Assembly (NCBI RefSeq): GCF_964194025.1
Contig: NC_134469.1
Location: 58,838,001 to 58,902,000, forward strand
DNA: 64,000 bases
Origin: Convolutriloba macropyga
Taxonomy: Eukaryota
Reading direction: 5' to 3'
Part shown: positions 1 through 64,000 of the stretch, in pieces
Numbering within the stretch: the stretch's first letter is position 1
Layout of the letters: each line of letters begins with the position of its first letter
Position numbers and translations under genes: made by a program
Notes under the pieces: generated by a model
Databases searched by the model: none
The model's input: only the letters and a program-made list of their open reading frames with translations
What the model was told of the DNA's origin: nothing

Positions 1-1178
1 GACTTTCGGAAGCATTGTTCTCGGACGACTGACGGAGCTCGATCATTGTCCACTGAGACGATTTAAAGGGAAGAAATGAAACGAATTAAAGCTCATTTTT
101 CAGAAAGTACTTCAGGTAAAAACAAACTTGTAGAAATCCAATACTCATCTCCGAGTCCGGATAAAAGACAAAAAGATGAATAGTAGTCTCAGCTATCCCT
201 TGTTTCAAGAAGATACAACAATTTTAGAAACTATGCCTGAATCCTTAGCCATGCAAACTTTTGGGGCTTAAGATTCAGATGCACTATTTCAGCCTCCAGC
301 GAATACAATTTAATTGATCCAATTCTTTTATAATCTTTGTAACAAATTAAGACGCACCTATAGTTAGTCCTCTCTGTTTCTCCTGTACAACTTTGAAGAA
401 AGACATCTATTAAGGACATTCACGATAAATGCCTACATAAAGAAACATTTACAACCTTTCATACCATAAATTACAGCTCAACAAAGATTTCAGTCAATAT
501 TCGATCCGAGATAAAGAATTATACTTCAAAATGTAATAATATCAAACTCAAATGCACATAGTCTTTAAACTAATGTACTTCATTATTTACGGATTATTTA
601 CCTCCTTGGTTAGCCTTATCAACACACGTCACTATTTTAGACAAGACGAGACAATCTCGTCACGCCTCATCAGATTATGCGTCATTAAGTGCCGCAAAAT
701 TAAGTAACTGAACACACAGCTTGTCTGCAATATTCACTGCACAATTTGAAGGAAAAGAAAGGTTCATTGCTTTCTATCAAAAGAAACATAAATTTGTCCA
801 AATCAAACACAAATTAGTATCATAGCTGCGGTTTAAATGAAAAAGACTACTTGATCCACGATGTTTTAGAGTTTCATTCCCGAAAAACACGAAACATCAG
901 TATCTAAAAGTGATCGCGCATATAAATGCAATTTTTTCAAATTTTGGACAAATTATTATAACACGTCTATAAACCCTAATTACATAGTTTATCACAGTCA
1001 GACACCAAGTTGGCTCAATGTTCGGTGTTGGCTTCCCCATTTTACCCTCTACTCTCATCAGATCAATTTAAGCGTTTCATTCTTAATTTCTCCTTGAATG
1101 GGCTCAAATTTTTTCAGGGGCTATAACGCCAAAGAACCAAACATTCAGAACATATAATTGTTGTTTTCTGATTGCTCA

Positions 1179-4100
1179 TTAGTGGACACTATTGGTGAAG
1201 TTGGGTGTATTTGACGTAGTTGTGCATTGAGGTCCTCTCAAAGCAGGGAATTCTTGTACGTGGCAAGGCATCGCTTTCACATGCGATGAGTTGATGGACA
1301 GCGCTCCTCCTACTGGTACTGGTGGCTTTGTTGCTGTTTGGCTACTGATGCTGCCCTTTGTACGTTTGCAGTATGAGGATGAAGTCGGGCTGCTTCTGCT
1401 TGGAGTGTTTGAATGGCTCTTTTTGTCTACATTGACTGGACTGCGGCTGGTGCTACCACTGCCAGTGGTTATGGTCTTTGATACCTGGATAAAGTTTATA
1501 CGTCTGCCAATAAAACATAATATCACGAATCTTGTTGCAAGACTTGCTAACGGATAAGAAATATACTCGGAGACAGAGCCCATATTTTTCTTCACTTCGA
1601 AATCACAAGCGAAATGTCAACGAACATGTTGCTCACTTCACACCCGGACGAATTGCTCTCCAACGATAGGTGGGGGGGGGGGGGGGGGCTGACTTATTTG
1701 ATTCTAGCTACCATCAAGAGCGGGGGAATGTCATTAGACCACTACTAAGGTTTAGAAGTAAAAAACAAACAAAATTTTGTCGCTCCTTTGATAACATTTT
1801 GACTGTAAACTTCCACGAATTAAGTTAGCGGTTTCAATTATGAAAGCCATTTAGATCACGCAAAAATTAAGTCACAAGTGGAAAAGTCCCTCGAAACGTT
1901 CTAGAAAACGGTCAAGCAAAAATTTTGCAATGAAGAGACACGCACGACTGCAATAATAGCTTTAAACTTTGCCACAGCGCAACTAAACATAAGTCTACCT
2001 ACCCTAGGCAAAACGACTTATTTTGAATCTGATAACAAAAATTAATATCAAAGAACTACAAACGCCCGATATAACAAACTGACGCTTTTAAAACGCCTGA
2101 GCGCGCAAAATAAAACAATTGACCAACGTGGGATAAATTTCAAACAAGGGGGGGGGGGGGGGGAGGTACGGGCATTCGATTGTAGCCTGCTGGCAGCGGG
2201 GAGGGCGGGTGTTAATTTCCGGGGTTAATTTCCAAGCCAGTGAATTATTGTTTCGCATATAGTACCTGATTAGTTTTGGTTGCTTGGTTACTGGAACTAC
2301 TGATATGGTCCAGGCTCTTGTTCAGAGGACTGCCAGGAATCGAGGACCCTCTGGAAGAGCCAGAAGATCTAGATGAGGAGTCTCCGGCCCCGCGGATGGA
2401 GCTGCGTCGGCTGTTGTTGGCGGCATTGCACTGTAGCAAGTCCTGAATGTGTTGCACAATGAGCGACACAGCCACGTTATTGTCGTTGCCCCTCGGAATT
2501 ATTACATCAGCGTACTTCTTGGTCGGAAGACAGAACTCCTCAAAAGCGGGCTTCACAAACCTGAAATAGATTGAGTTCCGGTCATAATTTTCAGTATTCA
2601 TTAAAACATAAACGACTAAAGTCGGATGACCTGCTCTCGAACGACGGGCGGGACATTTTATTTATAGTGTGCGCAGCTCAGAAATGTTTAATGGCCGAAA
2701 AAATGACCGACCCCACAGCGCTTTGAGCACCGAACCTCCAGGATGTCAGTCTGAGATCTAATCCATTAAGGAGCAATTTCTTTGATTATCATTCGCTCAC
2801 AATAGCTATAACAGCAACCAACTATATATCAGAATGAGAGTAACTTAGAACACTCAAAAATGAAGAACTCGTGTGAATGAAGTTAAAGAAGGTTTTAGAA
2901 CAAAAACGATGAAGCAAATATTTCGCATAAAAAGAAACACGTGTACAAAAATTGCTTCAAACTTCGTTCGAGAGCAATTTTGAAAACAATCAGTCAAGTC
3001 AAAATGTGAAAAAAACTGAAACTAGAAGTGGCTTGAAAAATAAGAAAAAAAGCTTTGACTCTGGTGTTAAAATTGGCATAAGCAACAAAATGAAACCAAA
3101 TAAATTAGCATAAAAAGACATTTCCGATAATATTTCGAACAAAACATAACTATAATGACCTTTTAAAGACCTTCAAGCAATTTCAGCACATTCGGAACCT
3201 CAAAGACCACTAAAACCAGATTAGGTCATCTATTGCAACTTAATGCCATGGAAAAAGGTGTTAAAACAGCTTCCAAAAAAACCGAAAGAATCTGGAATGT
3301 ACTATCAAACCTTTAATTGTTTTGACTTAGCAACAATAACACAACAGAAACCCCAATTGAATAATTGAACGTGAAATAATATTCTCAAAGCCAGAAAAGC
3401 AAAACTGGCCAAAAAAATTCGAAAACAGAAAAATTAAGCAAGAAGTAGTTTAAATTTAGCCTAGTTTCTTCAACTGAAATAAACTTAAATTGACAATAAT
3501 TAAATAAAAGGGACACGCAGACACTAAAAACATGAAAACGAGTACGAAAAAAATCGCTTCAAACGCGTCCAAAACGGAGAAAATGATTTGGAGCAAGCAG
3601 TTTACCCAAAAAAGTAAAAACTAAAAAAAACTGCTTTGAAAATGCCGCACTTGATCAAAAATTTTGCTCGTTTAGCAGAAAATTTTTACCTACTTTTTTG
3701 CGCGCACGTCTCTCTCAAAAACGCGGCATGAAGAAAAATTTCTCTCTCTTCTCTTCTCTTTCTCTTTACTTCGTTCAGCCGTTTGACCTAAACAGTTGGT
3801 TTTCACGTGCGGCATTGACTTTTACATCATGCTGTAAATACACTCCAAAAAATTATCGCTCAAAAAAGACGCTCAACAAATACTGCTTTTCGAGTTGTAA
3901 AAAGGCAGAGCACCAATACAGTTCAAATTCTTTGGATTGTTAAAAAGGAGCACTATAATAGCCGGCTGAGAAGATGAGGGCAGCTATTGAAAACAAAAAA
4001 AACAACCGGTACCAAAACCAATACTCTCCTTCGAGTCGCAAAAAACCTAGAAAAGACCAACAAAAGCTCACTATCGCGGCTATTAAAAAAAAATCCTGCC

Positions 4101-5340
4101 GAGTATATCGTTGTTGCACCATTTACATAAATCCATGCAATTATCTCAAGGTCATCAAAAGATGTTATAGTCATGGAAATCTATACGCGAGTCTTTCAAG
4201 ACAAAGGTGCGTTTTAGCGCAGCTTACATTGAATATGTTCGTTAATCGTTTCGTTCCAAAAGCCCTCCAGAAAAGACAGGTAATTTTGAAAACAAACCTG
4301 ATATATTGGCTGAGGACAGATTCGATATTCCTACTCCTTTCCTCCGTGTCTCTGAGGACGCGCCTCGCTAGTCGAGTGTCCGAGTCAGTGTCTACAAACA
4401 ACTTGAGGTCAAATAGCTCCCGCATCTCCTTGTCGTAGAAGACAAGAATGCCCTCCACAATAACGACGTCTGCAGAGTGTATGGTGAGAGTGTTGCTGTC
4501 GTCCTTGTTCAGACTGTGACTTCGGTAGTTGTAATGGCTAATAGTCACTGGCTCGTGCCTCTTGATTGCACGCATGCACTCTTTCAACTAAAAATTAGTG
4601 GTAATAACAATTTAAATCTTCATTATTGCGGATTTATACCTAATGTTTCTCTTAAAGGAAGCGTACAAGGAGCTATTGAAGCCGTTGAATAAAAACTTCA
4701 TACATTCAGCAAGATTTACCAACCTATTATTTTAGAATGCTGGAAAAATTGACCTGGTAAGTTTGGGGTGTATTCAGTGGATTGGTTAAATCTCACTCAA
4801 AAAAAAATGCTCCACCCTCAAGCTAAAACTTTAATAATGCAGACCGTCTTAGATAAAAACGAATATTAAAAAAAACACTTACAACATAATAGATATCTTG
4901 ATATGCCTTTAATTTAGGCTATTACCTGCAAGACAACAAATGTGCATAAAAATTCAGTCCAATAAACTAAACACTCGCCAGGCAAGCTGTCAGGTTAAAA
5001 CGTTGAGATCAGATACCTTTTCGAGATCCACTGCGTTGGGGTGATCGAAGTTGAACTCAAACTTGGCCGCATTCTTCAACTCGCGATCGTTAAATTTGCG
5101 GTAGAATGAGTCCTGGTTGATCACGAAAACTTGCCTCTCCTGAAATGCCTTTCATGGTGCATCATGTGCAGGTATTGGATGATCTTTAATCCTCATATCA
5201 AGAAAAATATAAGCTTACAGCAACTTAACTAAAATTCATGAGAAAATCAAAAAATCCTGCATTTTCACGCTGTAATGAAAAGATTCTAGAGCAAATCTTA
5301 ACTCCGACTGACAATGTTCGTAATTCCTATGTAAATTCAA

Positions 5341-5398
<58 letters not shown>

Positions 5399-5685
5399 GG
5401 CCCTCTATTTTCTTTCCTCAAATAAATTAATTTTCTTGACAAAATGCAGGCAATTATCACCTTGGCCGACTTCCCGTTTTGACCAAGAGCCTCAACAATG
5501 CGTTCACACACTTCAGATTTCCCAGATGAAGAACCCCCCGCAACTCCAATGATGAACGGGAAGGACGGGGTCGCCTTCTGTCCAGAGGATGTCCCCGAAG
5601 CGCGCGATCCTCCAGACTCACTTCCGGAGCTATTAGGGACTGGGTCGTTGAATAGCAAAGTATGTCCAGCCGATATTTTTGTCAT
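1179..5685 (-). CDS. UCK: Uridine-cytidine kinase (UCK1/2 family), 5 coding exons: 5685-5461, 5139-5017, 4587-4298, 2560-2266, 1484-1179; about 412 aa with a Ser/Thr-rich C-terminal tail
   Basis: Exon translations give [15 protein letters not shown] (P-loop), [53 protein letters not shown] and [24 protein letters not shown]. All four introns are GT..AG and keep the frame (225+123+290+295+306 = 1239 nt). Exon 5 is less certain; an in-frame stop at 2245 gives an alternative 317-aa form. Confidence 0.93.
1672..2163. repeat. Two poly-G tracts (G17 at 1672-1688, G16 at 2148-2163) in the last UCK intron
   Basis: Read directly from the sequence. Confidence 0.9.
2704..2775 (-). mobile_element. Degenerate tRNA-like head, possibly a SINE remnant, in UCK intron 3
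   Basis: Minus strand TAATGGATTAGA..CTGACATCCTGGAGGTTCGGTGCTCAAAGC resembles degenerate A box, anticodon arm and B box. It shares GACATNCNGGAGGT with 63581-63646. Confidence 0.35.
2780..4090 (+). mobile_element. AT-rich interspersed repeat filling UCK intron 3; probable second HINE-like family with AATAGC..GCTATT terminal hairpins
   Basis: Shares blocks with 19630-19670 (ccaatacaRttcaaattcttt) and 20080-20125 (gccgcacKtga). Ends in CGCGGCTATT+A-run, like 15428-15462 (AATAGCC cagctatcgctg tgc GGCTATT AAAAA). Confidence 0.5.
5346..5395. repeat. (AT)25 microsatellite in UCK intron 1
   Basis: Read directly from the sequence. Confidence 0.98.
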
Positions 5686-5872
5686 CTTGGTCACGTTAAA
5701 GTAATAATCGTTCTCAAATACTCGACTTACAATTGTGAAGTTAAGTAGACAATGTAGCTAATATTCGGAGAGCAAATAACTCCGTGTAGAGCAACTCCGG
5801 GGGTTAAGTAATTACTGGTGGTTTTCTGCTAATAGTGATGCTTCTACAGCAATCTACTGCTCTGGCTGATCG

Positions 5873-8575
5873 CTTTTAGATCATCATTCGCCACCTGGAA
5901 TGTGAACCGATTAGGAGCCAATATCTGATAACACAATCTAGCTGTTTATATTTCACACTTTCCTAAAATACATTCGATCATGGTAGCCAGGTCAACAGAA
6001 ATTCAAGGACTGCTAGGCACACTGGTACCACATTGACTTGATCAATAATTAATTTGAGACATTAGAAGTAAAACTGTTCAAATATTGATTAGTTCAAAAG
6101 AATGCAAGCAGACTGAACACGATTTCAAATTTGCAATCCTTGGAAGAATTTGGCTATTTAAACTTTTACTATTCTTTCACAAGGCCGTAATTTGTGAGAA
6201 ATGACCAAAAATATGAGCCATTGTACATTAATAGATTAGCAGCTATTTTAATTTTGAACAGCGAAAATTAATGCTGAAAGTACTATTTGTGTTCCCACAT
6301 TTTACAGAAATAGAACTTTATGCTAGCCCCACTTTTATTTTGTTCAGACAATTTTCGACTTTTTTTATGGCATCTCAGCCAATCCCAGACCAAATGTGGC
6401 ATCCCAGGCCAAATGTGGCATCAACTTCAAGCCATCTGCGTCTAGAATTTCACTAAAAAGGGAAATTTAAGGAATTTTGCTTGTTAAAAAAAGTTTTGGC
6501 AACAATTTTGACCCACAATGTAACTCATTATACAATTTTGAGGTCAACTGAAAGTGATTTTTGCGGCGTGATTTTAATTAAAACGAGTTTAAAGAGGTCG
6601 GAAAGAAAAGACAAGTCTCATATGTCTATTTTGTAGTACGAGAAAAAAGATTTGAGTTTGTCGCTGATGTGCGGTGCAAAGACTGCTCTTACTGTTATCC
6701 CAAAGTATTCAGCAAATCAATTCACTTTTAGAGGTAAAATTGTCATTGAGTCCAAAAAATGTCCATGTTAAGTCCCAATTGCTCTCTAATAATAAATATG
6801 GTCTGGATTTTGATGCTTCCTGTACGTAACTTATGGTTCTTTTTTTAGAATTCAGAAGTTTTTAGGTTCTCTAACTGCATTAGAAAAAAGTATGTCATGG
6901 AGTAACAAAGATCATCGTTTTTAGATCATCATTGGTCACCTGGAATATGAACCGATTAGGAGACAATATCTGATAACACAACCCAGCTGTTTAAATTGCA
7001 CACTTTCCTAAAATACTTTCGGTCATGTTAGCCAGTTCAACAGAAATTCAAGGACTGCAAGGCACACTGGTACAACAATGACTTGATCAATCAATAATTG
7101 ACATCATAACTAAAACTGTTAAAATATTGATTCGATCAAAAAAATGCAAGCAGACTAAACACGATTTCAAATTGGCTATTTAAACTTAAACTATTCTTTC
7201 ACAAGAACGTAATTTGTGAGAAATTTCCAAAAACATGAGCCATTGTACATTCATAGATTAGCGAAAATTAGTGCTGAAAGTACTATTTGTGTTCCCAAAT
7301 TTTTCGAAAACAGAACTTAATGCTAGTCCCACTTAAAATTTGTTCAGGCAATTCTTGAGTTTTTGAGGGCATCGCAGACCGATATCAGACCAAATATGGT
7401 ATCCCGGACCAAATTTGGATCAATTTAAAGCTCTCTATCTAAAATTTTGCTAAAAAGGGAAATTTTAGGAATTTTGCTTGAAAAAAGTTTGGGCAATAAT
7501 TTTGACCCACAATGTAACGCAATTTAGCCTCATTTTTAATCAAATTCAGCTAAAATTCGGTCAAAATCAATCAATTGAGACAAATAGCGGTTTTCTAACG
7601 GTATTATTAATAACACATCTTACAATTTTCTCAATATTTTCATCCAGTAGGAAAACAAAAATTGAAAAACTGAAAATTTTGACAAATGTCAGCAATTAGA
7701 AATTTTATAAATTTTTGCCTGTTTCTCAAGCCTTTGAGCCTGGTTTTCTGTCCAAAACCACTTTAATTTGAGAACCAGGAACAAAATTATATTAGTTCTG
7801 TGTAATGGTGGTCAATTGTTGAGAATTTTGAAAAAATTTTATTTCAAATCGAATTGAAAAAAAGCTATGCAAAAGTTTTGTTTTAGCAATATCACGCATT
7901 CTTTCCGCATGCACCATTGACTGAATTAGAACTACCAATGACTGATTATGCAATGCGTTATTTTTGGGCTACATTGGTTTGAATAAGAAATAACAAAACC
8001 TATTTGATAATTTTTTTCAAATTTTGGTCATATTATTATAGACAAATATTTGTTGCAAAATAGAGTCTATCAAAAAAGCGGCTACTTATATTATTACATA
8101 AGGGTAGTTTTTATACTGAGTCAGCTATTACTGACTTACCTTTTCATATAATTAAAACTGTAATTTGGTGCAGACTTTTTAAAGAAATCATCATACAATT
8201 TGAGGTCAATTGAAAGTGATTTTTCCGTTGTGATTTTAATTACAATAAGTTTGAATAGGTCGGAAAGAAACGACGTAAGTCCACTATGGTTATTTTGTAG
8301 AACGAGCCAAAAAACATTTGCGACTGTTTCGCTGACGTGCGGTGCAATGACTACTTTTACTGTTATCCCAAAATATTAAGCAAATCAATGCACTAAGGAT
8401 AAAATTGTTTTTTTTTACTCCAAAAAATATCCGTGATAGGTTTCAATTGCCCTCCAATAAAAAATATGGTCTGCACTTTGATGGTTGCTGTACGTAACTT
8501 ATGGTTCTTTCAATTTTTTGGAATTAAGAAGTTCTCTAACTGTATTATAAAAAAGCTTGTCATGGAGTAAAAAAG
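5873..8575. repeat. Old tandem duplication of a ~1.04-kb unit (5873-6915; second copy 6918-7518 + 8188-8575); the second copy is interrupted by a ~670-bp insertion
   Basis: ttttagatcatcatt..cctggaat..gaaccgattagga at 5874 and 6919. The copies align to gacccacaatgtaac, then the second resumes at tcatcatacaatttgaggtcaattgaaagtgat (8188) and matches to gtcatggagtaa. Confidence 0.85.
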
Positions 8576-9220
8576 CTAAGAGTACACCATCGACATACTC
8601 CTGTTTTCTTAGACTGCCTCAAAGAGCAGCTTGTACCTACCTCCAGATATATAAGCTACAGTATTTTGAAAACTACAGTGTTGTCACATAGAAAAATCTC
8701 TCAGTAAGTGAAAAAGTTAGTTAAAATATAAATAAAATGTATTATTATTTAGTTATTTGAATCTCAAATATGTTTCCGCAAGAATGCCATAATTTATCCT
8801 TATGCGCACTCTTGTATGCCTTATACTTTTTAAGTTTTCTTGAGAGATTTCAAATTATTACTGGTTTTCTATTATTGGTTCGCATTTCAGGTCACCATTT
8901 TGCTGTTCCAATGATTTTTAATGAAAAGCTTTATGGCGTAAGTTTCAATGAGGTGCCATTTTTAATCTATGCCCTAACTCGTATTGAAAATTCTTCAATA
9001 ACACAGGTTTGAAATAGTACTTTCATTAGACATTTTTCTCAACTTATTTCCTTTATCAAAACAAAAAACATCAGAACTTGCGAAAACAACCAGGTAGTCA
9101 GAATTTCCTTGTCTTTATCATTGTTTCTCCGATTGTTTTCAGGACTTCTTTTGCCATAATTTTTAACTTCGTATAGATTGATTCATTTATTTACTTTTGA
9201 TGCTTTTCTATGTAAATGCC

Positions 9221-9373
9221 AGATTTTTTCGTTTGTGCCCCCAACACGTTTTGCAGCCCCAATTACGTAGTCTGTGCTATTGCATAATAAAGTATTATCA
9301 AAAAAATTTCACGTGTTCCAGGGGGTGCAAATGAAATGCACTCATTAAGCCGGGGGCACAAACGGAAAAATCC
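9221..9373. mobile_element. Short MITE with 22-bp TIRs (GGATTTTTCCGTTTGTGCCCCC)
   Basis: Left agattttttcgtttgtgccccc vs right gggggcacaaacggaaaaatcc (20/22 match). A related right end occurs at 54423-54445. Confidence 0.75.
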
Positions 9374-11438
9374 TCACTTCTTGATTTCATTTTAAGTTGG
9401 GACTATTTATTCCCTTTGTTTAACCAAAAACAAATTCAAAGAGACGTTACTAAGAACAAATTGAGAAAAGTGGAGAAAATTTTGTCTCGTTGAAAATTTC
9501 AGCCAATTAAGCGAAGTAGTTATGCCAGTTACCACAAACACAACTGCTTTGAGCTTCTAGTATTGCGGTTTTCTGAAACAAAATCTCATGGCTACGAATA
9601 AGTTGTAATGAGACGTGATTCAATAAATACACGTAATTTGCCAGGAAATAATTTCACAATGATTTATAGAAAAACATTGATGAAAAAACCAAAATCGCAA
9701 ATAAAGCGTATAAAATTTGAACTTAAATGTTTTTGTATAGCAAAAACAGATTTAAGGAAAACTTTTTTGATAATAGTTATCAATTAGTTAAGCGCAACTA
9801 AAAATTATTCCGACATTGAAGGTTACTCGGGCTTTTAGTTCCTCTGAAAAACTCAAATAGTTTTTCTCTGTTGTTTTGTTTTCAAGCTCCAACTTAATCC
9901 AATTGACTTTTTCTTAGCATTGATATTACATATGTTTCCGAATAAGCATGTGTGAACATGCTATGGCACGCACAGGACAAGCTACCCTTCTTGTATCCGT
10001 CTACGTCCTTCTTGACATTACTTCATCGATACAGTATAGCAATTGTTACTAATAAAAAGCCTTTTGTTAAATATACATCCAATCTATTATGATTTAAAAA
10101 ATGTTGAAAAGAGCGGGGAAATGAAAACAGCGATAGCAAAAAACAGGACAACAACTTTATGAAAAGTAATCATCTAAAATTTATTGAATTGGAACTACTT
10201 CCAAAAGTTTTGCAGTACATTTCAGATTTTGAGCACGACAGGCAACGAATCAGAGTTGACCATTAAATTGGAGCAGCACACAGACAAACTTAAATCTATC
10301 GTAGAAGTTGACCTGAAAGGACCCAATGTTGCAACTTGAAATCAAATCTAAAAACACAAGTCCCAATGAAATAAGAGAATAAATAATCTTTAACTTAGCA
10401 TTTAAGCCAACTTTAAATGATGATCAATAAACATGTGCGTAACGTCGGAACCGCTCTTGCTTGTTTTACTGCGATCCTACAAAACAAAAGCGAGAAAAAA
10501 AGACAGAAAGATGCACTGGCTTTCATTGCACATGAAGCCAATAAATATTTTGCTACACACGGAAATGGGCCCTAAGAATAACTTTCAAGTGGCCCTCAAT
10601 ATGACTTTCCTAGTTCCAGCAGTTAGAAACTGAAAACTAAAAATCAAATAATTTCAACCTTTTGTTGAAGAAAAAAGCCAGTAAGCTGATAAACAGCAGT
10701 TAGGAAGATACCAATGGCAATTAGACAGTCCTTGTTCATATTTTCTATCAATTTTTATTATATTTTGTTTGTAAAATAAACGACCCGTATTTTCCTAGTA
10801 AGTTTGTAATCAAGAGGAGTTAGAAATCAAAGAGATTGCAATATGAATTAAACACCAGGCAAAACAAGCTGCGGCAAAGTCCACTCTACTTTCTCAGTGC
10901 TGAGAAAACAAGAAACATTTTTCTCAATTGGTAAGCGTTTCACCTGCAACATCTTATCAACAGGTGTCTTATATGATCATTATTAAGCATGAAAAACTTA
11001 AAATTTTGCAATACGTTTACTGAAGATAAAAAGATTGGAAGAACTACAGACTTTCATCTCAGTGTCATGGAAGCAAAAACATTTTTTTGCACTTGGAACC
11101 TCTTCCATTCCAACGGAAGTGAAAAGCTACAGTAATAAAAAAAATTTGGCACATCAATTCACTATCTAAATTTAATAAATCAAAATTTGTATTTAAATGT
11201 TCAACATTCAAAAAAACATGAAGGCAGACTATCAAACCCTTAAAACTTTGCCACAAGTTGTCACAATGCAATCGTTGGAACACTTTTCCGAGTAATGCAG
11301 TATATACCACAAGTAGAAGATAACTTTGAAACTTAATTAAACAAGGCGAATTGCAGCAAACCAAGAAATTTGCTTGCTACAGAAAAATTTAACAAAAAAC
11401 ATCTGCGGTTGCTTCATAGAAAAATAGTTTCATACTGC

Positions 11439-14400
11439 AAACAAGGAGGCTCGGTAATATGCGTACGCACATAATGTACCGACCAGGCTAATCCACATTC
11501 TTGACTTAATTGGCAAATGATGAAGAGATAGAAAACTTCCATTTCGTTCAACAAACCACTAACGAAATACATCAATGCCACGCTAGAGGGCCGATTAAAC
11601 TTGTTGTTTACAGGACTACTAGAAAATACAATAAAAAAATCAAATAACAAACATTAATTACGAACATAAATCGATGTCTATTGAAGAAAGTCATAACAAA
11701 ATCAAACTCGCATCAGATAAAACCTAAACAAACCTACACTTCACTAGGAAAGATATGGGACCTGTCCTCAATACAACTGGGCAACAAGTCGGCAAAGAGA
11801 AAAACAACTGGCCAAAGAGCAAAAAGGTTTGCAGTTCAAAAATACCTTTCTATTTTTAAAAACAATTAACCTCAAAGTGATTAACAACATTAGACAAACA
11901 TTGAAATCACAAAAATTTTTATTTATATCTCCATAGAAAACAGTTGGGACTTTTCATTATCCAGTGTAGGTCATACTACTACAAAAACCAAACACCCGCA
12001 AAAATAAAAAAAATCATTTATATTTTGCACCAAATGGCAGGCAGAAATACCATTTGAAACAATAAACTCTTCACTGAGAGAAATAAGAACGTTCAATTGC
12101 GCAGTATTCCAAAGCCAAAGGGCCCTACCATTAATGTTAATAATGTTAATAAACATAAAGAGGATTAAACTCCTTTAAAATGTACGATTATATTAAAATC
12201 TCTACCATTTTGAAATTTTGTAGTAAAAAAGCCAACCGAAAAACAAATGGTTGAAAAAAAAACCGCTATAACGATTAAATTAGAGCTCACTAGAAGAGAC
12301 AAAACTTAAAATCGACCAAAAACGATTTAAAAGAATAGCGAAGCTCAAAAATCCAAATATGCTGTCGGAAACAAATATTTTCGAAAGTCACAAAGAAATA
12401 ACATTTCAAACAAAAACAGATGGATTAACTTTTAACAGCTCAGGAAGCCAATAGAGCCTGTTATTAATGAGAATAAGGCACGACGCTTCAATATATTAGC
12501 AAATACAGTCAGAAGCCAAAACTTCACAATTTTACGACACCACAGTGTTCAAGGCACAATAATTATAAGATTTTATCCGCAACTGTAAATCATCACATGC
12601 TTCTCATCTGCACATCAACGTGTCTTCATTATAAAATGAAAACGTAGAAATGACGTTTAAAAAGAAAATGAAAAACGGAAATAGAAAAGAAATCTCCGAA
12701 ATTTTATTTGAAAATAAATGATCGAAGCCATCAGTCAAAACATATAACCAGCAGAGAAAATACTGTTTCAATCAAAAGTATTTGAGACTTCTTATTAGTG
12801 AGATTGATTACATGGTCACAAAAAAAAGAAAGACAAACAAAAGCAAAAAATTTAGAATCTACTAAATTTTGCGAAAGAACAGTCTCAGCCCAAAACATAA
12901 ACTATTAAATAAAAACGCTGTGCTTTCTCCCAACAAGGTTTTCCTTCAACTCGACATGTCAAAAACGTGGTAATTTGACAATGAAAGAAAATGAACCTAC
13001 AAAATAGGCAATTATGCTCAAAAAAGAAAACTCGTATCAAAGAAACCATTAGTTAAATATAAAACCGTTACAGACATTAATTGATAAATCACAGGAAAAT
13101 GTTTTCCGACTGTTCCTACTAAACTAAGCCTGAAATTGAGAGAAACTAGATTAAATAGTGACAAAGTTCAAAAAATTCAACGACATTTTCTCAAAACAAA
13201 TAAATTCAAAGAGATCTTAGATAACCACTGAAAGCTTTGTCCAGGTTCAGTTATACCTCTTGAAGCCAATTGGATCTTTGATTGGGGCGACTAAGTCAAT
13301 GTAGTAAAAAAATTATCACAAACGAAAGCAAAACCAAAAGAATTCCTTAAAATTTTACGAACACAATTGGTCAGAGCTAAAAAAAAACATTGATTGTTGG
13401 GTCAATTTTTGTAAACAATAACTGAGCCCTGATTTGACATTCTTGTCATTATTTCTTAAGGTTGCTATCCATGCTGAGATCAATATCAGCACTGACATTT
13501 CTGAGCGTCTGAGAAAACACTTAATTGTACAAATGGGGTCGAAATTATTAATTTTAAACAAAATTTTGCAGTATATCAAAAATAATTAATGCATTTTGTA
13601 TAAATATTGAGTGTAAAGGTGCAAATTGGCAAAATTATCATTCCAGAGGCGTCTTAAAGCCAGTGGGAGTACAACCAGATCTCTTCTTGAGCAAACGAAG
13701 AACAAGATCGCAGTTTTAAGAAGTCTACTTCCAGCAAATTTAAAGAAAAGAGGTTAAAAAAGCATATTTCCTCCTTTTTTGACGGAAAATGTCTGATTTT
13801 TTTTTTAAAAAAACTGCATAATATCTAGGAAACTCGGATCAAACGATTCAGCCTTCATCCTCTATCTATAAAATCAATAACACTTCTCTGGCCATTTTAA
13901 CGTATTTCAGCAAAACTGACGAAAATTTGGTCAAAAATACGGAAAATGTGAACAAAAACAGCGGAATATCTACTATTCACAAGAACTTCAACGCCGATAA
14001 CTCTCTGTAAAAAGCGAAAAAAACTTTTATTCTATATTCTACGCTGGACGGACTTTCTAATGATACACTCACAAATCTCTGCGATGATTACATCGATCGC
14101 CCAAACTGAACAAAAAAAATCATTTGAGTATATGACTCCCAACAAGATCAAATGTACTTTGACTGCCTTGGACGAGACCGAAAATAATTTGGTTAGCATG
14201 GGCCATACCCAACAGACCCGTGGTCAAGAAGACATGTCTTATGAGCATGAGCAAGAAGAAATGGACCAAAATTTAGGTATGGGCCAGACACAAGAGACCA
14301 AAATTTGAGTAATAGCCCAATAAATTGAACTGAGCGTAGGCATGGACTAAACAGGCTTAAGTTTCCAAAGACTGGCTAAAGTTATCAAAGTTTTTATGGC

Positions 14401-14645
14401 GAATAACAGATGATTGCGTTCCTAGAACACCAGAGGAAGGCACTGTTTGAAAAGACAAGGACAATGATAGACCGAACCTGGACGAAAAAAAACTTCAATT
14501 CTATATTCTACGCTGGACGGGCTTTCTAATGATACCACTCACAACTCTCTACGATTATTATACCGATCGGCCAAAATTGACTCAACAAGACAACCCATTT
14601 GAGTATATAGTCCCCCCACTAAAGCACTAAAGTGGGTCGGACCAA
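11439..14645 (+). mobile_element. Non-autonomous Helentron-type element (HINE/DINE-1-like), older copy with a duplicated 3' end
   Basis: 5' end AAACAAGGAGGCTCGG + hairpin (atgcgtacgcac) + gtaccgacc sub-TIR; 3' end gagtatatag..cccactaaag..aagtgggtcggac. The interior is homologous to the 32.6-36.1 kb copy (e.g. ggcaacaagtcggc). Confidence 0.8.
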
Positions 14646-14699
14646 TGAGGAACACAAAACGTAATGATAACCGACGAAGCTTTCAATAAGGAATTTTCA

Positions 14700-17600
14700 A
14701 TCAACTGTTATTAAATGTTTTTGTTTAAGAAGCGAGACGTATTTTCATAAATCTAAACAGATTGCAACATCAATCAAACACCAGAAAAAAATTAAGCTGG
14801 TGCAAATATTTTGACTGTTTCATTGAATACTTCAAGAAATAATTGCTATACTTTTACTGAAATCATTCCGAGTAACAATCCTGGCTGTCAACTCCCAAAA
14901 GTAGCAGCCACTTGAGGGAAACAATGAAATAAGTAAGAACATAGCTGGCAGATTGCCAGAAAATAGCCGCAATTGCTTAGTAGATCTGCAGTCCCAAAAA
15001 AAACAGTAAAAAAGACAAACCAAAAAAATTCGTCTTTTCATTGAAGGCTGATTTTGTATAGTTTGATAAAAAATCAGTATACATTTTTGCTGCTTCTATT
15101 AGCTGGTCTCAGATAACCTTCATTTAGAGTGACACACGCCCATTTGACCTTATCTCTTTGAATTAAAGTAAATAAAAGTCAATTTCAAAGTGAGGAAGTC
15201 ATTTTTGAGAGTGAGCTAAGTCAAGTATGACCGAAAATGTAATCACGCGAATGAACAAAAAACTCGCTCCATTAAGAGCGAAAAATGACGTCACACACGC
15301 ACTTTAGTTGAAATTGCATGAACGAATGAACAAAAAGCAGATTTGAAGTGGTGGTGACGTCATTAACTGTGACGTCGTGACAAAAATCGCGACGACGAAA
15401 TAAAAAAAAAACCAAGAGAAGGCCAATAATAGCCCCAGCTATCGCTGTGCGGCTATTAAAAAACTACCTCACTCTAATGGAAGAAGCAACGTTGTTCTAC
15501 GCACTTAAACCTTATTGCAGGACAATTCCAACGCGAAAAGTGAGAAGCTACAAAAATCAAAAACTGGATTACATCATTTAACTATCTAAATTTAATTGAT
15601 TAAAATTTCTCTTCAAAAGTTCAACATACAAACATAGCTCGAAAATTGCCAGAAAACAGCCACAATAGCATTGTAGGTCTGCAGTCTCGACAATATAGCA
15701 AAAAAAAACAGACCAAAAGAAAACTTCTTTCAGCTGTTCTCAAATAAACTTCAATTAGAGTAATACACTCACCTGACCTTTTCTCGTTGAATTACAGTAA
15801 AAAAAGTCAATTTCAGAGTGAGGAAGTCATTTTTGAGAGTGAATAAGTCACAAGTGACCAACACTTAGGCACGTCAGTGAAAAAAAAACCTCGCTCCATT
15901 AAGAGTGAAAGTTAACGCCACGCAATTTGAAGTGATTGTGAGGTCAGAGCATAATAACTCCTGAATTTAAAGTCAGTAAACTCAACCCACTTAGGATTGG
16001 GAAATAAACATTCTCAGAACAACTACTACTCATAAAAGACAAATCATAAACTAATAGAAACATGTAGATAAACAAAAAAAACTTTGTTGTTTTGGAAAAT
16101 TGAATTGTCAAAATTATTAAGCCCAAATTATCATAATCAAAAAACATCACACAATGGGACTTCAGACAGCCAAAATTAACTCTGCAGAAAACCCATAAAA
16201 ACAGGCTAGGCAACCCAATAGATATTTGGAAGAAAGCATTTTTTTTTACTAATGTTTCCTAAATTTAATGGCTTTATAAGTTTACAATTAATATCTGTTT
16301 TCTATCGTTGAAAAGTAATATATATCAAATTATAATAAAAACATTAATGGAACACGCAAGATAATCAATAAAAAATGCAGGCATCAGTCAAAAACTCAAT
16401 AAAAAAACTCTGAAACGAAATCTTTTGGCTAATCTGAGAGACCTGTCGAGTAATAGAATACAAAAATATGTTGAAAAACGGGCAAAAATAAAAGAAGTGA
16501 AACTGCTGAGCGTTTCACTTAGAATATCTTTCTGCATGCAGCGATCAACCGTTATTTCATCAAAACGTTCAACACTTATTTCATCAACAGTGGTCTAAAT
16601 TGGTCCTTATGAAGCAAAAAATAATTTAAGAAATAATAACAATAGTTTTACTGATGTTTGGAATGGTTTCATTCCGAGTAAAAACTCTGAGTGTCCACTC
16701 TGAACACAAGCTACCATTCGAGTACAAAAGTATTGCAAAAACAAATTCAAGGGATTATACCTAAATGTTTCTTAACTCGTTGTTTTTGACACTTAAGAAT
16801 GTCAAACAGTTAATAGGGAAGTGAAGAGCTACGAAGTTGATCACAGAAATTAATGATCACCTCAATTCACAATCTAAAATTAGACAATCAAAACTTCTAT
16901 TTAAAAGTTCCACATTCAAAAAAGATACAGGACTGCTACTGTTTCAACCGATATTTGCTTCAGTAAAGTTCGACAGGGTGTCAAAGACCCCGAATTAAAA
17001 TATATTGCCAGTAGGGGCCAAAAATAGTTGCGGTTATTTCATAGACAAACAGTTTAATAACGTCAATGACGAAAGCAACACCTTAATGATAATAGGAAAA
17101 ACTTTTAATTAAAACAGTACGTCTGGCTTGTTGTAATCAAAAATTGTTTCCAAACGATTCCCACAAAATAAATTTCAGTTAGTGCAAGTATTCCACCAGT
17201 ACACACACGCACATGAACTAATACTGCAAAAGTAAAACAATTGCGGTTGCTTCAGAGAAATTGTTTAATAATGTTGATGAAAAATGCAATAACTAATGAA
17301 ATGTCGTGGCTGGTTCTAAGCAAAGAAAAGTAAATAGAAAATCTTTCCTCAAACTTTTTTCAGTTATTCTGAGTTTTCAGAGTGAAAATGAACACCTCTT
17401 ACTAAATTCGGTTAATTAAAATTGATACTGAAGAAAATAATGAGTGACCAATAATCTATTTGCGCAAAAAGTAAAACCAATAGCATAAAAAGTCCTGAAT
17501 TACCATTCAATAAATTGAATAAACTAAAGACAATAATATCAATGTTTTTCTCATTTAATAGAAAACGTAAACCAACACATATACGAAGATAAATAAGGAG

Positions 17601-20600
17601 TACACGTCTGAAAACCCTTCATTTGTTCATAGAAAAAGTTTTGTGAGTTACTGGGTCCAAAAAACATCAAGACAATCACATTCTGGGACTTTAGATAGCA
17701 TTAAATAATTTTGTAGAAAAACCCAGAATAAAGGACAATAAAGATATTTCGCAGAGGTCGATTGTTACTAAGGTCTTTGACAGTACTGGGTGTTGCAGTC
17801 ACTGAAATATGCAACAAATTTACAACAACTATCTAACGTCAGAAAGCATATACAAATTTTATTTTAAAAAAACAGCAGGAACAGTCCTGAATTAAAATTC
17901 AAAGAATTGACAAAACTGAAGTCAACAAAATCAGCCTCCGATTATAATTAAACAAACCAATTATCAAAACGTCCACAAAAGTAAACAAAACATTGAGAAC
18001 TCAAAAATATTTCATTTCCATTAGAAAAGTGTTATCAGGTTTTTTATTCCTAAAAACGTCTTTCTGCAACACACTGCAGCTTTGAAGTTAAAAAACTAGA
18101 AGAGCTCAATCATTCCAAAATATAAAGCCAATGATATCCATCACTAATGCGGCTAAGTGACAGAACGAAAAACAATACGACAAACAAATAAAAAAACATA
18201 GCAGGACAAGTCCTGAAATACAATCCAAAGAATTGAATAAAAAAATTAAAAGTACTCTACCTGAGCAGCAGATTAACTGAACAATGCCAACCAAAACACA
18301 GACAAAATCATCAAAAAAATTGAGAAACTAAATTAATCAAACAAACTAAACAAAAATATACTCATTGCTAAAACTCTTAAGCTTTTACCCCAAAAGCAAA
18401 ATTTGATCCCTTTAAATATACCTATTTCAAAAATATGTTTAAAACCTATTTTTGTTTCTGCGATCGGTCCAGTATTATATCTGCAAGACCCGAAAAAATT
18501 CATTGGCCCTTGAAGATCGAATAACTTGACAATGACCGAAAATTTTAAAAAAAAATTGAAATCAATTGCAAATTTTAATGAAATGGTGCTAAAAATCGTG
18601 ATATTAATATCTTCAGAATCATTTCTGTGTCTCTAGAGGCTATTCAGTAACCCAATTCCAATCCTTACGAAATTCATTGGCTCAAAGATCGATAGGCAAT
18701 AGTTTTTAGAAAAAATTTCAAATTTCAAACAATAGAAATTCATTCTATTAAAATGTTGAAAGCCATTCAATTACCACGTGCAAGTAATTAATAACATGCT
18801 ATCAAACCCTGGATGAGGTTACCTGGTTACTGATAGAAGAAAAATGAACTAAAGACAAATGTTTTGAAAAAACTGGAAAATAGCAAATTTTATCAAAAAA
18901 ATTCTAAAATTCGAAGGGCCAAATTTTTGAAAAAAAAATCCATTGAAACTAACAACTATGCAGCAACTTTTTATCAGACCTTGGAATAGGTTTTCTGGCA
19001 CTTGAGAATGGTCAAATATCAAAAATTGACAAAAACTTTAGGAAACCTTAAAAAAATTGAAGATTTTCAAAAGAAATGCTAAAGTTCGAAACATTAAAAT
19101 GTTGAAAACCAATTCATTGTTAGAAACAATCCATAGAAACTAAACAGTGCCCTATTGTCAAACCGTAAAGGAGATTCCCAGGCCCTTGAAGCTGGAAAAA
19201 CTCAAAAATTGACAAAAATTTTCAAAAAACTTGAAAAAAATTGCACCAATTATTATCATTTTGCGTGTTTTTGTTAGTGGTACCAAAACACATAGCTCAT
19301 AAAATTGTCATAACGCGTAATTTTGTTTTGCAAAAGGCTTGCATCATTTTTTAAAAACTTCAACCTAAGACTAATCAAACAAAAAGTCAAAAAATTACGA
19401 AAAAACATGAAAAATTGCAACTTTTTGAGCCCAAAATCTCCTAAAAATGACCTTTCAACCTTGAATTAAGGCCATCCCAGCAGCTGCACCACTCTCAGAA
19501 CTTGAAGGACTACTAAAACCCACTTTGGGCCTCTAATGAAAGTTAATGCCCGCTGGGCTTTACCTGTTTATCCCGTTTTGAAAGATCAAAGTCATTGAAA
19601 AAATGTGTGAACACATCTTAAAAAAAAACACAGCGCCCCAATACAATTCAAATTCTTTGAATTGCAAAAACCATGTTAACTCATAAGAGAGCCCTAAGAG
19701 TTTTCCATGATGAGACAAACTGACATAAAAAATCGAAAAGATGGAAAAAGATAAAAAAAAACTCTAAAATTCTTTCGAAAACCGTTGGTGTCAATGTCAA
19801 TAAAACCATATATTTTGCTTTAAATCAGTTAATTAATTTAAACATTCCTCAATAGAGCCATTGAGACCTATTATTGATGAGAATAAATATAAACAAAAAG
19901 AACCAAAAAAGGGCAAATTAAAAATCATATTTCACAAAGACAGAGTCAAAGTCTTTGAAAACCATTACCTGCCTATTGGTGGGTTGAAACGAGTGCACCT
20001 GCGCATTTATAGAACAAGCGTAATGCCTTAAAGTATTTGCACAGAAAATTTTTTTTAAAAAAACGCAAAATCAAGTCACATTGCCGCACGTGAAATAAAT
20101 TTCGCTCAACAATCGAAAATTGTCATTTTAACACCATACTCTCACTCCACTTTAAAAAGCACGCTGAAAAACTTACGCCTAATTTACTACTTAATTTTCG
20201 CTCTTTTTTACTCCAGATGAACTAAAACCACTCTTCAAATTTGACTTCTTTAGAGAAGAGGTAAAACTGTGAATTAGAGTTTTATAAAAAACGGTTTCTT
20301 CGGAACAACTGATGGAAATTGTTCAAAAGCCAATTTTGGTTTGCTCTACGAAGCAGAGCAACTGTTTCAACCCAGAAATTTGCCCCAAAAAAGGTTGACA
20401 GAAATTGAAAATCAACAGAAATATAAAAATTGGCGGATAATAGGTTGCCAAAAATAGCTGATTCATAGAAAAAGCTTTTAAAATGCCAAAAAAGTCTAAT
20501 AAAAAAGGAAATGCTTTTATATAAATTGAAATGGTCCGGCATGTAATAAAAAAAGGTTTCCGATAATTCCCGCAAAAAACTTTAAATTTTCGTTTTCGAC

Positions 20601-21100
20601 ATTAAAAAAAACACCTTTCATAAAAGCCAACAAAATTCATATTGTGACCAGAAAATCATGCGCGACCAAAAAACCTATGCGCGCGAATGAGAAAAACATA
20701 GCATGACAACTGCTTAATTTAAATTCAATAACTGAATTAACTTAAAATTGGAAAATCAACAGTCCTAGAAAATCACTTCATCATAATTAGGAAAATCGTA
20801 AATCAATACAAACCGGCAGATAACTGTTACAAAAAATAAAGAACTTCTTTTTGGAACAATACGGTTATCAATGTTATTAAGTCCGAAAGCAACATAGAGC
20901 AAAAAGTAAAACCAGTAGAAAACTCAGAATAAACAGACGGCACAATAGAGATTTTGCAAAAATCAATTTTTAATGATCGCTTCTTAAGTTAATGGCGTTA
21001 AATTATACATTTAATATATGTCTTCTATCGTTAGAACGCATATATGAAATTTTAACGAGCCCCAAAGTTGACATCGAAGTAGTTGACTATGATTTTTTTT
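14700..21100. repeat. Mosaic of decayed AT-rich interspersed-repeat fragments
   Basis: Recurrent shared blocks (15110-15290 vs 15735-15920; 11150-11215 vs 15570-15630 vs 16855-16920; 16170-16330 vs 20920-21050). No credible ORF. Confidence 0.7.
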
Positions 21101-22102
21101 CTGGTAAAAAAAATTATTAATTTTGATTATCCGTTACGACTTTCTCTTCCAAAAGCTCTTCCAAAAATATATATTTTGATTTTGACAAAAAATAGTTTAG
21201 CCTAATGATATACGATCGCAACATACCACTTCAACGCCTTACGTGTAGTCAATACTAAAACTTTCACTTGTTTATTCTTTAGAAAAAGTAATCAAGAGGA
21301 CTCGTGCAATAATGTGCGTACCAAAGAGTGCAAGAATGTGCGTAGCAAAGAGTGCATTAAAAGAAAATCAAAAATTTTTTCAAAATTAAAGATACCAATC
21401 GAAGTATGAAGTTCAATTTGTTTCCCAATTTTTCTAATCTAAACAGTTACGTTAAGGTAGATCAATGAACTCAGATTTGTGTGTACTGTTTAATTCTCAT
21501 TTCATTGCTCAATCAATTTTGGATTCATTGGAGAAATTTGAAAAGTTGAATAGAAATCAGTCACGAAAGTAGCCATGCTGAAAATATAACATTTTCGTCC
21601 TTTTTGTAAACTCCTATTACGGATGTTGTCACAAAACTCCCACATATGAAAAATGAGCAAACAATCAATTGCAGGCCTTTATTAAATGGGGGACACAGAT
21701 ATGGCTAAAGTTTAAAATAAAAAAACAAAAAAAAAACAAAAAAAAAGATTTACTTGACTAAAAACGTGACTGTGATGACATTGAAAGGTGAAGACATTGT
21801 AAGAATTCCTATTAAAATTTTCGTTAAATTGAGCTGCTAATCAAGATAGGATCAACTACACAGATCAAGACTCGAAGTCTAGAAACTTCAAAAAAAACAA
21901 TTTTCCGTTCTTTCATCAGGTAATTATTTATCTCCTATTATAGTTTTGAATGACCCTTAGAGAACCAATTGATTAATTTTATTGTCCATGTAAATCCCCG
22001 AAAAAGAAAAGCAGGTTTACAAGTTATAATCCGAATTTGCGCAGTTAATTAGAACAAAACCATCATTTACTACTTCACCAAAAAAATTCTGATTGGTTTT
22101 TA

Positions 22103-25100
22103 TTGTTCCGACCCCACTTGGGAGGAGGAACTATATACTCAAATGGGTTTTTTTTTGTTCAGGCAATTTTGGCCGATCGAAATATTCATCATAGAGAATT
22201 GTGAGTGGCATCATTAAAAAGCTCGTCCAGCGTAGAATTCGAAATTAAGTTTTTTTTGAATTTCCTTTTTTTCAGTTATCGAGGATTGAAGTTTTGTGTG
22301 AACATGTGATATTTTTTTCACTTTTAATGTAATTCATGTGTAATTTAGTGTAATTCTTCAAATTGAGATGATTTTTATATCAAATTTTGATTCAAAATTA
22401 CATTTCAGGCCACAAAAAGAATCAATATTGAGTTCCTAATAGACGAAAGGCGATAAAAAAGACTAGTTCTGGTCTCATAGGGAAGTTTACTATCAAAAAA
22501 AATTATCGAATTCTATTTGAGCTATTTTTTTTATAAAAACACAATCATTTTTTTCTATGTTATGTTATGTCACATAGAGACTAGTCACTTTTCATCCCCA
22601 GGTTCCGTTAATAATAAACCTCGTTTTCAAAGAATCGCTCGTATTTTTTTTGGATACGACTCTTGAATTTTAAATAAAATTTTGGTTTTTTTGAGGTTTT
22701 ACTAATTTTTGGAGTCCTATGGCATAAATTCGTTGCCTAAAAAAGCAATAGGTTTCATGATGAGCATTAAGAGAACCAATCTAGAGCTTTGAGTGGACAG
22801 CTAATGGCTGTTAAGACTATAAAAATGGTTTTTCGAGAAATTTTTTTAACATTAACTAATCATAAACTATTTTCGTGAATTGTAGGTCAACTTCAAAAAT
22901 TACTTCAAGAATTGTAGGTCAACTTGTAGGTCAACTTCAATTAGAATTGTAGGGACCCCCTTACTTTCTATTGCAACCAAAATTAATCTGGTTAGTGGTT
23001 TTATCTTCTTATCATTTGTTATGACTTCAATGATACAAAAATTCGAAATTTAAAAATTGGATTTTTTCGCTTTGTTGGTCCCTCTTGCAATCTTATCACA
23101 ATCTCCTGATATTAATATCACCCATTGGCTTAGAGAATGTTTTCAATGGATCTTGGACAAAGTTTTCAGAGAACAGCTTATGGTTTAAATTGCTTCGACA
23201 CTTTCTTCACGCACTTTCCCACTGAAATTTTTCTTTTTGCCTGTATTTGTTGTTGTTTCCATAGTCATAAGACTTATTGTGATGTCTTATCGGTTACCTA
23301 TGCATGAAAAATATCCTTTTTGTCCAATCGAAGGACAACTGAGCGTATTTATTTGCTTCCGTTGAAAGCTATTGGATTAAATGGCTGTAAAAAAAAATTA
23401 AAAGACTTTAAAAGTGATTTTCCGAGAAATTTTTAATATTAAACAATCTTAACCCTTAGTTCGTGAACTGTAAATCAGTCTCAGTAATGACCGGACCTTT
23501 TTTTACTAATTCAACCAAAATTAATCTAGTTAGCGGTTTTATGTTCTAACTAATGGTGTTATGACTTCGATGCACGAGTTTTCATAACTTTTTTAAAAAA
23601 CTTTTGGATCCCTTTCTTAATTCTGGTTCCTTTTTGAACCATAACACATTATCCTAATATTGATAGTTTCACGGGCTTAGAGATGACGAAGTTCAATGGA
23701 TCATACAAAAAAGTTTTTAGAGGAAAGCTTATGGTTTAAAGGGCTTCGACACCTCGCGCATTTTTCTACCAATTTTTTGGATTTTGCCTGTCAATGAGTT
23801 TTTGTAATGTCTTATTGTTGAGTTACGAATTCCAAACATCCCATCTTTTCGTTGTCTCACCGAATCATAACTTAGCGTATCTATTAGCTCCCGTTGAAGG
23901 CTATTGAATTTAATGGCGTTGTTACTACGGTTTTTCTCAAAAAAAGTCAATGTTTTAATGTGTTTGTTCATGTCTGTTGATTTATTGCAAAATTGTTAAA
24001 ACGAAGAATCCCATTGCTGTTAGAAATTAATTGAAATTGGGAATTGGAAAAATTTTAACTGAAAAGATCAATTTTTAATGGCTCTGACATTTTCCTCGCT
24101 CAATTTTTTTGAATTTGCTGTGTTAGCCTGTTTTTTATACTTTAGGTAGCCGTAAAAAGCTGACCGGTCTCATAAGCTGGTAAGTGAGGATTGATTGAAT
24201 AATGTTACCCGAAGAAGACTGTTTATAGCGATTAGTCTTCAAGTTTATAATATCCATTTTTGACATTTTAAGGAATTTTCAATTTTTTCAGTTTTTGTTG
24301 TTGTTTCATTAACTTGTAACGTGTTCTCATTATTGAGAGTTCCCATGTATTTTTAAAAACAACAGGTTTACTGATATTATGACGTATTTAAGGTTTTGTT
24401 TGTTGGAGCATGTGTCTTCATAAAAATTTTATGTGAGTGGTGTATTTGTGTTTCTTTTTCTCTTCCTTTAGCACAATCCCGTAATAACAGATCCCAATCA
24501 TTTTCAAATGGGGCCAAATTGAACTTATTTATGCATTCATAACATGTTTAGCTGAATTAGTATAAATGGAAATTGAAATAAAAATACAAAATATTCAGAT
24601 AAAAGCTAATGATTTTAACGGCTTCACTAATTTGTGTTTTCGCAATGTTTGTAATTTTTCTGCATCTATAGTCGGTTCCCATGGCTTAGTCTAACCAAAG
24701 ACAGGTCCTATTGGTTTCATTATGACTCTTTAGTAAATTTATGGAGAATTTGTTGAAAGCTATTGGTTTTTGTGACCCAAAATTATTCGGTTCAAAAAAT
24801 GTGGATTGCTTTTTGAATTTCGCTTAATTTTTTTTTGTAGAATTGTTTCCTAGTCTCATTAAGAAAAAATCCCATCTGCTGTGTAGTTAGGAAAAATTAA
24901 ATTCGTGTAGTTAGGATTTTGTCTAATTGTAATGTGACGTTGTTACTAGGTGCTTTTAAAATTAGTTATTGAATTTTTGACGTGAAACTTTTGTTTTTGC
25001 TTTTTTTTAGTTGTTTTTTTTCTCGTAGTCTTTTCAATGTTCGGTTTATTATTCGGTTTAAAAAAGGTGGATTGCTTTTTGAATTTCGCTTAATTTTTTT

Positions 25101-25139
25101 TTGTAGAATTGTTTCCTAGTCTCATTAAGAAAAAAATCC
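22103..25139 (-). mobile_element. HINE copy on the minus strand; the 5' part is lost in the assembly gap
   Basis: 3' terminus gttccgaccccacttgggaggaggaactatatactcaa at 22105. The interior aligns with 46570-48700 (e.g. gttcctaaYagac..aaggc..taaaaagacta..ggtctca..gggaa). Confidence 0.82.
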
Positions 25140-25339
25140 NNNNNNNNNNNNNNNNNNNNNNNNNNNNNNNNNNNNNNNNNNNNNNNNNNNNNNNNNNNNN
25201 NNNNNNNNNNNNNNNNNNNNNNNNNNNNNNNNNNNNNNNNNNNNNNNNNNNNNNNNNNNNNNNNNNNNNNNNNNNNNNNNNNNNNNNNNNNNNNNNNNNN
25301 NNNNNNNNNNNNNNNNNNNNNNNNNNNNNNNNNNNNNNN
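25140..25339. other. Assembly gap (200 N)
   Basis: Run of N. Confidence 1.
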
Positions 25340-26927
25340 AAAACTTCATCTCAGGTCAATTATTTCGATCAGCCAAACCAAATAAGCTGCTGTTCTCAAA
25401 GACCAGAGAATTTCAATGGATTTTGCAGCAACAACTGCAAAAAATTAGTTCAAAATCAAATAATTACAATACACCGACGTCAACTTATAATGTTCAATTT
25501 ACGGGAGCCAATTATAAAATACACTGTGCAATGAGTTATTAAAACAATACTCACATTTATCTCGTTTAAACAAATATAAGATCAATTTATAAAAATTTAA
25601 ACAAATCTCATCAACTGCTGCACAGCTTGTTCACATAAATAAATGCGTAATTTGATCAAAAAATTCGACGTCGGATAAATTATGTAGACTGAACTAGTTG
25701 GACCTGTTCGATCATTCCAAAAATAGAAACTTGCGTCAACAACTATCTGATGCAATGAGCAGTCCTTACTACATAGTTTTGACAATATGAACAATTTCAA
25801 CCTGAATTATCAACAAGAATCCGATCCGTTTGATTGCAGTACCTTATTAGGGCAGCCTTTAACATTATATTATAAAGCGTGACATTGCGGTCTGAAACTG
25901 CTTTCAGAATTATACTGCTAAGTTCAACCACTTTTCGCCGCTGATGTAATGCAACAAAATTATGTGGCGCCGCAAGTTATGCAACTGTTCTAATAGCAAG
26001 CAACAGTAATTGATTAAAATCAATCACAACACGGTTTTATTGACCTCTCGAGGTTATAAAACACCTAGACTCCCAAAAAATAATTTCTCGTTGGCGAAAA
26101 CAACTCTGCGGTAATCTACATGAACCAACAAACCGAAGAAAACTGAAAGACGGAATGTATATTCCACAATCAAAATAAGCATCATGAAATGACTTAGTTA
26201 ACAATTTAGAAATCCCATAAAGCTCAAGAGACTCGGGGGACAAGGACAACAGACACTAATAAGTCGGAATGCAACCATTTAAAGGACTACACTTAAAATA
26301 ATTATAAATAATAGAACAGCCAAGCAAATTTCAACATGAATGCATTGATCAATTGACAAATTAGTGATAAGTAAATGAGGGTTAGAAAACGAAATAAGGA
26401 AGCTCCTTCCCCAACTAACTTGACCTAAAATCCACAACTCTTTTGACTGCATAGATTTTTTCCGTTAACTTCAATTCCACTGCTAAGGTAGGATTCGCGT
26501 CATGAAAAATTAAAATTCGTCATTGTAAAACGTGATGAGCAGAATTGAAAATTTTACCAATTTCATGTAAAATACATTTGTTGGACTCGAAACACCCATC
26601 CGGAGCAATTTTTGACGTCAATTTTTATTCCAATTAGACTTCATCAATATTGAAGTCTCCGCGTGTGAGGCACAATGAAAAAATTGTTTGGATCAAAAAC
26701 AGCAACCCCAAAAATTTGAATATACCAGTAACAAAAGACCTACCCAAACAATTGTAGAAAATTTGTTTGAGAGCACTTAAACTTTAAACTTTTGGTCCAT
26801 TAACATCTATTTAACACAAAATCATCAATTCATTTGAGGCGGCATAACCCACTCAAATCTTGATCTAGACGCGTTCATTATTTTGAAATTTATACCAAAT
26901 AAGGAAAAAACTCATAAGCTTGTTTTT

Positions 26928-27680
26928 TCATCCTAGCATATCTCTCTTTCTGCCACGTGCTCTAACTTCGTCCAATTTAGTTTTTGTTGAACCACCAAAT
27001 TTGGACACTGCAACATAGCTTTCCAAAAACGATTGAAAAAATGACGTCATGTTTGCGTGCGTTGTGAGAATTGCACGTTCTAGAACATACAAATCAACAG
27101 CTTTATCTTCGCTCGAATCCGATCCAGAGGACAGGCCAAAATCAATCGGTACAATCGAGAACTTCTCTGAATGATTTTCTCCGTTCATTACAACTTCAGC
27201 TTCAGGCAATGGTAAGTTTTCAGCAATTTGTTTGACTAAAAGGTTAGAGGTTGTCAAGTCACCGTGAATTACACCTGCATCGTGCATTTTGGCAATTAGT
27301 CTGGCGACATGTAACGATAGCACTTTCAGATCGGAATCCTGGTAAGCTTGCAATTCTAAAAAACAACGCAAACTCTGATAATCATTCAGATATTCCATGA
27401 GAATGACGCGTTCATGCAAGTCAGTCAAGTATACAATAGGCACTTTGATTCCTAGACGTTGACACTTCAGCAGAGTCCTTCCTTCCTGAGTGATACGCTT
27501 CGTTGTCAATTTCTTGTCCAGCTCAGCGTGACGGTATTGTTTCAACAGACGCTTCTTAAGTAAAAACTGACCGTTCGGCAATATGTTGTTGGGGTCTTTC
27601 AGAATGTAAAGACAGGCCTCCGCACCTTGAAAGAGAAGCGAATGCTCGCAATTTTTCAGGAATGGACAATCATCAACCAT
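26928..27680 (-). CDS. TP53RK: TP53-regulating kinase / Bud32 (KEOPS complex), intronless, 250 aa
   Basis: Motifs LLFQGAEA, KQYRHAELDKKLTTKRITQEGR, VIHGDLTTSN, IDFGLS, EDKAVDLYVLERA and the C-terminal RARGRKRDMLG. Confidence 0.97.
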   Translation of the reverse strand: MVDDCPFLKNCEHSLLFQGAEACLYILKDPNNILPNGQFLLKKRLLKQYRHAELDKKLTTKRITQEGRTLLKCQRLGIKVPIVYLTDLHERVILMEYLNDYQSLRCFLELQAYQDSDLKVLSLHVARLIAKMHDAGVIHGDLTTSNLLVKQIAENLPLPEAEVVMNGENHSEKFSIVPIDFGLSSGSDSSEDKAVDLYVLERAILTTHANMTSFFQSFLESYVAVSKFGGSTKTKLDEVRARGRKRDMLG

Positions 27681-27687
27681 TGCTTAT

Positions 27688-27697
27688 CTGAAAGAAT
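27688..27697 (-). promoter_or_regulatory. Unpaired 3' splice acceptor (TTCTTTCAG) 7 nt upstream of the TP53RK ATG; candidate trans-splice site
   Basis: Minus strand cgattctttcag|ataagcaATG; no strong donor in the 165-nt spacer from NDUFA2. Confidence 0.6.
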
Positions 27698-27845
27698 CGA
27701 GTTGCAGCGAGCATTTTCATTACAGGTTTCAAAAAATAAATGCCATTGCTCAACACTAAGATACTACGCTCAGTTCTAGGATACTGTGATCAGTTATTTA
27801 ACAATTCAATACAAGAGCAATTTTAATTTCCGAAAAAAAGTTTTG

Positions 27846-28462
27846 TTATATTTTTTTGGCTAAGTTTTGGATGCTGCTGAGAACTTGATTCGAATTCATA
27901 TCTGTGAGCTCCACTGACCTCTCAACACCCAAATCTAAAACAGCAACATCATCCTTTGGAGAATGGGAGAAGGAGTCTGTCAGAGACAATGGGAAATCAA
28001 ATTATGAACAAAGCCCTTCCTTTGCTTATTTAATGTTAATGGTTTTCAGCATAGTTCCACTTGAAAAGTATTCTTTTCAGGCGCCATCAACAAAGAATCA
28101 AGAGGTTAAATTTCGCACAAACAACCAACAACAATTACAACCCTGATTCAAAATAGCTTTGTTCTCCCTCTACTTTCAGAACGGCTCCCGGGGATTCGAA
28201 AGTTCAATCAGTAACTAGTATTTAACAGGACTAAAAATCCAGCTACCAACTCACTGTATCGAGCATAAACTCTGGGCACGACCCCACTGCACTCTCTGAC
28301 CATGATTGGCATGTGGGGGTTGGCTACTTTGAGAGGAACGTAATGCTGTTCAATGAAGTTTCTCACTCCGGCACTCGAGGAGCTCGTTTGGCACAGGTGC
28401 AGCCGGAACTCCTTCACATTGTTACCCAGACTACGAGCTGCCTGTTTCACTGCTCCGCTCAT
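27846..28462 (-). CDS. NDUFA2: NADH:ubiquinone oxidoreductase subunit A2 (B8), 2 exons (28462-28255, 27934-27846), 98 aa
   Basis: MSGAVKQAARSLGNNVKEFRLHLCQTSSSSAGVRNFIEQHYVPLKVANPHMPIMVRECSGVVPRVYARY/NLGVERSVELTDMNSNQVLSSIQNLAKKI*. Intron gtgagt..gttttag; 208+89 = 297 nt. Confidence 0.95.
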
Positions 28463-28468
28463 TTTTGT

Positions 28469-28478
28469 CTGAAAAAGC
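28469..28478 (-). promoter_or_regulatory. Acceptor (GCTTTTTCAG) 6 nt upstream of the NDUFA2 ATG; candidate trans-splice site
   Basis: Minus strand ctgctttttcag|acaaaaATG. Confidence 0.55.
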
Positions 28479-30200
28479 AGGATATAGTTGTATTGTACAT
28501 TATAGGCCGCAACCGTAATCCGCGCATCGCTTGTAAATAGAAATCCATTATTTACATTTTCTTTCAAAATCATCATTAATTGAAACTTTAGTATAGGCAA
28601 CACACTAATTGTAAATTAAAACAGAAGTCACATAAAGATCCCAGTATGATTAAAGGCGGCCTTTTGCATCAATATTCAGGAAACTTTTCAAATGATGTAG
28701 CCAATTTGGTCCCATTTTGATCTTTTTCAGCTGTTATCTGTCAATTTTAGCCCAAGTTTCAGTTTCTTCTAGTTACAAATTCTATATAACCACCATTTGC
28801 GAAAAATTTGTCCGCACTTTAAAGAATTTAAAGAAGTCATTAGCTATTTGATTGTGACGAGAGTGCCGGAGTTAAGACCATTCATTTGTTTAAATGTTTG
28901 TCTGGATGAAAATTGCTAGTGCTTTCAAAATGATGCGCTTCACGAGATTTTCTCCCTTTGTAGAATTGGTTTTTATGTGGGGGACCGAATTTACATGGGA
29001 ATAAGGCATGATTCCTAGTTCCTCTGAAATACCAATTCCTAGCTGGTTAAAAGTTTCGTTTCCAGCTGAAAATGGTGTAATTCATGCTTAAGTGGAGCTG
29101 ACAATATAAGTGCTTAAATAGCACTTTACTGATAACCTTGAAACAGTATAATGTTCTAAGGTTCAACTTAAAAAAATGGCTTGGAGTGAACAAATTTAAG
29201 AAATCACCACTCGAATGAAATTTAAATCAAATGCCTCGACATCGGTTTTCTTTTATTTCGGATGCCATACTAATAAAACCAGATGAAGAAACCTTGTGTA
29301 AACCAAAGATTGAGAGGCAGTCTAACAAGTATACAGACGTTAATCTATACAACAGACAGGAAACATTGGGATCAATATGGCACAGTAAAATGAGTTTCCT
29401 AAATTAGAAATCCATTTCTGACAACAAATATAGAACTATTATTTATTCAATACAAAATTTCATATCCGAAAAACAGCCATATTTCTCAAAAATATTGAAT
29501 TTCGATACGAGCAATTTAAATGTCTGTATGAATGTCTTCTTAAGGTGACAAGTGCTAAAAGCTTTTCCAATTGTTAGAATTATCAGCATTTTCTTTAAGA
29601 CAATACCAATTAGACGCATCCAAAAAATTGAAATCAGTACATTTGATTGCGTGGAATTTAAAGTATTGATTTACTTAAGTTTGCTGAGTAACGGATAGTT
29701 GATGCTCTGGGCAGGTTGAAGTAGAAGATCAAGGCCGTATCTGTCCTCATTAATAGTTACGTATTTTACAAAAAACAAAAAATCTTTCTTTTCATTAGGG
29801 GTCTGTAGGGGAAAAGAAATCATGTAGTTTCAAAACCGCATACAATTCTTCAATCTCTTACCTAATCAAGAACTTTTTGATTCTTACTAAAATCTCAAAA
29901 CAAATAAGGAGCTGTATAACAGAAATGATAAACAAAACTCTAAATCAATCTCTTCTGACCTGAATAGTCACAATTTAATAAAGCTTTCATGTTAGAAAAA
30001 TTGGGACTCCATTGGGAGTGACATTAAAATTGCATCGTTTTCATTTAATTTTTGTTAGATAAAATTTATGTTAAATCTGCTATAGAGTTCGCCTATGGCG
30101 GGTTTTCAAGCAATTCTAATTCAGTTGATCTGGGATGTAATTTAAATTTTTTTTGTTTTGAATTGACGAAGCTTAAATTTGGCATGTATAATTCTACAAA

Positions 30201-32644
30201 TTGGTTCCGACCCTCCTGAAGGGGGAACTATATACTCAACAGGTTTTTTCTGTTCAGACAATTTTGACCGATCGATATATTCATCGTGGAGATTGCGAGT
30301 GGTATCATTAAAAAGCCCATGCAGCGTAGAATATGGAATTGAAAAGATTTATTTGAATTTCGTTTTCTAGAGCGAGTTATCGTGATTTGAATTTTTGTGA
30401 ATATTAGACCGATTTGCATTATTTTTGTTCACATTTCCCGGAATTTTTGACTAAGGTTTTGTCAGTTTTGCTTAAAATATGTAAACTTTGTCAAATATAA
30501 AACTGTTGATTTTATTTTTAAAGACAAAAAAGTTGACTATTTTAATTTCTTTGGCCAAAATTTCGGCTAAATATTTCAAAATTCAGCCTTTTTTATCAAA
30601 AAATTGCCCGAAATAAGCTTCTTTAGTCCACTTTGATTAAATGTGCCCAAAGTACACACCCAAAATCAGTTAACACAATCTTTTAAATTAGTAAGAGTTA
30701 TTCCTACTTCCACTTCCATTGTGAGTAGTCTGGAATTCAAATTTTGCCGTTTTTCGCTAACTTTAATCTATGATTATTAAAAACGCAGAATTTATTTTTG
30801 ATCTCTAACTAACAAATCGCAAGGCTAGTTTTCGTCCAATCATGGACTGTTACAATCCAAAAAATTGGATTGTAATCAGTCGGTCTTTTTTAGAAACTCG
30901 TTTTTTTATAAATAAAGAACAGAACAATTGAAATCAAAGCTCAACCTAGACAGGTCCAATTGGCTTGCTAAGAAGCTCCAAATAAATGCATCTAATTTTT
31001 ACTCGAAAGTTTGTAGTTGTTTTGACTTAAAAATATTTGATTTTTCAATAAACAATGGCTTTTTGAAGTTCGCCACTATTTTTCTCTTAATTTGGTCAAA
31101 TTGTAGCTTAATGTCAGCTAACAATGAATGCTACTTCTTCCCCTTCTTTCTACTGAATTAAAATTTAACTACTTTTGCGCGTTCAGCGATGGTTTTCTGG
31201 CTTTGATACTCAAATTGATACTCAAACTAGATTTCACAAATTTGTTTTTAATTTTTAGGCATTGGCCCAATTTTCATGTTTTCTTTTCTCGTTTTGTCAC
31301 ATTATCACACTATTGAAAGTTCACATATTACATTATTCGCTTTCAAAATAAAGCACAATTGAACGTTTAAAATCTTTAAAGGCATGGATTGTGATTTTAA
31401 CGGCTTCGACACCCCCTTATGGAAGAATTTAATTGAAAATATTTACATTTGTCAACTGTCGTTTTTAATTTGTCTTTTTAGTCTTATGAAATTTCCTGGA
31501 TTTCGGCAGGTCTCGTTAGCTTTTTTATGGAGGAAAAAATGAGCCTATATTCTAATTTGAATAGATAGCTGATGGCTTTCATGACTTTAAAAACAATTAA
31601 TTTCAAGAACGAAAAAAAATTAACTTTCGTTATTTTTTGTCTATTTGCTACCTGGTCTCATTTATAACAGGTCTCATTTAACATTATTGTCATCGAGGGA
31701 AAGTGCAAGTGTGAAAAATCTAATGTTTTTAAAGATTTCGTTATTAATTGACTGGCTTCGACACAGGTTTTTGCAAAAATTAAATTAACTTTGACTTTTG
31801 TCTAAAATTGACGCTCTTTTTGTTGACGTTATTTTTTTGTGAATAGTTGCAGGTCTCAAGCGCTTCTTTCGGACGAGTAAACGAACCTATTTAACCATTC
31901 TATTTTGTAGCTTATGGCTTTCATGACTTTGAAAATAGTTTTCGAAAAATACAAAAGTTCCTTAATTTTGCCCTTTTCTCTTTTTTCTCTACTTATTATC
32001 TATTCTCTATAAAGAGTGCTCGCATACGACCTTATTGGCGTTTAGGGAAAGCCTCAATTGAACAAATTTTGAATGGGCAAAGCATGCCTTTACGTCTCCG
32101 ACAGCGTTTTTTCGCGAGTTTCAATTTAATTTTTGTTTGTTGTCTAATTCTTGTTTTTTTAATGGCAAAAAAATTGAAAGAAGACAACTCTTAATGCCCA
32201 ACTATAGACGCATATCTGATTATAAACATCTTGGATATTTTCAATTGCTATCTAATGGTTATCATTAATTTGAAACTATTTGTTTTTAAAAAGTTTAAGC
32301 CAATTTTTTTTAACTTTGCTGTTTTTGTTCTTTTTTGTCTAAATGTTACCAAGCCTTATTCTGGAGTGGTCCCATATCTTTTCTAGTGGAGTACAACTTG
32401 TTTTGTTTAATTTCAGTTTTATCTGACGCTATTTTGACCTTGCTAGTAAGTTTTTTTAATGGACATAAAGTTTTGGATGTAATTAATGTTTGTTGTCAAT
32501 GTTGTTTGATTTTGTTGTTCGTCTTGACTTGCTTCAAACCGATTTTTTTTAAATACTTGAATTTTTGGGGGTTTTCTATCTGTTCATCATTCGGTAGACA
32601 TGCCAAAAATGCAGATGAGCGGAGTCGGAACTTCAGGTGCAAAC
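30201..32644 (-). mobile_element. Diverged HINE copy on the minus strand; its 5' hairpin is fused to the next (+) copy
   Basis: 3' terminus gttccgaccctcctgaagggggaactatatactcaac at 30204; 5' sub-TIR and hairpin arm gagcggagtcggaacttcaggtgc at 32617-32640. Confidence 0.8.
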
Positions 32645-35600
32645 GCACATTAAGTTCCGACCCCGCTCATATACATTTTTCACTTAATTGTCTACTAAAT
32701 GAGGAAGAGATAAAAAAAATTAACATATCAACATATCGTTCAACAAACTAATAAAAACAATCTACTCTACAGGGCCTAGGAGACCTGTGGCTACCATAAT
32801 ATGACTATCAGAAAAGACGGCAAAAAAATCAAAAACTTGTCCATTTTTTGAAAACCACTAATAACCAAAACAAAATAATCAGATAAAATTTATACTAAGA
32901 AGATTAACCCGTACTTTTTGGAACAAAATATGGGTCTTTTCCTCAAGGCAATTTGGCAACAAGTCGGCTAGAAATGAGCAAAAGCGGCAAAATTTTAATA
33001 AAACATTGCTTTTTTTTAATAAAAAGAACTAAATTCGAACTGATTAGAACATTACGCATCAAATGAAATCATTGAGAGAGTCTTTTATACCTCAATAGAG
33101 AGGGATTGAAGCCTTTCATTATCCAGGATATGTCAGACGACTACAAAAAGAACAACAAATACAGGCAAAAACGAAAAATTTGCAAAAAAAAATTATGCAC
33201 GAAAACGATGTCCCCCAATCAATTAAATATTAAGCTGATCACTAAAAACAATAAACATCTTCGTTTGCATTTTTTTGCAGGTGACAACGTTTGTAAGTCA
33301 AGAGACGCCCATTATTGTGATACTGTGAAAAGAAAACAAAAACCTACAAAGGGGCAAATTTGCAAAAATCACGAAAATTGGTTTTATGAAAACTGGTTGT
33401 TCCAAGAAGAAAGACCAATTGAGGAAAATAAAACCGTTATAAGGAGGAAATTGTATTTCAAAAGATAAACCAGGTGAATTGTATATAGAGATGCTTAGCT
33501 GAAATTTAACAGAAATAAAATTGGCATATCTCAAAAATCTATCTCTTTTTTAATTAAAAACAAATATTTTCAAAATTCATAGCCAACAAAAGCTTTCGAC
33601 TAAAAGAGTAGACAGTTTGACTTTTAATTAATCGGAAAAATAATTGCGACTGTTATTAATAAGACAAAATCATAAGACTATAAAATAACATTAAATACAA
33701 GCTGAACTAATAAGTTTCAAACAACGTTACGAAACCAGTTTTGAAGCCATTAAATTTATAAGATATTAACGGCGAGAACATAACATCTTCATTTGCGTCT
33801 CTTTTGATTATCATAACATCTTTTTGTAAAACGAATATCACAAAATGACAACAAAAAGAACCACAAAAACTGAAATGCATCTAATCTTCACAAAATTCTT
33901 CTGAAACAAATTGTCTAAGCCCAGGAGACATCATTTAAAAAGTTTAAACAACAAAAAGATTATTGTTTGATTCAACAAAACATTAAAAAGAGCTCTAAAT
34001 AATGAGACTAATTTACGAAAATGATACAAAATGGAAAAAATACGAAAAAAAAACGCAAACCAGAACAAAAAGGGATAAGTTGAAGAATACTATTACTCTT
34101 TTTTCTAGAAAATTACTTCGAAAGTCAAAACAGCCATTAGTTATTTACCGATATCAGTTATTTAAGTTCAATCGTTTATCTATAGTTGGCCATTGAGACT
34201 TTTATTTACACAATATTTCGCAAATGGCAACAAAAACTAACAACAGATACAGGGCAAAAGTAAATAAAAAACTTTATAAATTTCTGCAAGAGAACGGTGT
34301 CGCAGCCCATCAAACCATATGTTATGAAAACAAAAATTATGTTCAGTTTCAAATGCTGTAAAGCTTTTTTCAGTTAGATTATTAAATAATTTGACAATTT
34401 ACAAAAGAAACAAAAACAACAGCAAAAATAGGCAATTAAGCACAAAAATCAGAAAATTTTGTATGAAAACTCGTACTACCAAAAGCAAGAAAACCTTCTG
34501 ATAAAATAATCGGCCACAAAATTAGTTTTCACTCTATAAGGAGGAAAGGTTGACATGTACTCATTGAGAATAAGCAAAATGTTGACTAAAATAATATAAA
34601 AAATTGACAAGTTCAAAAAATCAGAAATTTCCTTGAAACAAATACATTCAATAACATAAGAGACATTAGGTAACAACCGAATGAATAGAAAAGGTTCATT
34701 TGCACCTCTTGAGGAAGAAATTTAGATCTTTGAGTGGTTAATCTTAAAGATCAGACTGCCAAAAGAGTAACAATTAAAGGCAAAAGACAAGAATTCAGTT
34801 AAATTTTACTAAAACTCTTCCTCAAAGCCATAAAAACCCTTTGGTTCTCTGAAAACAAACTTTATCTACATTCGGCCTCAAATTTAAGCAAATTGGAGCT
34901 GTCATTAACGGAGCCGTGATTTAAAAATATTGTCATTAAATGATATTAACAAAAGCAAAATATTTTGAAAAAGGCAGAATCGAAATAAAAACCAAAAAGT
35001 CTCTGATTCTAAGAGTCCATGATATTATCGAACCTCTCCCTCCTTTTGCCGCGCGCCCAGCAAACCGACCAAGTTTTCCAAGTATTTGCGAATTAGACCA
35101 ATTGTTGAGTGGAATTCTTAAATTAATAAAAAATGCATTTTGTATAATTATCGAGTTAATTCTGCAAAAAACGGCAAAGTTTTAATTTCAGAAGACCTTC
35201 ATGCGGCGCCTAAGAGTCCATGACATTATTGAACCTTTCCCTGATTTTGCCGCGCGCCCAGTAAACCGACCAAGTGTTCCAAGTATTTGCGAATTAGACC
35301 AATTTTTGAGTGGAATTCTTAAAATACTGAAAAAAAATGCATTTTGTATAATTATCGAGTTAAATCTGCAAAAAACGCCAAAGTTTTAATTCCGGAAGAC
35401 TTTCATGTGCCGCCTAAAAGTCCATGATAATATTGAACCTCTCCCTGATTTTGCCGCGCGCCCAGCAAACCGACCAAGCGTTCCAAGTATTTGCGAATCA
35501 GACCAAATGTTGAGTGGAAATCTTAAAATATTGAAAAAAAAATACATTTTGCATAATTATCGAGTTAAATCTGCAAAAATTGGCAAAAATTTTAATTCCA

Positions 35601-36153
35601 GAAGACTTTCATGTGCCGCCTAATTCCAACTAGCGCTCTTTTTGAGATTCGGGAGTCTGTGTTAGCGTTTCTAGGTTACTAAGTATGGCAAACTTTAACA
35701 AATTGGACCAAAAAAGCGTATTTTGTGTGCCATTTTTGATGAGAAGTTTGAAATTTGAAAACTTCAAAACTTTAGCCAAAAAACAACTTCAATCAAACAA
35801 TTTAGCAACGCTCTTCTCTCTCTCTCTAACAGTAACAACAAAACTCTGCCGTTAAAAATTTTAACTTCCTTTGAATTGCATTAGCGAAATTAAATCAAAT
35901 TTTAGCAAAAATTACTGAAAATGTGAACAAAAACAGTCGAATGTTCACAAAAACTTTAAACCTCGATAATTCTCTGTTAAACACGAAAATCGAAAAAAAA
36001 ACTTTTCAATTCCGTATTCTACGCTGGATGGGCTTTTAATGATACCACTCACAATTCTCTACGATGAATATATCGGTCGGCCAAAATTGACTGAACAAAA
36101 AAACCCAGTTGAGTATATAGTTCCTCCCTCCCCACTAAAGTGGGGGTCGGAAC
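32645..36153 (+). mobile_element. HINE copy 1 of the array (outer 5' end replaced by the fusion)
   Basis: Starts gcacattaagttccgacccc; ends ccccactaaagtgggggtcggaac+A-run. Confidence 0.85.
35009..35623 (+). repeat. Internal tandem repeat, 3 x ~204 bp (also at 39690-40305 and 44367-44981)
   Basis: Units start ctaaRagtccatga at 35009, 35210 and 35414; each has gccgcgcgcccagYaaaccgacc. Confidence 0.95.
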
Positions 36154-37297
36154 AAAAAAGGCGCAAAACAAGGAACGTATCAAAAACTTGAAAATCAATA
36201 TAGCGAGCCAAAAAGCTGTGATTTGGTAATGTCATGCAACTGAACGACTCCGGCATTCGAAAGCAACTCAATAAACAAACAGGAGTTCAAAACCAAAAAT
36301 TTCCAATTCTTTATAGAAAAAAGCATTTTCAGAAAGACTTCAGAACAGCTAGCTGCAACTTTAAGCAACTTGGACAAAAATTATCATAAAAACATGCAAT
36401 ATCTGTTAATAGCATGAATTAGAAAAACGCCACGAAACAACAGCAAGATAAAAAAAACTTTCACTTCAAATATTACAACAGTGGTGTCGCAGTCATCTTT
36501 CTGGAATATTTTTGCATTAATATCCCCGACAAGGTATTGCAAAACGTGTGAATATCCGCCCTTGACAAAAACTGAATTTTTTGGAAAATATGTTTTAAAA
36601 ATTTTATCTGCAAATCCGTCAACTGAATTCTGTACCTGTTGCCTTCAATATTTTTATGGCTGCACAAGTCCATTCCACGGATATTTCGCCAATTTGCCGC
36701 CTATATTTTTATAAGACCCGTCTTTTTATTTTCCAATCAAAATGTTAAGTCTTCTCCGCAGAAACGAAATTCAAAAATCCATTTGCAGAGAAATACTTTC
36801 TCTGCATTCAAGTTACAATGGATATTGTGACCGTCGATTGGCCAAAAAAGTCAGGTTAGCATGGAGATCGTCATTACATGAGGTCGAAAACGGGTACATA
36901 GGTGACATAAGGCTGGCATGAAAATAAAAGAAAGCGCTTTTTGTTCCGACCCCACTTGTGGGGGAGGAACTATATACTCAAATGGTTATTTTTTGTTCAG
37001 ACAATTTTGGCCGATCGATATATTCATCGTAGAGAAATGTGAGTGGTATCATTAAAAAGCTCTTCCAGCGTAGAATTCAAAATTGAAAAGTTTTTTTCGA
37101 ATTTCGTTTTTTCGAAGAGTTATTGAGGTTTAAAGTTTCATGTGAGAAATTACGATAAAAGCACTCTGTCCAATCAGGAAAGCCGACAGCGACCCAAGGC
37201 TTAATTTGACTCGTGGAAACGAGAGACAATCAATCAGTCGTACATCGACTTCTAGTATCTTTTGTAAACAAAAAGGAGAACAACGTAAACTAGTACC

Positions 37298-40200
37298 AAA
37301 CAAGGAGGCTCGGTAATGTGCGATCGCACATTAAGTTCCGACCCCGCTCATATACATTTTTCACTTAATTGTCTACTAAATGAGGAAGAGATGAAAAAAT
37401 TAACATATCAACATATCGTTCAACAAACTAATAAAAACAATCTACTCTACAGGGCCTAGGAGACCTGTGGCTACCATAATATGACTATCAGAAAAGACGG
37501 CAAAAAAATCAAAAACTTGTCCATTTTTTGAAAACCACTAATAACCAAAACAAAATAATCAGATAAAATTTATACTAAGAAGATTAACCCGTACTTTTTG
37601 GAACAAAATATGGGTCTTTTCCTCAAGGCAATTTGGCAACAAGTCGGCTAGAAATGAGCAAAAGCGGCAAAATTTTAATAAAACATTGCTTTTTTTTAAT
37701 AAAAAGAACTAAATTCGAACTGATTAGAACATTACGCATCAAATGAAATCATTGAGAGAGTCTTTTATACCTCAATAGAGAGGGACTGAAGCCTTTCATT
37801 ATCCAGGATATGTCAGACGACTACAAAAAGAACAACAAATACAGGCAAAAACGAAAAATTTGCAAAAAAAAATTATGCACGAAAACGATGTCCCCCAATC
37901 AATTAAATATTAAGCTGATCACTAAAAACAATAAACATCTTCGTTTGCATTTTTTTGCAGGTGACAACGTTTGTAAGTCAAGAGACGCCCATTATTGTGA
38001 TACTGTGAAAAGAAAACAAAAACCTACAAAGGGGCAAATTTGCAAAAATCACGAAAATTGGTTTTATGAAAACTGGTTGTTCCAAGAAGAAAGACCAATT
38101 GAGGAAAATAAAACCGTTATAAGGAGGAAATTGTATTTCAAAAGATAAACCAGGTGAATTGTATATAGAGATGCTTAGCTGAAATTTAACAGAAATAAAA
38201 TTGGCATATCTCAAAAATCTATCTCTTTTTTAATTAAAAACAAATATTTTCAAAATTCATAGCCAACAAAAGCTTTCGACTAAAAGAGTAGACAGTTTGA
38301 CTTTTAATTAATCGGAAAAATAATTGCGACTGTTATTAATAAGACAAAATCATAAGACTATAAAATAACATTAAATACAAGCTGAACTAATAAGTTTCAA
38401 ACAACGTTACGAAACCAGTTTTGAAGCCATTAAATTTATAAGATATTAACGGCGAGAACATAACATCTTCATTTGCGTCTCTTTTGATTATCATAACATC
38501 TTTTTGTAAAACGAATATCACAAAATGACAACAAAAAGAACCACAAAAACTGAAATGCATCTAATCTTCACAAAATTCTTCTGAAACAAATTGTCTAAGC
38601 CCAGGAGACATCATTTAAAAAGTTTAAACAACAAAAAGATTATTGTTTGATTCAACAAAACATTAAAAAGAGCTCTAAATAATGAGACTAATTTACGAAA
38701 ATGATACAAAATGGAAAAAATACGAAAAAAAAAACGCAAACCAGAACAAAAAGGGATAAGTTGAAGAATACTATTACTCTTTTTTCTAGAAAATTACTTC
38801 GAAAGTCAAAACAGCCATTAGTTATTTACCGATATCAGTTATTTAAGTTCAATCGTTTATCTATAGTTGGCCATTGAGACTTTTATTTACACAATATTTC
38901 GCAAATGGCAACAAAAACTAACAACAGATACAGGGCAAAAGTAAATAAAAAACTTTATAAATTTCTGCAAGAGAACGGTGTCGCAGCCCATCAAACCATA
39001 TGTTATGAAAACAAAAATTATGTTCAGTTTCAAATGCTGTAAAGCTTTTTTCAGTTAGATTATTAAATAATTTGACAATTTACAAAAGAAACAAAAACAA
39101 CAGCAAAAATAGGCAATTAAGCACAAAAATCAGAAAATTTTGTATGAAAACTCGTACTACCAAAAGCAAGAAAACCTTCTGATAAAATAATCGGCCACAA
39201 AATTAGTTTTCACTCTATAAGGAGGAAAGGTTGACATGTACTCATTGAGAATAAGCAAAATGTTGACTAAAATAATATAAAAAATTGACAAGTTCAAAAA
39301 ATCAGAAATTTCCTTGAAACAAATACATTCAATAACATAAGAGACATTAGGTAACAACCGAATGAACAGAAAAGGTTCATTTGCACCTCTTGAGGAAGAA
39401 ATTTAGATCTTTGAGTGGTTAATCTTAAAGATCAGACTGCCAAAAGAGTAACAATTAAAGGCAAAAGACAAGAATTCAGTTAAATTTTACTAAAACTCTT
39501 CCTCAAAGCCATAAAAACCCTTTGGTTCTCTGAAAACAAACTTTATCTACATTCGGCCTCAAATTTAAGCAAATTGGAGCTGTCATTAATGGAGCCGTGA
39601 TTTAAAAATATTGTCATTAAATGATATTAACAAAAGCAAAATATTTTGAAAAAGGCAGAATCGAAATAAAAACCAAAAAGTCTCTGATTCTAAGAGTCCA
39701 TGATATTATCGAACCTCTCCCTCCTTTTGCCGCGCGCCCAGCAAACCGACCAAGTTTTCCAAGTATTTGCGAATTAGACCAATTGTTGAGTGGAATTCTT
39801 AAATTAATAAAAAATGCATTTTGTATAATTATCGAGTTAATTCTGCAAAAAACGGCAAAGTTTTAATTTCAGAAGACCTTCATGCGGCGCCTAAGAGTCC
39901 ATGACATTATTGAACCTCTCCCTGATTTTGCCGCGCGCCCAGTAAACCGACCAAGTGTTCCAAGTATTTGCGAATTAGACCAATTTTTGAGTGGAATTCT
40001 TAAAATACTGAAAAAAAATGCATTTTGTATAATTATCGAGTTAAATCTGCAAAAAACGCCAAAGTTTTAATTCCGGAAGACTTTCATGTGCCGCCTAAAA
40101 GTCCATGATAATATTGAACCTCTCCCTGATTTTGCCGCGCGCCCAGCAAACCGACCAAGCGTTCCAAGTATTTGCGAATCAGACCAAATGTTGAGTGGAA

Positions 40201-40834
40201 ATCTTAAAATATTGAAAAAAAAAATACATTTTGCATAATTATCGAGTTAAATCTGCAAAAATTGGCAAAAGTTTTAATTCCAGAAGACTTTCATGTGCCG
40301 CCTAATTCCAACTAGCGCTCTTTTTGAGATTCGGGAGTCTGTGTTAGCGTTTCTAGGTTACTAAGTATGGCAAACTTTAACAAATTGGACCAAAAAAGCG
40401 TATTTTGTGTGCCATTTTTGATGAGAAGTTTGAAATTTGAAAACTTCAAAACTTTAGCCAAAAAACAACTTCAATCAAACAATTTAGCAACGCTCTTCTC
40501 TCTCTCTCTAACAGTAACAACAAAACTCTGCCGTTAAAAATTTTAACTTCCTTTGAATTGCATTAGCGAAATTAAATCAAATTTTAGCAAAAATTACTGA
40601 AAATGTGAACAAAAACAGTCGAATGTTCACAAAAACTTTAAACCTCGATAATTCTCTGTTAAACACGAAAATCGAAAAAAAACTTTTCCATTCCGTATTC
40701 TACGCTGGATGGGCTTTTAATGATACCACTCACAATTCTCTACGATGAATATATCGGTCGGCCAAAATTGACTGAACAAAAAAACCCAGTTGAGTATATA
40801 GTTCCTCCCTCCCCACTAAAGTGGGGGTCGGAAC
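37298..40834 (+). mobile_element. Full-length HINE copy 2 (~3.54 kb)
   Basis: 5' AAACAAGGAGGCTCGG-TAATGTGCGATCGCACATTA (hairpin)-AGTTCCGACCCC; 3' hairpin CCCCACTAAAGTGGGG overlapping the inverted sub-TIR GGGGTCGGAAC, then an A-run. No TSD and no coding capacity. Same layout as DINE-1/HINE elements. Confidence 0.88.
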
Positions 40835-41979
40835 AAAAAAGGCGCAAAACAAGGAACGTATCAAAAACTTGAAAATCAATATAGCGAGCCAAAAAGCTGT
40901 GATTTGGTAATGTCATGCAACTGAACGACTCCGGCATTCGAAAGCAACTCAATAAACAAACAGGAGTTCAAAACCAAAAATTTCCAATTCTTTATAGAAA
41001 AAAGCATTTTCAGAAAGACTTCAGAACAGCTAGCTGCAACTTTAAGCAACTTGGACAAAAATTATCATAAAAACATGCAATATCTGTTAATAGCATGAAT
41101 TAGAAAAACGCCACGAAACAACAGCAACATAAAAAAAACTTTCACTTCAAATATTACAACAGTGGTGTCGCAGTCATCTTTCTGGAATATTTTTGCATTA
41201 ATATCCCCGACAAGGTATTGCAAAACGTGTGAATATCCGCCCTTGACAAAAACTGAATTTTTTGGAAAATATGTTTTAAAAATTTTATCTGCAAATCCGT
41301 CAACTGAATTCTGTACCTGTTGCCTTCAATATTTTTATGGCTGCACAAGTCCATTCCACGGATATTTCGCCAATTTGCCGCCTATATTTTTATAAGACCC
41401 GTCTTTTTATTTTCCAATCAAAATGTTAAGTCTTCTCCGCAGAAACGAAATTCAAAAATCCATTTGCAGAGAAATACTTTCTCTGCATTCAAGTTACAAT
41501 GGATATTGTGACCGTCGATTGGCCAAAAAAAGTCAGGTTAGCATGGAGATCGTCATTACATGAGGTCGAAAACGGGTACATAGGTGACATAAGGCTGGCA
41601 TGAAAATAAAAGAAAGCGCTTTTTGTTCCGACCCCACTTGTGGGGGAGGAACTATATACTCAAATGGTTATTTTTTGTTCAGACAATTTTGGCCGATCGA
41701 TATATTCATCGTAGAGAAATGTGAGTGGTATCATTAAAAAGCTCTTCCAGCGTAGAATTCAAAATTGAAAAGTTTTTTTCGAATTTCGATTTTTCGAAGA
41801 GTTATTGAGGTTTAAAGTTTCATGTGAGAAACTACGATAAAAGCACTCTGTCCAATCAGGAAAGCCGACAGCGACCCAAGGCTTAATTTGACTCGTGGAA
41901 ACGAGAGACAATCAATCAGTCGTACATCGACTTCTAGTATCTTTTGTAAACAAAAAGGAGAACAACGTAAACTAGTACC

Positions 41980-44900
41980 AACAAGGAGGCTCGGTAATGT
42001 GCGATCGCACATTAAGTTCCGACCCCGCTCATATACATTTTTCACTTAATTGTCTACTAAATGAGGAAGAGATAAAAAAATTAACATATCAACATATCGT
42101 TCAACAAACTAATAAAAACAATCTACTCTACAGGGCCTAGGAGACCTGTGGCTACCATAATATGACTATCAGAAAAGACGGCAAAAAAATCAAAAACTTG
42201 TCCATTTTTTGAAAACCACTAATAACCAAAACAAAATAATCAGATAAAATTTATACTAAGAAGATTAACCCGTACTTTTTGGAACAAAATATGGGTCTTT
42301 TCCTCAAGGCAATTTGGCAACAAGTCGGCTAGAAATGAGCAAAAGCGGCAAAATTTTAATAAAACATTGCTTTTTTTTAATAAAAAGAACTAAATTCGAA
42401 CTGATTAGAACATTACGCATCAAATGAAATCATTGAGAGAGTCTTTTATACCTCAATAGAGAGGGACTGAAGCCTTTCATTATCCAGGATATGTCAGACG
42501 ACTACAAAAAGAACAACAAATACAGGCAAAAACGAAAAATTTGCAAAAAAAAATTATGCACGAAAACGATGTCCCCCAATCAATTAAATATTAAGCTGAT
42601 CACTAAAAACAATAAACATCTTCGTTTGCATTTTTTTGCAGGTGACAACGTTTGTAAGTCAAGAGACGCCCATTATTGTGATACTGTGAAAAGAAAACAA
42701 AAACCTACAAAGGGGCAAATTTGCAAAAATCACGAAAATTGGTTTTATGAAAACTGGTTGTTCCAAGAAGAAAGACCAATTGAGGAAAATAAAACCGTTA
42801 TAAGGAGGAAATTGTATTTCAAAAGATAAACCAGGTGAATTGTATATAGAGATGCTTAGCTGAAATTTAACAGAAATAAAATTGGCATATCTCAAAAATC
42901 TATCTCTTTTTTAATTAAAAACAAATATTTTCAAAATTCATAGCCAACAAAAGCTTTCGACTAAAAGAGTAGACAGTTTGACTTTTAATTAATCGGAAAA
43001 ATAATTGCGACTGTTATTAATAAGACAAAATCATAAGACTATAAAATAACATTAAATACAAGCTGAACTAATAAGTTTCAAACAACGTTACGAAACCAGT
43101 TTTGAAGCCATTAAATTTATAAGATATTAACGGCGAGAACATAACATCTTCATTTGCGTCTCTTTTGATTATCATAACATCTTTTTGTAAAACGAATATC
43201 ACAAAATGACAACAAAAAGAACCACAAAAACTGAAATGCATCTAATCTTCACAAAATTCTTCTGAAACAAATTGTCTAAGCCCAGGAGACATCATTTGAA
43301 AAGTTTAAACAAAAAGATTATTGTTTGATTCAACAAAACATTAAAAAGAGCTCTAAATAATGAGACTAATTTACGAAAATGATACAAAATGGAAAAAATA
43401 CGAAAAAAAAACGCAAACCAGAACAAAAAGGGATAAGTTGAAGAATACTATTACTCTTTTTTCTAGAAAATTACTTCGAAAGTCAAAACAGCCATTAGTT
43501 ATTTACCGATATCAGTTATTTAAGTTCAATCGTTTATCTATAGTTGGCCATTGAGACTTTTATTTACACAATATTTCGCAAATCGCAACAAAAACTAACA
43601 ACAGATACAGGGCAAAAGTAAATAAAAAACTTTATAAATTTCTGCAAGAGAACGGTGTCGCAGCCCATCAAACCATATGTTATGAAAACAAAAATTATGT
43701 TCAGTTTCAAATGCTGTAAAGCTTTTTTCAGTTAGATTATTAAATAATTTGACAATTTACAAAAGAAACAAAAACAACAGCAAAAATAGGCAATTAAGCA
43801 CAAAAATCAGAAAATTTTGTATGAAAACTCGTACTACCAAAAGCAAGAAAACCTTCTGATAAAATAATCGGCCACAAAATTAGTTTTCATTCTATAAGGA
43901 GGAAAGGTTGACATGTACTCATTGAGAATAAGCAAAATGTTGACTAAAATAATATAAAAAATTGACAAGTTCAAAAAATCAGAAATTTCCTTGAAACAAA
44001 TACATTCAATAACATAAGAGACATTAGGTAACAACCGAATGAATAGAAAAGGTTCATTTGCACCTCTTGAGGAAGAAATTTAGATCTTTGAGTGGTTAAT
44101 CTTAAAGATCAGACTGCCAAAAGAGTAACAATTAAAGGCAAAAGACAAGAATTCAGTTAAATTTTACTAAAACTCTTCCTCAAAGCCATAAAAACCCTTT
44201 GGTTCTCTGAAAACAAACTTTATCTACATTCGGCCTCAAATTTAAGCAAATTGGAGCTGTCATTAACGGAGCCGTGATTTAAAAATATTGTCATTAAATG
44301 ATATTAACAAAAGCAAAATATTTTGAAAAAGGCAGAATCGAAATAAAAACCAAAAAGTCTCTGATTCTAAGAGTCCATGATATTATCGAACCTCTCCCTC
44401 CTTTTGCCGCGCGCCCAGCAAACCGACCAAGTTTTCCAAGTATTTGCGAATTAGACCAATTGTTGAGTGGAATTCTTAAATTAATAAAAAATGCATTTTG
44501 TATAATTATCGAGTTAATTCTGCAAAAAACGGCAAAGTTTTAATTTCAGAAGACCTTCATGCGGCGCCTAAGAGTCCATGACATTATTGAACCTCTCCCT
44601 GATTTTGCCGCGCGCCCAGTAAACCGACCAAGTGTTCCAAGTATTTGCGAATTAGACCAATTTTTGAGTGAAATTCTTAAAATACTGAAAAAAAATGCAT
44701 TTTGTATAATTATCGAGTTAAATCTGCAAAAAACGCCAAAGTTTTAATTCCGGAAGACTTTCATGTGCCGCCTAAAAGTCCATGATAATATTGAACCTCT
44801 CCCTGATTTTGCCGCGCGCCCAGCAAACCGACCAAGCGTTCCAAGTATTTGCGAATCAGACCAAATGTTGAGTGGAAATCTTAAAATATTGAAAAAAAAA

Positions 44901-45512
44901 TACATTTTGCATAATTATCGAGTTAAATCTGCAAAAATTGGCAAAAGTTTTAATTCCAGAAGACTTTCATGTGCCGCCTAATTCCAACTAGCGCTCTTTT
45001 TGAGATTCGGGAGTCTGTGTTAGCGTTTCTAGGTTACTAAGTATGGCAAACTTTAACAAATTGGACCAAAAAAGCGTATTTTGTGTGCCATTTTTGATGA
45101 GAAGTTTGAAATTTGAAAACTTCAAAACTTTAGCCAAAAAACAACTTCAATCAAACAATTTAGCAACGCTCTTCTCTCTCTCTCTCTAACAGTAACAACA
45201 AAACTCTGCCGTTAAAAATTTTAACTTCCTTTGAATTGCATTAGCGAAATTAAATCAAATTTTAGCAAAAATTACTGAAAATGTGAACAAAAACAGTCGA
45301 ATGTTCACAAAAACTTTAAACCTCGATAATTCTCTGTTAAACACGAAAATCGAAAAAAAACTTTTCAATTCCGTATTCTACGCTGGATGGGCTTTTAATG
45401 ATACCACTCACAATTCTCTACGATGAATATATCGGTCGGCCAAAATTGACTGAACAAAAAAACCCAGTTGAGTATATAGTCCCTCCCTCCCCACTAAAGT
45501 GGGGGTCGGAAC
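41980..45512 (+). mobile_element. Full-length HINE copy 3
   Basis: Same termini as copy 2. Confidence 0.88.
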
Positions 45513-46300
45513 AAAAAAGGCGCAAAACAAGGAACGTATCAAAAACTTGAAAATCAATATAGCGAGCCAAAAAGCTGTGATTTGGTAATGTCATGCAACT
45601 GAACGACTCCGGCATTCGAAAGCAACTCAATAAACAAACAGGAGTTCAAAACCAAAAATTTCCAATTCTTTATAGAAAAAAGCATTTTCAGAAAGACTTC
45701 AGAACAGCTAGCTGCAACTTTAAGCAACTTGGACAAAAATTATCATAAAAACATGCAATATCTGTTAATAGCATGAATTAGAAAAACGCCACGAAACAAC
45801 AGCAACATAAAAAAAACTTTCACTTCAAATATTACAACAGTGGTGTCGCAGTCATCTTTCTGGAATATTTTTGCATTAATATCCCCGACAAGGTATTGCA
45901 AAACGTGTGAATATCCGCCCTTGACAAAAACTGAATTTTTTGGAAAATATGTTTTAAAAATTTTATCTGCAAATCCGTCAACTAAATTCTGTACCTGTTG
46001 CCTTCAATATTTTTATGGCTGCACAAGTCCATTCCACGGATATTTCGCCAATTTGCCGCCTATATTTTTATAAGACCCGTCTTTTTATTTTCCAATCAAA
46101 ATGTTAAGTCTTCTCCGCAGAAACGAAATTCAAAAATCCATTTGCAGAGAAATACTTTCTCTGCATTCAAGTTACAATGGATATTGTGACCGTCGATTGG
46201 CCAGAAAAAGTCAGGTTAGCATGGAGATCGTCATTACATGAGGTCGAAAACGGGTACATAGGTGACATAAGGCTGGCATGAAAATAAAAGAAAGCGCTTT

Positions 46301-48899
46301 TTGTTCCGACCCCACTTGTGGGGGAGGAACTATATACTCAAATGGTTATTTTTTGTTCAGACAATTTTGGCCGATCGATATATTCATCGTAGAGAAATGT
46401 GAGTGGTATCATTAAAAAGCTCTTCCAGCGTAGAATTCAAAATTGAAAAGTTTTTTTCGAATTTCGTTTTTTCGAAGAGTTATTGAGGTTTAAAGTTTCA
46501 TGTGGACACGGGCTATTTGGTTCACTTTTAGCGTATTTTTGTTCGAATTAACATTTTTTCAAAATTACCTTTTACGCTACCAAATGCATCAATTTGGTGT
46601 TCCTAACAGACAGAAGGCAATTAAAAAGACTAATTCGGGTCTCAAAGGGAAATTAACTATCGATATTTACTTTCGAATTCTATTTGAGAGCTGGTTTTTT
46701 TAGGATAATTTTTATATTTTTTTGTTTTTTAAATCACTAAAAGAGTAGTCACCTTTCATATCGAGCTTCCGTTAATGACAAACCTCATTTACATTCCAAT
46801 GACGCCCAATGAACAGAAAAGTAGCTTTCAAGGAATCGCTCGTATTTTTTGGCTTCGACACAGTGTTGGTAATTTTTAATGAAATTTTGATTTTTAAAGT
46901 CCTATGCCATAGACACGTTGACTAGAAGTGCAATAGTCTTCCTAATGAGCATTAAGGGAACCTATCTAGTGCTTTGAGTGGACAACTAATGATTGTTAAG
47001 ACATTAAAAATAATTTTTCAAAGTCTTTGTTGAACGTAAGCCGATCTTAAACTTATTTTTGCGAACTCTAAGTCATTTTCAGTAATGAGAGTTCCACTGT
47101 AAATTGTGTTGAAACCAACATTAATCTACTGTAAATTGTGTTGAAACCAAGATTAATCTAGCTAGTTGTTTTATCTTCAATTATTTGCTTTATTTATCTT
47201 CAATTATTTGACGCAATTATATGACTTCAATGCGTCGAGATTCCATACATTTTCTTAAATTTTTGGATAATTTTATTGTAATTTAGTTTCCTTTTGGAAT
47301 CTTATCGCATAATCCTTATATTGATAGTTTCCATTGACTCAGAGAAGACGCTTAAAGAACCAAGGATAAAGTTTTCAGAGAAGCTTTTGGATTAAATGGC
47401 TTCGACGCTTTCTTCTCGCACTCTTCTTATGAAATTTTTGGTTTGTCTGTATTTGCTATTGTTTTCATAGTCATAAGACTTATTTTGATTTCTTATTGCT
47501 GACTGGTCAAAGACAAACAACATTGTCTTCGCATTGAGGCATAACGTAGCGTATTTATTGAATGTAATGTCGTTGATACTACGGGGTTTCTCAAAGATTT
47601 CGTGGTTTCAAAATATTTGGTCATATTTATTGATTTTTTGAAGTCTTATAGGTAAAAAAAGCGGAATCCTATTGTTGTTAAGAAAAAAAATGAAGATAGA
47701 AGTGCTTGATCGGAAAAATTGGTTTTTAATGGCTTCGACATTTTTGTTCTTTATGTAGTCGTGAAGTGCTGAGAGGTCTCATGAGCCTCTAATTGACAAC
47801 TGATTGAATGAATGATATTCCTCTATGCAGTTAGTTCATACCAAATAGTCTTAAAGTTTATGGTATTATTCATTTTCAATTTTTTTATTTTTTCGTTTTT
47901 ATATTTGTATTGTTTTTTGGATAGTTTTTGCTGTTCTTTCAGTCAACTTGTAACTAATTCTCATCAATCAGAGGTCCCATCCAACTGCTTGTAATTCAAA
48001 AATTAAACTTTCTATTCATATTTTGTCGTAACTGATGTTTTGTTTCTGGGGAAGATATGCGTTTTCATAAAAATTTTGTGAGTTGTCAATATTTGTTTTT
48101 TTCTCTTCTTTTACCACGTTCGCTTAACAACAGAGCCCGAATATTTTCAAACGAGGCCCAAGTGAACTTATTTAATCGTTCAGTATTATTTTAGCTCAAT
48201 TAGTATAGATTACAATTGAAATAAAAAAAACTATTTAGATAATAGCTAATGATTTTAATGGTCTCAATGATTTGGGTTTTCGCAGATTGTCTGTAATTTC
48301 ATGATCTTTCGTCCGTGTCTGGCCGTGTCTGTTGCTTAGTCTACCCAAAGACAGATTTTATCAGTTTCGTAATGATATTATAGTAAGTTTATCGAGAACT
48401 ATTTTGTTAAAAGCTAATTTTTTTAAGACAAGACGTTTGAAATAGTTTGGTATAAAAGTGTTGATAGTATTGAATTCCACCTCATTATTTTTTCTTTTTA
48501 TTTGCTACCTAGTCTTATTATGGAAAAGTGCCATCTGCTGTTTACTTACGGTGAAGGAAAATTTGTGCAGTTAAGGTTTCATCTGATTGCATTTTGACGT
48601 TGTTTACTAGTTGCTTTTACATTTAGATATCGAGTTTTTGCCGTTAATTTTTTAGTTTTGCTTATTTTGTAAACAAAATATTTTGTAAACAAAAGTCTTT
48701 TTATTGGAAGATCTTTTCAGCGCTGTTATGAGGCATGGCATTATGTAATTCAATTAGTAGTTTGGGTGTGAAACGATTTCTTAAAACTCAAACATCTATT
48801 TTTGATTATCTCTTCATTTGATTGACAATTAAGTCAAAAATGTAGATCAGCTCGGGTCGGAACTTCATGTGCGAACGCACATTAACGAGCCTCCTTGAC
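46301..48899 (-). mobile_element. Full-length HINE on the minus strand (~2.6 kb); its first ~200 bp is also present in each array unit (36941-37144, 41623-41826)
   Basis: 3' terminus ttgttccgaccccacttgtggggg at 46301; 5' terminus (reverse complement) caaggaggctcgttaatgtgcgttcgcacatgaagttccgaccc at 48854-48897. Confidence 0.85.
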
Positions 48900-49193
48900 T
48901 ATTTTGTTTTTAGTCATGAAAAACTTTCAATTCCAATTTTCCAAAACCTTCCACACGTAAACAAATTTGCTTCCAAATTCGGTAGACTTTGGCAGCTTCT
49001 TTCAAGCCAAATGCTGATGCTTTTATAACTATAATTAATTTTCAATGATTATGTTTTCTGAAAGACCGTGAACCTAAAATTTTTCCCGCGAATGAAAAAA
49101 AAATGTTTCAAATTCTAATCTATTTAGATTTTTAAAAAACAATTAGTTCCTCATTCAAAAGCAGTAATTAAATAACTGTGTATAACTTCAGTG

Positions 49194-50849
49194 TCACACA
49201 AAGCATCCATTGACTTTCTTGGCATAGGAAAAGGTTATTGTTAATGTTCCAAAGTCAGGCGACGATTCTTTCCACTCTATTAAACAAGGAACATGTTGAG
49301 TTGTAATTGGGTGTCGTCCAACGACAACTTGCGAGGAAAAGAAGGAAGGCTTCAGCTTTTGGAATTTCACTTTTCCAGAAGCATCTGCGCTTTCATTCCC
49401 GTTTTCCCATGCCTGATTCTCGTTGTTAAGAGGCGAATCGCTTGGCAACTCTGCTTCCGATTCGTCGTCGAAACATCCCTGCATCATTCTCTCTATTTTC
49501 ATTTTGCTAACTTCTATTGCACCATCTTTAGCATCCATCATGAAAAACTTCTCTAAACTCAACTTTGGACCGTATTTCTCTCTCAAATGATCGTCAGTTA
49601 AAGTCATAAAATGGTTGAAGGTTCTCGAACCTAAAATCTCCCAATGCTTCTTTTTACCTCCCTTGTATCCACTGACGGTGACAGTGGGAGCAATCGGTTT
49701 CCACTCATTGCCAAACTTTCCGATTATTCTCCTCTCTAGAGCCAAAAATATAGATGTCGGAATATGAGTTTCAATTAAAGCCTGACCTATTTTCGATTCT
49801 GTTAAGGGTTGCATAGCTTCGCGCATTAAATGAATCAAATTGCAAATGTAAAGATCAGGTGAGATCGGTATACTTGCCAAAACATTTTTGCCTATATTGA
49901 GCTCTTCTGAAGTTTCAGTTTCAAAACTTGGTTCACAGTGAATTTCTTTCAATTGTTTGTTCTCCTCCTCTTGTTCTTGAGACCAGACTTCTGTCGCATC
50001 TCCCCGGGCCTCCGCTTCCACTACATCTTGCAAGAACAGGTGGCAAAATTTGGCAGTTACTTTGATTCTCTCTCGGCAGTTGAAATCTGATAGAAAAGCG
50101 GCTAACAGAAGATAAACATGGTAGCAGACTCGAATCTGACCACAGATATCATCGTAACAACTTGTGGTTCCCGATTCCAGGAATGACTCACACGAACAGT
50201 AATATTCCTTTTTAAACAAATTGAATGAAACGAAAGATACTCCGTGAGGTTCTGTCGTAGATTTTGGACCAAACACTGCGTAAGTGGATCTGTCAATCTT
50301 TTGCACTGGTTGTGCAGAAAAATTAAAGCCAGCAGACAGCTTTTTGGCGGTGGTTAAATTGATAATTATGGATTCCGGAATTGAGGGTATTTTAGAGAAA
50401 ATGTACTCCCAGTGCAATGCAAGACATTTCGATTGCGCTGGTTTACCTTGTGCACATGAAGGCCCATGCTGACATGTTACAGGACCATTTTGTGCCGATC
50501 TCTTTGCCATACATGATGATAAGTAACAAAACACTTTAAACATGGGCACTTCGGCCCCATTGAATACATCTTGCTCCAACACTACAATGCCATATACTTC
50601 TTTGGAATCGACTTCATCTGCTACCGCAAATATTCTCTGCGAGGTATTGCCACAACAGTTCTGAAGTTCGACAACTTGTCTTTTTTGACGCGCACTACTT
50701 ACATTAGTACTACTGGACGTGTTATCTAAAATCTCGTTAATTCGACACCTTTTACATGCTTTAGCACGCATTCCCATGTACTCTTCGCATCCTGTGTTTG
50801 AACAACGTTTCAAACCTCTCAGAGTCGCTTTTGAACCTAAATGGTCCAT
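49194..50849 (-). CDS. C2orf42: C2orf42-like protein (N-terminal zf-tcix-type zinc finger, central SWIM-like CxC..CxH), intronless, 551 aa
   Basis: The N-terminus LGSKATLRGLKRCSNTGCEEYMGMRAKACKRC matches the C2orf42 LGKATLRGIRKC..G.R..SCK pattern. Also YYCSCESF..CYHVY and a C-terminal LIEW..FGTLTITFSY. Confidence 0.82.
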   Translation of the reverse strand: MDHLGSKATLRGLKRCSNTGCEEYMGMRAKACKRCRINEILDNTSSSTNVSSARQKRQVVELQNCCGNTSQRIFAVADEVDSKEVYGIVVLEQDVFNGAEVPMFKVFCYLSSCMAKRSAQNGPVTCQHGPSCAQGKPAQSKCLALHWEYIFSKIPSIPESIIINLTTAKKLSAGFNFSAQPVQKIDRSTYAVFGPKSTTEPHGVSFVSFNLFKKEYYCSCESFLESGTTSCYDDICGQIRVCYHVYLLLAAFLSDFNCRERIKVTAKFCHLFLQDVVEAEARGDATEVWSQEQEEENKQLKEIHCEPSFETETSEELNIGKNVLASIPISPDLYICNLIHLMREAMQPLTESKIGQALIETHIPTSIFLALERRIIGKFGNEWKPIAPTVTVSGYKGGKKKHWEILGSRTFNHFMTLTDDHLREKYGPKLSLEKFFMMDAKDGAIEVSKMKIERMMQGCFDDESEAELPSDSPLNNENQAWENGNESADASGKVKFQKLKPSFFSSQVVVGRHPITTQHVPCLIEWKESSPDFGTLTITFSYAKKVNGCFV

Positions 50850-50877
50850 TGAGTTTTAGGGGCTAACTATGACCTAT

Positions 50878-50888
50878 CTGAAAGAGAC
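50878..50888 (-). promoter_or_regulatory. Unpaired acceptor (TCTCTTTTCAG) 28 nt upstream of the C2orf42-like ATG; candidate trans-splice site
   Basis: Lies only 52 nt downstream of the AP5B1 stop, with no usable donor in between. Confidence 0.65.
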
Positions 50889-50930
50889 GTGGAGCATAAT
50901 TTCAATTTCATGGGTAATTTTAAAAAGAAG

Positions 50931-53777
50931 CTAGCTGAAAAAGCTACGATTGAATGTGCGATACAGATTTTCCAAAGATATCAAGAAGCTAGTAAGGAAA
51001 GGGCAAAGCTCATTGTTTGATATGACACAATGAAATATGACAAAATCATGCTGATGGATAATTTGAATGAGTAAATGGCACTCGGGAGGCAGAAATATGC
51101 CTAGTGCTATTTTAGATTCATCTTTGCCACTATTTGAAGACTGTTCCTTCATTGGAATCAAACAATCTGCGTGTAATAGTCTCTGTAGAATAGTCTTCAA
51201 ATCATCAAACTTTCCTTGATGTTCAACGCTGTAAATGAGATCAGCGGCTGAATTGTCTGCAAATTGGATCTGATCCTTGAACAAATCCCAAAGACCTTGA
51301 AACAAGTCTGGTCTCAAAGACGGGGAACAATAAAAAGGTAAACAATAGTCGTGGAACCTAACTGGAATACTGCTAACAGGGGAAGAACATGTAGTCAGTT
51401 GTTCGTCAATAGCCACACAATTCAACTTCAGGTCAAACTCTTTAACTTCGTGGACCTCAGCCTCAACTTCCAAAATTTTAGACGACTCATTCGCTAAATA
51501 ATCCAAACTCAATTTTGTGGTCTCTGGTCGAATAGAAAGGCTCGTACCAATATCAACAGTAAACTCTAGCGCGTAAAATTCAGTGGTTTCTGATTCGAGA
51601 TTTATCGACGTTTCAAAAAGCAAATGAATTGTTTGAGGCTTCTCGGTGAAGTCTAGGTACTCATTTACATCTTGAATTCTGGAGAAGAAACGCTTCACAT
51701 TCTTTGACATCAGTTTGATGTCTTCAGAATAGTACTGATTAGGGGTACTTTTCAATACGCAAATTGTGTCTAAATCAAGTAACTCACGTTCCGCTTCATA
51801 TACAACGTTTGTTGCACCGAAGAATGTACTGTTATGAGCAGCAATAAACGTTTCGAACTGTGCCTTTGAAGGACGCACATCTCTTGGCACGCTTTGAAAA
51901 AAGTGTCCTAATTTTTTTGGCGCTACTGTTGATGATAGATTAAGGTACAAGGATGCATTATCTCTCACAGCCTCGTTTCTGAAGTTGCTGACCACATATT
52001 GTAGCAAGCATATCACTTCAGGACAATAATTCTCTCTTCTTTCGGATTCCAACACATTGTGGAAGATCTCGACCAACCCATTGCCTACGTCATTCGAACC
52101 CTGGTAACATACCTCCGATAACATCAATGACTTTTCGAGTAACTCAAGGAACCCATCCAAATCGGCACTCGATTTTGAAGCAACCAACGACATCAAAGGC
52201 AAGTAGTCTGCGAAAAATGGCAGGAATTGATCGAATGAGCAGTTAGCAATCGATTCACTGAACGAACTCAAACACGAATCAGGGAAACTACTCTCGGGAC
52301 GCAGCTTCCACATACTTTTCAACAACTGCGTTATTGGAAGACAAAGAAAGGAATGCTTCGCGCACAGGTCCAGTACTATAACCTTGATTGCAGACTCGCA
52401 AGAACCGTGATACATGAAAGCTTGCAGTAGCACTCGAAATACAGCATGATGCACAAAATTTATAGCCTGTCTGTCAATTTGCTTTGTAAAGAGTTTAAGT
52501 AAGCTGAAGAAGTGGTGGTTGATTCCACAGCTCTCAACCGTATATGTGATTTCAACAAATTTGCACACTTTCTCAAGCAGCACCGCATTTCGATCGGGCA
52601 ATCTTGGTTGAAGTGTGCTCTTGGCTACGTCCAATTTTCCAAGTTTACCAACCAGAGCAGCTAATTTTAGGTACCATATATTGCTGATGTAAGACCTAAA
52701 GTTCAATCTTGCACTTTTTTCAAAGTTGTCAAGCAATTTTTGTGCAATGCTGGAAGAATTCCTGATGCAATATTGGAAAATTAGAACAGCGACAAGATTC
52801 GCGGCTAGGGAGTCAAGTTTCGAGAGATGAGTCACTGTATCTGCTAAGAGTCCTCCATCGTCAAAGAAGCCATAAAACAATTTGACTTCACTTAAGTAAC
52901 TCAACATTTGCAGCTGGACGGGTGTCTCCAGTTGGAACCATTGCTCGAAGCATAGCTTGCATATAACATTGACATCTTCGTTGTGACTAGAATATTGTCC
53001 ATTCAAGTCAAAATAAGTGAAGAAGCTACTAGCAGTTCCACAATTGAAACCCTTCAGGTCTGCTTTTGAGCCTCTGAGTAAGACATAAGTAATTCGGCGC
53101 TGGGTAAACTCGGGCGATTTAACAATACGTTTCAAAAAATTTCTGACACCCAAAATCATAAGTAGATTCCATAATTGTTTGTTGGGTCCCAAATGCGTTT
53201 TATAATCCTCGTAAAGTACACTCAAGTATGGCACCAAACAGCCAGGAATCGCCCTTTCTAGTTCTAACAAACATTGCAACACGTTGTTTTCAACCGCGTG
53301 GCCAAGAGTTTGCTTCGAATCTTGCGTAAGAAATTTGATCAACGTCTGGATCAGTGGAACTTCAAGCTTTCTTTCGCAACCAACACTTTTCTGAGAACTT
53401 ACAGTTGCACTTCTACTCCGGTCCCCTTCTGTTACCTTGATTTCATCTTGAAAAGACGTAACAACTGTCGTACACGTAATTAAATAGGCCACTAAGACAG
53501 ATGGCTTAACCACATCCGAGTTTCTTATGAGACGCTTGATAATTAATGAGATGACTTTTTCAGCCTCATCCGGGCCAGAGAGAATATCAGTGCAATATTC
53601 CCCCAAGTACTCGACGAGTCGTATCCTGCCGAAGACTGTATTGTTATCTTTTCCACCATCCTCTTGAAGTAAATACTGTAGAATGTCATTCAATAAATCT
53701 TCTTGACGATAAACTTTGGATAGTACTGAGGGAAAACTGTGTCTAGAATTCAGAATTCTTTCATAATCAATCAGCAT
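50931..53777 (-). CDS. AP5B1: AP-5 complex subunit beta-1, intronless, 948 aa
   Basis: Long helical-solenoid ORF with LQCLLELERAIPG, VRDNASLYLNL and the C-terminal GIFLPPECHLLIQI; these resemble the conserved AP5B1 segments (CLxELE..PG; RD.A.LY..L; xLPP..LLL). Confidence 0.8.
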   Translation of the reverse strand: MLIDYERILNSRHSFPSVLSKVYRQEDLLNDILQYLLQEDGGKDNNTVFGRIRLVEYLGEYCTDILSGPDEAEKVISLIIKRLIRNSDVVKPSVLVAYLITCTTVVTSFQDEIKVTEGDRSRSATVSSQKSVGCERKLEVPLIQTLIKFLTQDSKQTLGHAVENNVLQCLLELERAIPGCLVPYLSVLYEDYKTHLGPNKQLWNLLMILGVRNFLKRIVKSPEFTQRRITYVLLRGSKADLKGFNCGTASSFFTYFDLNGQYSSHNEDVNVICKLCFEQWFQLETPVQLQMLSYLSEVKLFYGFFDDGGLLADTVTHLSKLDSLAANLVAVLIFQYCIRNSSSIAQKLLDNFEKSARLNFRSYISNIWYLKLAALVGKLGKLDVAKSTLQPRLPDRNAVLLEKVCKFVEITYTVESCGINHHFFSLLKLFTKQIDRQAINFVHHAVFRVLLQAFMYHGSCESAIKVIVLDLCAKHSFLCLPITQLLKSMWKLRPESSFPDSCLSSFSESIANCSFDQFLPFFADYLPLMSLVASKSSADLDGFLELLEKSLMLSEVCYQGSNDVGNGLVEIFHNVLESERRENYCPEVICLLQYVVSNFRNEAVRDNASLYLNLSSTVAPKKLGHFFQSVPRDVRPSKAQFETFIAAHNSTFFGATNVVYEAERELLDLDTICVLKSTPNQYYSEDIKLMSKNVKRFFSRIQDVNEYLDFTEKPQTIHLLFETSINLESETTEFYALEFTVDIGTSLSIRPETTKLSLDYLANESSKILEVEAEVHEVKEFDLKLNCVAIDEQLTTCSSPVSSIPVRFHDYCLPFYCSPSLRPDLFQGLWDLFKDQIQFADNSAADLIYSVEHQGKFDDLKTILQRLLHADCLIPMKEQSSNSGKDESKIALGIFLPPECHLLIQIIHQHDFVIFHCVISNNELCPFLTSFLISLENLYRTFNRSFFS

Positions 53778-54230
53778 AATTAACGCAGTGTTGTGATCAA
53801 ATCCTAGCCTAATTTTAAACGTTTGTTAGCCACCTTCATTCTGCACAATTCATAAAATTCTAGCTTTACGTCTATTAGCTCAACTCACTGCATGCTTAGA
53901 TGTTCTACTACTGACACACGCTTAACCATGTAACTTCGAACTTCTAATTGTTCATGACAAACATTAAACTTGACAAACCAATTTAGCATTTAATGACCAC
54001 CCACAAAGACATTGCCTAATTTCAACATAAAGGCTAGCAAAGGTAGAAATCGCAAAAGTTGCCATGCATTCTATTACAACTTGAATTCTACGATGACACG
54101 AAAACAACTGACTGCTTCGAGGCCTGAATGTTGTTCTAAAAATGGACAGTGCCTGTTAGGAAAAGTTTCAATTAAACAAAATATAGCTCGCTAAGGTATT
54201 AGTTGTTGTTGGGGATTTTCTTTACAGAAA

Positions 54231-54445
54231 GGATTTCACCCCCACATCACCCCCAGTTTAACTGGTTTAACTGGGTGCCCTCACATCACCCCCAGTTTAA
54301 CTGGGTGTATATTAGTAGCAACCTCCCCCCCCCCCCTGATCCACGTGCCATATTTTTACATAATGAATTACTATGTAATGGCACGTGCTTTGTAACTGGG
54401 GGTGCATAACATAGTGGGGGGGGGGGGCACAAATGGAAAAGATCC
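54231..54445. mobile_element. MITE-like element (GGAT..ATCC ends, internal inverted repeats), related to 9221-9373
   Basis: Right end gggggcacaaatggaaaagatcc; internal cacccccagtt/aactgggggtg and cacgtgccat/atggcacgtg inverted pairs. Confidence 0.55.
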
Positions 54446-55008
54446 AACAACTGAACTTCACTTAAGTAACTCAACATTTGCAGCTAGAAGATAATTTATT
54501 TTTCTGATTATACATAGGCAATACAAATTTCTAATAATTCACGCAGAGTTCAGACCCACAAATGGATTAATATCCTACTTATGGAGGGACTAGTAAGTGG
54601 AAATCGCAAAAGTACATCGAACTACATGATCTCCTGTTCCTTCTGTCATAATGGAAACTACAAAATCAATAGTTCGACGATACCCAACTTTAAATCAACC
54701 GAAACAAGACAAAGCATTAAAATTCAAAGTTCCGAAACACAAACGGAGAAAATGCCACAATAATTTTTGAACCCGGGCAACGAGACTAAACAACATGAGA
54801 AAAACGACCGACAAACCATTGAGCAAAAAACTTCTAACTCAAATGTCTACGACCTCTTTTCACAGACGCTACAATGAACTTGACAGCAGCAGCTGGAGAA
54901 TCTTGAGCAACTGTGGAAACCCCCTGAAAAAACAGTCAAGGGCGATACCCTGAAGCCTCTCCTATTACTACTTCTAGAAGCGTGCCTCCAGTCGAAACCA
55001 TTGCTCGA
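54446..55008 (-). pseudogene. 73-bp degenerate copy of AP5B1 coding sequence (52876-52948), in two pieces (54446-54490, 54981-55008)
   Basis: 64/73 identity once the insert is removed; contains an in-frame TAG. Confidence 0.85.
54491..54973 (+). mobile_element. 5'-truncated CR1-group LINE 3' end with a 7-bp TSD (CTAGAAG)
   Basis: TSD at 54484-54490 and 54974-54980. Decayed translation RVQ..KWI / YIELHDLLFLLS..NGNY / NF*TRATRLNN / YNELDSSSWRILSNCGN; short TACTAC-like tail. Confidence 0.7.
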
Positions 55009-55031
55009 TTCTATGAAAAACAAAAAGATAT

Positions 55032-55130
55032 GGGTATTTCCCATTACAGCCCCCCAATATTGTATATTTACCATTTGTTTGGCTATAAGTTATCTGGCCA
55101 TTAAGGTGGGGGCTATAATGGGAAAGACCC
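55032..55130. mobile_element. ~100-bp MITE with GGG..CCC TIRs
   Basis: gggtatttcccattacagccccc vs gggggctataatgggaaagaccc. Confidence 0.7.
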
Positions 55131-55139
55131 AGAGATCCT

Positions 55140-56573
55140 TCCTGCAGAGCAAAAAATTTGAAAGGGCAATGCTCAACTGTATCTATAACTTTCTAAAGAA
55201 TGAAAATGATTTATATGAAAAGCAATTTGGTTTCCAACCCAAACGCTCTACAACTGATGCCCTGATTAAAATTACAGAGTGCATTCGTTTTGTGCAAAAA
55301 GAAATTTACCTGCTGCATTTCACTTGACATTAAGAAAGCGTTTGACACTATTTATCATTCTAAACTTCAAAAACTTTCTGAACATGGTGTTAGAGGAGTT
55401 GAATTGGAATTGTTTAAATCTTATTTGACAAACAGAACCCATTGCGTTAAATTAGGTGATTGCCTATCTCAAGTAGAGCTCGTCATATTTGGTATTCCAC
55501 AGGTTTCTGCTTTAAGATCACTGTAATTTGTTCTTTATATAAATCATTTAACTCTCTCTTGTGAGCAATTAGATCCGTATATGTTCGCAGATGACACAAA
55601 TCTACTTTATGAATCAATTTATTGAATACTTATGCTTTGAAAGATGAGCTCAATAAGAATGCATCATGGTTTGTGGAATATAAGCTGTGTTTGAATTCTT
55701 CTAAGACACAACTGATAAATTTTTCTAATTTTAATCTTGACGTCACTCCGAGCGGTAAAACTTTACATCATTCTGAATGTGTAAAATACGTAGGTCTTTT
55801 TCTTGATCATGAATTTAAATTTCTTGATCGTGAAAAAGTTGTTAAAAAGATTTCTCTTCAAATTTTCGTTTTTAAGTGATTGGGAAATCTTGTCACAAAT
55901 CAATTTTGCTTGTCTCAACAAAAACTATATGCTGTCTATCATGTCTTACGGTTTGTTACTGTATGAATGCACCTCAAGTATAAATTGATTATACATACTT
56001 CAGAAAAAAATTTTACGGAAAATTTACTTTAGAGGTCGATTAATAAGTGTTTTTTTGAAAAATAGCGTGCTATCTATATACGAACGTTACCTAAAAGAGC
56101 TCATAAAAAACACTTTGATCTATTTTCAAGTTAGCAAAGTAACTGAAATTTATTCTGTCAATAATACCTTTGTTTTACAAGATCGAACACAGCAGGTGAA
56201 CTTAAAGTACCTAAAATTTAAAAAATTGCTCGAAAAAACTCAATTACGTACAGACGTCTGGATCTTTACATCTTTTTGTTTGTTCAAAATGCAATACCGC
56301 CCGTTTAACATATTTTGTCTGAATTTGCACTTAAGCAATTTACAGACCGTACATGAAAACAATACTTAAAAATGAAAATATTTTTGAAGGACTGTTCATG
56401 TAATCTATGTTTATTATTGAGTTATTTGTTAATTAATCACTGTTGGCCCCCAAGGGCACTCCCATGCAGCCTATTGGCTTTGGAGTGTCCACTTTTGTGC
56501 TATATTTTAAGTTTTGTAGGTCTTTTTGTAAAATTTTGATTATGCATCGGAGAAATGGAATTCATTCATTCAT
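55140..56573 (+). mobile_element. Decayed, 5'-truncated L2/CR1-clade (Crack-like) LINE: RT domain plus 3' end
   Basis: SKKFERAM..QFGFQPKRSTTDAL, LDIKKAFDTI.H, HGVRG..LFKSYLTNR, GIPQ.S.L, MFADDT (55581-55598) and KYVGLFLD; frameshifted; (TTCA)n tail at 56561-56573. Confidence 0.9.
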
Positions 56574-57149
56574 ATATGCACCAACAGAAACACAGTATAG
56601 AAGTTCAGATGCTGTGAAAACAGACCGACGTGGGGTTCACGCGAAATTGAATTTTTGCCTTAAAAAATACTTTACTGTCTTCGTCTAAATTGAGTGCACT
56701 AATTGAGTTCACATTAAATGATTCATCGATGTTCATTAGAACTATGGGAACTTTTCCCTTTGTGCCACCCTCCAGTTGAAGATCACGTTCCATTATATAA
56801 TAAACCATTATCGAATAATAAGATATGCGTGCTTGTTGTTGTGGTCGTTGATGATGATGTCGATGAGAACTCTCAGTCTGGTGACTGACGGGTGTCTTTC
56901 CCTTTCCGTGTTCGTTTAGATATCGTCCTCGTGTTCCTGCAACTATTAGAATCACTGACGATTTGCCAACTGCAGCTATTTGTTTCCAAAATGTTTTTTT
57001 GACAAACTTTTACATGATCTTCTATATTCATTTTGATTACGGATTTTCAGCTCCGGGTTTATGGGAGGTGATTCCCCTCCATTCTGCTCCTCCTGAGGTT
57101 GTCCAATTTTCTTTATGGCAATTACAAAATAACTGCCTCATTTAGATAA

Positions 57150-58055
57150 TTCTTTCACCAGAAGTTATGGTTCACAAAAGCCTGTACACCAACGTACCGG
57201 TTGAGGAGGCAAAAAATATTGCGCTTAAAAAAGTCTACTCCAGTGACGAGATTACTGAGTTTCTGAGGTCGGCTATGAAGAGCCCTTTGGGACTAGTTGT
57301 GACGATTGTTCACTTTAAGTGTAAAAAAAAGTTGTACACTCAGCCACAAGGTTTAGCCATAGGTGCTTCACTGGCGACATTTTGGAAAATTTGTGGATAA
57401 AATCTACCAAGATATCCTTGCAGAAACCAAATGAGGGAAAGGAGAACAAAACTTTTGACATGAAGGGAATGTGCATTGATTGAAACCAACGCGTTACTTT
57501 CCAAGGGAAAGGAGTCAACTGCGAATCATGTAAAGACTGGTTTCAAGCAAAATTCCAAAGTATTAGTGACATCGACAACAAAAACATGCAGGAAACGGTA
57601 TGAATCTGTTCCTATTGTTAAGAAAAATGAGCACTGGAGGAAACACAGGAATATAAAGTATTCAAGAGGTATGAGGATGACCTAGTGTGCACTGTTACGG
57701 GGAACTTTTTAGAGTACCTTGAGTATGCAAATACTCTTCACACAAATTTACAATTGAATCTTTAGACACCCAAAGCGGATGGAAACATGGCGTTCCTACA
57801 TCTGAACACAAACGTAAACGACGAAAGACAAATTAGCTTTCATTGCTATCAGATACCTCCTGATGCCCGATAAACTTAAACTTTCGTAGCTGTGCACCGT
57901 AAGAGCGAAATAAAAATTTGATTCAAGGGACTGCTCGTAGGATTTTTAATGCAACCAGTGGTTGGCAATCCTTTGATATAGCCAGTAAAAAATCAGATCT
58001 TGACTGAAAGTCAGTATCCAACTAACTGGTCTTCAACGAGACGTTGGATAAAATA
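57150..58055 (+). mobile_element. Decayed Penelope-like element RT fragment with a PHD-finger insertion
   Basis: KSLYTNVPVEEA, HFKC..LYTQPQGLAIGASLA..ILENLW, KRYEDD (57664-57681), NTLHTNLQL, MAFL, LNFRSCAP..KNLIQG..RIFNATS, QYP; stops and frameshifts. Confidence 0.88.
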
Positions 58056-58059
58056 CTCA

Positions 58060-59325
58060 ACATCACAATCACAATATAATAATAAAAAACAACCAATATA
58101 AAATAATTTTCACAATATATCCTATTTCTCTTTTTAAATTTTATTGCTGCTTAAAAAGAGTTCAACTCCAAAAAGCTAATTCGTAACAGTAAAAAACAGG
58201 TGTGCCCCTTTGAATTGCCCGACTTGTAGAAATAAAACACTGGTTGTTTCTGATGCAACATTAAAATCAGCAGGAATCACAGATCGCTTTATGTGTTTGT
58301 GAAGCAACAGTTAACTTTACGGAAAAAAAGATTAAATAACCATAAGCGCATCAGGGATTTTAGTTAAAATGGGAGAGGAATCAGCTCCTGAAAACAAAAA
58401 AACAGCTTCATTAGCAACTGTTATTATAATTAAATTTTCTGGAATTACTATCGGAGAAGGAGTTAATATAACAAAAAAATTTAATCCACTAAAGGAACAA
58501 ACTATACGAAGAGGTTCAATAGATACAAAAAAAAGTTGATAAAGCAGAGACAACTAAAATTTTGATAACAGCAAGAAGATTGTACTCTGTTGCCTTAACA
58601 GTTATAGGAATACCTTACTCCATGCCACCAGTTTTCGCAACCGAAATTGTATAGTTCGTATTCGAAAACTCTCACGCAATGAAATCAAATTATAGAACAA
58701 TCCCAGATATATGACCACTAAACAGTTTAGTGAGCAGTATATTTTTTGTATGATAAAATTACTAATGCAAATGATAGTGAAAAAAAATTGTAACAAGATG
58801 ATAAAAATAAATGAGGTAAGAAACATAAGAAAATAAAAGATACTGTTTTTTACGCTAAAGTAAATTAATGCTATGTTCCTCAATAAGGATAATTTATACA
58901 TGTATAATAAAAAAGATCACAATCACTATCACAATATAGCCTTAAAAACCACCAAACTATAATCATAATCATAATCATATTTTAATTATATTGCTGTTTA
59001 CAAATGGCTCAACTACAAAAAACTAATTAGTAACAGTAGAAAACAGGCATGCAACTTGTAATGGATCAACTCAAAGTTGGAAGAAACCAATCTACATTAA
59101 ACCGCAACATTAAAATCGTTTCTGATGAAACATTTATAACAGAGGGAATCAAAGACTGCTTTAAGAGTGTCGGTAAAGCAACATAGTTCAATAGGAGCAT
59201 CAGAGATTGCAATTAAACTGGGAGAGGAAGCAGCACCGGAAAATAAATAGGCAGCTTTATCAGCAACTGCTAATATAGTAACTCTTCGGAGTTACTACTG
59301 GAGAAGGAGTTAATATCACACAGAG
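58060..59325. repeat. Diverged direct duplication (~58060-58480 vs ~58915-59320)
   Basis: Shared blocks atcacaatcac.at, gtaacagtaRaaaacagg, gtttctgatg.aacatt, gggagaggaa.cagc.cc.gaaaa and ggagaaggagttaatat at ~850-bp offset. Confidence 0.7.
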
Positions 59326-59400
59326 GGGAAGGTTTTCATTTATATTTCAACGAAAAAAATTATGAAGAATTGAGAACCAAACGTAAGTTCAGTAACACTG

Positions 59401-60398
59401 CCCAGGCCTAGACCTCGACTTATGAAAAGACTTTAAAAGTCTAGTAGGGGGGGCCAATATTGACTATAATTACACGGTCGAGGTTCCTAGTAAAAGTCGA
59501 GCTAATATCTTTTCATGGGTCGAGCTAAAGTCTTTTCATAACGAAGAAAGTCCAGCTAAGGTCTTTTCATGGGTCCAGCATTAGTCTATTAATAACCAGC
59601 AAAGTCGAGTTAAGGTCTTTTCATGGGTCCACCATTAGTCTTTTCATAAGTCTGTTTTTTTTCAATATTCAAATTTTTTATTTGTTTCCTGCTTCTGTAC
59701 ATACAGAAGCAGAACCGGAGCAAGACTAAATAGTTTTGCACCAGAGCAGTCCAACTTAAGAATCAGTTGGAAATCTGCCAAAAGCCTTAAGATTTTTGTC
59801 AATTCTTAAGTTAAAGAGTTTTTTCAGATCGAGTATATTACCACATTACTTGATTCAATGAAACCAGCTAGCTTAAGAATATTGGTCCTAGTCCCATTAG
59901 CCATGAAAAAATTTCGGCGCTATTCAGTTTGTTTTCCTTACCAAAATTATTAGCTATTTTTTTAAAAAAAATAATGCAGGTTTTTGAGGTATGTATGGTT
60001 CTTTTGAATCGTAAAAGGTGCATGATCACATATGCTGACTACGTTATATGCAATATTGCACGCAAAACGTTAATGGCAGAATAACAGACTTATGAAAAGA
60101 CTAATGATGGACCCATGAAAAGACTAATGATGGACCCATGAAAAGACATTAACTCGACTTTGTTTGCAAACATTGTGTCGAGCTTAAGTCCAGCACAAAC
60201 TTTGGGTCAAGCCAAAGTCTTTTGTAAAATTTAGGGTCCAGCTAAAGTCTTTTGCAAAAAATCTGAGTCGAGCTAAAGTCCAGAATGCCTTAAAGTCCAG
60301 CTAAAGTCTTTTCATAGCTCAAATGAGTCCAGTATGGTCTTTTCATAGCACTTTTTTGTCGAGCATTGTCTTTTCATGAGTCGAGGTCTAGACCTGGG
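59401..60398. mobile_element. Non-autonomous CMC/EnSpm-like DNA transposon (31-bp TIR CCCAGGYCTAGACCTCGACTYATGAAAAGAC, TG on both flanks, ~20-bp subterminal repeats)
   Basis: TIRs at both ends; many GTCSAGCTAAAGTCTTTTCAT units in both orientations; the CCCAG terminus fits the CMCWR consensus. Confidence 0.8.
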
Positions 60399-60919
60399 TG
60401 AGCAGATTTCTCTTTTAGGGACATGATAATGATAATAAAGTTGAGGTTGAAATCAAAAAAAGAAATCAGCAGCAGTTCAACGACGTGATTTTGTATTTTC
60501 GTTGATTTAATTACGCTTCGTGTAATTTATCGTTTAACATTGTTTTCTTTGAAACTATGTTTTTTTATTTGAGTAAAATTTGTTAACATTAACTCTTTTC
60601 AATATATAAGTCACTTGTTCAACCATTTTGTTACCATCACTGCTAACAGATGATTATCTTTCTAGATAACACAAATGCCTGACTTTTAACACCATAAACA
60701 GCAGCAGCAAAATCAGAAATGAGTGGATTGGGTTGACGTCCTATATGAGTACTTTGTTATCTGGCATCAAAAATGTAAAACCTATAGTTGCTCTAGAGTG
60801 ATCTATGTTCTATATACAGTTTTATAGACTCAAAAAATATCAAAAACCTTTTTACGACTCGAAGGGGAGTATTGAGATTCTACAAGTTTTTACGACTCGA
60901 AGAGGAGTATTGAGATTCC

Positions 60920-61656
60920 ATAGCCTACCTACCCCCACCCCCCAACACCTACCTACCCCCCACCCCAACACCTACCTACCCCCCATCGCCCCCGCACCCC
61001 CCTTCAACCTACCCCCCAACCTACCCTACCCCCTCGCTTCACCTAGCTGCCCCAACCTACCCCAGCACTGCCCACCTCCCCAACCTATCTACCCACTCTC
61101 CCCACCTAGCTCCCCCTGCACTTATAAAAATGTCGGCATATTTAGAACACTTTAATATGGTTTGTTGGGCAACTTTTGTTTTTTTCTCTTGTCTATTTTG
61201 ATGTTCTGATTTCGGTAAGGTTAGGTTAGAGATTATAATGCACGACCATTCGAGTCGTTTTCGGTATTCTACCGGCTATATTTTTTAGCAGATAGCAAGT
61301 TTGTTCATTACTTGAATTTTGACTTTTTTCTGTTCGAGCATTTACCTCCGTTTTTGACTGTTGCCTTCTGTTTTCGAACATTGGACTTTAACAGTAATTT
61401 TGTTTGTAATGTATAGTAATTAAGAACTGCTGATATTGTTCAAGGTGAAGAGGTCATTTTGAGATTTTTTGTTCCTATATAAGTCACCGCACTAACCCCC
61501 CCCCCCCGCCACCACCTATCTATCCACCCCAACACCCACCTACCCCCCTCCCCACCACCACCACCTACCTACCCCCCCCCCCTCACCTACCCCTACCCCG
61601 CAAACTACCCCTCCCTTCACCTAACTACCCCCACCTATCCCCCCACCTACCCCCAG
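60920..61656. repeat. Two C-rich low-complexity tracts (CCCACCTACC-like; 60920-61120 and 61495-61656)
   Basis: Read directly; G-rich on the minus strand. Confidence 0.85.
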
Positions 61657-63417
61657 CATTGAATTTAATACGTTGAAGTCAAAAATGACAAAGATCAAAG
61701 TATTCAGTTGTTTTTCCATTACTGGTCTCAATTTATAATGCGAAGTCTAATGCTCGTATGACCTTCACATATACCAAAAGCAACATCCATCTAATACTAC
61801 AATTTCAAATTAACTGTAAGAATCCAGTATATCTTTGTGTATTTCTTCTCTATGAACGAGAGTTCTAATGTTAGTTCTAACTGTAAAAATAGATGCAACG
61901 TTATAGGTTTTCATTATCTGACTCATGTGTATATCATCTAAAGAAATAAAGGTTGTATCTAAGTTGAAGTTCGATTTTACAGGTTAAACTTAACTGAAAC
62001 TTAGTGCTATTATCAATGGGATTATCAACGGAATTGTGAAAATGATAGTTCCTGGCATTGATTTGATCTTATGCACTTCATTCTGATCTGTTTTTGTTAT
62101 AACAGCAGCATGTTTTTTGTTTTTCTTCATTTCTGTTATTTCAGATAACTCATGAGCAATTGGTATAATTGTTTTCAACATTGCTGGTGTTAGATGTGTT
62201 TTATCAATTTTGTTGGCATTAGGCTGATATTCCTCGAAAGCACATAAAATTTAGTTAATCTTTTCACATTGCTGAAACTATTACCCGAAGTCGCTGTAGA
62301 AAAAGTCTTAAGAGTTTTGCTCTTGTATCTAATTCATCAAAAAAGGGGTTGATTAAAAAATACTAAAAAAAAACTATTAAGCTAATTTTTGTTACTTAAA
62401 TATAGAAAAATAACAAAAACAATTATTATTTAAGTTGAAAAAGTAGATGACATATGGCCTATAAAGCAGACAAATACTGAGATACTGAAATATAGAAGAG
62501 ATAAGTGCATTGAATCAATTTCATTTTTTTAAGGAACGATTAGTTGAAGAAAGCAACAATAGGTTTCAATGAAGTATTTTTTTCATATAAAAAAACTCGA
62601 TTCGTAAACGTAGTTTTTAATATTGCTTTGGAAGATTTTTATTATATGCTTTTTAGTTGTATAAAAAATGAAAAAGTTTATTAAGTTTTTACGAAAGATC
62701 TCATTTTAAAAATATCGTTCGCTATGGTTTTGAACTTTGCCAGTATTAAGAGAAACAAATTGTTTTGTTGTCTTTTTTTGTGAAATCTTTACTCCTTCGT
62801 ACTATTATGGCGACGAAAACCTGGGGAATCCTGTAAAATCAAAGAAAATTAAAAAAAAGACCGTTTGAGATTTTCCATGGTTTTTTTCTTATTCATTTCT
62901 AGTCCGCTTTCTCTGTCTGCTTATCGCCATTGCCGATCCCTTTTCTGTGCACCATCAGTTTCACCTTCACTAATATGCTTTTTTCCTTAAGTCGAGAACA
63001 TATCTCATTTTCTCGGCGAAGTTTTTGTTTTTTTTGCGCGTGGTTCGTTGTTCTAACCAACAAGATTCATATTTATATACTTTGTCTTCCAAGATGTTTG
63101 ATTTTACTATATGCTGGTTGATTGTGTGTGTTTAGCTGCTGCTATAGGCTCCTGTTTATATTTTGTTGAAGCGCTGATTTTTTGATAAAAAACTACTGAC
63201 TTTTGTTTCTAAAGCAAAGGCTTTACCATTTCGCTACTGATAAAAAAAAACAATAATCCTATACGTGAAAAGACCAAAAATTGATACTAAAATTAAACTG
63301 ATCGAAGATGATTTCCGTCATTACATAATTAACAGAGAAGCCAACGACTACTGAATTTTAGATATTACGCCAGGCATGATTCATGTGGAACCCTTAGGTA
63401 ATTTTCTTCTGGTGTTA

Positions 63418-63880
63418 CCCGGGTCGAAGTTTGGCCGTGAATTTTCGTAAGAAATGCGGTGAAAAAAATAATATTCACCGCGTATTTCTTGCATCTTTTT
63501 GCGGTGAATGCGGTGAATCACGGTGAAACATTAATTTTCACCGCGTTCTCGGAATTCTTATAAAAAAAAGAAACTTCCATAGACGGGTTTTAACCTCCCA
63601 CCTCCTGCATGTCTTGAAATTCTTATTTCACTGCGCCAACTGTCACTTACTTCTATGCTACTTCTTGTGAATTTAAATCAGATTCAGTAAACACTGGAAA
63701 ACAAATGCGGTGAATTTTTGTAAGATCTGTGGTGAAATGCTGTGAATCATTTTATTCACCGCATTCACTGCAATCACCGCATTCCTTACAAACATTTACT
63801 CTATTCACCGCAATTCTTACAAAAACTGACTGCATTCACCACATTTCTTACAAAAATTTACCCAAAAACCTCGACCCGGG
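63418..63880. mobile_element. TIR element (CCCGGGTCGARGTTT..; ~46-bp imperfect TIR) with GCGGTGAA/TTCACCGC subterminal repeats
   Basis: Left cccgggtcgaagtttggccgtgaattttcgtaagaaatgcggtgaa; right (reverse complement) cccgggtcgaggtttttgggtaaatttttgtaagaaatgtggtgaa. Confidence 0.8.
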
Positions 63881-64000
63881 GAGCTGAAGAAGGTCACTTC
63901 AGATTATGCTAATGCTTAATATTGCTTGAACTTCTGAGACAATCTTTCTTAAAGTGTGCATTACGCTGAGCTTGATACGTTCATTGGTCAAATTCAAGCT

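What the first reader, a model, noticed from the sequence alone, without database searches (positions are those of the whole stretch)
27681..28478. NDUFA2-TP53RK: candidate trans-spliced operon
Only 165 nt separate the NDUFA2 stop and the TP53RK ATG on the same strand, although the surrounding intergenic DNA runs to tens of kb. Both ATGs have a pyrimidine-rich TTTCAG acceptor 6-7 nt upstream. The spacer has an ATTAAA ~20 nt after the stop and no strong donor. This is the layout of spliced-leader-resolved operons known from nematodes, tunicates and flatworms. Operon status here is inferred.
Basis: partly seen in the sequence, partly recalled or inferred. Interest (0 to 1): 0.7.

Follow-up and report, generated by a model that had tools for sequence, protein, structure and literature searches.

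The report
Candidate spliced-leader operon in an acoel
In the acoel worm Convolutriloba macropyga, a mitochondrial complex I gene (NDUFA2) and a kinase gene (TP53RK) lie 165 bases apart on one strand; TP53RK very probably receives the animal's shared RNA leader just before its start codon, so the pair looks like a two-gene operon, but a shared transcript has not been shown.

Summary
On the minus strand, NDUFA2 (two exons, 98 aa) stops at 27846. TP53RK (one exon, 250 aa) starts at 27680, 165 nt later. Each ATG has a TTTCAG acceptor 6-7 nt upstream.

- **Organism:** the genome is that of the acoel Convolutriloba macropyga.
- **Splicing machinery:** it carries at least 1,264 canonical spliced-leader (SL) RNA genes, in tandem arrays with 5S rRNA genes. 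Their leader is identical to the one published for the acoel Symsagittifera roscoffensis.
- **Leader on TP53RK:** metatranscriptome ORFs of TP53RK from close relatives (79-80% identity) begin with an in-frame translation of this leader, ending 7 nt before the true ATG. Sixteen unrelated ORFs carry the same prefix.
- **Conservation:** three other acoel contigs keep NDUFA2>TP53RK with spacers of 145-317 nt and the acceptor. The neighbouring same-strand gap (C2orf42-like>NDUFA2) ranges from 1.2 to 20.7 kb.

Trans-splicing of TP53RK is therefore well supported. Co-transcription is still inferred, because no RNA of this species could be reached: all four sequencing runs found were genomic DNA.

The scan has noted similar candidate operons elsewhere in this genome (21 notes). 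I found no published acoel operon in the papers library. I class this as a new member of a known kind, of moderate interest.

The parts
28469..28480 (-). Splice acceptor ctgctttttcag in front of NDUFA2 (CAG = 28471..28469); the exon would begin at 28468
   Evidence: Read. A T-rich CAG acceptor 6-12 nt before the NDUFA2 ATG is kept in L002, L003 and L004. Whether the leader or a cis exon is joined here was not tested.
28255..28468 (-). NDUFA2 exon 1: 6-nt 5'UTR (28468..28463), then CDS from ATG 28462, ending in phase 1 before donor GTGAGT (28254..28249)
   Evidence: Pfam PF05047 L51_S25_CI-B8, E 1.6e-13. 100% identical to P0121, NCBI LOC142334551 of Convolutriloba macropyga.
27935..28254 (-). 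NDUFA2 intron (320 nt), GTGAGT...gttttag
   Evidence: Only the acceptor at 27936..27935 gives the 98-aa protein P0121. The alternative acceptor at 27979..27977 would add 14 residues that P0121 and the relatives lack.
27846..27934 (-). NDUFA2 exon 2 CDS, stop TAA at 27848..27846
   Evidence: tblastn finds this exon in L002 (82% identity), L003 and L004; P0121.
27681..27845 (-). 165-nt spacer between the two genes. It must hold the NDUFA2 3'UTR and 3'-end signals and the TP53RK acceptor
   Evidence: The relatives have spacers of 317, 145 and 176 nt. Their sequence does not align apart from the acceptor and ATG.
27822..27827 (-). ATTAAA, candidate poly(A) signal of NDUFA2: 19 nt after the stop and 134 nt before the TP53RK acceptor
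   Evidence: The relatives have AATAAA or variant hexamers 93-142 nt before the acceptor. This is weak evidence in AT-rich DNA.
27688..27696 (-). Splice acceptor ttctttcag of TP53RK (CAG = 27690..27688), the predicted leader-addition site; the exon begins at 27687
   Evidence: Conserved 4-7 nt before the ATG in L002, L003 and L004. Orthologous metatranscriptome ORFs P0002, P0004 and P0007 carry the translated leader ending 7 nt before the ATG.
26928..27687 (-). TP53RK (Bud32/PRPK, KEOPS kinase): 7-nt 5'UTR with an in-frame TAA, then an intronless CDS 27680..26928, 250 aa
   Evidence: Pfam Kdo, RIO1 and Pkinase matches. 42-44% identical to proteins named TP53RK. Single copy in the genome.

Best explanation
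NDUFA2 and TP53RK form a two-gene operon resolved by spliced-leader trans-splicing. A promoter upstream of 28471 drives one primary transcript through both genes. NDUFA2 mRNA is cleaved and polyadenylated in the 165-nt spacer, probably directed by ATTAAA at 27827..27822. The TP53RK cistron is freed and capped when the acoel leader (...GCCTAATTGTTGTGATAAACTTATTAAATAG) is trans-spliced onto the acceptor ending at 27688, 7 nt before its ATG. Shown here: the anatomy, the SL RNA genes, the leader on orthologous TP53RK mRNAs of relatives, and the conserved tight spacing. Inferred: leader addition at this site in this species, co-transcription, and the absence of a promoter in the spacer.
For: (1) The organism is the acoel Convolutriloba macropyga. 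SL trans-splicing of 30.2% of genes is published for the related acoel Symsagittifera roscoffensis (PMC9911081).
(2) That leader occurs in G000 with 0 control matches. There are 1,264 exact copies of ...TTATTAAATAG|GT, mostly in tandem arrays on C9 at 23.1-23.7 Mb.
(3) Each such gene has a GTAAGT donor, a single-stranded Sm-like UUUUAUUUGA and a terminal hairpin (fold z = -3.65). Each alternates with a 5S rRNA gene.
(4) The TP53RK ORFs P0002, P0004 and P0007 (79-80% identity, marine metatranscriptome catalogue) start MG-AFSLIVVINLLN-R-xx-M. AFSLIVVINLLN is the exact in-frame translation of gcttttaGCCTAATTG...AAATAG.
(5) Sixteen unrelated ORFs carry the same prefix followed by R, two residues and M. 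It is therefore the leader, not part of the kinase.
(6) Dispersed genomic copies show the leader joined exactly after TTTCAG (L055 against L005, L060 against L006).
(7) NDUFA2>TP53RK is kept on one strand in three other acoel contigs with spacers of 317, 145 and 176 nt and the acceptor 4-5 nt before the ATG.
(8) In the same block the C2orf42-like>NDUFA2 gap is 1.2, 3.6, 8.9 and 20.7 kb, and TP53RK>UCK is 4.7 to 21 kb.
(9) UCK, which is far from its neighbours, has no acceptor before its ATG.
(10) There is no donor in the spacer.
(11) A spacing of 165 nt meets the '<250 bp plus leader' operon criterion used for chaetognaths (PMC12460157).
Against: No RNA of this species was available. All four runs that hold the stretch are genomic DNA, with contigs running through the intron and the spacer. 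So neither leader addition at 27688 or 28469 nor a two-gene precursor has been seen here. Leader-spliced genes are often monocistronic; 30% of S. roscoffensis genes are spliced and no operon is reported for that species. A compact promoter could fit in 145-317 nt. Five genes are collinear in this block across species, so adjacency alone is not special; only the spacing is. Spacers and the NDUFA2 upstream regions are too diverged to show or exclude a promoter. No retrocopy of either gene exists to serve as a fossil of its mRNA.
Confidence: 0.65

Rival explanations
1. These are two separate transcription units. TP53RK has its own compact promoter inside the spacer or the NDUFA2 3' region, and its short 5' outron is replaced by the leader. 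The genes are close but are not co-transcribed.
For: Leader addition does not require an operon: 30.2% of S. roscoffensis genes are spliced and no operons are reported. The spacer reaches 317 nt in L002. Gene order in the whole five-gene block is conserved anyway.
Against: The genome is 1.18 Gb with 20-kb intergenic gaps, so nothing forces compaction. Even so, this spacer stays at 145-317 nt in four species while neighbouring gaps swell 17-fold. The spacer must also hold the NDUFA2 3'UTR and poly(A) site. No conserved block is seen in it.
Confidence: 0.25
2. The acceptors serve cis-splicing. A shared or gene-specific upstream non-coding exon is spliced to 28468 or 27687. Alternatively, a mature dicistronic mRNA is translated by reinitiation without any leader.
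For: Both acceptors are ordinary 3' splice sites. About 1.66 kb of single-copy DNA lies upstream of NDUFA2 before high-copy repeats begin at about 30131, and it could hold a 5' exon. The NDUFA2 acceptor was not tested for the leader.
Against: Orthologous TP53RK mRNAs begin with the leader, not a gene-specific exon. There is no donor in the spacer. The geometry of 6-7 nt from acceptor to ATG matches the 7 nt seen in the 19 leader-bearing ORFs.
Confidence: 0.07
3. This is a chance juxtaposition with no regulatory meaning. An intronless TP53RK copy landed behind NDUFA2 in an ancestor and simply stayed there.
For: TP53RK is intronless in all four species, and the genome holds hundreds of leader-bearing retrocopies.
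Against: No leader remnant lies upstream of TP53RK. The acceptor is conserved while the rest of the spacer is not. The spacer resists the insertions that fill neighbouring gaps. This origin would also be compatible with a present-day operon.
Confidence: 0.03

Closest known systems
Spliced-leader-resolved operons of nematodes (C. elegans), tunicates (Ciona, Oikopleura), flatworms (Schistosoma) and chaetognaths (Paraspadella gotoi, PMC12460157)
   Same: Functionally unrelated housekeeping genes lie on one strand. The spacer is about 100-300 nt. A poly(A)-signal hexamer lies about 100-130 nt before a UUUCAG acceptor. The ATG follows a few nt after the acceptor. The SL RNA genes are linked to 5S rDNA. 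A single leader type is seen, as in tunicates and Schistosoma (stated from general knowledge).
   Different: The host phylum is Xenacoelomorpha (Acoela), for which I found no published operon. The genome is very large and rich in repeats, so this operon is a tight island among 20-kb gaps and is not part of a compact genome. The polycistronic precursor is not shown. No operon-specific second leader is known, nor was one looked for.
SL trans-splicing in the acoel Symsagittifera roscoffensis (Martinez et al., G3 2023, PMC9911081)
   Same: The first 31 nt of the published leader are identical, and multiple SL RNA genes are present.
   Different: The paper reports a 32-nt leader ending in A, and reports no operons. 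In C. macropyga the exon ends ...ATAG before GTAAGT. The metatranscriptome ORFs indicate 7 more nt (GCTTTTA) at the 5' end.
Drosophila-type dicistronic genes (no leader; downstream ORF translated by reinitiation or internal entry)
   Same: Two ORFs lie on one strand with a short spacer.
   Different: Here the downstream ORF has a conserved 3' splice site, and its orthologous mRNA starts with a trans-spliced leader. The mature mRNA is therefore monocistronic.

Membership tests
SL-resolved metazoan operon | The organism has SL RNA genes and SL trans-splicing | tested here: met
   There are 1,264 exact SL-exon+GT copies, none in the reversed control. Donor, Sm-like site and hairpins are present. 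The genes form a tandem unit with 5S rRNA. The leader equals the experimentally derived S. roscoffensis leader. Dispersed copies show the leader joined at TTTCAG.
SL-resolved metazoan operon | Same-strand genes with a short intercistronic distance (<250 bp in PMC12460157) | tested here: met
   165 nt from stop to ATG and 158 nt from stop to acceptor.
SL-resolved metazoan operon | The downstream gene's mRNA carries the leader at an acceptor just upstream of its ATG (orthologues) | tested here: met
   P0002, P0004 and P0007 (79-80% identity) begin with the translated leader, which ends 7 nt before the ATG. The same prefix occurs on 16 unrelated ORFs.
SL-resolved metazoan operon | The leader is joined at 27687 (and 28468) in RNA of this species | not testable with these tools
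   The only runs that hold the stretch are genomic DNA. No transcript contig carries either protein.
SL-resolved metazoan operon | One polycistronic primary transcript, with no promoter in the spacer | not testable with these tools
   There are no RNA, CAGE or chromatin data. Spacer alignment is uninformative.
SL-resolved metazoan operon | 3'-end formation signal for the upstream gene inside the spacer | tested here: inconclusive
   ATTAAA lies 19 nt after the stop. The relatives have AATAAA or variant hexamers 93-142 nt before the acceptor. Such hexamers are common in AT-rich DNA.
SL-resolved metazoan operon | Linkage and spacing conserved beyond background synteny | tested here: met
   Spacers are 165, 317, 145 and 176 nt in four species, against 1.2-20.7 kb and 4.7-21 kb for the neighbouring co-oriented gaps.
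NDUFA2 (complex I subunit B8) | L51_S25_CI-B8 thioredoxin-like domain, about 100 aa, best named relatives are NDUFA2 | tested here: met
   PF05047, E 1.6e-13. 56-66% identity to named NDUFA2 proteins; the model is 98 aa.
TP53RK / Bud32 (KEOPS kinase) | Small atypical RIO/Kdo-like kinase domain, about 220-260 aa, best named relatives are TP53RK | tested here: met
   Kdo, RIO1 and Pkinase matches above their cut-offs. 42-44% identity over 94-98% of the length to proteins named EKC/KEOPS subunit TP53RK.

The most novel reading that the evidence does not exclude
Acoels (Xenacoelomorpha) have true SL-resolved operons that have been kept for long evolutionary spans. NDUFA2-TP53RK is one of them. Its intercistronic spacer is protected from the transposon insertions that have inflated every neighbouring gap in a 1.18-Gb genome. 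This would add a new animal phylum to the operon-bearing lineages. It would also give a natural system for asking what constrains intercistronic length.
Probability: 0.6. Interest if true: 0.6.

Novelty: new member of a known kind. Interest (0 to 1): 0.5.

Why it matters
Operons resolved by a spliced leader are known from a handful of animal lineages, and their origin is debated. Acoels sit at a contested, possibly very deep, position among bilaterians. Only leader trans-splicing, not operons, has been reported for them. A conserved tight gene pair whose downstream member demonstrably receives the leader in relatives is a concrete locus that can be tested directly, by RT-PCR or long-read RNA. 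In practical terms, automatic annotation and de novo transcriptomes of acoels may fuse or mis-start such genes. The public metatranscriptome catalogue already carries leader-derived false N-termini (MGAFSLIVVINLLNR...).

Tried and rejected
- **Read laying.** All four runs are genomic DNA, with contigs running through the intron and spacer, so they give no splice, leader or 3'-end evidence.
- **Exact-protein look-ups.** These returned only genomic contigs and no transcripts.
- **Retrocopies as mRNA fossils.** Both genes are single copy in G000.
- **Leader remnant in the window.** None within 3 mismatches.
- **JGI metagenome scan with the TP53RK alignment.** It found only relatives of 30-37% identity.
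- **The 49%-identical Logan protein P0010.** It sits on GC-rich (57%) contigs without NDUFA2, so it is unrelated.
- **Other Logan and ENA NDUFA2 hits.** None looks like an acoel protein.
- **Idea that acceptor exons start with A, because the published leader ends in A.** Among the first 100 of 406 non-gene leader copies the next base is about 40 A, 46 T and 14 C, so I dropped the idea.
- **Alignment of the spacers and of the NDUFA2 upstream regions.** They are too diverged to reveal or exclude a promoter.
- **Longer NDUFA2 exon-2 model (acceptor at 27979).** Rejected, because P0121 and the relatives fit the acceptor at 27936.
- **Handling of the spliced gene.** The spliced NDUFA2 model was searched exon by exon by reference.
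- **Masked stretch.** The run of N near 25.1-25.3 kb was left untouched.

Full report
**Observation.** Both genes lie on the minus strand.
- NDUFA2 has its ATG at 28462. Exon 1 runs to 28255, followed by a GTGAGT donor.
- After a 320-nt intron, the acceptor gttttag (27936..27935) opens exon 2 (27934..27846), with stop TAA at 27848..27846.
- This model gives 98 aa. Exon 1 is 100% identical to P0121 in the search, and the exon-2 residues match P0121 by eye. P0121 is the NCBI protein LOC142334551 of Convolutriloba macropyga.
- Exon 1 carries the L51_S25_CI-B8 domain (E 1.6e-13).
- TP53RK is a single 250-aa ORF, 27680..26928. It matches Kdo, RIO1 and Pkinase and is 42-44% identical to proteins named EKC/KEOPS subunit TP53RK.
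- The spacer is exactly 165 nt.
- TTTCAG ends 6 nt before the NDUFA2 ATG and 7 nt before the TP53RK ATG.
- The 7-nt TP53RK leader region contains an in-frame TAA, so that acceptor cannot join a coding exon.
- ATTAAA lies 19 nt after the stop, and the spacer has no GTRAG or GTAWG donor.
- Only 0.55% of ATGs in the window have TTTCAG 4-12 nt upstream.

**Organism and machinery.** The exact NDUFA2 match names the acoel Convolutriloba macropyga. The genome is 1.18 Gb.

Leader trans-splicing is published for one acoel, Symsagittifera roscoffensis. There the leader is GCCTAATTGTTGTGATAAACTTATTAAATAGA and 30.2% of genes are spliced; operons are not mentioned (PMC9911081).

That leader occurs in this genome 2,612 times within 3 mismatches, against 0 for the reversed control. 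The form ...TTATTAAATAG followed by GT occurs 1,264 times. Most copies lie in tandem arrays on contig C9 at 23.1-23.7 Mb, spaced 1.06-2 kb apart.

Each SL RNA gene has these features:
- a 31-nt exon as published, followed by a GTAAGT donor;
- a first stem that pairs the exon's 3' part with the intron;
- a single-stranded Sm-like UUUUAUUUGA;
- a terminal hairpin GCACUCUGCG...CGGAGUGC (fold -28.2 kcal/mol, z -3.65).

The genes alternate with 5S rRNA genes on the other strand, 1,257 nt apart. I recall this linkage as typical of other leader-using animals.

**Evidence that the leader is used in this lineage.** A further 406 exact leader copies are not followed by G and are scattered over all chromosomes. 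In the 30 copies inspected, the leader is fused to varied sequences, many of them repeated families. Two pairs, L055 against L005 and L060 against L006, differ only in whether the leader is joined before or exactly after a TTTCAG. This is what alternative trans-splice sites in retroposed mRNAs would leave. In 16 of the 30 copies an ATG lies within 12 nt of the junction, against 19% at random positions. However, several copies belong to the same families, so they are not independent.

**Leader on TP53RK mRNA.**
- Three TP53RK ORFs from the marine metatranscriptome catalogue (P0002, P0004, P0007; 79-80% identity) are the closest relatives outside the species.
- They begin MG-AFSLIVVINLLN-R-(C/F)E-M, and then continue with the kinase N-terminus.
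- AFSLIVVINLLN is the exact in-frame translation of gcttttaGCCTAATTGTTGTGATAAACTTATTAAATAG. That is the leader plus the 7 nt that precede it in the C9 genes.
- The leading MG fits an ATGGG at the end of a template-switch oligo. This is my inference: all 23 catalogue ORFs whose sequences I read start with MG.
- A search with residues 1-40 of P0004 returned 16 further ORFs with the identical prefix MGAFSLIVVINLLNR, then two variable residues, then M. Those with a Pfam family belong to unrelated families (phosphatase, zinc finger, oxidoreductase, Utp11, eIF3 subunit, PIG-S, thioesterase and others).
- The prefix is therefore the leader. The junction lies 7 nt before the TP53RK ATG in those relatives, the same distance as predicted here.

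**Conservation.** Three metagenome-assembled contigs carry TP53RK at 74, 69 and 67% identity (L002/L071, L003/L069, L004/L070).
- All keep NDUFA2 directly upstream on the same strand.
- The distances from stop to ATG are 317, 145 and 176 nt.
- A T-rich CAG acceptor lies 4-5 nt before the TP53RK ATG and 8-12 nt before the NDUFA2 ATG.
- The rest of the spacer does not align.

The whole block AP5B1 > C2orf42-like > NDUFA2 > TP53RK > UCK is co-oriented and largely collinear. Adjacency alone is therefore not informative, but the spacing is:

| Gap | Sizes across the species compared |
|---|---|
| C2orf42-like > NDUFA2 | 1.2, 3.6, 8.9 and 20.7 kb |
| TP53RK > UCK | 4.7, 6.3 and 21 kb |
| NDUFA2 > TP53RK | 145, 165, 176 and 317 nt |

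UCK, the isolated gene, has no acceptor before its ATG. AP5B1 > C2orf42-like is equally tight here (81 nt) and in L071 (68 nt). In L069, however, AP5B1 is not within 5.5 kb.

**What could not be shown.** The four sequencing runs that hold the stretch are genomic DNA. No transcript contig carries either protein. Neither gene has a retrocopy. The JGI metagenome scan gave only distant kinases. Three things therefore remain inferences: leader addition at 27687 in this species, any leader on NDUFA2, and above all a two-gene precursor.

**Interpretation.** The most likely reading is an SL-resolved two-gene operon (0.65).
- Leader addition to TP53RK alone I put at about 0.9.
- The main rival is an own compact promoter for TP53RK with a leader-spliced outron (0.25).
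- Cis-splicing or a leaderless dicistronic mRNA is unlikely for TP53RK, given the leader-bearing orthologous mRNAs (0.07).
- The locus meets the working criterion used for chaetognath operons: spacing under 250 bp plus a leader (PMC12460157).

**Novelty.**
- Full-text searches found no report of operons in acoels or Xenacoelomorpha.
- Leader trans-splicing itself is known in acoels.
- Within this scan the same pattern has already been noted many times on other DNA of this genome: 21 notes, several of them followed up. This pair is therefore one more instance of a genome-wide pattern.
- I treated those notes as leads only.
- New here: the leader-translated N-termini as direct evidence for this gene's orthologues, the SL-5S arrays, the longer (at least 38 nt) leader, and the contrast between fixed and inflated gaps.

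Noticed in passing
G000:C9:23.1-23.7 Mb (loci L026-L046, e.g. L035:1488-1590): There are giant tandem arrays of SL RNA genes alternating with 5S rRNA genes on the opposite strand (unit about 1,257 nt). The genome holds 1,264 exact SL-exon+GT copies.
   Followed up: partly
L035:1488-1525; proteins P0002, P0004, P0180-P0195: The acoel leader seems longer than published. The metatranscriptome ORFs translate 7 extra 5' nt (GCTTTTA) that also precede the leader in the genes. In C. macropyga the exon ends ...ATAG before GTAAGT, without the final A of the published 32-mer.
   Followed up: partly
Proteins P0002, P0004, P0007, P0180-P0195 (public catalogue): Public metatranscriptome ORFs carry false N-termini, MGAFSLIVVINLLNRxx, made of a probable template-switch oligo ATGGG plus the translated leader. 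All 19 show the true M exactly 7 nt after the junction.
   Followed up: yes
L005-L014, L049-L068 (G000, all chromosomes): 406 exact leader copies that are not SL genes are dispersed in the genome, fused to ORF-bearing repeated families (for example one starting MSQRGM...). These look like retroposed leader-spliced mRNAs or transposon transcripts. Some copies keep a TTTCAG between leader and ORF and others do not.
   Followed up: partly
window 49194-53777 (-); L071:1-3946: AP5B1 > C2orf42-like is a second tight pair: 81 nt here, with tctctttcag 28 nt before the ATG, and 68 nt in L071. In L069 no AP5B1 lies within 5.5 kb upstream, so this pair is not kept everywhere.
   Followed up: partly
window 1179-53777 (-); L069-L071: Five co-oriented genes (AP5B1, C2orf42-like, NDUFA2, TP53RK, UCK) are largely collinear in related acoels. 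The gaps between the tight pairs vary from 1.2 to 21 kb, apparently through repeat insertion.
   Followed up: partly
window 33106-33468, 37810-38148, 42491-42829 (+): A near-identical ORF of 112-120 aa (MSDDYKKNNKYRQKRK...) recurs three times about 4.7 kb apart. This is a tandem repeat filling part of the 20-kb gap between the C2orf42-like gene and NDUFA2.
   Followed up: no
window 30131-31500: Word depth in the genomic runs jumps from about 20-55 to 10^3-10^5, marking a very high-copy repeat. The single-copy DNA upstream of NDUFA2 is only about 1.66 kb (28471-30130).
   Followed up: no
L003:1990-2290: A long perfect inverted repeat (MITE-like) sits about 200-500 nt upstream of NDUFA2 in one relative and is absent from L004.
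   Followed up: no

What the first reader, a model, noticed from the sequence alone, without database searches (positions are those of the whole stretch)
50850..50930. AP5B1-C2orf42-like: 81-nt spacer, a second candidate operon
The AP5B1 stop is followed 52 nt later by TCTCTTTTCAG and 28 nt later by the ATG of the C2orf42-like gene. That leaves essentially no room for a 3'UTR plus promoter and no usable donor. With the first pair, four of five host genes sit in tight pairs that contain no transposons inside a TE-saturated window, implying selection on the spacing. Both genes are intronless here.
Basis: partly seen in the sequence, partly recalled or inferred. Interest (0 to 1): 0.7.

Follow-up and report, generated by a model that had tools for sequence, protein, structure and literature searches.

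The report
Candidate two-gene operon, acoel worm
In the acoel worm Convolutriloba macropyga, two unrelated intronless genes (AP5B1 and a C2orf42-like gene) lie head to tail 81 bases apart, with a splice-acceptor site 28 bases before the second start codon; this fits a shared transcript cut up by the animal's spliced leader, but no RNA data could be reached to prove it.

Summary
Both genes are on the minus strand: AP5B1-like at 50931-53777 and C2orf42-like at 49194-50849. The spacer is exactly 81 nt (50850-50930). The acceptor-like motif is TCTCTTTCAG (50887-50878), one T fewer than written, and it ends 28 nt before the ATG.

The genome matches Convolutriloba macropyga by assembly size. It carries 31-nt spliced-leader (SL) RNA genes with a GT donor in 1261-bp SL/5S tandem arrays.

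Support for the operon reading:
- Start and stop positions of both ORFs are conserved in other acoels.
- Both genes are single copy and intronless.
- In two other acoel assemblies the two orthologues appear to sit on one contig (129,208 and 524,132 nt).
- TTTCAG directly before a long ORF occurs only three times in the window, each time at a host gene.

No RNA could be reached. So SL addition at 50878, the AP5B1 poly(A) site and a shared transcript are all inferred.

My reading is a plausible SL-resolved dicistronic operon (about 0.5). An internal promoter, no trans-splicing, or a shared upstream exon are not excluded. The "selection on spacing" argument from absent transposons has no statistical weight.

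This scan has already noted several similar candidate operons elsewhere in this genome; this one has the shortest spacer among those shown to me.

The parts
53778..54228 (-). Single-copy upstream region of AP5B1; inferred promoter and 5'UTR of the unit
   Evidence: k-mer depth about 65x up to 54228, then a repeat. No acceptor near the ATG: the good pyrimidine-tract AG sites lie 256 nt or more upstream, with 9-11 upstream ATGs after them. Promoter function is inferred, not shown.
50931..53777 (-). AP5B1-like gene, 948 aa, intronless, stop TAG 50933-50931
   Evidence: Pfam AP5B1_middle 42.7 bits (cut-off 24.5) and AP5B1_C 27.4 bits (cut-off 21.9). A profile search finds proteins that NCBI names AP-5 beta-1 in Ptychodera, Patiria, Branchiostoma and Antedon. 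Start MLIDY and the C-terminal end match the orthologue P0007. Single copy in the genome.
50850..50930 (-). 81-nt spacer between the two coding regions
   Evidence: No Rfam match, no tRNA, and folding no better than shuffles (z = -0.16). It keeps the two ORFs in the same frame but has two in-frame stops. No SNP between the sampled haplotypes from 50802 to 51203, which is not exceptional for this locus.
50919..50924 (-). TTTAAA, the only poly(A)-signal-like hexamer near the AP5B1 stop
   Evidence: no AATAAA or ATTAAA in the last 320 nt of AP5B1 plus the spacer; TTTAAA starts 7 nt after the stop. A role in 3' end formation is inferred only.
50895..50911 (-). Two upstream ATGs (50911-50909 and 50897-50895) that lie before the acceptor
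   Evidence: Splicing at 50878 would remove both. The 28 nt after the AG hold no ATG. This fits, but does not prove, 5' end replacement.
50878..50887 (-). TCTCTTTCAG, predicted spliced-leader acceptor
   Evidence: It has the same TCTTTCAG|ATA form as the site 7 nt before the TP53RK start at 27688. Use of the site is not shown by RNA.
50850..50877 (-). Predicted 28-nt 5'UTR after leader addition
   Evidence: An in-frame TAA at -12 bars an N-terminal extension. The ATG at 50849 coincides with the start of the orthologues P0002 and P0003.
49194..50849 (-). C2orf42-like gene, 551 aa, intronless
   Evidence: Atlas neighbours are C2orf42 clusters (score 0.94, 199 of 256 features; families PF26708 and PF14952). 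zf-tcix is weak here (E = 0.14) and matches 4 of 5 acoel orthologues (best E = 0.0028). Orthologues are 41-60% identical. Single copy.
48871..49193 (-). Single-copy 3' flank of the C2orf42-like gene, up to the next repeat
   Evidence: Depth about 65x down to 48871; beyond that, repeats with k-mer depth of 20,000-430,000. TTTAAA lies about 60 nt after the stop. The 3' end was not mapped.

Best explanation
AP5B1 and the C2orf42-like gene form a two-gene spliced-leader operon. Transcription starts in the 451-nt single-copy region upstream of AP5B1 and runs through both genes. The AP5B1 message is cut and polyadenylated in the first 45 nt or so after its stop. The animal's 31-nt leader is trans-spliced onto the AG at 50878. 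This gives the downstream message a cap, removes two upstream ATGs and leaves a 28-nt 5'UTR.

Shown: the layout, the acceptor-like site, the SL RNA genes, and the conserved ORF ends. Indicated indirectly by matching contig lengths: linkage in two other acoels. Inferred: use of the acceptor, the poly(A) site and the shared transcript.
For: - Layout: 81-nt spacer, same strand, intronless. The DNA junction is confirmed by an independent contig.
- The genome has SL RNA genes: the 31-nt leader followed by GTAA, in 1261-bp repeat units with 5S rRNA. The leader is identical to the one published for S. roscoffensis, where 30.2% of genes are trans-spliced (PMC9911081).
- Acceptor TCTCTTTCAG sits 28 nt before a start codon whose position is conserved in three species. 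There are no ATGs after it and two before it.
- In 128 kb, the only TTTCAG sites directly before long ORFs are at this gene, NDUFA2 and TP53RK.
- AP5B1's stop position is conserved, so the spacer really is this short.
- The two orthologues sit on ENA contigs of identical length in two other acoel assemblies: 129,208 nt (S. roscoffensis cluster) and 524,132 nt (a distant acoel with 33% and 41% identity).
- The pair meets the working definition used for chaetognath operons, gaps under 250 bp (PMC12460157).
Against: - No RNA evidence of any kind. The four runs found behave as DNA.
- No SL-fused retrocopy of this gene in the genome.
- No canonical AATAAA near the AP5B1 stop.
- A generic acceptor is expected 0.16 times by chance in 81 nt.
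- In a further 200 kb, TTTCAG before ORFs of 100 aa or more was not clearly enriched (3 seen, about 1.7 expected).
- In the species of P0002, several short contigs hold the complete downstream gene, but no AP5B1 piece was found. If those contigs are transcripts, the two genes may differ much in level.
- Linkage in other acoels is known only as far as contigs of identical length, not to the base.
Confidence: 0.5

Rival explanations
1. The downstream gene is trans-spliced at 50878, but from its own promoter lying inside the AP5B1 3' coding region. The two genes are close neighbours, or a hybrid operon, and not one transcription unit.
For: It uses the same acceptor evidence. The possibly unequal recovery of the two genes in the short contigs of a related species would fit separate control. 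Internal promoters are known in C. elegans operons (my own knowledge).
Against: No TATA-like or other promoter motif was seen in the last 320 nt of AP5B1, apart from the TTTAAA at 50924. AP5B1 transcription must still run through this promoter. The motif scan is weak evidence either way.
Confidence: 0.2
2. Two ordinary, independently transcribed genes that happen to be close. The downstream gene starts transcription in the spacer, for example about 30 nt after the TTTAAA, and gets no leader. The acceptor-like motif is chance.
For: A generic acceptor is expected 0.16 times in 81 nt. About 70% of genes in the related S. roscoffensis are not trans-spliced. TTTAAA at 50924 could act as a TATA-like element, and a start after 50895 would also avoid the upstream ATGs.
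Against: The strict motif TCTTTCAG is rare (7 in 128 kb), and two of the seven sit just before host-gene starts. An 81-nt gap between unrelated genes is unusual in a 1.18-Gb repeat-rich genome. Linkage appears to be kept over deep divergence.
Confidence: 0.15
3. The acceptor is a cis-splice site. A non-coding first exon upstream of AP5B1 is joined to 50878, so intronless AP5B1 lies inside the first intron of the C2orf42-like gene. The two share a promoter through alternative splicing, as in the ChAT/VAChT locus.
For: The acceptor has no donor in the spacer. The intron would be about 3 kb, close to the 2.5-kb mean reported for S. roscoffensis. AP5B1 is intronless.
Against: No such exon or donor was identified. 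NDUFA2 and TP53RK have the same kind of acceptor 6-7 nt before their ATGs, which is the usual look of leader sites. The leader system is present and abundant.
Confidence: 0.08

Closest known systems
Ciona and Oikopleura (tunicate) spliced-leader operons
   Same: A single leader type. Very short or absent intercistronic regions. The downstream gene's acceptor lies just before its ATG. Unrelated housekeeping genes are paired (my own knowledge of these systems).
   Different: Here nothing is shown at the RNA level. The host genome is large and full of repeats, not compact. The spacer of 81 nt is longer than the near-zero gaps typical of Ciona.
C. elegans SL2-type operons
   Same: Co-oriented genes about 100 nt apart, with the upstream 3' end formed in the gap and the leader added at the downstream acceptor.
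   Different: No second, operon-specific leader is known in acoels. No AAUAAA and no recognisable U-rich element in the spacer.
Chaetognath operons (Paraspadella gotoi, PMC12460157)
   Same: The operational definition is met: same-strand genes less than 250 bp apart in an animal with leader trans-splicing.
   Different: The chaetognath set was validated with leader-bearing reads. This pair was not.
S. roscoffensis spliced-leader trans-splicing (PMC9911081)
   Same: The same leader is present in this genome, there written as a 32-mer with one extra A. The orthologous gene pair appears to be on one 129-kb contig.
   Different: That paper reports trans-spliced genes but does not use the word operon. 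No paper in the library describes operons in acoels.
ChAT/VAChT cholinergic locus (nested gene, shared promoter, alternative cis-splicing)
   Same: An intronless upstream gene followed by an acceptor of the next gene, with no room for a separate promoter.
   Different: No shared 5' exon was found here, and the animal has a leader system that explains the acceptor more simply.

Membership tests
Spliced-leader (SL) operon | The organism has SL RNA genes and SL trans-splicing | tested here: met
   The 31-nt leader followed by a GTAA donor, a stem-loop and a U-rich Sm-like stretch, in 1261-bp tandem units with 5S rRNA. The same leader is published for S. roscoffensis. Trans-splicing itself in this species was not observed here.
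Spliced-leader (SL) operon | Two or more same-strand genes with a short intercistronic gap (under about 250 nt) | tested here: met
   81 nt between a conserved stop and a conserved start.
Spliced-leader (SL) operon | The downstream mRNA carries the leader at an acceptor just upstream of its ATG | not testable with these tools
   An acceptor-like TCTCTTTCAG is present.
Spliced-leader (SL) operon | One promoter and a polycistronic precursor spanning both genes | not testable with these tools
   No RNA data. Only DNA contigs bridge the spacer.
Spliced-leader (SL) operon | The 3' end of the upstream mRNA is formed within the intercistronic region | tested here: inconclusive
   No AATAAA or ATTAAA. 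Only TTTAAA at 50924-50919.
Spliced-leader (SL) operon | Gene order and adjacency kept in relatives | tested here: inconclusive
   The orthologues sit on contigs of identical length (129,208 and 524,132 nt) in two other acoel assemblies. Distance and orientation could not be read.
AP-5 complex subunit beta-1 (AP5B1) | Pfam AP5B1_middle and AP5B1_C above the gathering scores | tested here: met
   42.7 bits against 24.5, and 27.4 against 21.9. The N-terminal half has no Pfam match. Profile hits are named AP-5 beta-1 by NCBI.
C2orf42 family | N-terminal zf-tcix treble-clef finger (PF14952) and C2orf42_C (PF26708) | tested here: inconclusive
   zf-tcix scores 12.2 bits against a cut-off of 31.2, and matches 4 of 5 acoel orthologues with best E = 0.0028. 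PF26708 gave no match in the Pfam scans, and I could not check whether that copy holds it. The atlas's nearest clusters are C2orf42 at 0.94 with 199 shared features, which is a lead and not an alignment.

The most novel reading that the evidence does not exclude
Acoels (Xenacoelomorpha) have true spliced-leader operons, and this pair is an old one. It would have been kept since lineages whose AP5B1 proteins are now only 33% identical split. Its intercistronic region would be so short that cleavage/polyadenylation of AP5B1 and leader addition to the next gene happen within about 45 nt and are probably coupled, without a canonical AAUAAA.
Probability: 0.35. Interest if true: 0.55.

Novelty: new member of a known kind. 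Interest (0 to 1): 0.35.

Why it matters
Spliced-leader trans-splicing is published for one acoel, but I found no paper in the library describing operons in Xenacoelomorpha. That group matters for how early bilaterian genomes were organised. A proven operon here would add another animal lineage in which leader splicing goes with polycistronic transcription. It would also explain small islands of tightly paired genes in a 1.18-Gb genome swamped by transposons. For annotation, such pairs are easily merged or dropped: I found no NCBI-sourced AP5B1 protein for S. roscoffensis, although its neighbour is annotated. On its own this pair is one more unproven candidate among several already noted in this genome.

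Tried and rejected
- **RNA evidence.** The look-up of sequencing runs (kind rna) gave four runs, none on record as RNA. This also blocked reading the 3613-nt Logan contig and the 129-kb and 524-kb contigs.
- **Relatives.** The genome search has no relatives for this genome. A scan of metagenome contigs with P0002 found nothing.
- **AP5B1 fragments.** A word search with the last 420 aa of AP5B1, meant to catch fragments on short contigs, found nothing.
- **Retrocopy.** A search for an SL-fused retrocopy of the downstream gene found nothing.
- **Poly(A) signal from leader copies.** I tried to learn the signal from dispersed leader-bearing copies. There was no A-run within 1.5 kb and only short ORFs.
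- **Shared spacer motif.** ATGCTC-N(4-16)-TCTTTCAGATA, seen at both downstream genes of the window, has only 3 matches in the genome, and two of them are the ones it was built from. It is not a general signal.
- **Haplotype SNPs.** The SNP-free stretch 50802-51203 is not exceptional, since larger gaps exist in the same locus.
- **Other readings of the spacer.** Readthrough or fusion of the two ORFs is rejected because of two in-frame stops and separate orthologues with conserved ends. No structured RNA or tRNA lies in the spacer.

Full report
**What is there.**
- Both genes are on the minus strand. ORF 50931..53777 encodes 948 aa and ORF 49194..50849 encodes 551 aa.
- The stop of the first is TAG at 50933-50931 and the start of the second is ATG at 50849-50847. 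This leaves 81 nt, 50850-50930.
- Read on the minus strand, the spacer has 43 nt, then TCTCTTTCAG (50887-50878), then 28 nt to the ATG.
- The only GT before the AG is 9 nt from it, so the spacer holds no usable donor.
- Two ATGs (50911 and 50897) lie before the acceptor and none after it. An in-frame TAA at -12 prevents a longer N-terminus.
- The 81 nt keep the two ORFs in the same frame, but two in-frame stops rule out a readthrough fusion.
- The spacer has no Rfam match, no tRNA and no unusual fold.

**Organism and leader.**
- The assembly has 1,175,981,408 bases. This equals the 1,175.98 Mb of the Convolutriloba macropyga genome note (PMC13650328). Earlier notes of this scan gave the same name.
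- The spliced leader published for Symsagittifera roscoffensis (PMC9911081) occurs more than 2600 times here, against 0 for the reversed control.
- About 1750 copies are leader plus GT.
- A stretch fetched from contig 9 shows 1261-bp tandem units. Each holds the 31-nt leader, a GTAA donor, a stem-loop, a U-rich Sm-like stretch and a 5S rRNA gene on the other strand.
- So the machinery for leader trans-splicing is encoded here. In the relative, 30.2% of genes use it.

**The genes.**
- The first passes Pfam's cut-offs for AP5B1_middle and AP5B1_C. A profile search finds proteins that NCBI names AP-5 beta-1 in hemichordate, echinoderm and amphioxus genomes.
- The second has no Pfam match above threshold. 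zf-tcix is weak (E = 0.14) and matches four of five acoel orthologues (best E = 0.0028).
- The protein atlas places the second gene next to C2orf42 clusters (score 0.94, 199 of 256 features). I take "C2orf42-like" as likely but not proven.
- Both genes are single copy.

**Conservation.**
- The 551-aa protein has acoel relatives of 60%, 52% (S. roscoffensis XP_063715419.1) and 41% identity. The three closest begin at the same methionine.
- AP5B1 has orthologues of 54%, 35% and 33% identity. The start (in the closest) and the C-terminal end (in all) align to within a few residues.
- So both edges of the spacer are fixed by conserved coding ends.
- The full-length proteins came from plain ORF calls on genomic contigs. 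If so, both genes are intronless in those species too.
- I could not read any relative's DNA. Contig lengths in the cluster tables serve as fingerprints instead.
  - A 129,208-nt contig carries a member of the S. roscoffensis C2orf42-like cluster and a member of the 54% AP5B1 cluster.
  - A 524,132-nt contig carries the 41% C2orf42-like protein and a 33% AP5B1.
  - I estimate that two given genes share a contig of that size by chance with probability of order 1e-4 to 5e-4 in a 1-Gb genome.
- This points to old linkage. Distance and orientation remain unknown.

**Is the acceptor more than chance?**
- A loose definition (8 of 10 pyrimidines, then YAG) gives 0.16 expected sites per 81 nt. That is not significant.
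- The strict form is rare: TCTTTCAG occurs 7 times and TTTCAGATA 3 times in 128 kb of both strands.
- Of 106 TTTCAG sites, only three are followed within 45 nt by a first ATG opening an ORF of 80 aa or more. They are this gene (28 nt), NDUFA2 (6 nt) and TP53RK (7 nt). The last two were confirmed by Pfam.
- AP5B1, the upstream gene, has no such site. Its nearest good acceptors lie 256 nt or more upstream, with 9-11 upstream ATGs after them. This fits a promoter-proximal first gene.
- Caveats: the motif was chosen after looking. A further 200 kb of the same chromosome added only one more case (3 seen among 55 ORF starts, about 1.7 expected), because it held few host genes.

**What could not be done.**
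- No RNA data were reachable. The run search listed four runs, none on record as RNA.
- Laid on 48400-54300, they show flat depth of about 65x over 48871-54228. The flanking repeats reach k-mer depths of 2,400 to 430,000, so these are DNA runs.
- They do confirm the junction: one 4044-nt contig covers 48871-52914 with no difference.
- They also show that the pair sits in a 5.36-kb single-copy island.

**Mechanism.**
- I commit to a leader-resolved dicistronic operon. A promoter lies in 53778-54228 and transcription runs through both genes. AP5B1's 3' end forms between about 50910 and 50888, perhaps directed by TTTAAA at 50924. The leader is added at 50878.
- With only 81 nt between the genes, polymerase that transcribes AP5B1 will usually enter the next gene. 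In an animal with an active leader system, a strong acceptor there should yield a working downstream message.
- This is inference. I give it 0.5.
- The rivals are: an internal promoter with trans-splicing (0.2); no trans-splicing, with a start in the spacer (0.15); and cis-splicing from a shared upstream exon, with AP5B1 nested in the intron (0.08).

**On "selection on spacing".**
- The absence of transposons in 81 nt carries no weight. The flanks of 323 and 451 nt are equally free of them, and a small target is rarely hit.
- The haplotypes show no SNP between 50802 and 51203, but longer SNP-free stretches exist in the same locus.

**Literature and earlier notes.**
- The S. roscoffensis genome paper reports the leader but never uses the word operon.
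- Searches for operons with acoels or Xenacoelomorpha found nothing relevant.
- The chaetognath genome paper defines candidate operons as same-strand genes under 250 bp apart, validated by at least one leader-bearing gene. This pair meets the first half of that definition.
- This scan has already flagged several similar clusters in this genome, one of them in this window. Among the gaps quoted in those notes (162-292 nt), this spacer is the shortest.

Noticed in passing
G000 genome-wide; examples L001-L008 (leader at locus position 1501): Besides the SL RNA genes, hundreds of dispersed exact copies of the 31-nt leader are followed by varied non-GT sequence. Three of eight loci share the leader plus the same 20 nt and then diverge. 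There is no A-run within 1.5 kb and only short ORFs follow. They look like DNA fossils of leader-capped RNAs, or a repeat family that carries the leader.
   Followed up: partly
L019 (G000:C9:23192600-23196600); arrays at C9 23.14-23.78 Mb and about 62.06 Mb: SL RNA genes stand in 1261-bp tandem units, each with a 5S rRNA gene on the opposite strand. This is the classic SL/5S linkage.
   Followed up: yes
window 27688 and 50878 (minus strand): The acceptors of the two downstream genes of the window's tight pairs share ATGCTC, then 6-13 nt, then TCTTTCAGATA. The pattern has only 3 matches in 1.18 Gb. It was built from these two sites, so it is probably coincidence, and it is not a general signal.
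   Followed up: yes
window 48400-48990 and 54113-54300: The gene pair sits in a 5.36-kb single-copy island (48871-54228). The repeats on either side have summed k-mer depth of 2,400 to 430,000, against 65 for the island.
   Followed up: partly
protein clusters: The word search returned no NCBI-sourced AP5B1 protein for S. roscoffensis, although ORF calls on ENA contigs give a full 946-aa protein and the neighbouring C2orf42-like gene is annotated (XP_063715419.1, isoform X1). This may be an annotation gap at a tight pair.
   Followed up: no
window 53839-53841 and 53778-53838 (minus strand): An 11-codon upstream ORF (ATG at 53841) lies just after a weak acceptor (ttgtgcag, ending 53842) and ends 27 nt before the AP5B1 start.
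   Followed up: no

Follow-up and report, generated by a model that had tools for sequence, protein, structure and literature searches.

What is the cysteine-rich stretch that separates two catalytic motifs of a decayed reverse transcriptase (RT) in this DNA, and was it ever part of a working protein? The 64-kb stretch analysed here (the window) had been read, from the sequence alone, as holding a Penelope-like element (PLE) whose RT palm carries an in-frame PHD finger. The peptide quoted in that sequence-only reading for 57379–57681 is reproduced exactly by translation in the frame it gave, as is the spacing C-x2-stop-x12-C-x2-C-x4-Q-x2-F-x15-stop-x-C-x2-C at 57472–57618. The spacer between RT motifs B and C had also been called abnormally long, and it is: about 90 codons in the window, against 20–39 in the closest relatives that lack an insert. 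Among the 119 fetched relatives in which both motifs are present, its length is bimodal, being 20–39 aa in 96 and 90–129 aa in 23. The explanation that best accounts for the data as a whole, and that we consider probable, has three parts: a dead PLE fragment in the window, a PHD finger maintained by selection across the family, and a proposed role for this finger in tethering to histone tails.

The fragment itself is non-functional and truncated at both ends (Table 1). Aligned by tblastn to P0128, a 466-aa relative, it covers residues 139–438 at 50% identity (joint E-value 2e-72), with no gaps in the stretch from motif B to motif C; the matching part of a second relative, P0124 (708 aa), was also aligned to the window by tblastn. 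Both are PLE proteins, and across these alignments the PLE-type RT motifs A, B and C and the thumb are present. At the nucleotide level, positions 3415–4315 of L005, the locus of the P0128 gene, are 77% identical to 57176–58059, and the match extends past neither end. We also aligned to the window, at a likeness of at least 80%, the contigs of two public runs from the same organism. At 57176 other copies in these contigs run on upstream and read as RT, and the summed contig depth, ~100 in the flanks, jumps to values in the thousands or tens of thousands exactly within 57168–58051; about 950 contig pieces per run fall on the stretch, with the finger covered as deeply as the RT parts. Truncation at both ends, together with this jump in depth, marks the window copy as the dead remnant of one member of a highly repeated family. 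A self-search found no second copy inside the 64-kb window. The copy lacks both the N-terminal DKG region, owing to its 5'-truncation at 57176, and the GIY-YIG endonuclease.

Table 1. Features of the PLE fragment in the window
Feature	Coordinates	Strand	Basis or remark
Dead PLE fragment, RT motif A to thumb	57176..58059	+	tblastn, nucleotide identity, contig depth
RT motif A (SLYTNVP) to motif B (QGLAIGASLA)	57176..57376	+	open, in the frame of 57146; 69% identity to P0128 139-205
End of motif B helix (ILENLW) and first linker	57379..57471	+	frame differs from that of the preceding part
PHD finger remnant	57472..57618	+	gap-free alignment to the intact P0128 finger; 53 intact relatives
Second linker	57619..57666	+	in-frame stops 57619-57621, 57628-57630
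RT motif C, here RYEDD	57667..57681	+	RYVDD or RYMDD in relatives
Remnants of RT motifs D-E and thumb	57682..58059	+	stops (57763, 57871, others), at least 2 further frameshifts

Two side observations concern the window as assembled. For 57163–57948, the runs hold two forms, one identical to the window and one ~3–5% different (for example, 10 differences in 217 bases at 57163–57379 and 9 in 193 at 57756–57948); their similar depth suggests either two divergent alleles or a very recent duplicate. Additionally, 25140–25339 is a run of 200 Ns, either an assembly gap or masked sequence.

Decay of the copy is evident throughout. The upstream RT segment is open in another frame, which places a frameshift near 57377; with those near 57866 and near 58000 downstream, the whole copy contains at least three. 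Four in-frame stops interrupt 57379–57681 (TGA at 57481, TGA at 57601, TAA at 57619 and TGA at 57628). The finger remnant retains five of the eight zinc-ligand positions and has lost the second, fifth and sixth; at the position of the structural Trp there is a stop. The sequence-only reading had taken the off-consensus positions for lost PHD residues; indeed, the lost positions face intact residues in P0128, each of them opposite a zinc ligand or the structural Trp. The stop-free pieces of the window gave no match in Pfam, as they are too short and too decayed. This, with the loss of three ligand positions, is what might be expected had the Cys-rich stretch been a chance pattern, or an insertion private to one copy; however, that explanation is refuted by the gap-free alignment to intact fingers at the same site and by their presence family-wide, and we regard its probability as negligible.

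The TGA codons at Cys-like positions raise another possibility, namely, that they are read as selenocysteine: selenoprotein PLEs of the Naiad type have been published from clams and spiders (PMC8557442), and one TGA in the window does lie opposite a Cys ligand. However, another TGA is opposite Trp and one is opposite Gly, TAA and TAG stops occur too, there are the frameshifts and both ends are missing. Moreover, intact relatives have ordinary sense codons at these positions, and the third base of the first TGA (57483) differs in most other aligned contigs. Recoding is thus refuted for the window copy by the other types of stop, the frameshifts and the TGA codons opposite Trp and Gly, and we give it next to no chance.

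The window copy can be read only through its relatives, and natural intact proteins were used for the comparisons throughout. A phmmer search with the open RT piece, run against 1.84 billion representatives, matched PLE fragments: of its 119 matches, mostly fragments of gene calls, many run into the same long spacer with all the Cys and His residues present. The top match, P0001 (2865 aa, 32 matching stretches), was rejected: this protein is repetitive and unrelated, and its score adds up weak matches. Further members came from searching with P0061 and, at a later stage, with a profile built from 13 long members, whereas a region-restricted word search with the finger only retrieved just 6 close relatives. 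Matches in the Protein Atlas all scored below 0.9 and serve as leads only.

In 53 fetched proteins, the complete pattern C-x2-C...C-x2-C-x4-H-x2-C...W-x-C-x(1-2)-C is found between motifs B and C. The intact finger is therefore in-frame, at the same site and with all of its ligands in other members of the family, rather than missing or out of frame; from this it follows, as the sequence-only reading had supposed, that the insert was part of the ancestral active PLE protein and not a private insertion. Full-length relatives are 847–891 aa long, and their order is a DKG-containing N-terminus, RT, PHD finger, the remaining RT, thumb and, at the C-terminal end, the GIY-YIG domain. An HMM scan had been proposed as a check: of nine full-length proteins scanned against Pfam, all nine match RVT_1, and six exceed the gathering score of PHD (26.4–32.7 bits; gathering score 24). 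P0307 falls just under the gathering score, and neither P0304, with an H-x3-C variant of the pattern, nor P0306, despite its full pattern, has a PHD match at E-values up to 0.01. The precomputed Pfam order for P0124 is DUF8422, RVT_1, PHD together with PHD_Pygo, HTH_animal and GIY-YIG; thus, automatic annotation has already placed PHD and PHD_Pygo tags on these proteins. The last ligand pair varies by subfamily, being C-x2-C, C-x-C or C-x2-H among those compared (P0061, P0124, P0305 and P0304). Separately, one member from Tara Oceans has H-x3-C in place of the usual H-x2-C.

P0128 (L005 3001–4401) is an unusual member in its own right: its open frame of 466 aa has no N-terminal region and hardly any of the endonuclease, and nonetheless ends in RELTLKY, the usual terminus of the family. 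This combination of missing parts and a normal end fits a derivative formed by internal deletion better than a simple truncation.

Insert-bearing proteins were found in two long-read ENA assemblies and in another ENA assembly, and a 3.7-kb contig from the Tara Oceans marine metagenome contains a complete insert-bearing ORF of 891 aa. Several of the protein clusters have 50–242 members at an identity of at least 90%, which indicates recent amplification. One such cluster, that of P0126 (220 members), includes an entry from the acoel Symsagittifera roscoffensis that NCBI lists as an 'uncharacterized protein'; this record is an N-terminal fragment that ends just past motif B, and it accordingly documents the family in that species rather than the finger. 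The presence of this entry, and the origin of the proteins in automatic gene calls, might lead one to view the RT–PHD proteins as a domesticated, non-mobile host gene family. We find this very improbable, however, given the size of the clusters, the hundreds of contig pieces in the genome, the occurrence of copies that are 5'-truncated or internally deleted, the decay of the window copy and the retention of the GIY-YIG endonuclease.

As to the class of the element, the full-length relatives have the DKG motif, and the endonuclease motif VVYxxxCxGCxxxYVGQT is seen in the family alignment. GIY-YIG was matched in five of the nine full-length proteins at E-values up to 0.01, and above threshold only in P0244 (25.6 bits; Pfam threshold 22.6). 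The published criteria for the Penelope/Poseidon clade are a C-terminal endonuclease (EN) with CCHH, and no CX2-5CxxC finger in the linker (PMC8557442). By these criteria, the predicted proteins match this clade: CCHH is present, and the linker from thumb to GIY-YIG has no CxxC pair in the full-length proteins. They resemble Penelope/Poseidon elements further in having a single ORF with DKG, RT motifs of the PLE type (SLYTNVP, GxAMGxxLA and RYVDD) and an NQYP thumb; in the C-terminal GIY-YIG domain, with two Cys residues between GIY and YIG and downstream His and Cys residues; and in the occurrence of 5'-truncated copies. They differ in the ~70–90 extra residues between motifs B and C, which correspond to the PHD finger and its two linkers. 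A hammerhead ribozyme in the pseudo-LTR is usual for PLEs, including canonical Penelope/Poseidon elements. None was detected in the loci examined: L001–L005 and 54000–61000 of the window, loci that may lack a pseudo-LTR, gave no Rfam match at E-values up to 0.1–0.5.

The identity of the insert is borne out by comparison with solved structures. By sequence, the P0124 insert matches PHD fingers of known structure, with MLL3 PHD6 (8e-5) followed by MLL1 PHD3, PHF2, BPTF and Pygo2, and the P0061 insert matches the finger of Pygopus-1 at 4e-7. The P0124 insert and its linkers (residues 318–408) were modelled with AlphaFold2, at a pLDDT of 82–90 in the core; structure prediction had been suggested as a further check, and the best 50 Foldseek matches of this model in the PDB are without exception PHD fingers, with MLL3 PHD6 and Pygo1 at the head of the list. 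The superposition on Pygo1 has a TM score of 0.81 (by target) and an rmsd of 1.1 Å over 56 columns. When RT and finger are modelled together (P0124 140–560), the mean pLDDT is 88.9, with 74–96 in the region of the finger, and the model matches the RTs of TERT, group II introns and retrons. The AlphaFold DB clusters closest to this model are PLE RTs in which the same span takes ~60–80 fewer residues, so the insert is absent there; no insert-bearing representative was found among these cluster matches. The insert is, as modelled, a PHD fold nearest to the fingers of Pygopus and MLL type.

Selection on the insert had also been named as a check. Pairwise identity among the 13 long members averages 0.405 in the finger, is down to 0.21 and 0.19 in the first and second linkers, and is 0.52–0.60 in the RT parts. 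The genes of P0124 and P0128 are saturated at synonymous sites; dN between them is much the same for the finger (0.17) as for the RT (0.16–0.22), and 0.70–0.96 for the linkers. A slow finger between fast linkers is the pattern seen when purifying selection acts on a folded domain and free linkers connect that domain to its host. Of the parts that make up our overall explanation, the identity of the finger and the purifying selection acting on it are the ones we hold to be practically certain.

Perhaps the simplest history for the insert is a single change. A maximum-likelihood tree was computed from the RT core, with the spacer columns removed, for 59 rows; two distant canonical PLEs formed the outgroup, and the canonical rows had been drawn at random from among the nearest relatives. 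In this tree, the product of a quick search in which branch support was not starred, the 14 insert-bearing rows all lie on one side of a branch with an SH-aLRT of 91, and one change therefore suffices to explain them. Branches within the insert-bearing group are long (0.2–1 change per site), which implies that the gain is old.

The sequence-only reading knew of no PHD finger inside a Penelope RT core, and here it needs correction. Five Chlamys PLE families of Chlamydomonas carry PHD fingers, located either between RT2a and RT3(A) or within the EN (Craig et al. 2021, PMC8557442). The two cases are alike in that a PHD finger is in-frame within a PLE protein and, for some of the Chlamys families, within the RT core. 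However, the Chlamys elements are green-algal and have an N-terminal EN without CCHH, whereas the present family has a C-terminal EN and its finger is between motifs B and C; the different site and the different clade point to independent acquisition. A PHD finger borne by a retrotransposon is likewise found in CR1/L2 non-LTR elements, where a role at chromatin is presumed for it (Kapitonov and Jurka 2003, as cited in PMC8557442). There, in contrast, it belongs to a separate ORF1 protein, outside the catalytic domain of the RT, and both the class of element and the endonuclease differ. A full-text literature search, with most subscription journals and Repbase Reports beyond its reach, brought up no published PHD fingers in PLEs other than those of Chlamys, and nothing on an element from animals whose finger lies between motifs B and C. 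Thus, a PHD finger in the PLE RT core is already known from Chlamys, and its placement between motifs B and C in animal elements is undescribed within the literature searched.

What might the finger do? One of its closest known counterparts is the PHD finger of Pygopus (PDB codes: 2dx8 and 2vpe; Pfam PHD_Pygo), with which it shares the predicted fold, scores of up to 33 bits by sequence, a CxKWFHRxCT core and, in one PLE subfamily, a YPCGxC start. Human Pygo1 depends for H3K4me binding on the divider Trp in KWFH, on the EVND-loop Val, on Ala356 and Ile357, and on the Glu that comes after the third Cys; the walls of its pocket are Tyr341 and Asp352 (PMC2726290). Among the PLE proteins, conservation is at least 90% both for the Trp that divides the pocket (W in WFH or WYH) and for the Val at the pocket's base, and most members have an acidic residue next to the third Cys, on its C-terminal side. 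The pocket-wall Tyr is found in subfamilies of the P0061 type only, being missing in several others, that of the window included, and the Pygo-loop Asp has not been retained. Moreover, the PLE finger differs from that of Pygopus in having no EVND Pygo loop and no known partner of the BCL9 type, and in residing in a polymerase rather than in a transcription co-activator. The conserved pocket residues would fit binding of a histone tail, and they do not fix which mark is bound. Indeed, MLL3 PHD6, the best structural match, binds histone H4, such that the specificity of the finger is unreadable from sequence.

On the strength of the conserved Trp, Val and acidic residue, tethering to the H3 tail appears the most likely role for the finger. 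Since it is tied in by fast-evolving linkers, the finger probably projects from the palm without contacting the catalytic residues, as judged from motif order only. The two linkers, if flexible, would allow it to protrude from the loop that joins the motif B helix to the motif C hairpin, and would leave catalysis undisturbed. From there, it could tether the RT–endonuclease particle to nucleosomes via the H3 tail during target-primed reverse transcription, and such tethering would bias the landing sites of new copies. We regard this mechanism as plausible, without calling it probable. The more specific proposal, that a Pygopus-like finger in an animal PLE RT reads a histone mark and thereby directs target-primed reverse transcription towards chromatin in a particular state, is tentative and rather unlikely.

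The main rival to tethering accepts that the finger is real and selected, and gives it either a non-histone partner (a host protein, the RNA or DNA of the element, or another copy of the protein) or a role in stabilizing the palm. PHD fingers with non-histone partners exist, and PHF2–VRK1 entries are among the fold matches; in addition, the variation across the family of one pocket wall (Tyr), of the lip Asp and of the last ligand pair would be readily accommodated by such a role. Against this, the Trp, the Val and the acidic residue are retained, and these are the positions at which a mutation makes Pygo lose its binding to H3 (PMC2726290). We consider a non-histone or structural role possible and somewhat doubtful, and retain histone-tail tethering as the preferred function.

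The window copy itself is a dead relic without functional consequence and is silent on function; it is the family that gives the finding its interest. How PLEs choose their targets is poorly understood, and the cues that are known act at the level of sequence, such as microsatellites, a preference tied to Zn-finger-like linkers beside the endonuclease. A reader-type domain built into the polymerase would be a different route to targeting and, if the proposal is true, would amount to chromatin-reader-guided integration in a class of retroelements that lacks an integrase. The architecture also indicates that the palm loop between motifs B and C of an RT can hold a whole folded domain, which may be useful for RT engineering. 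Taken with the Chlamys cases, it would mean that PLEs have acquired PHD fingers more than once.
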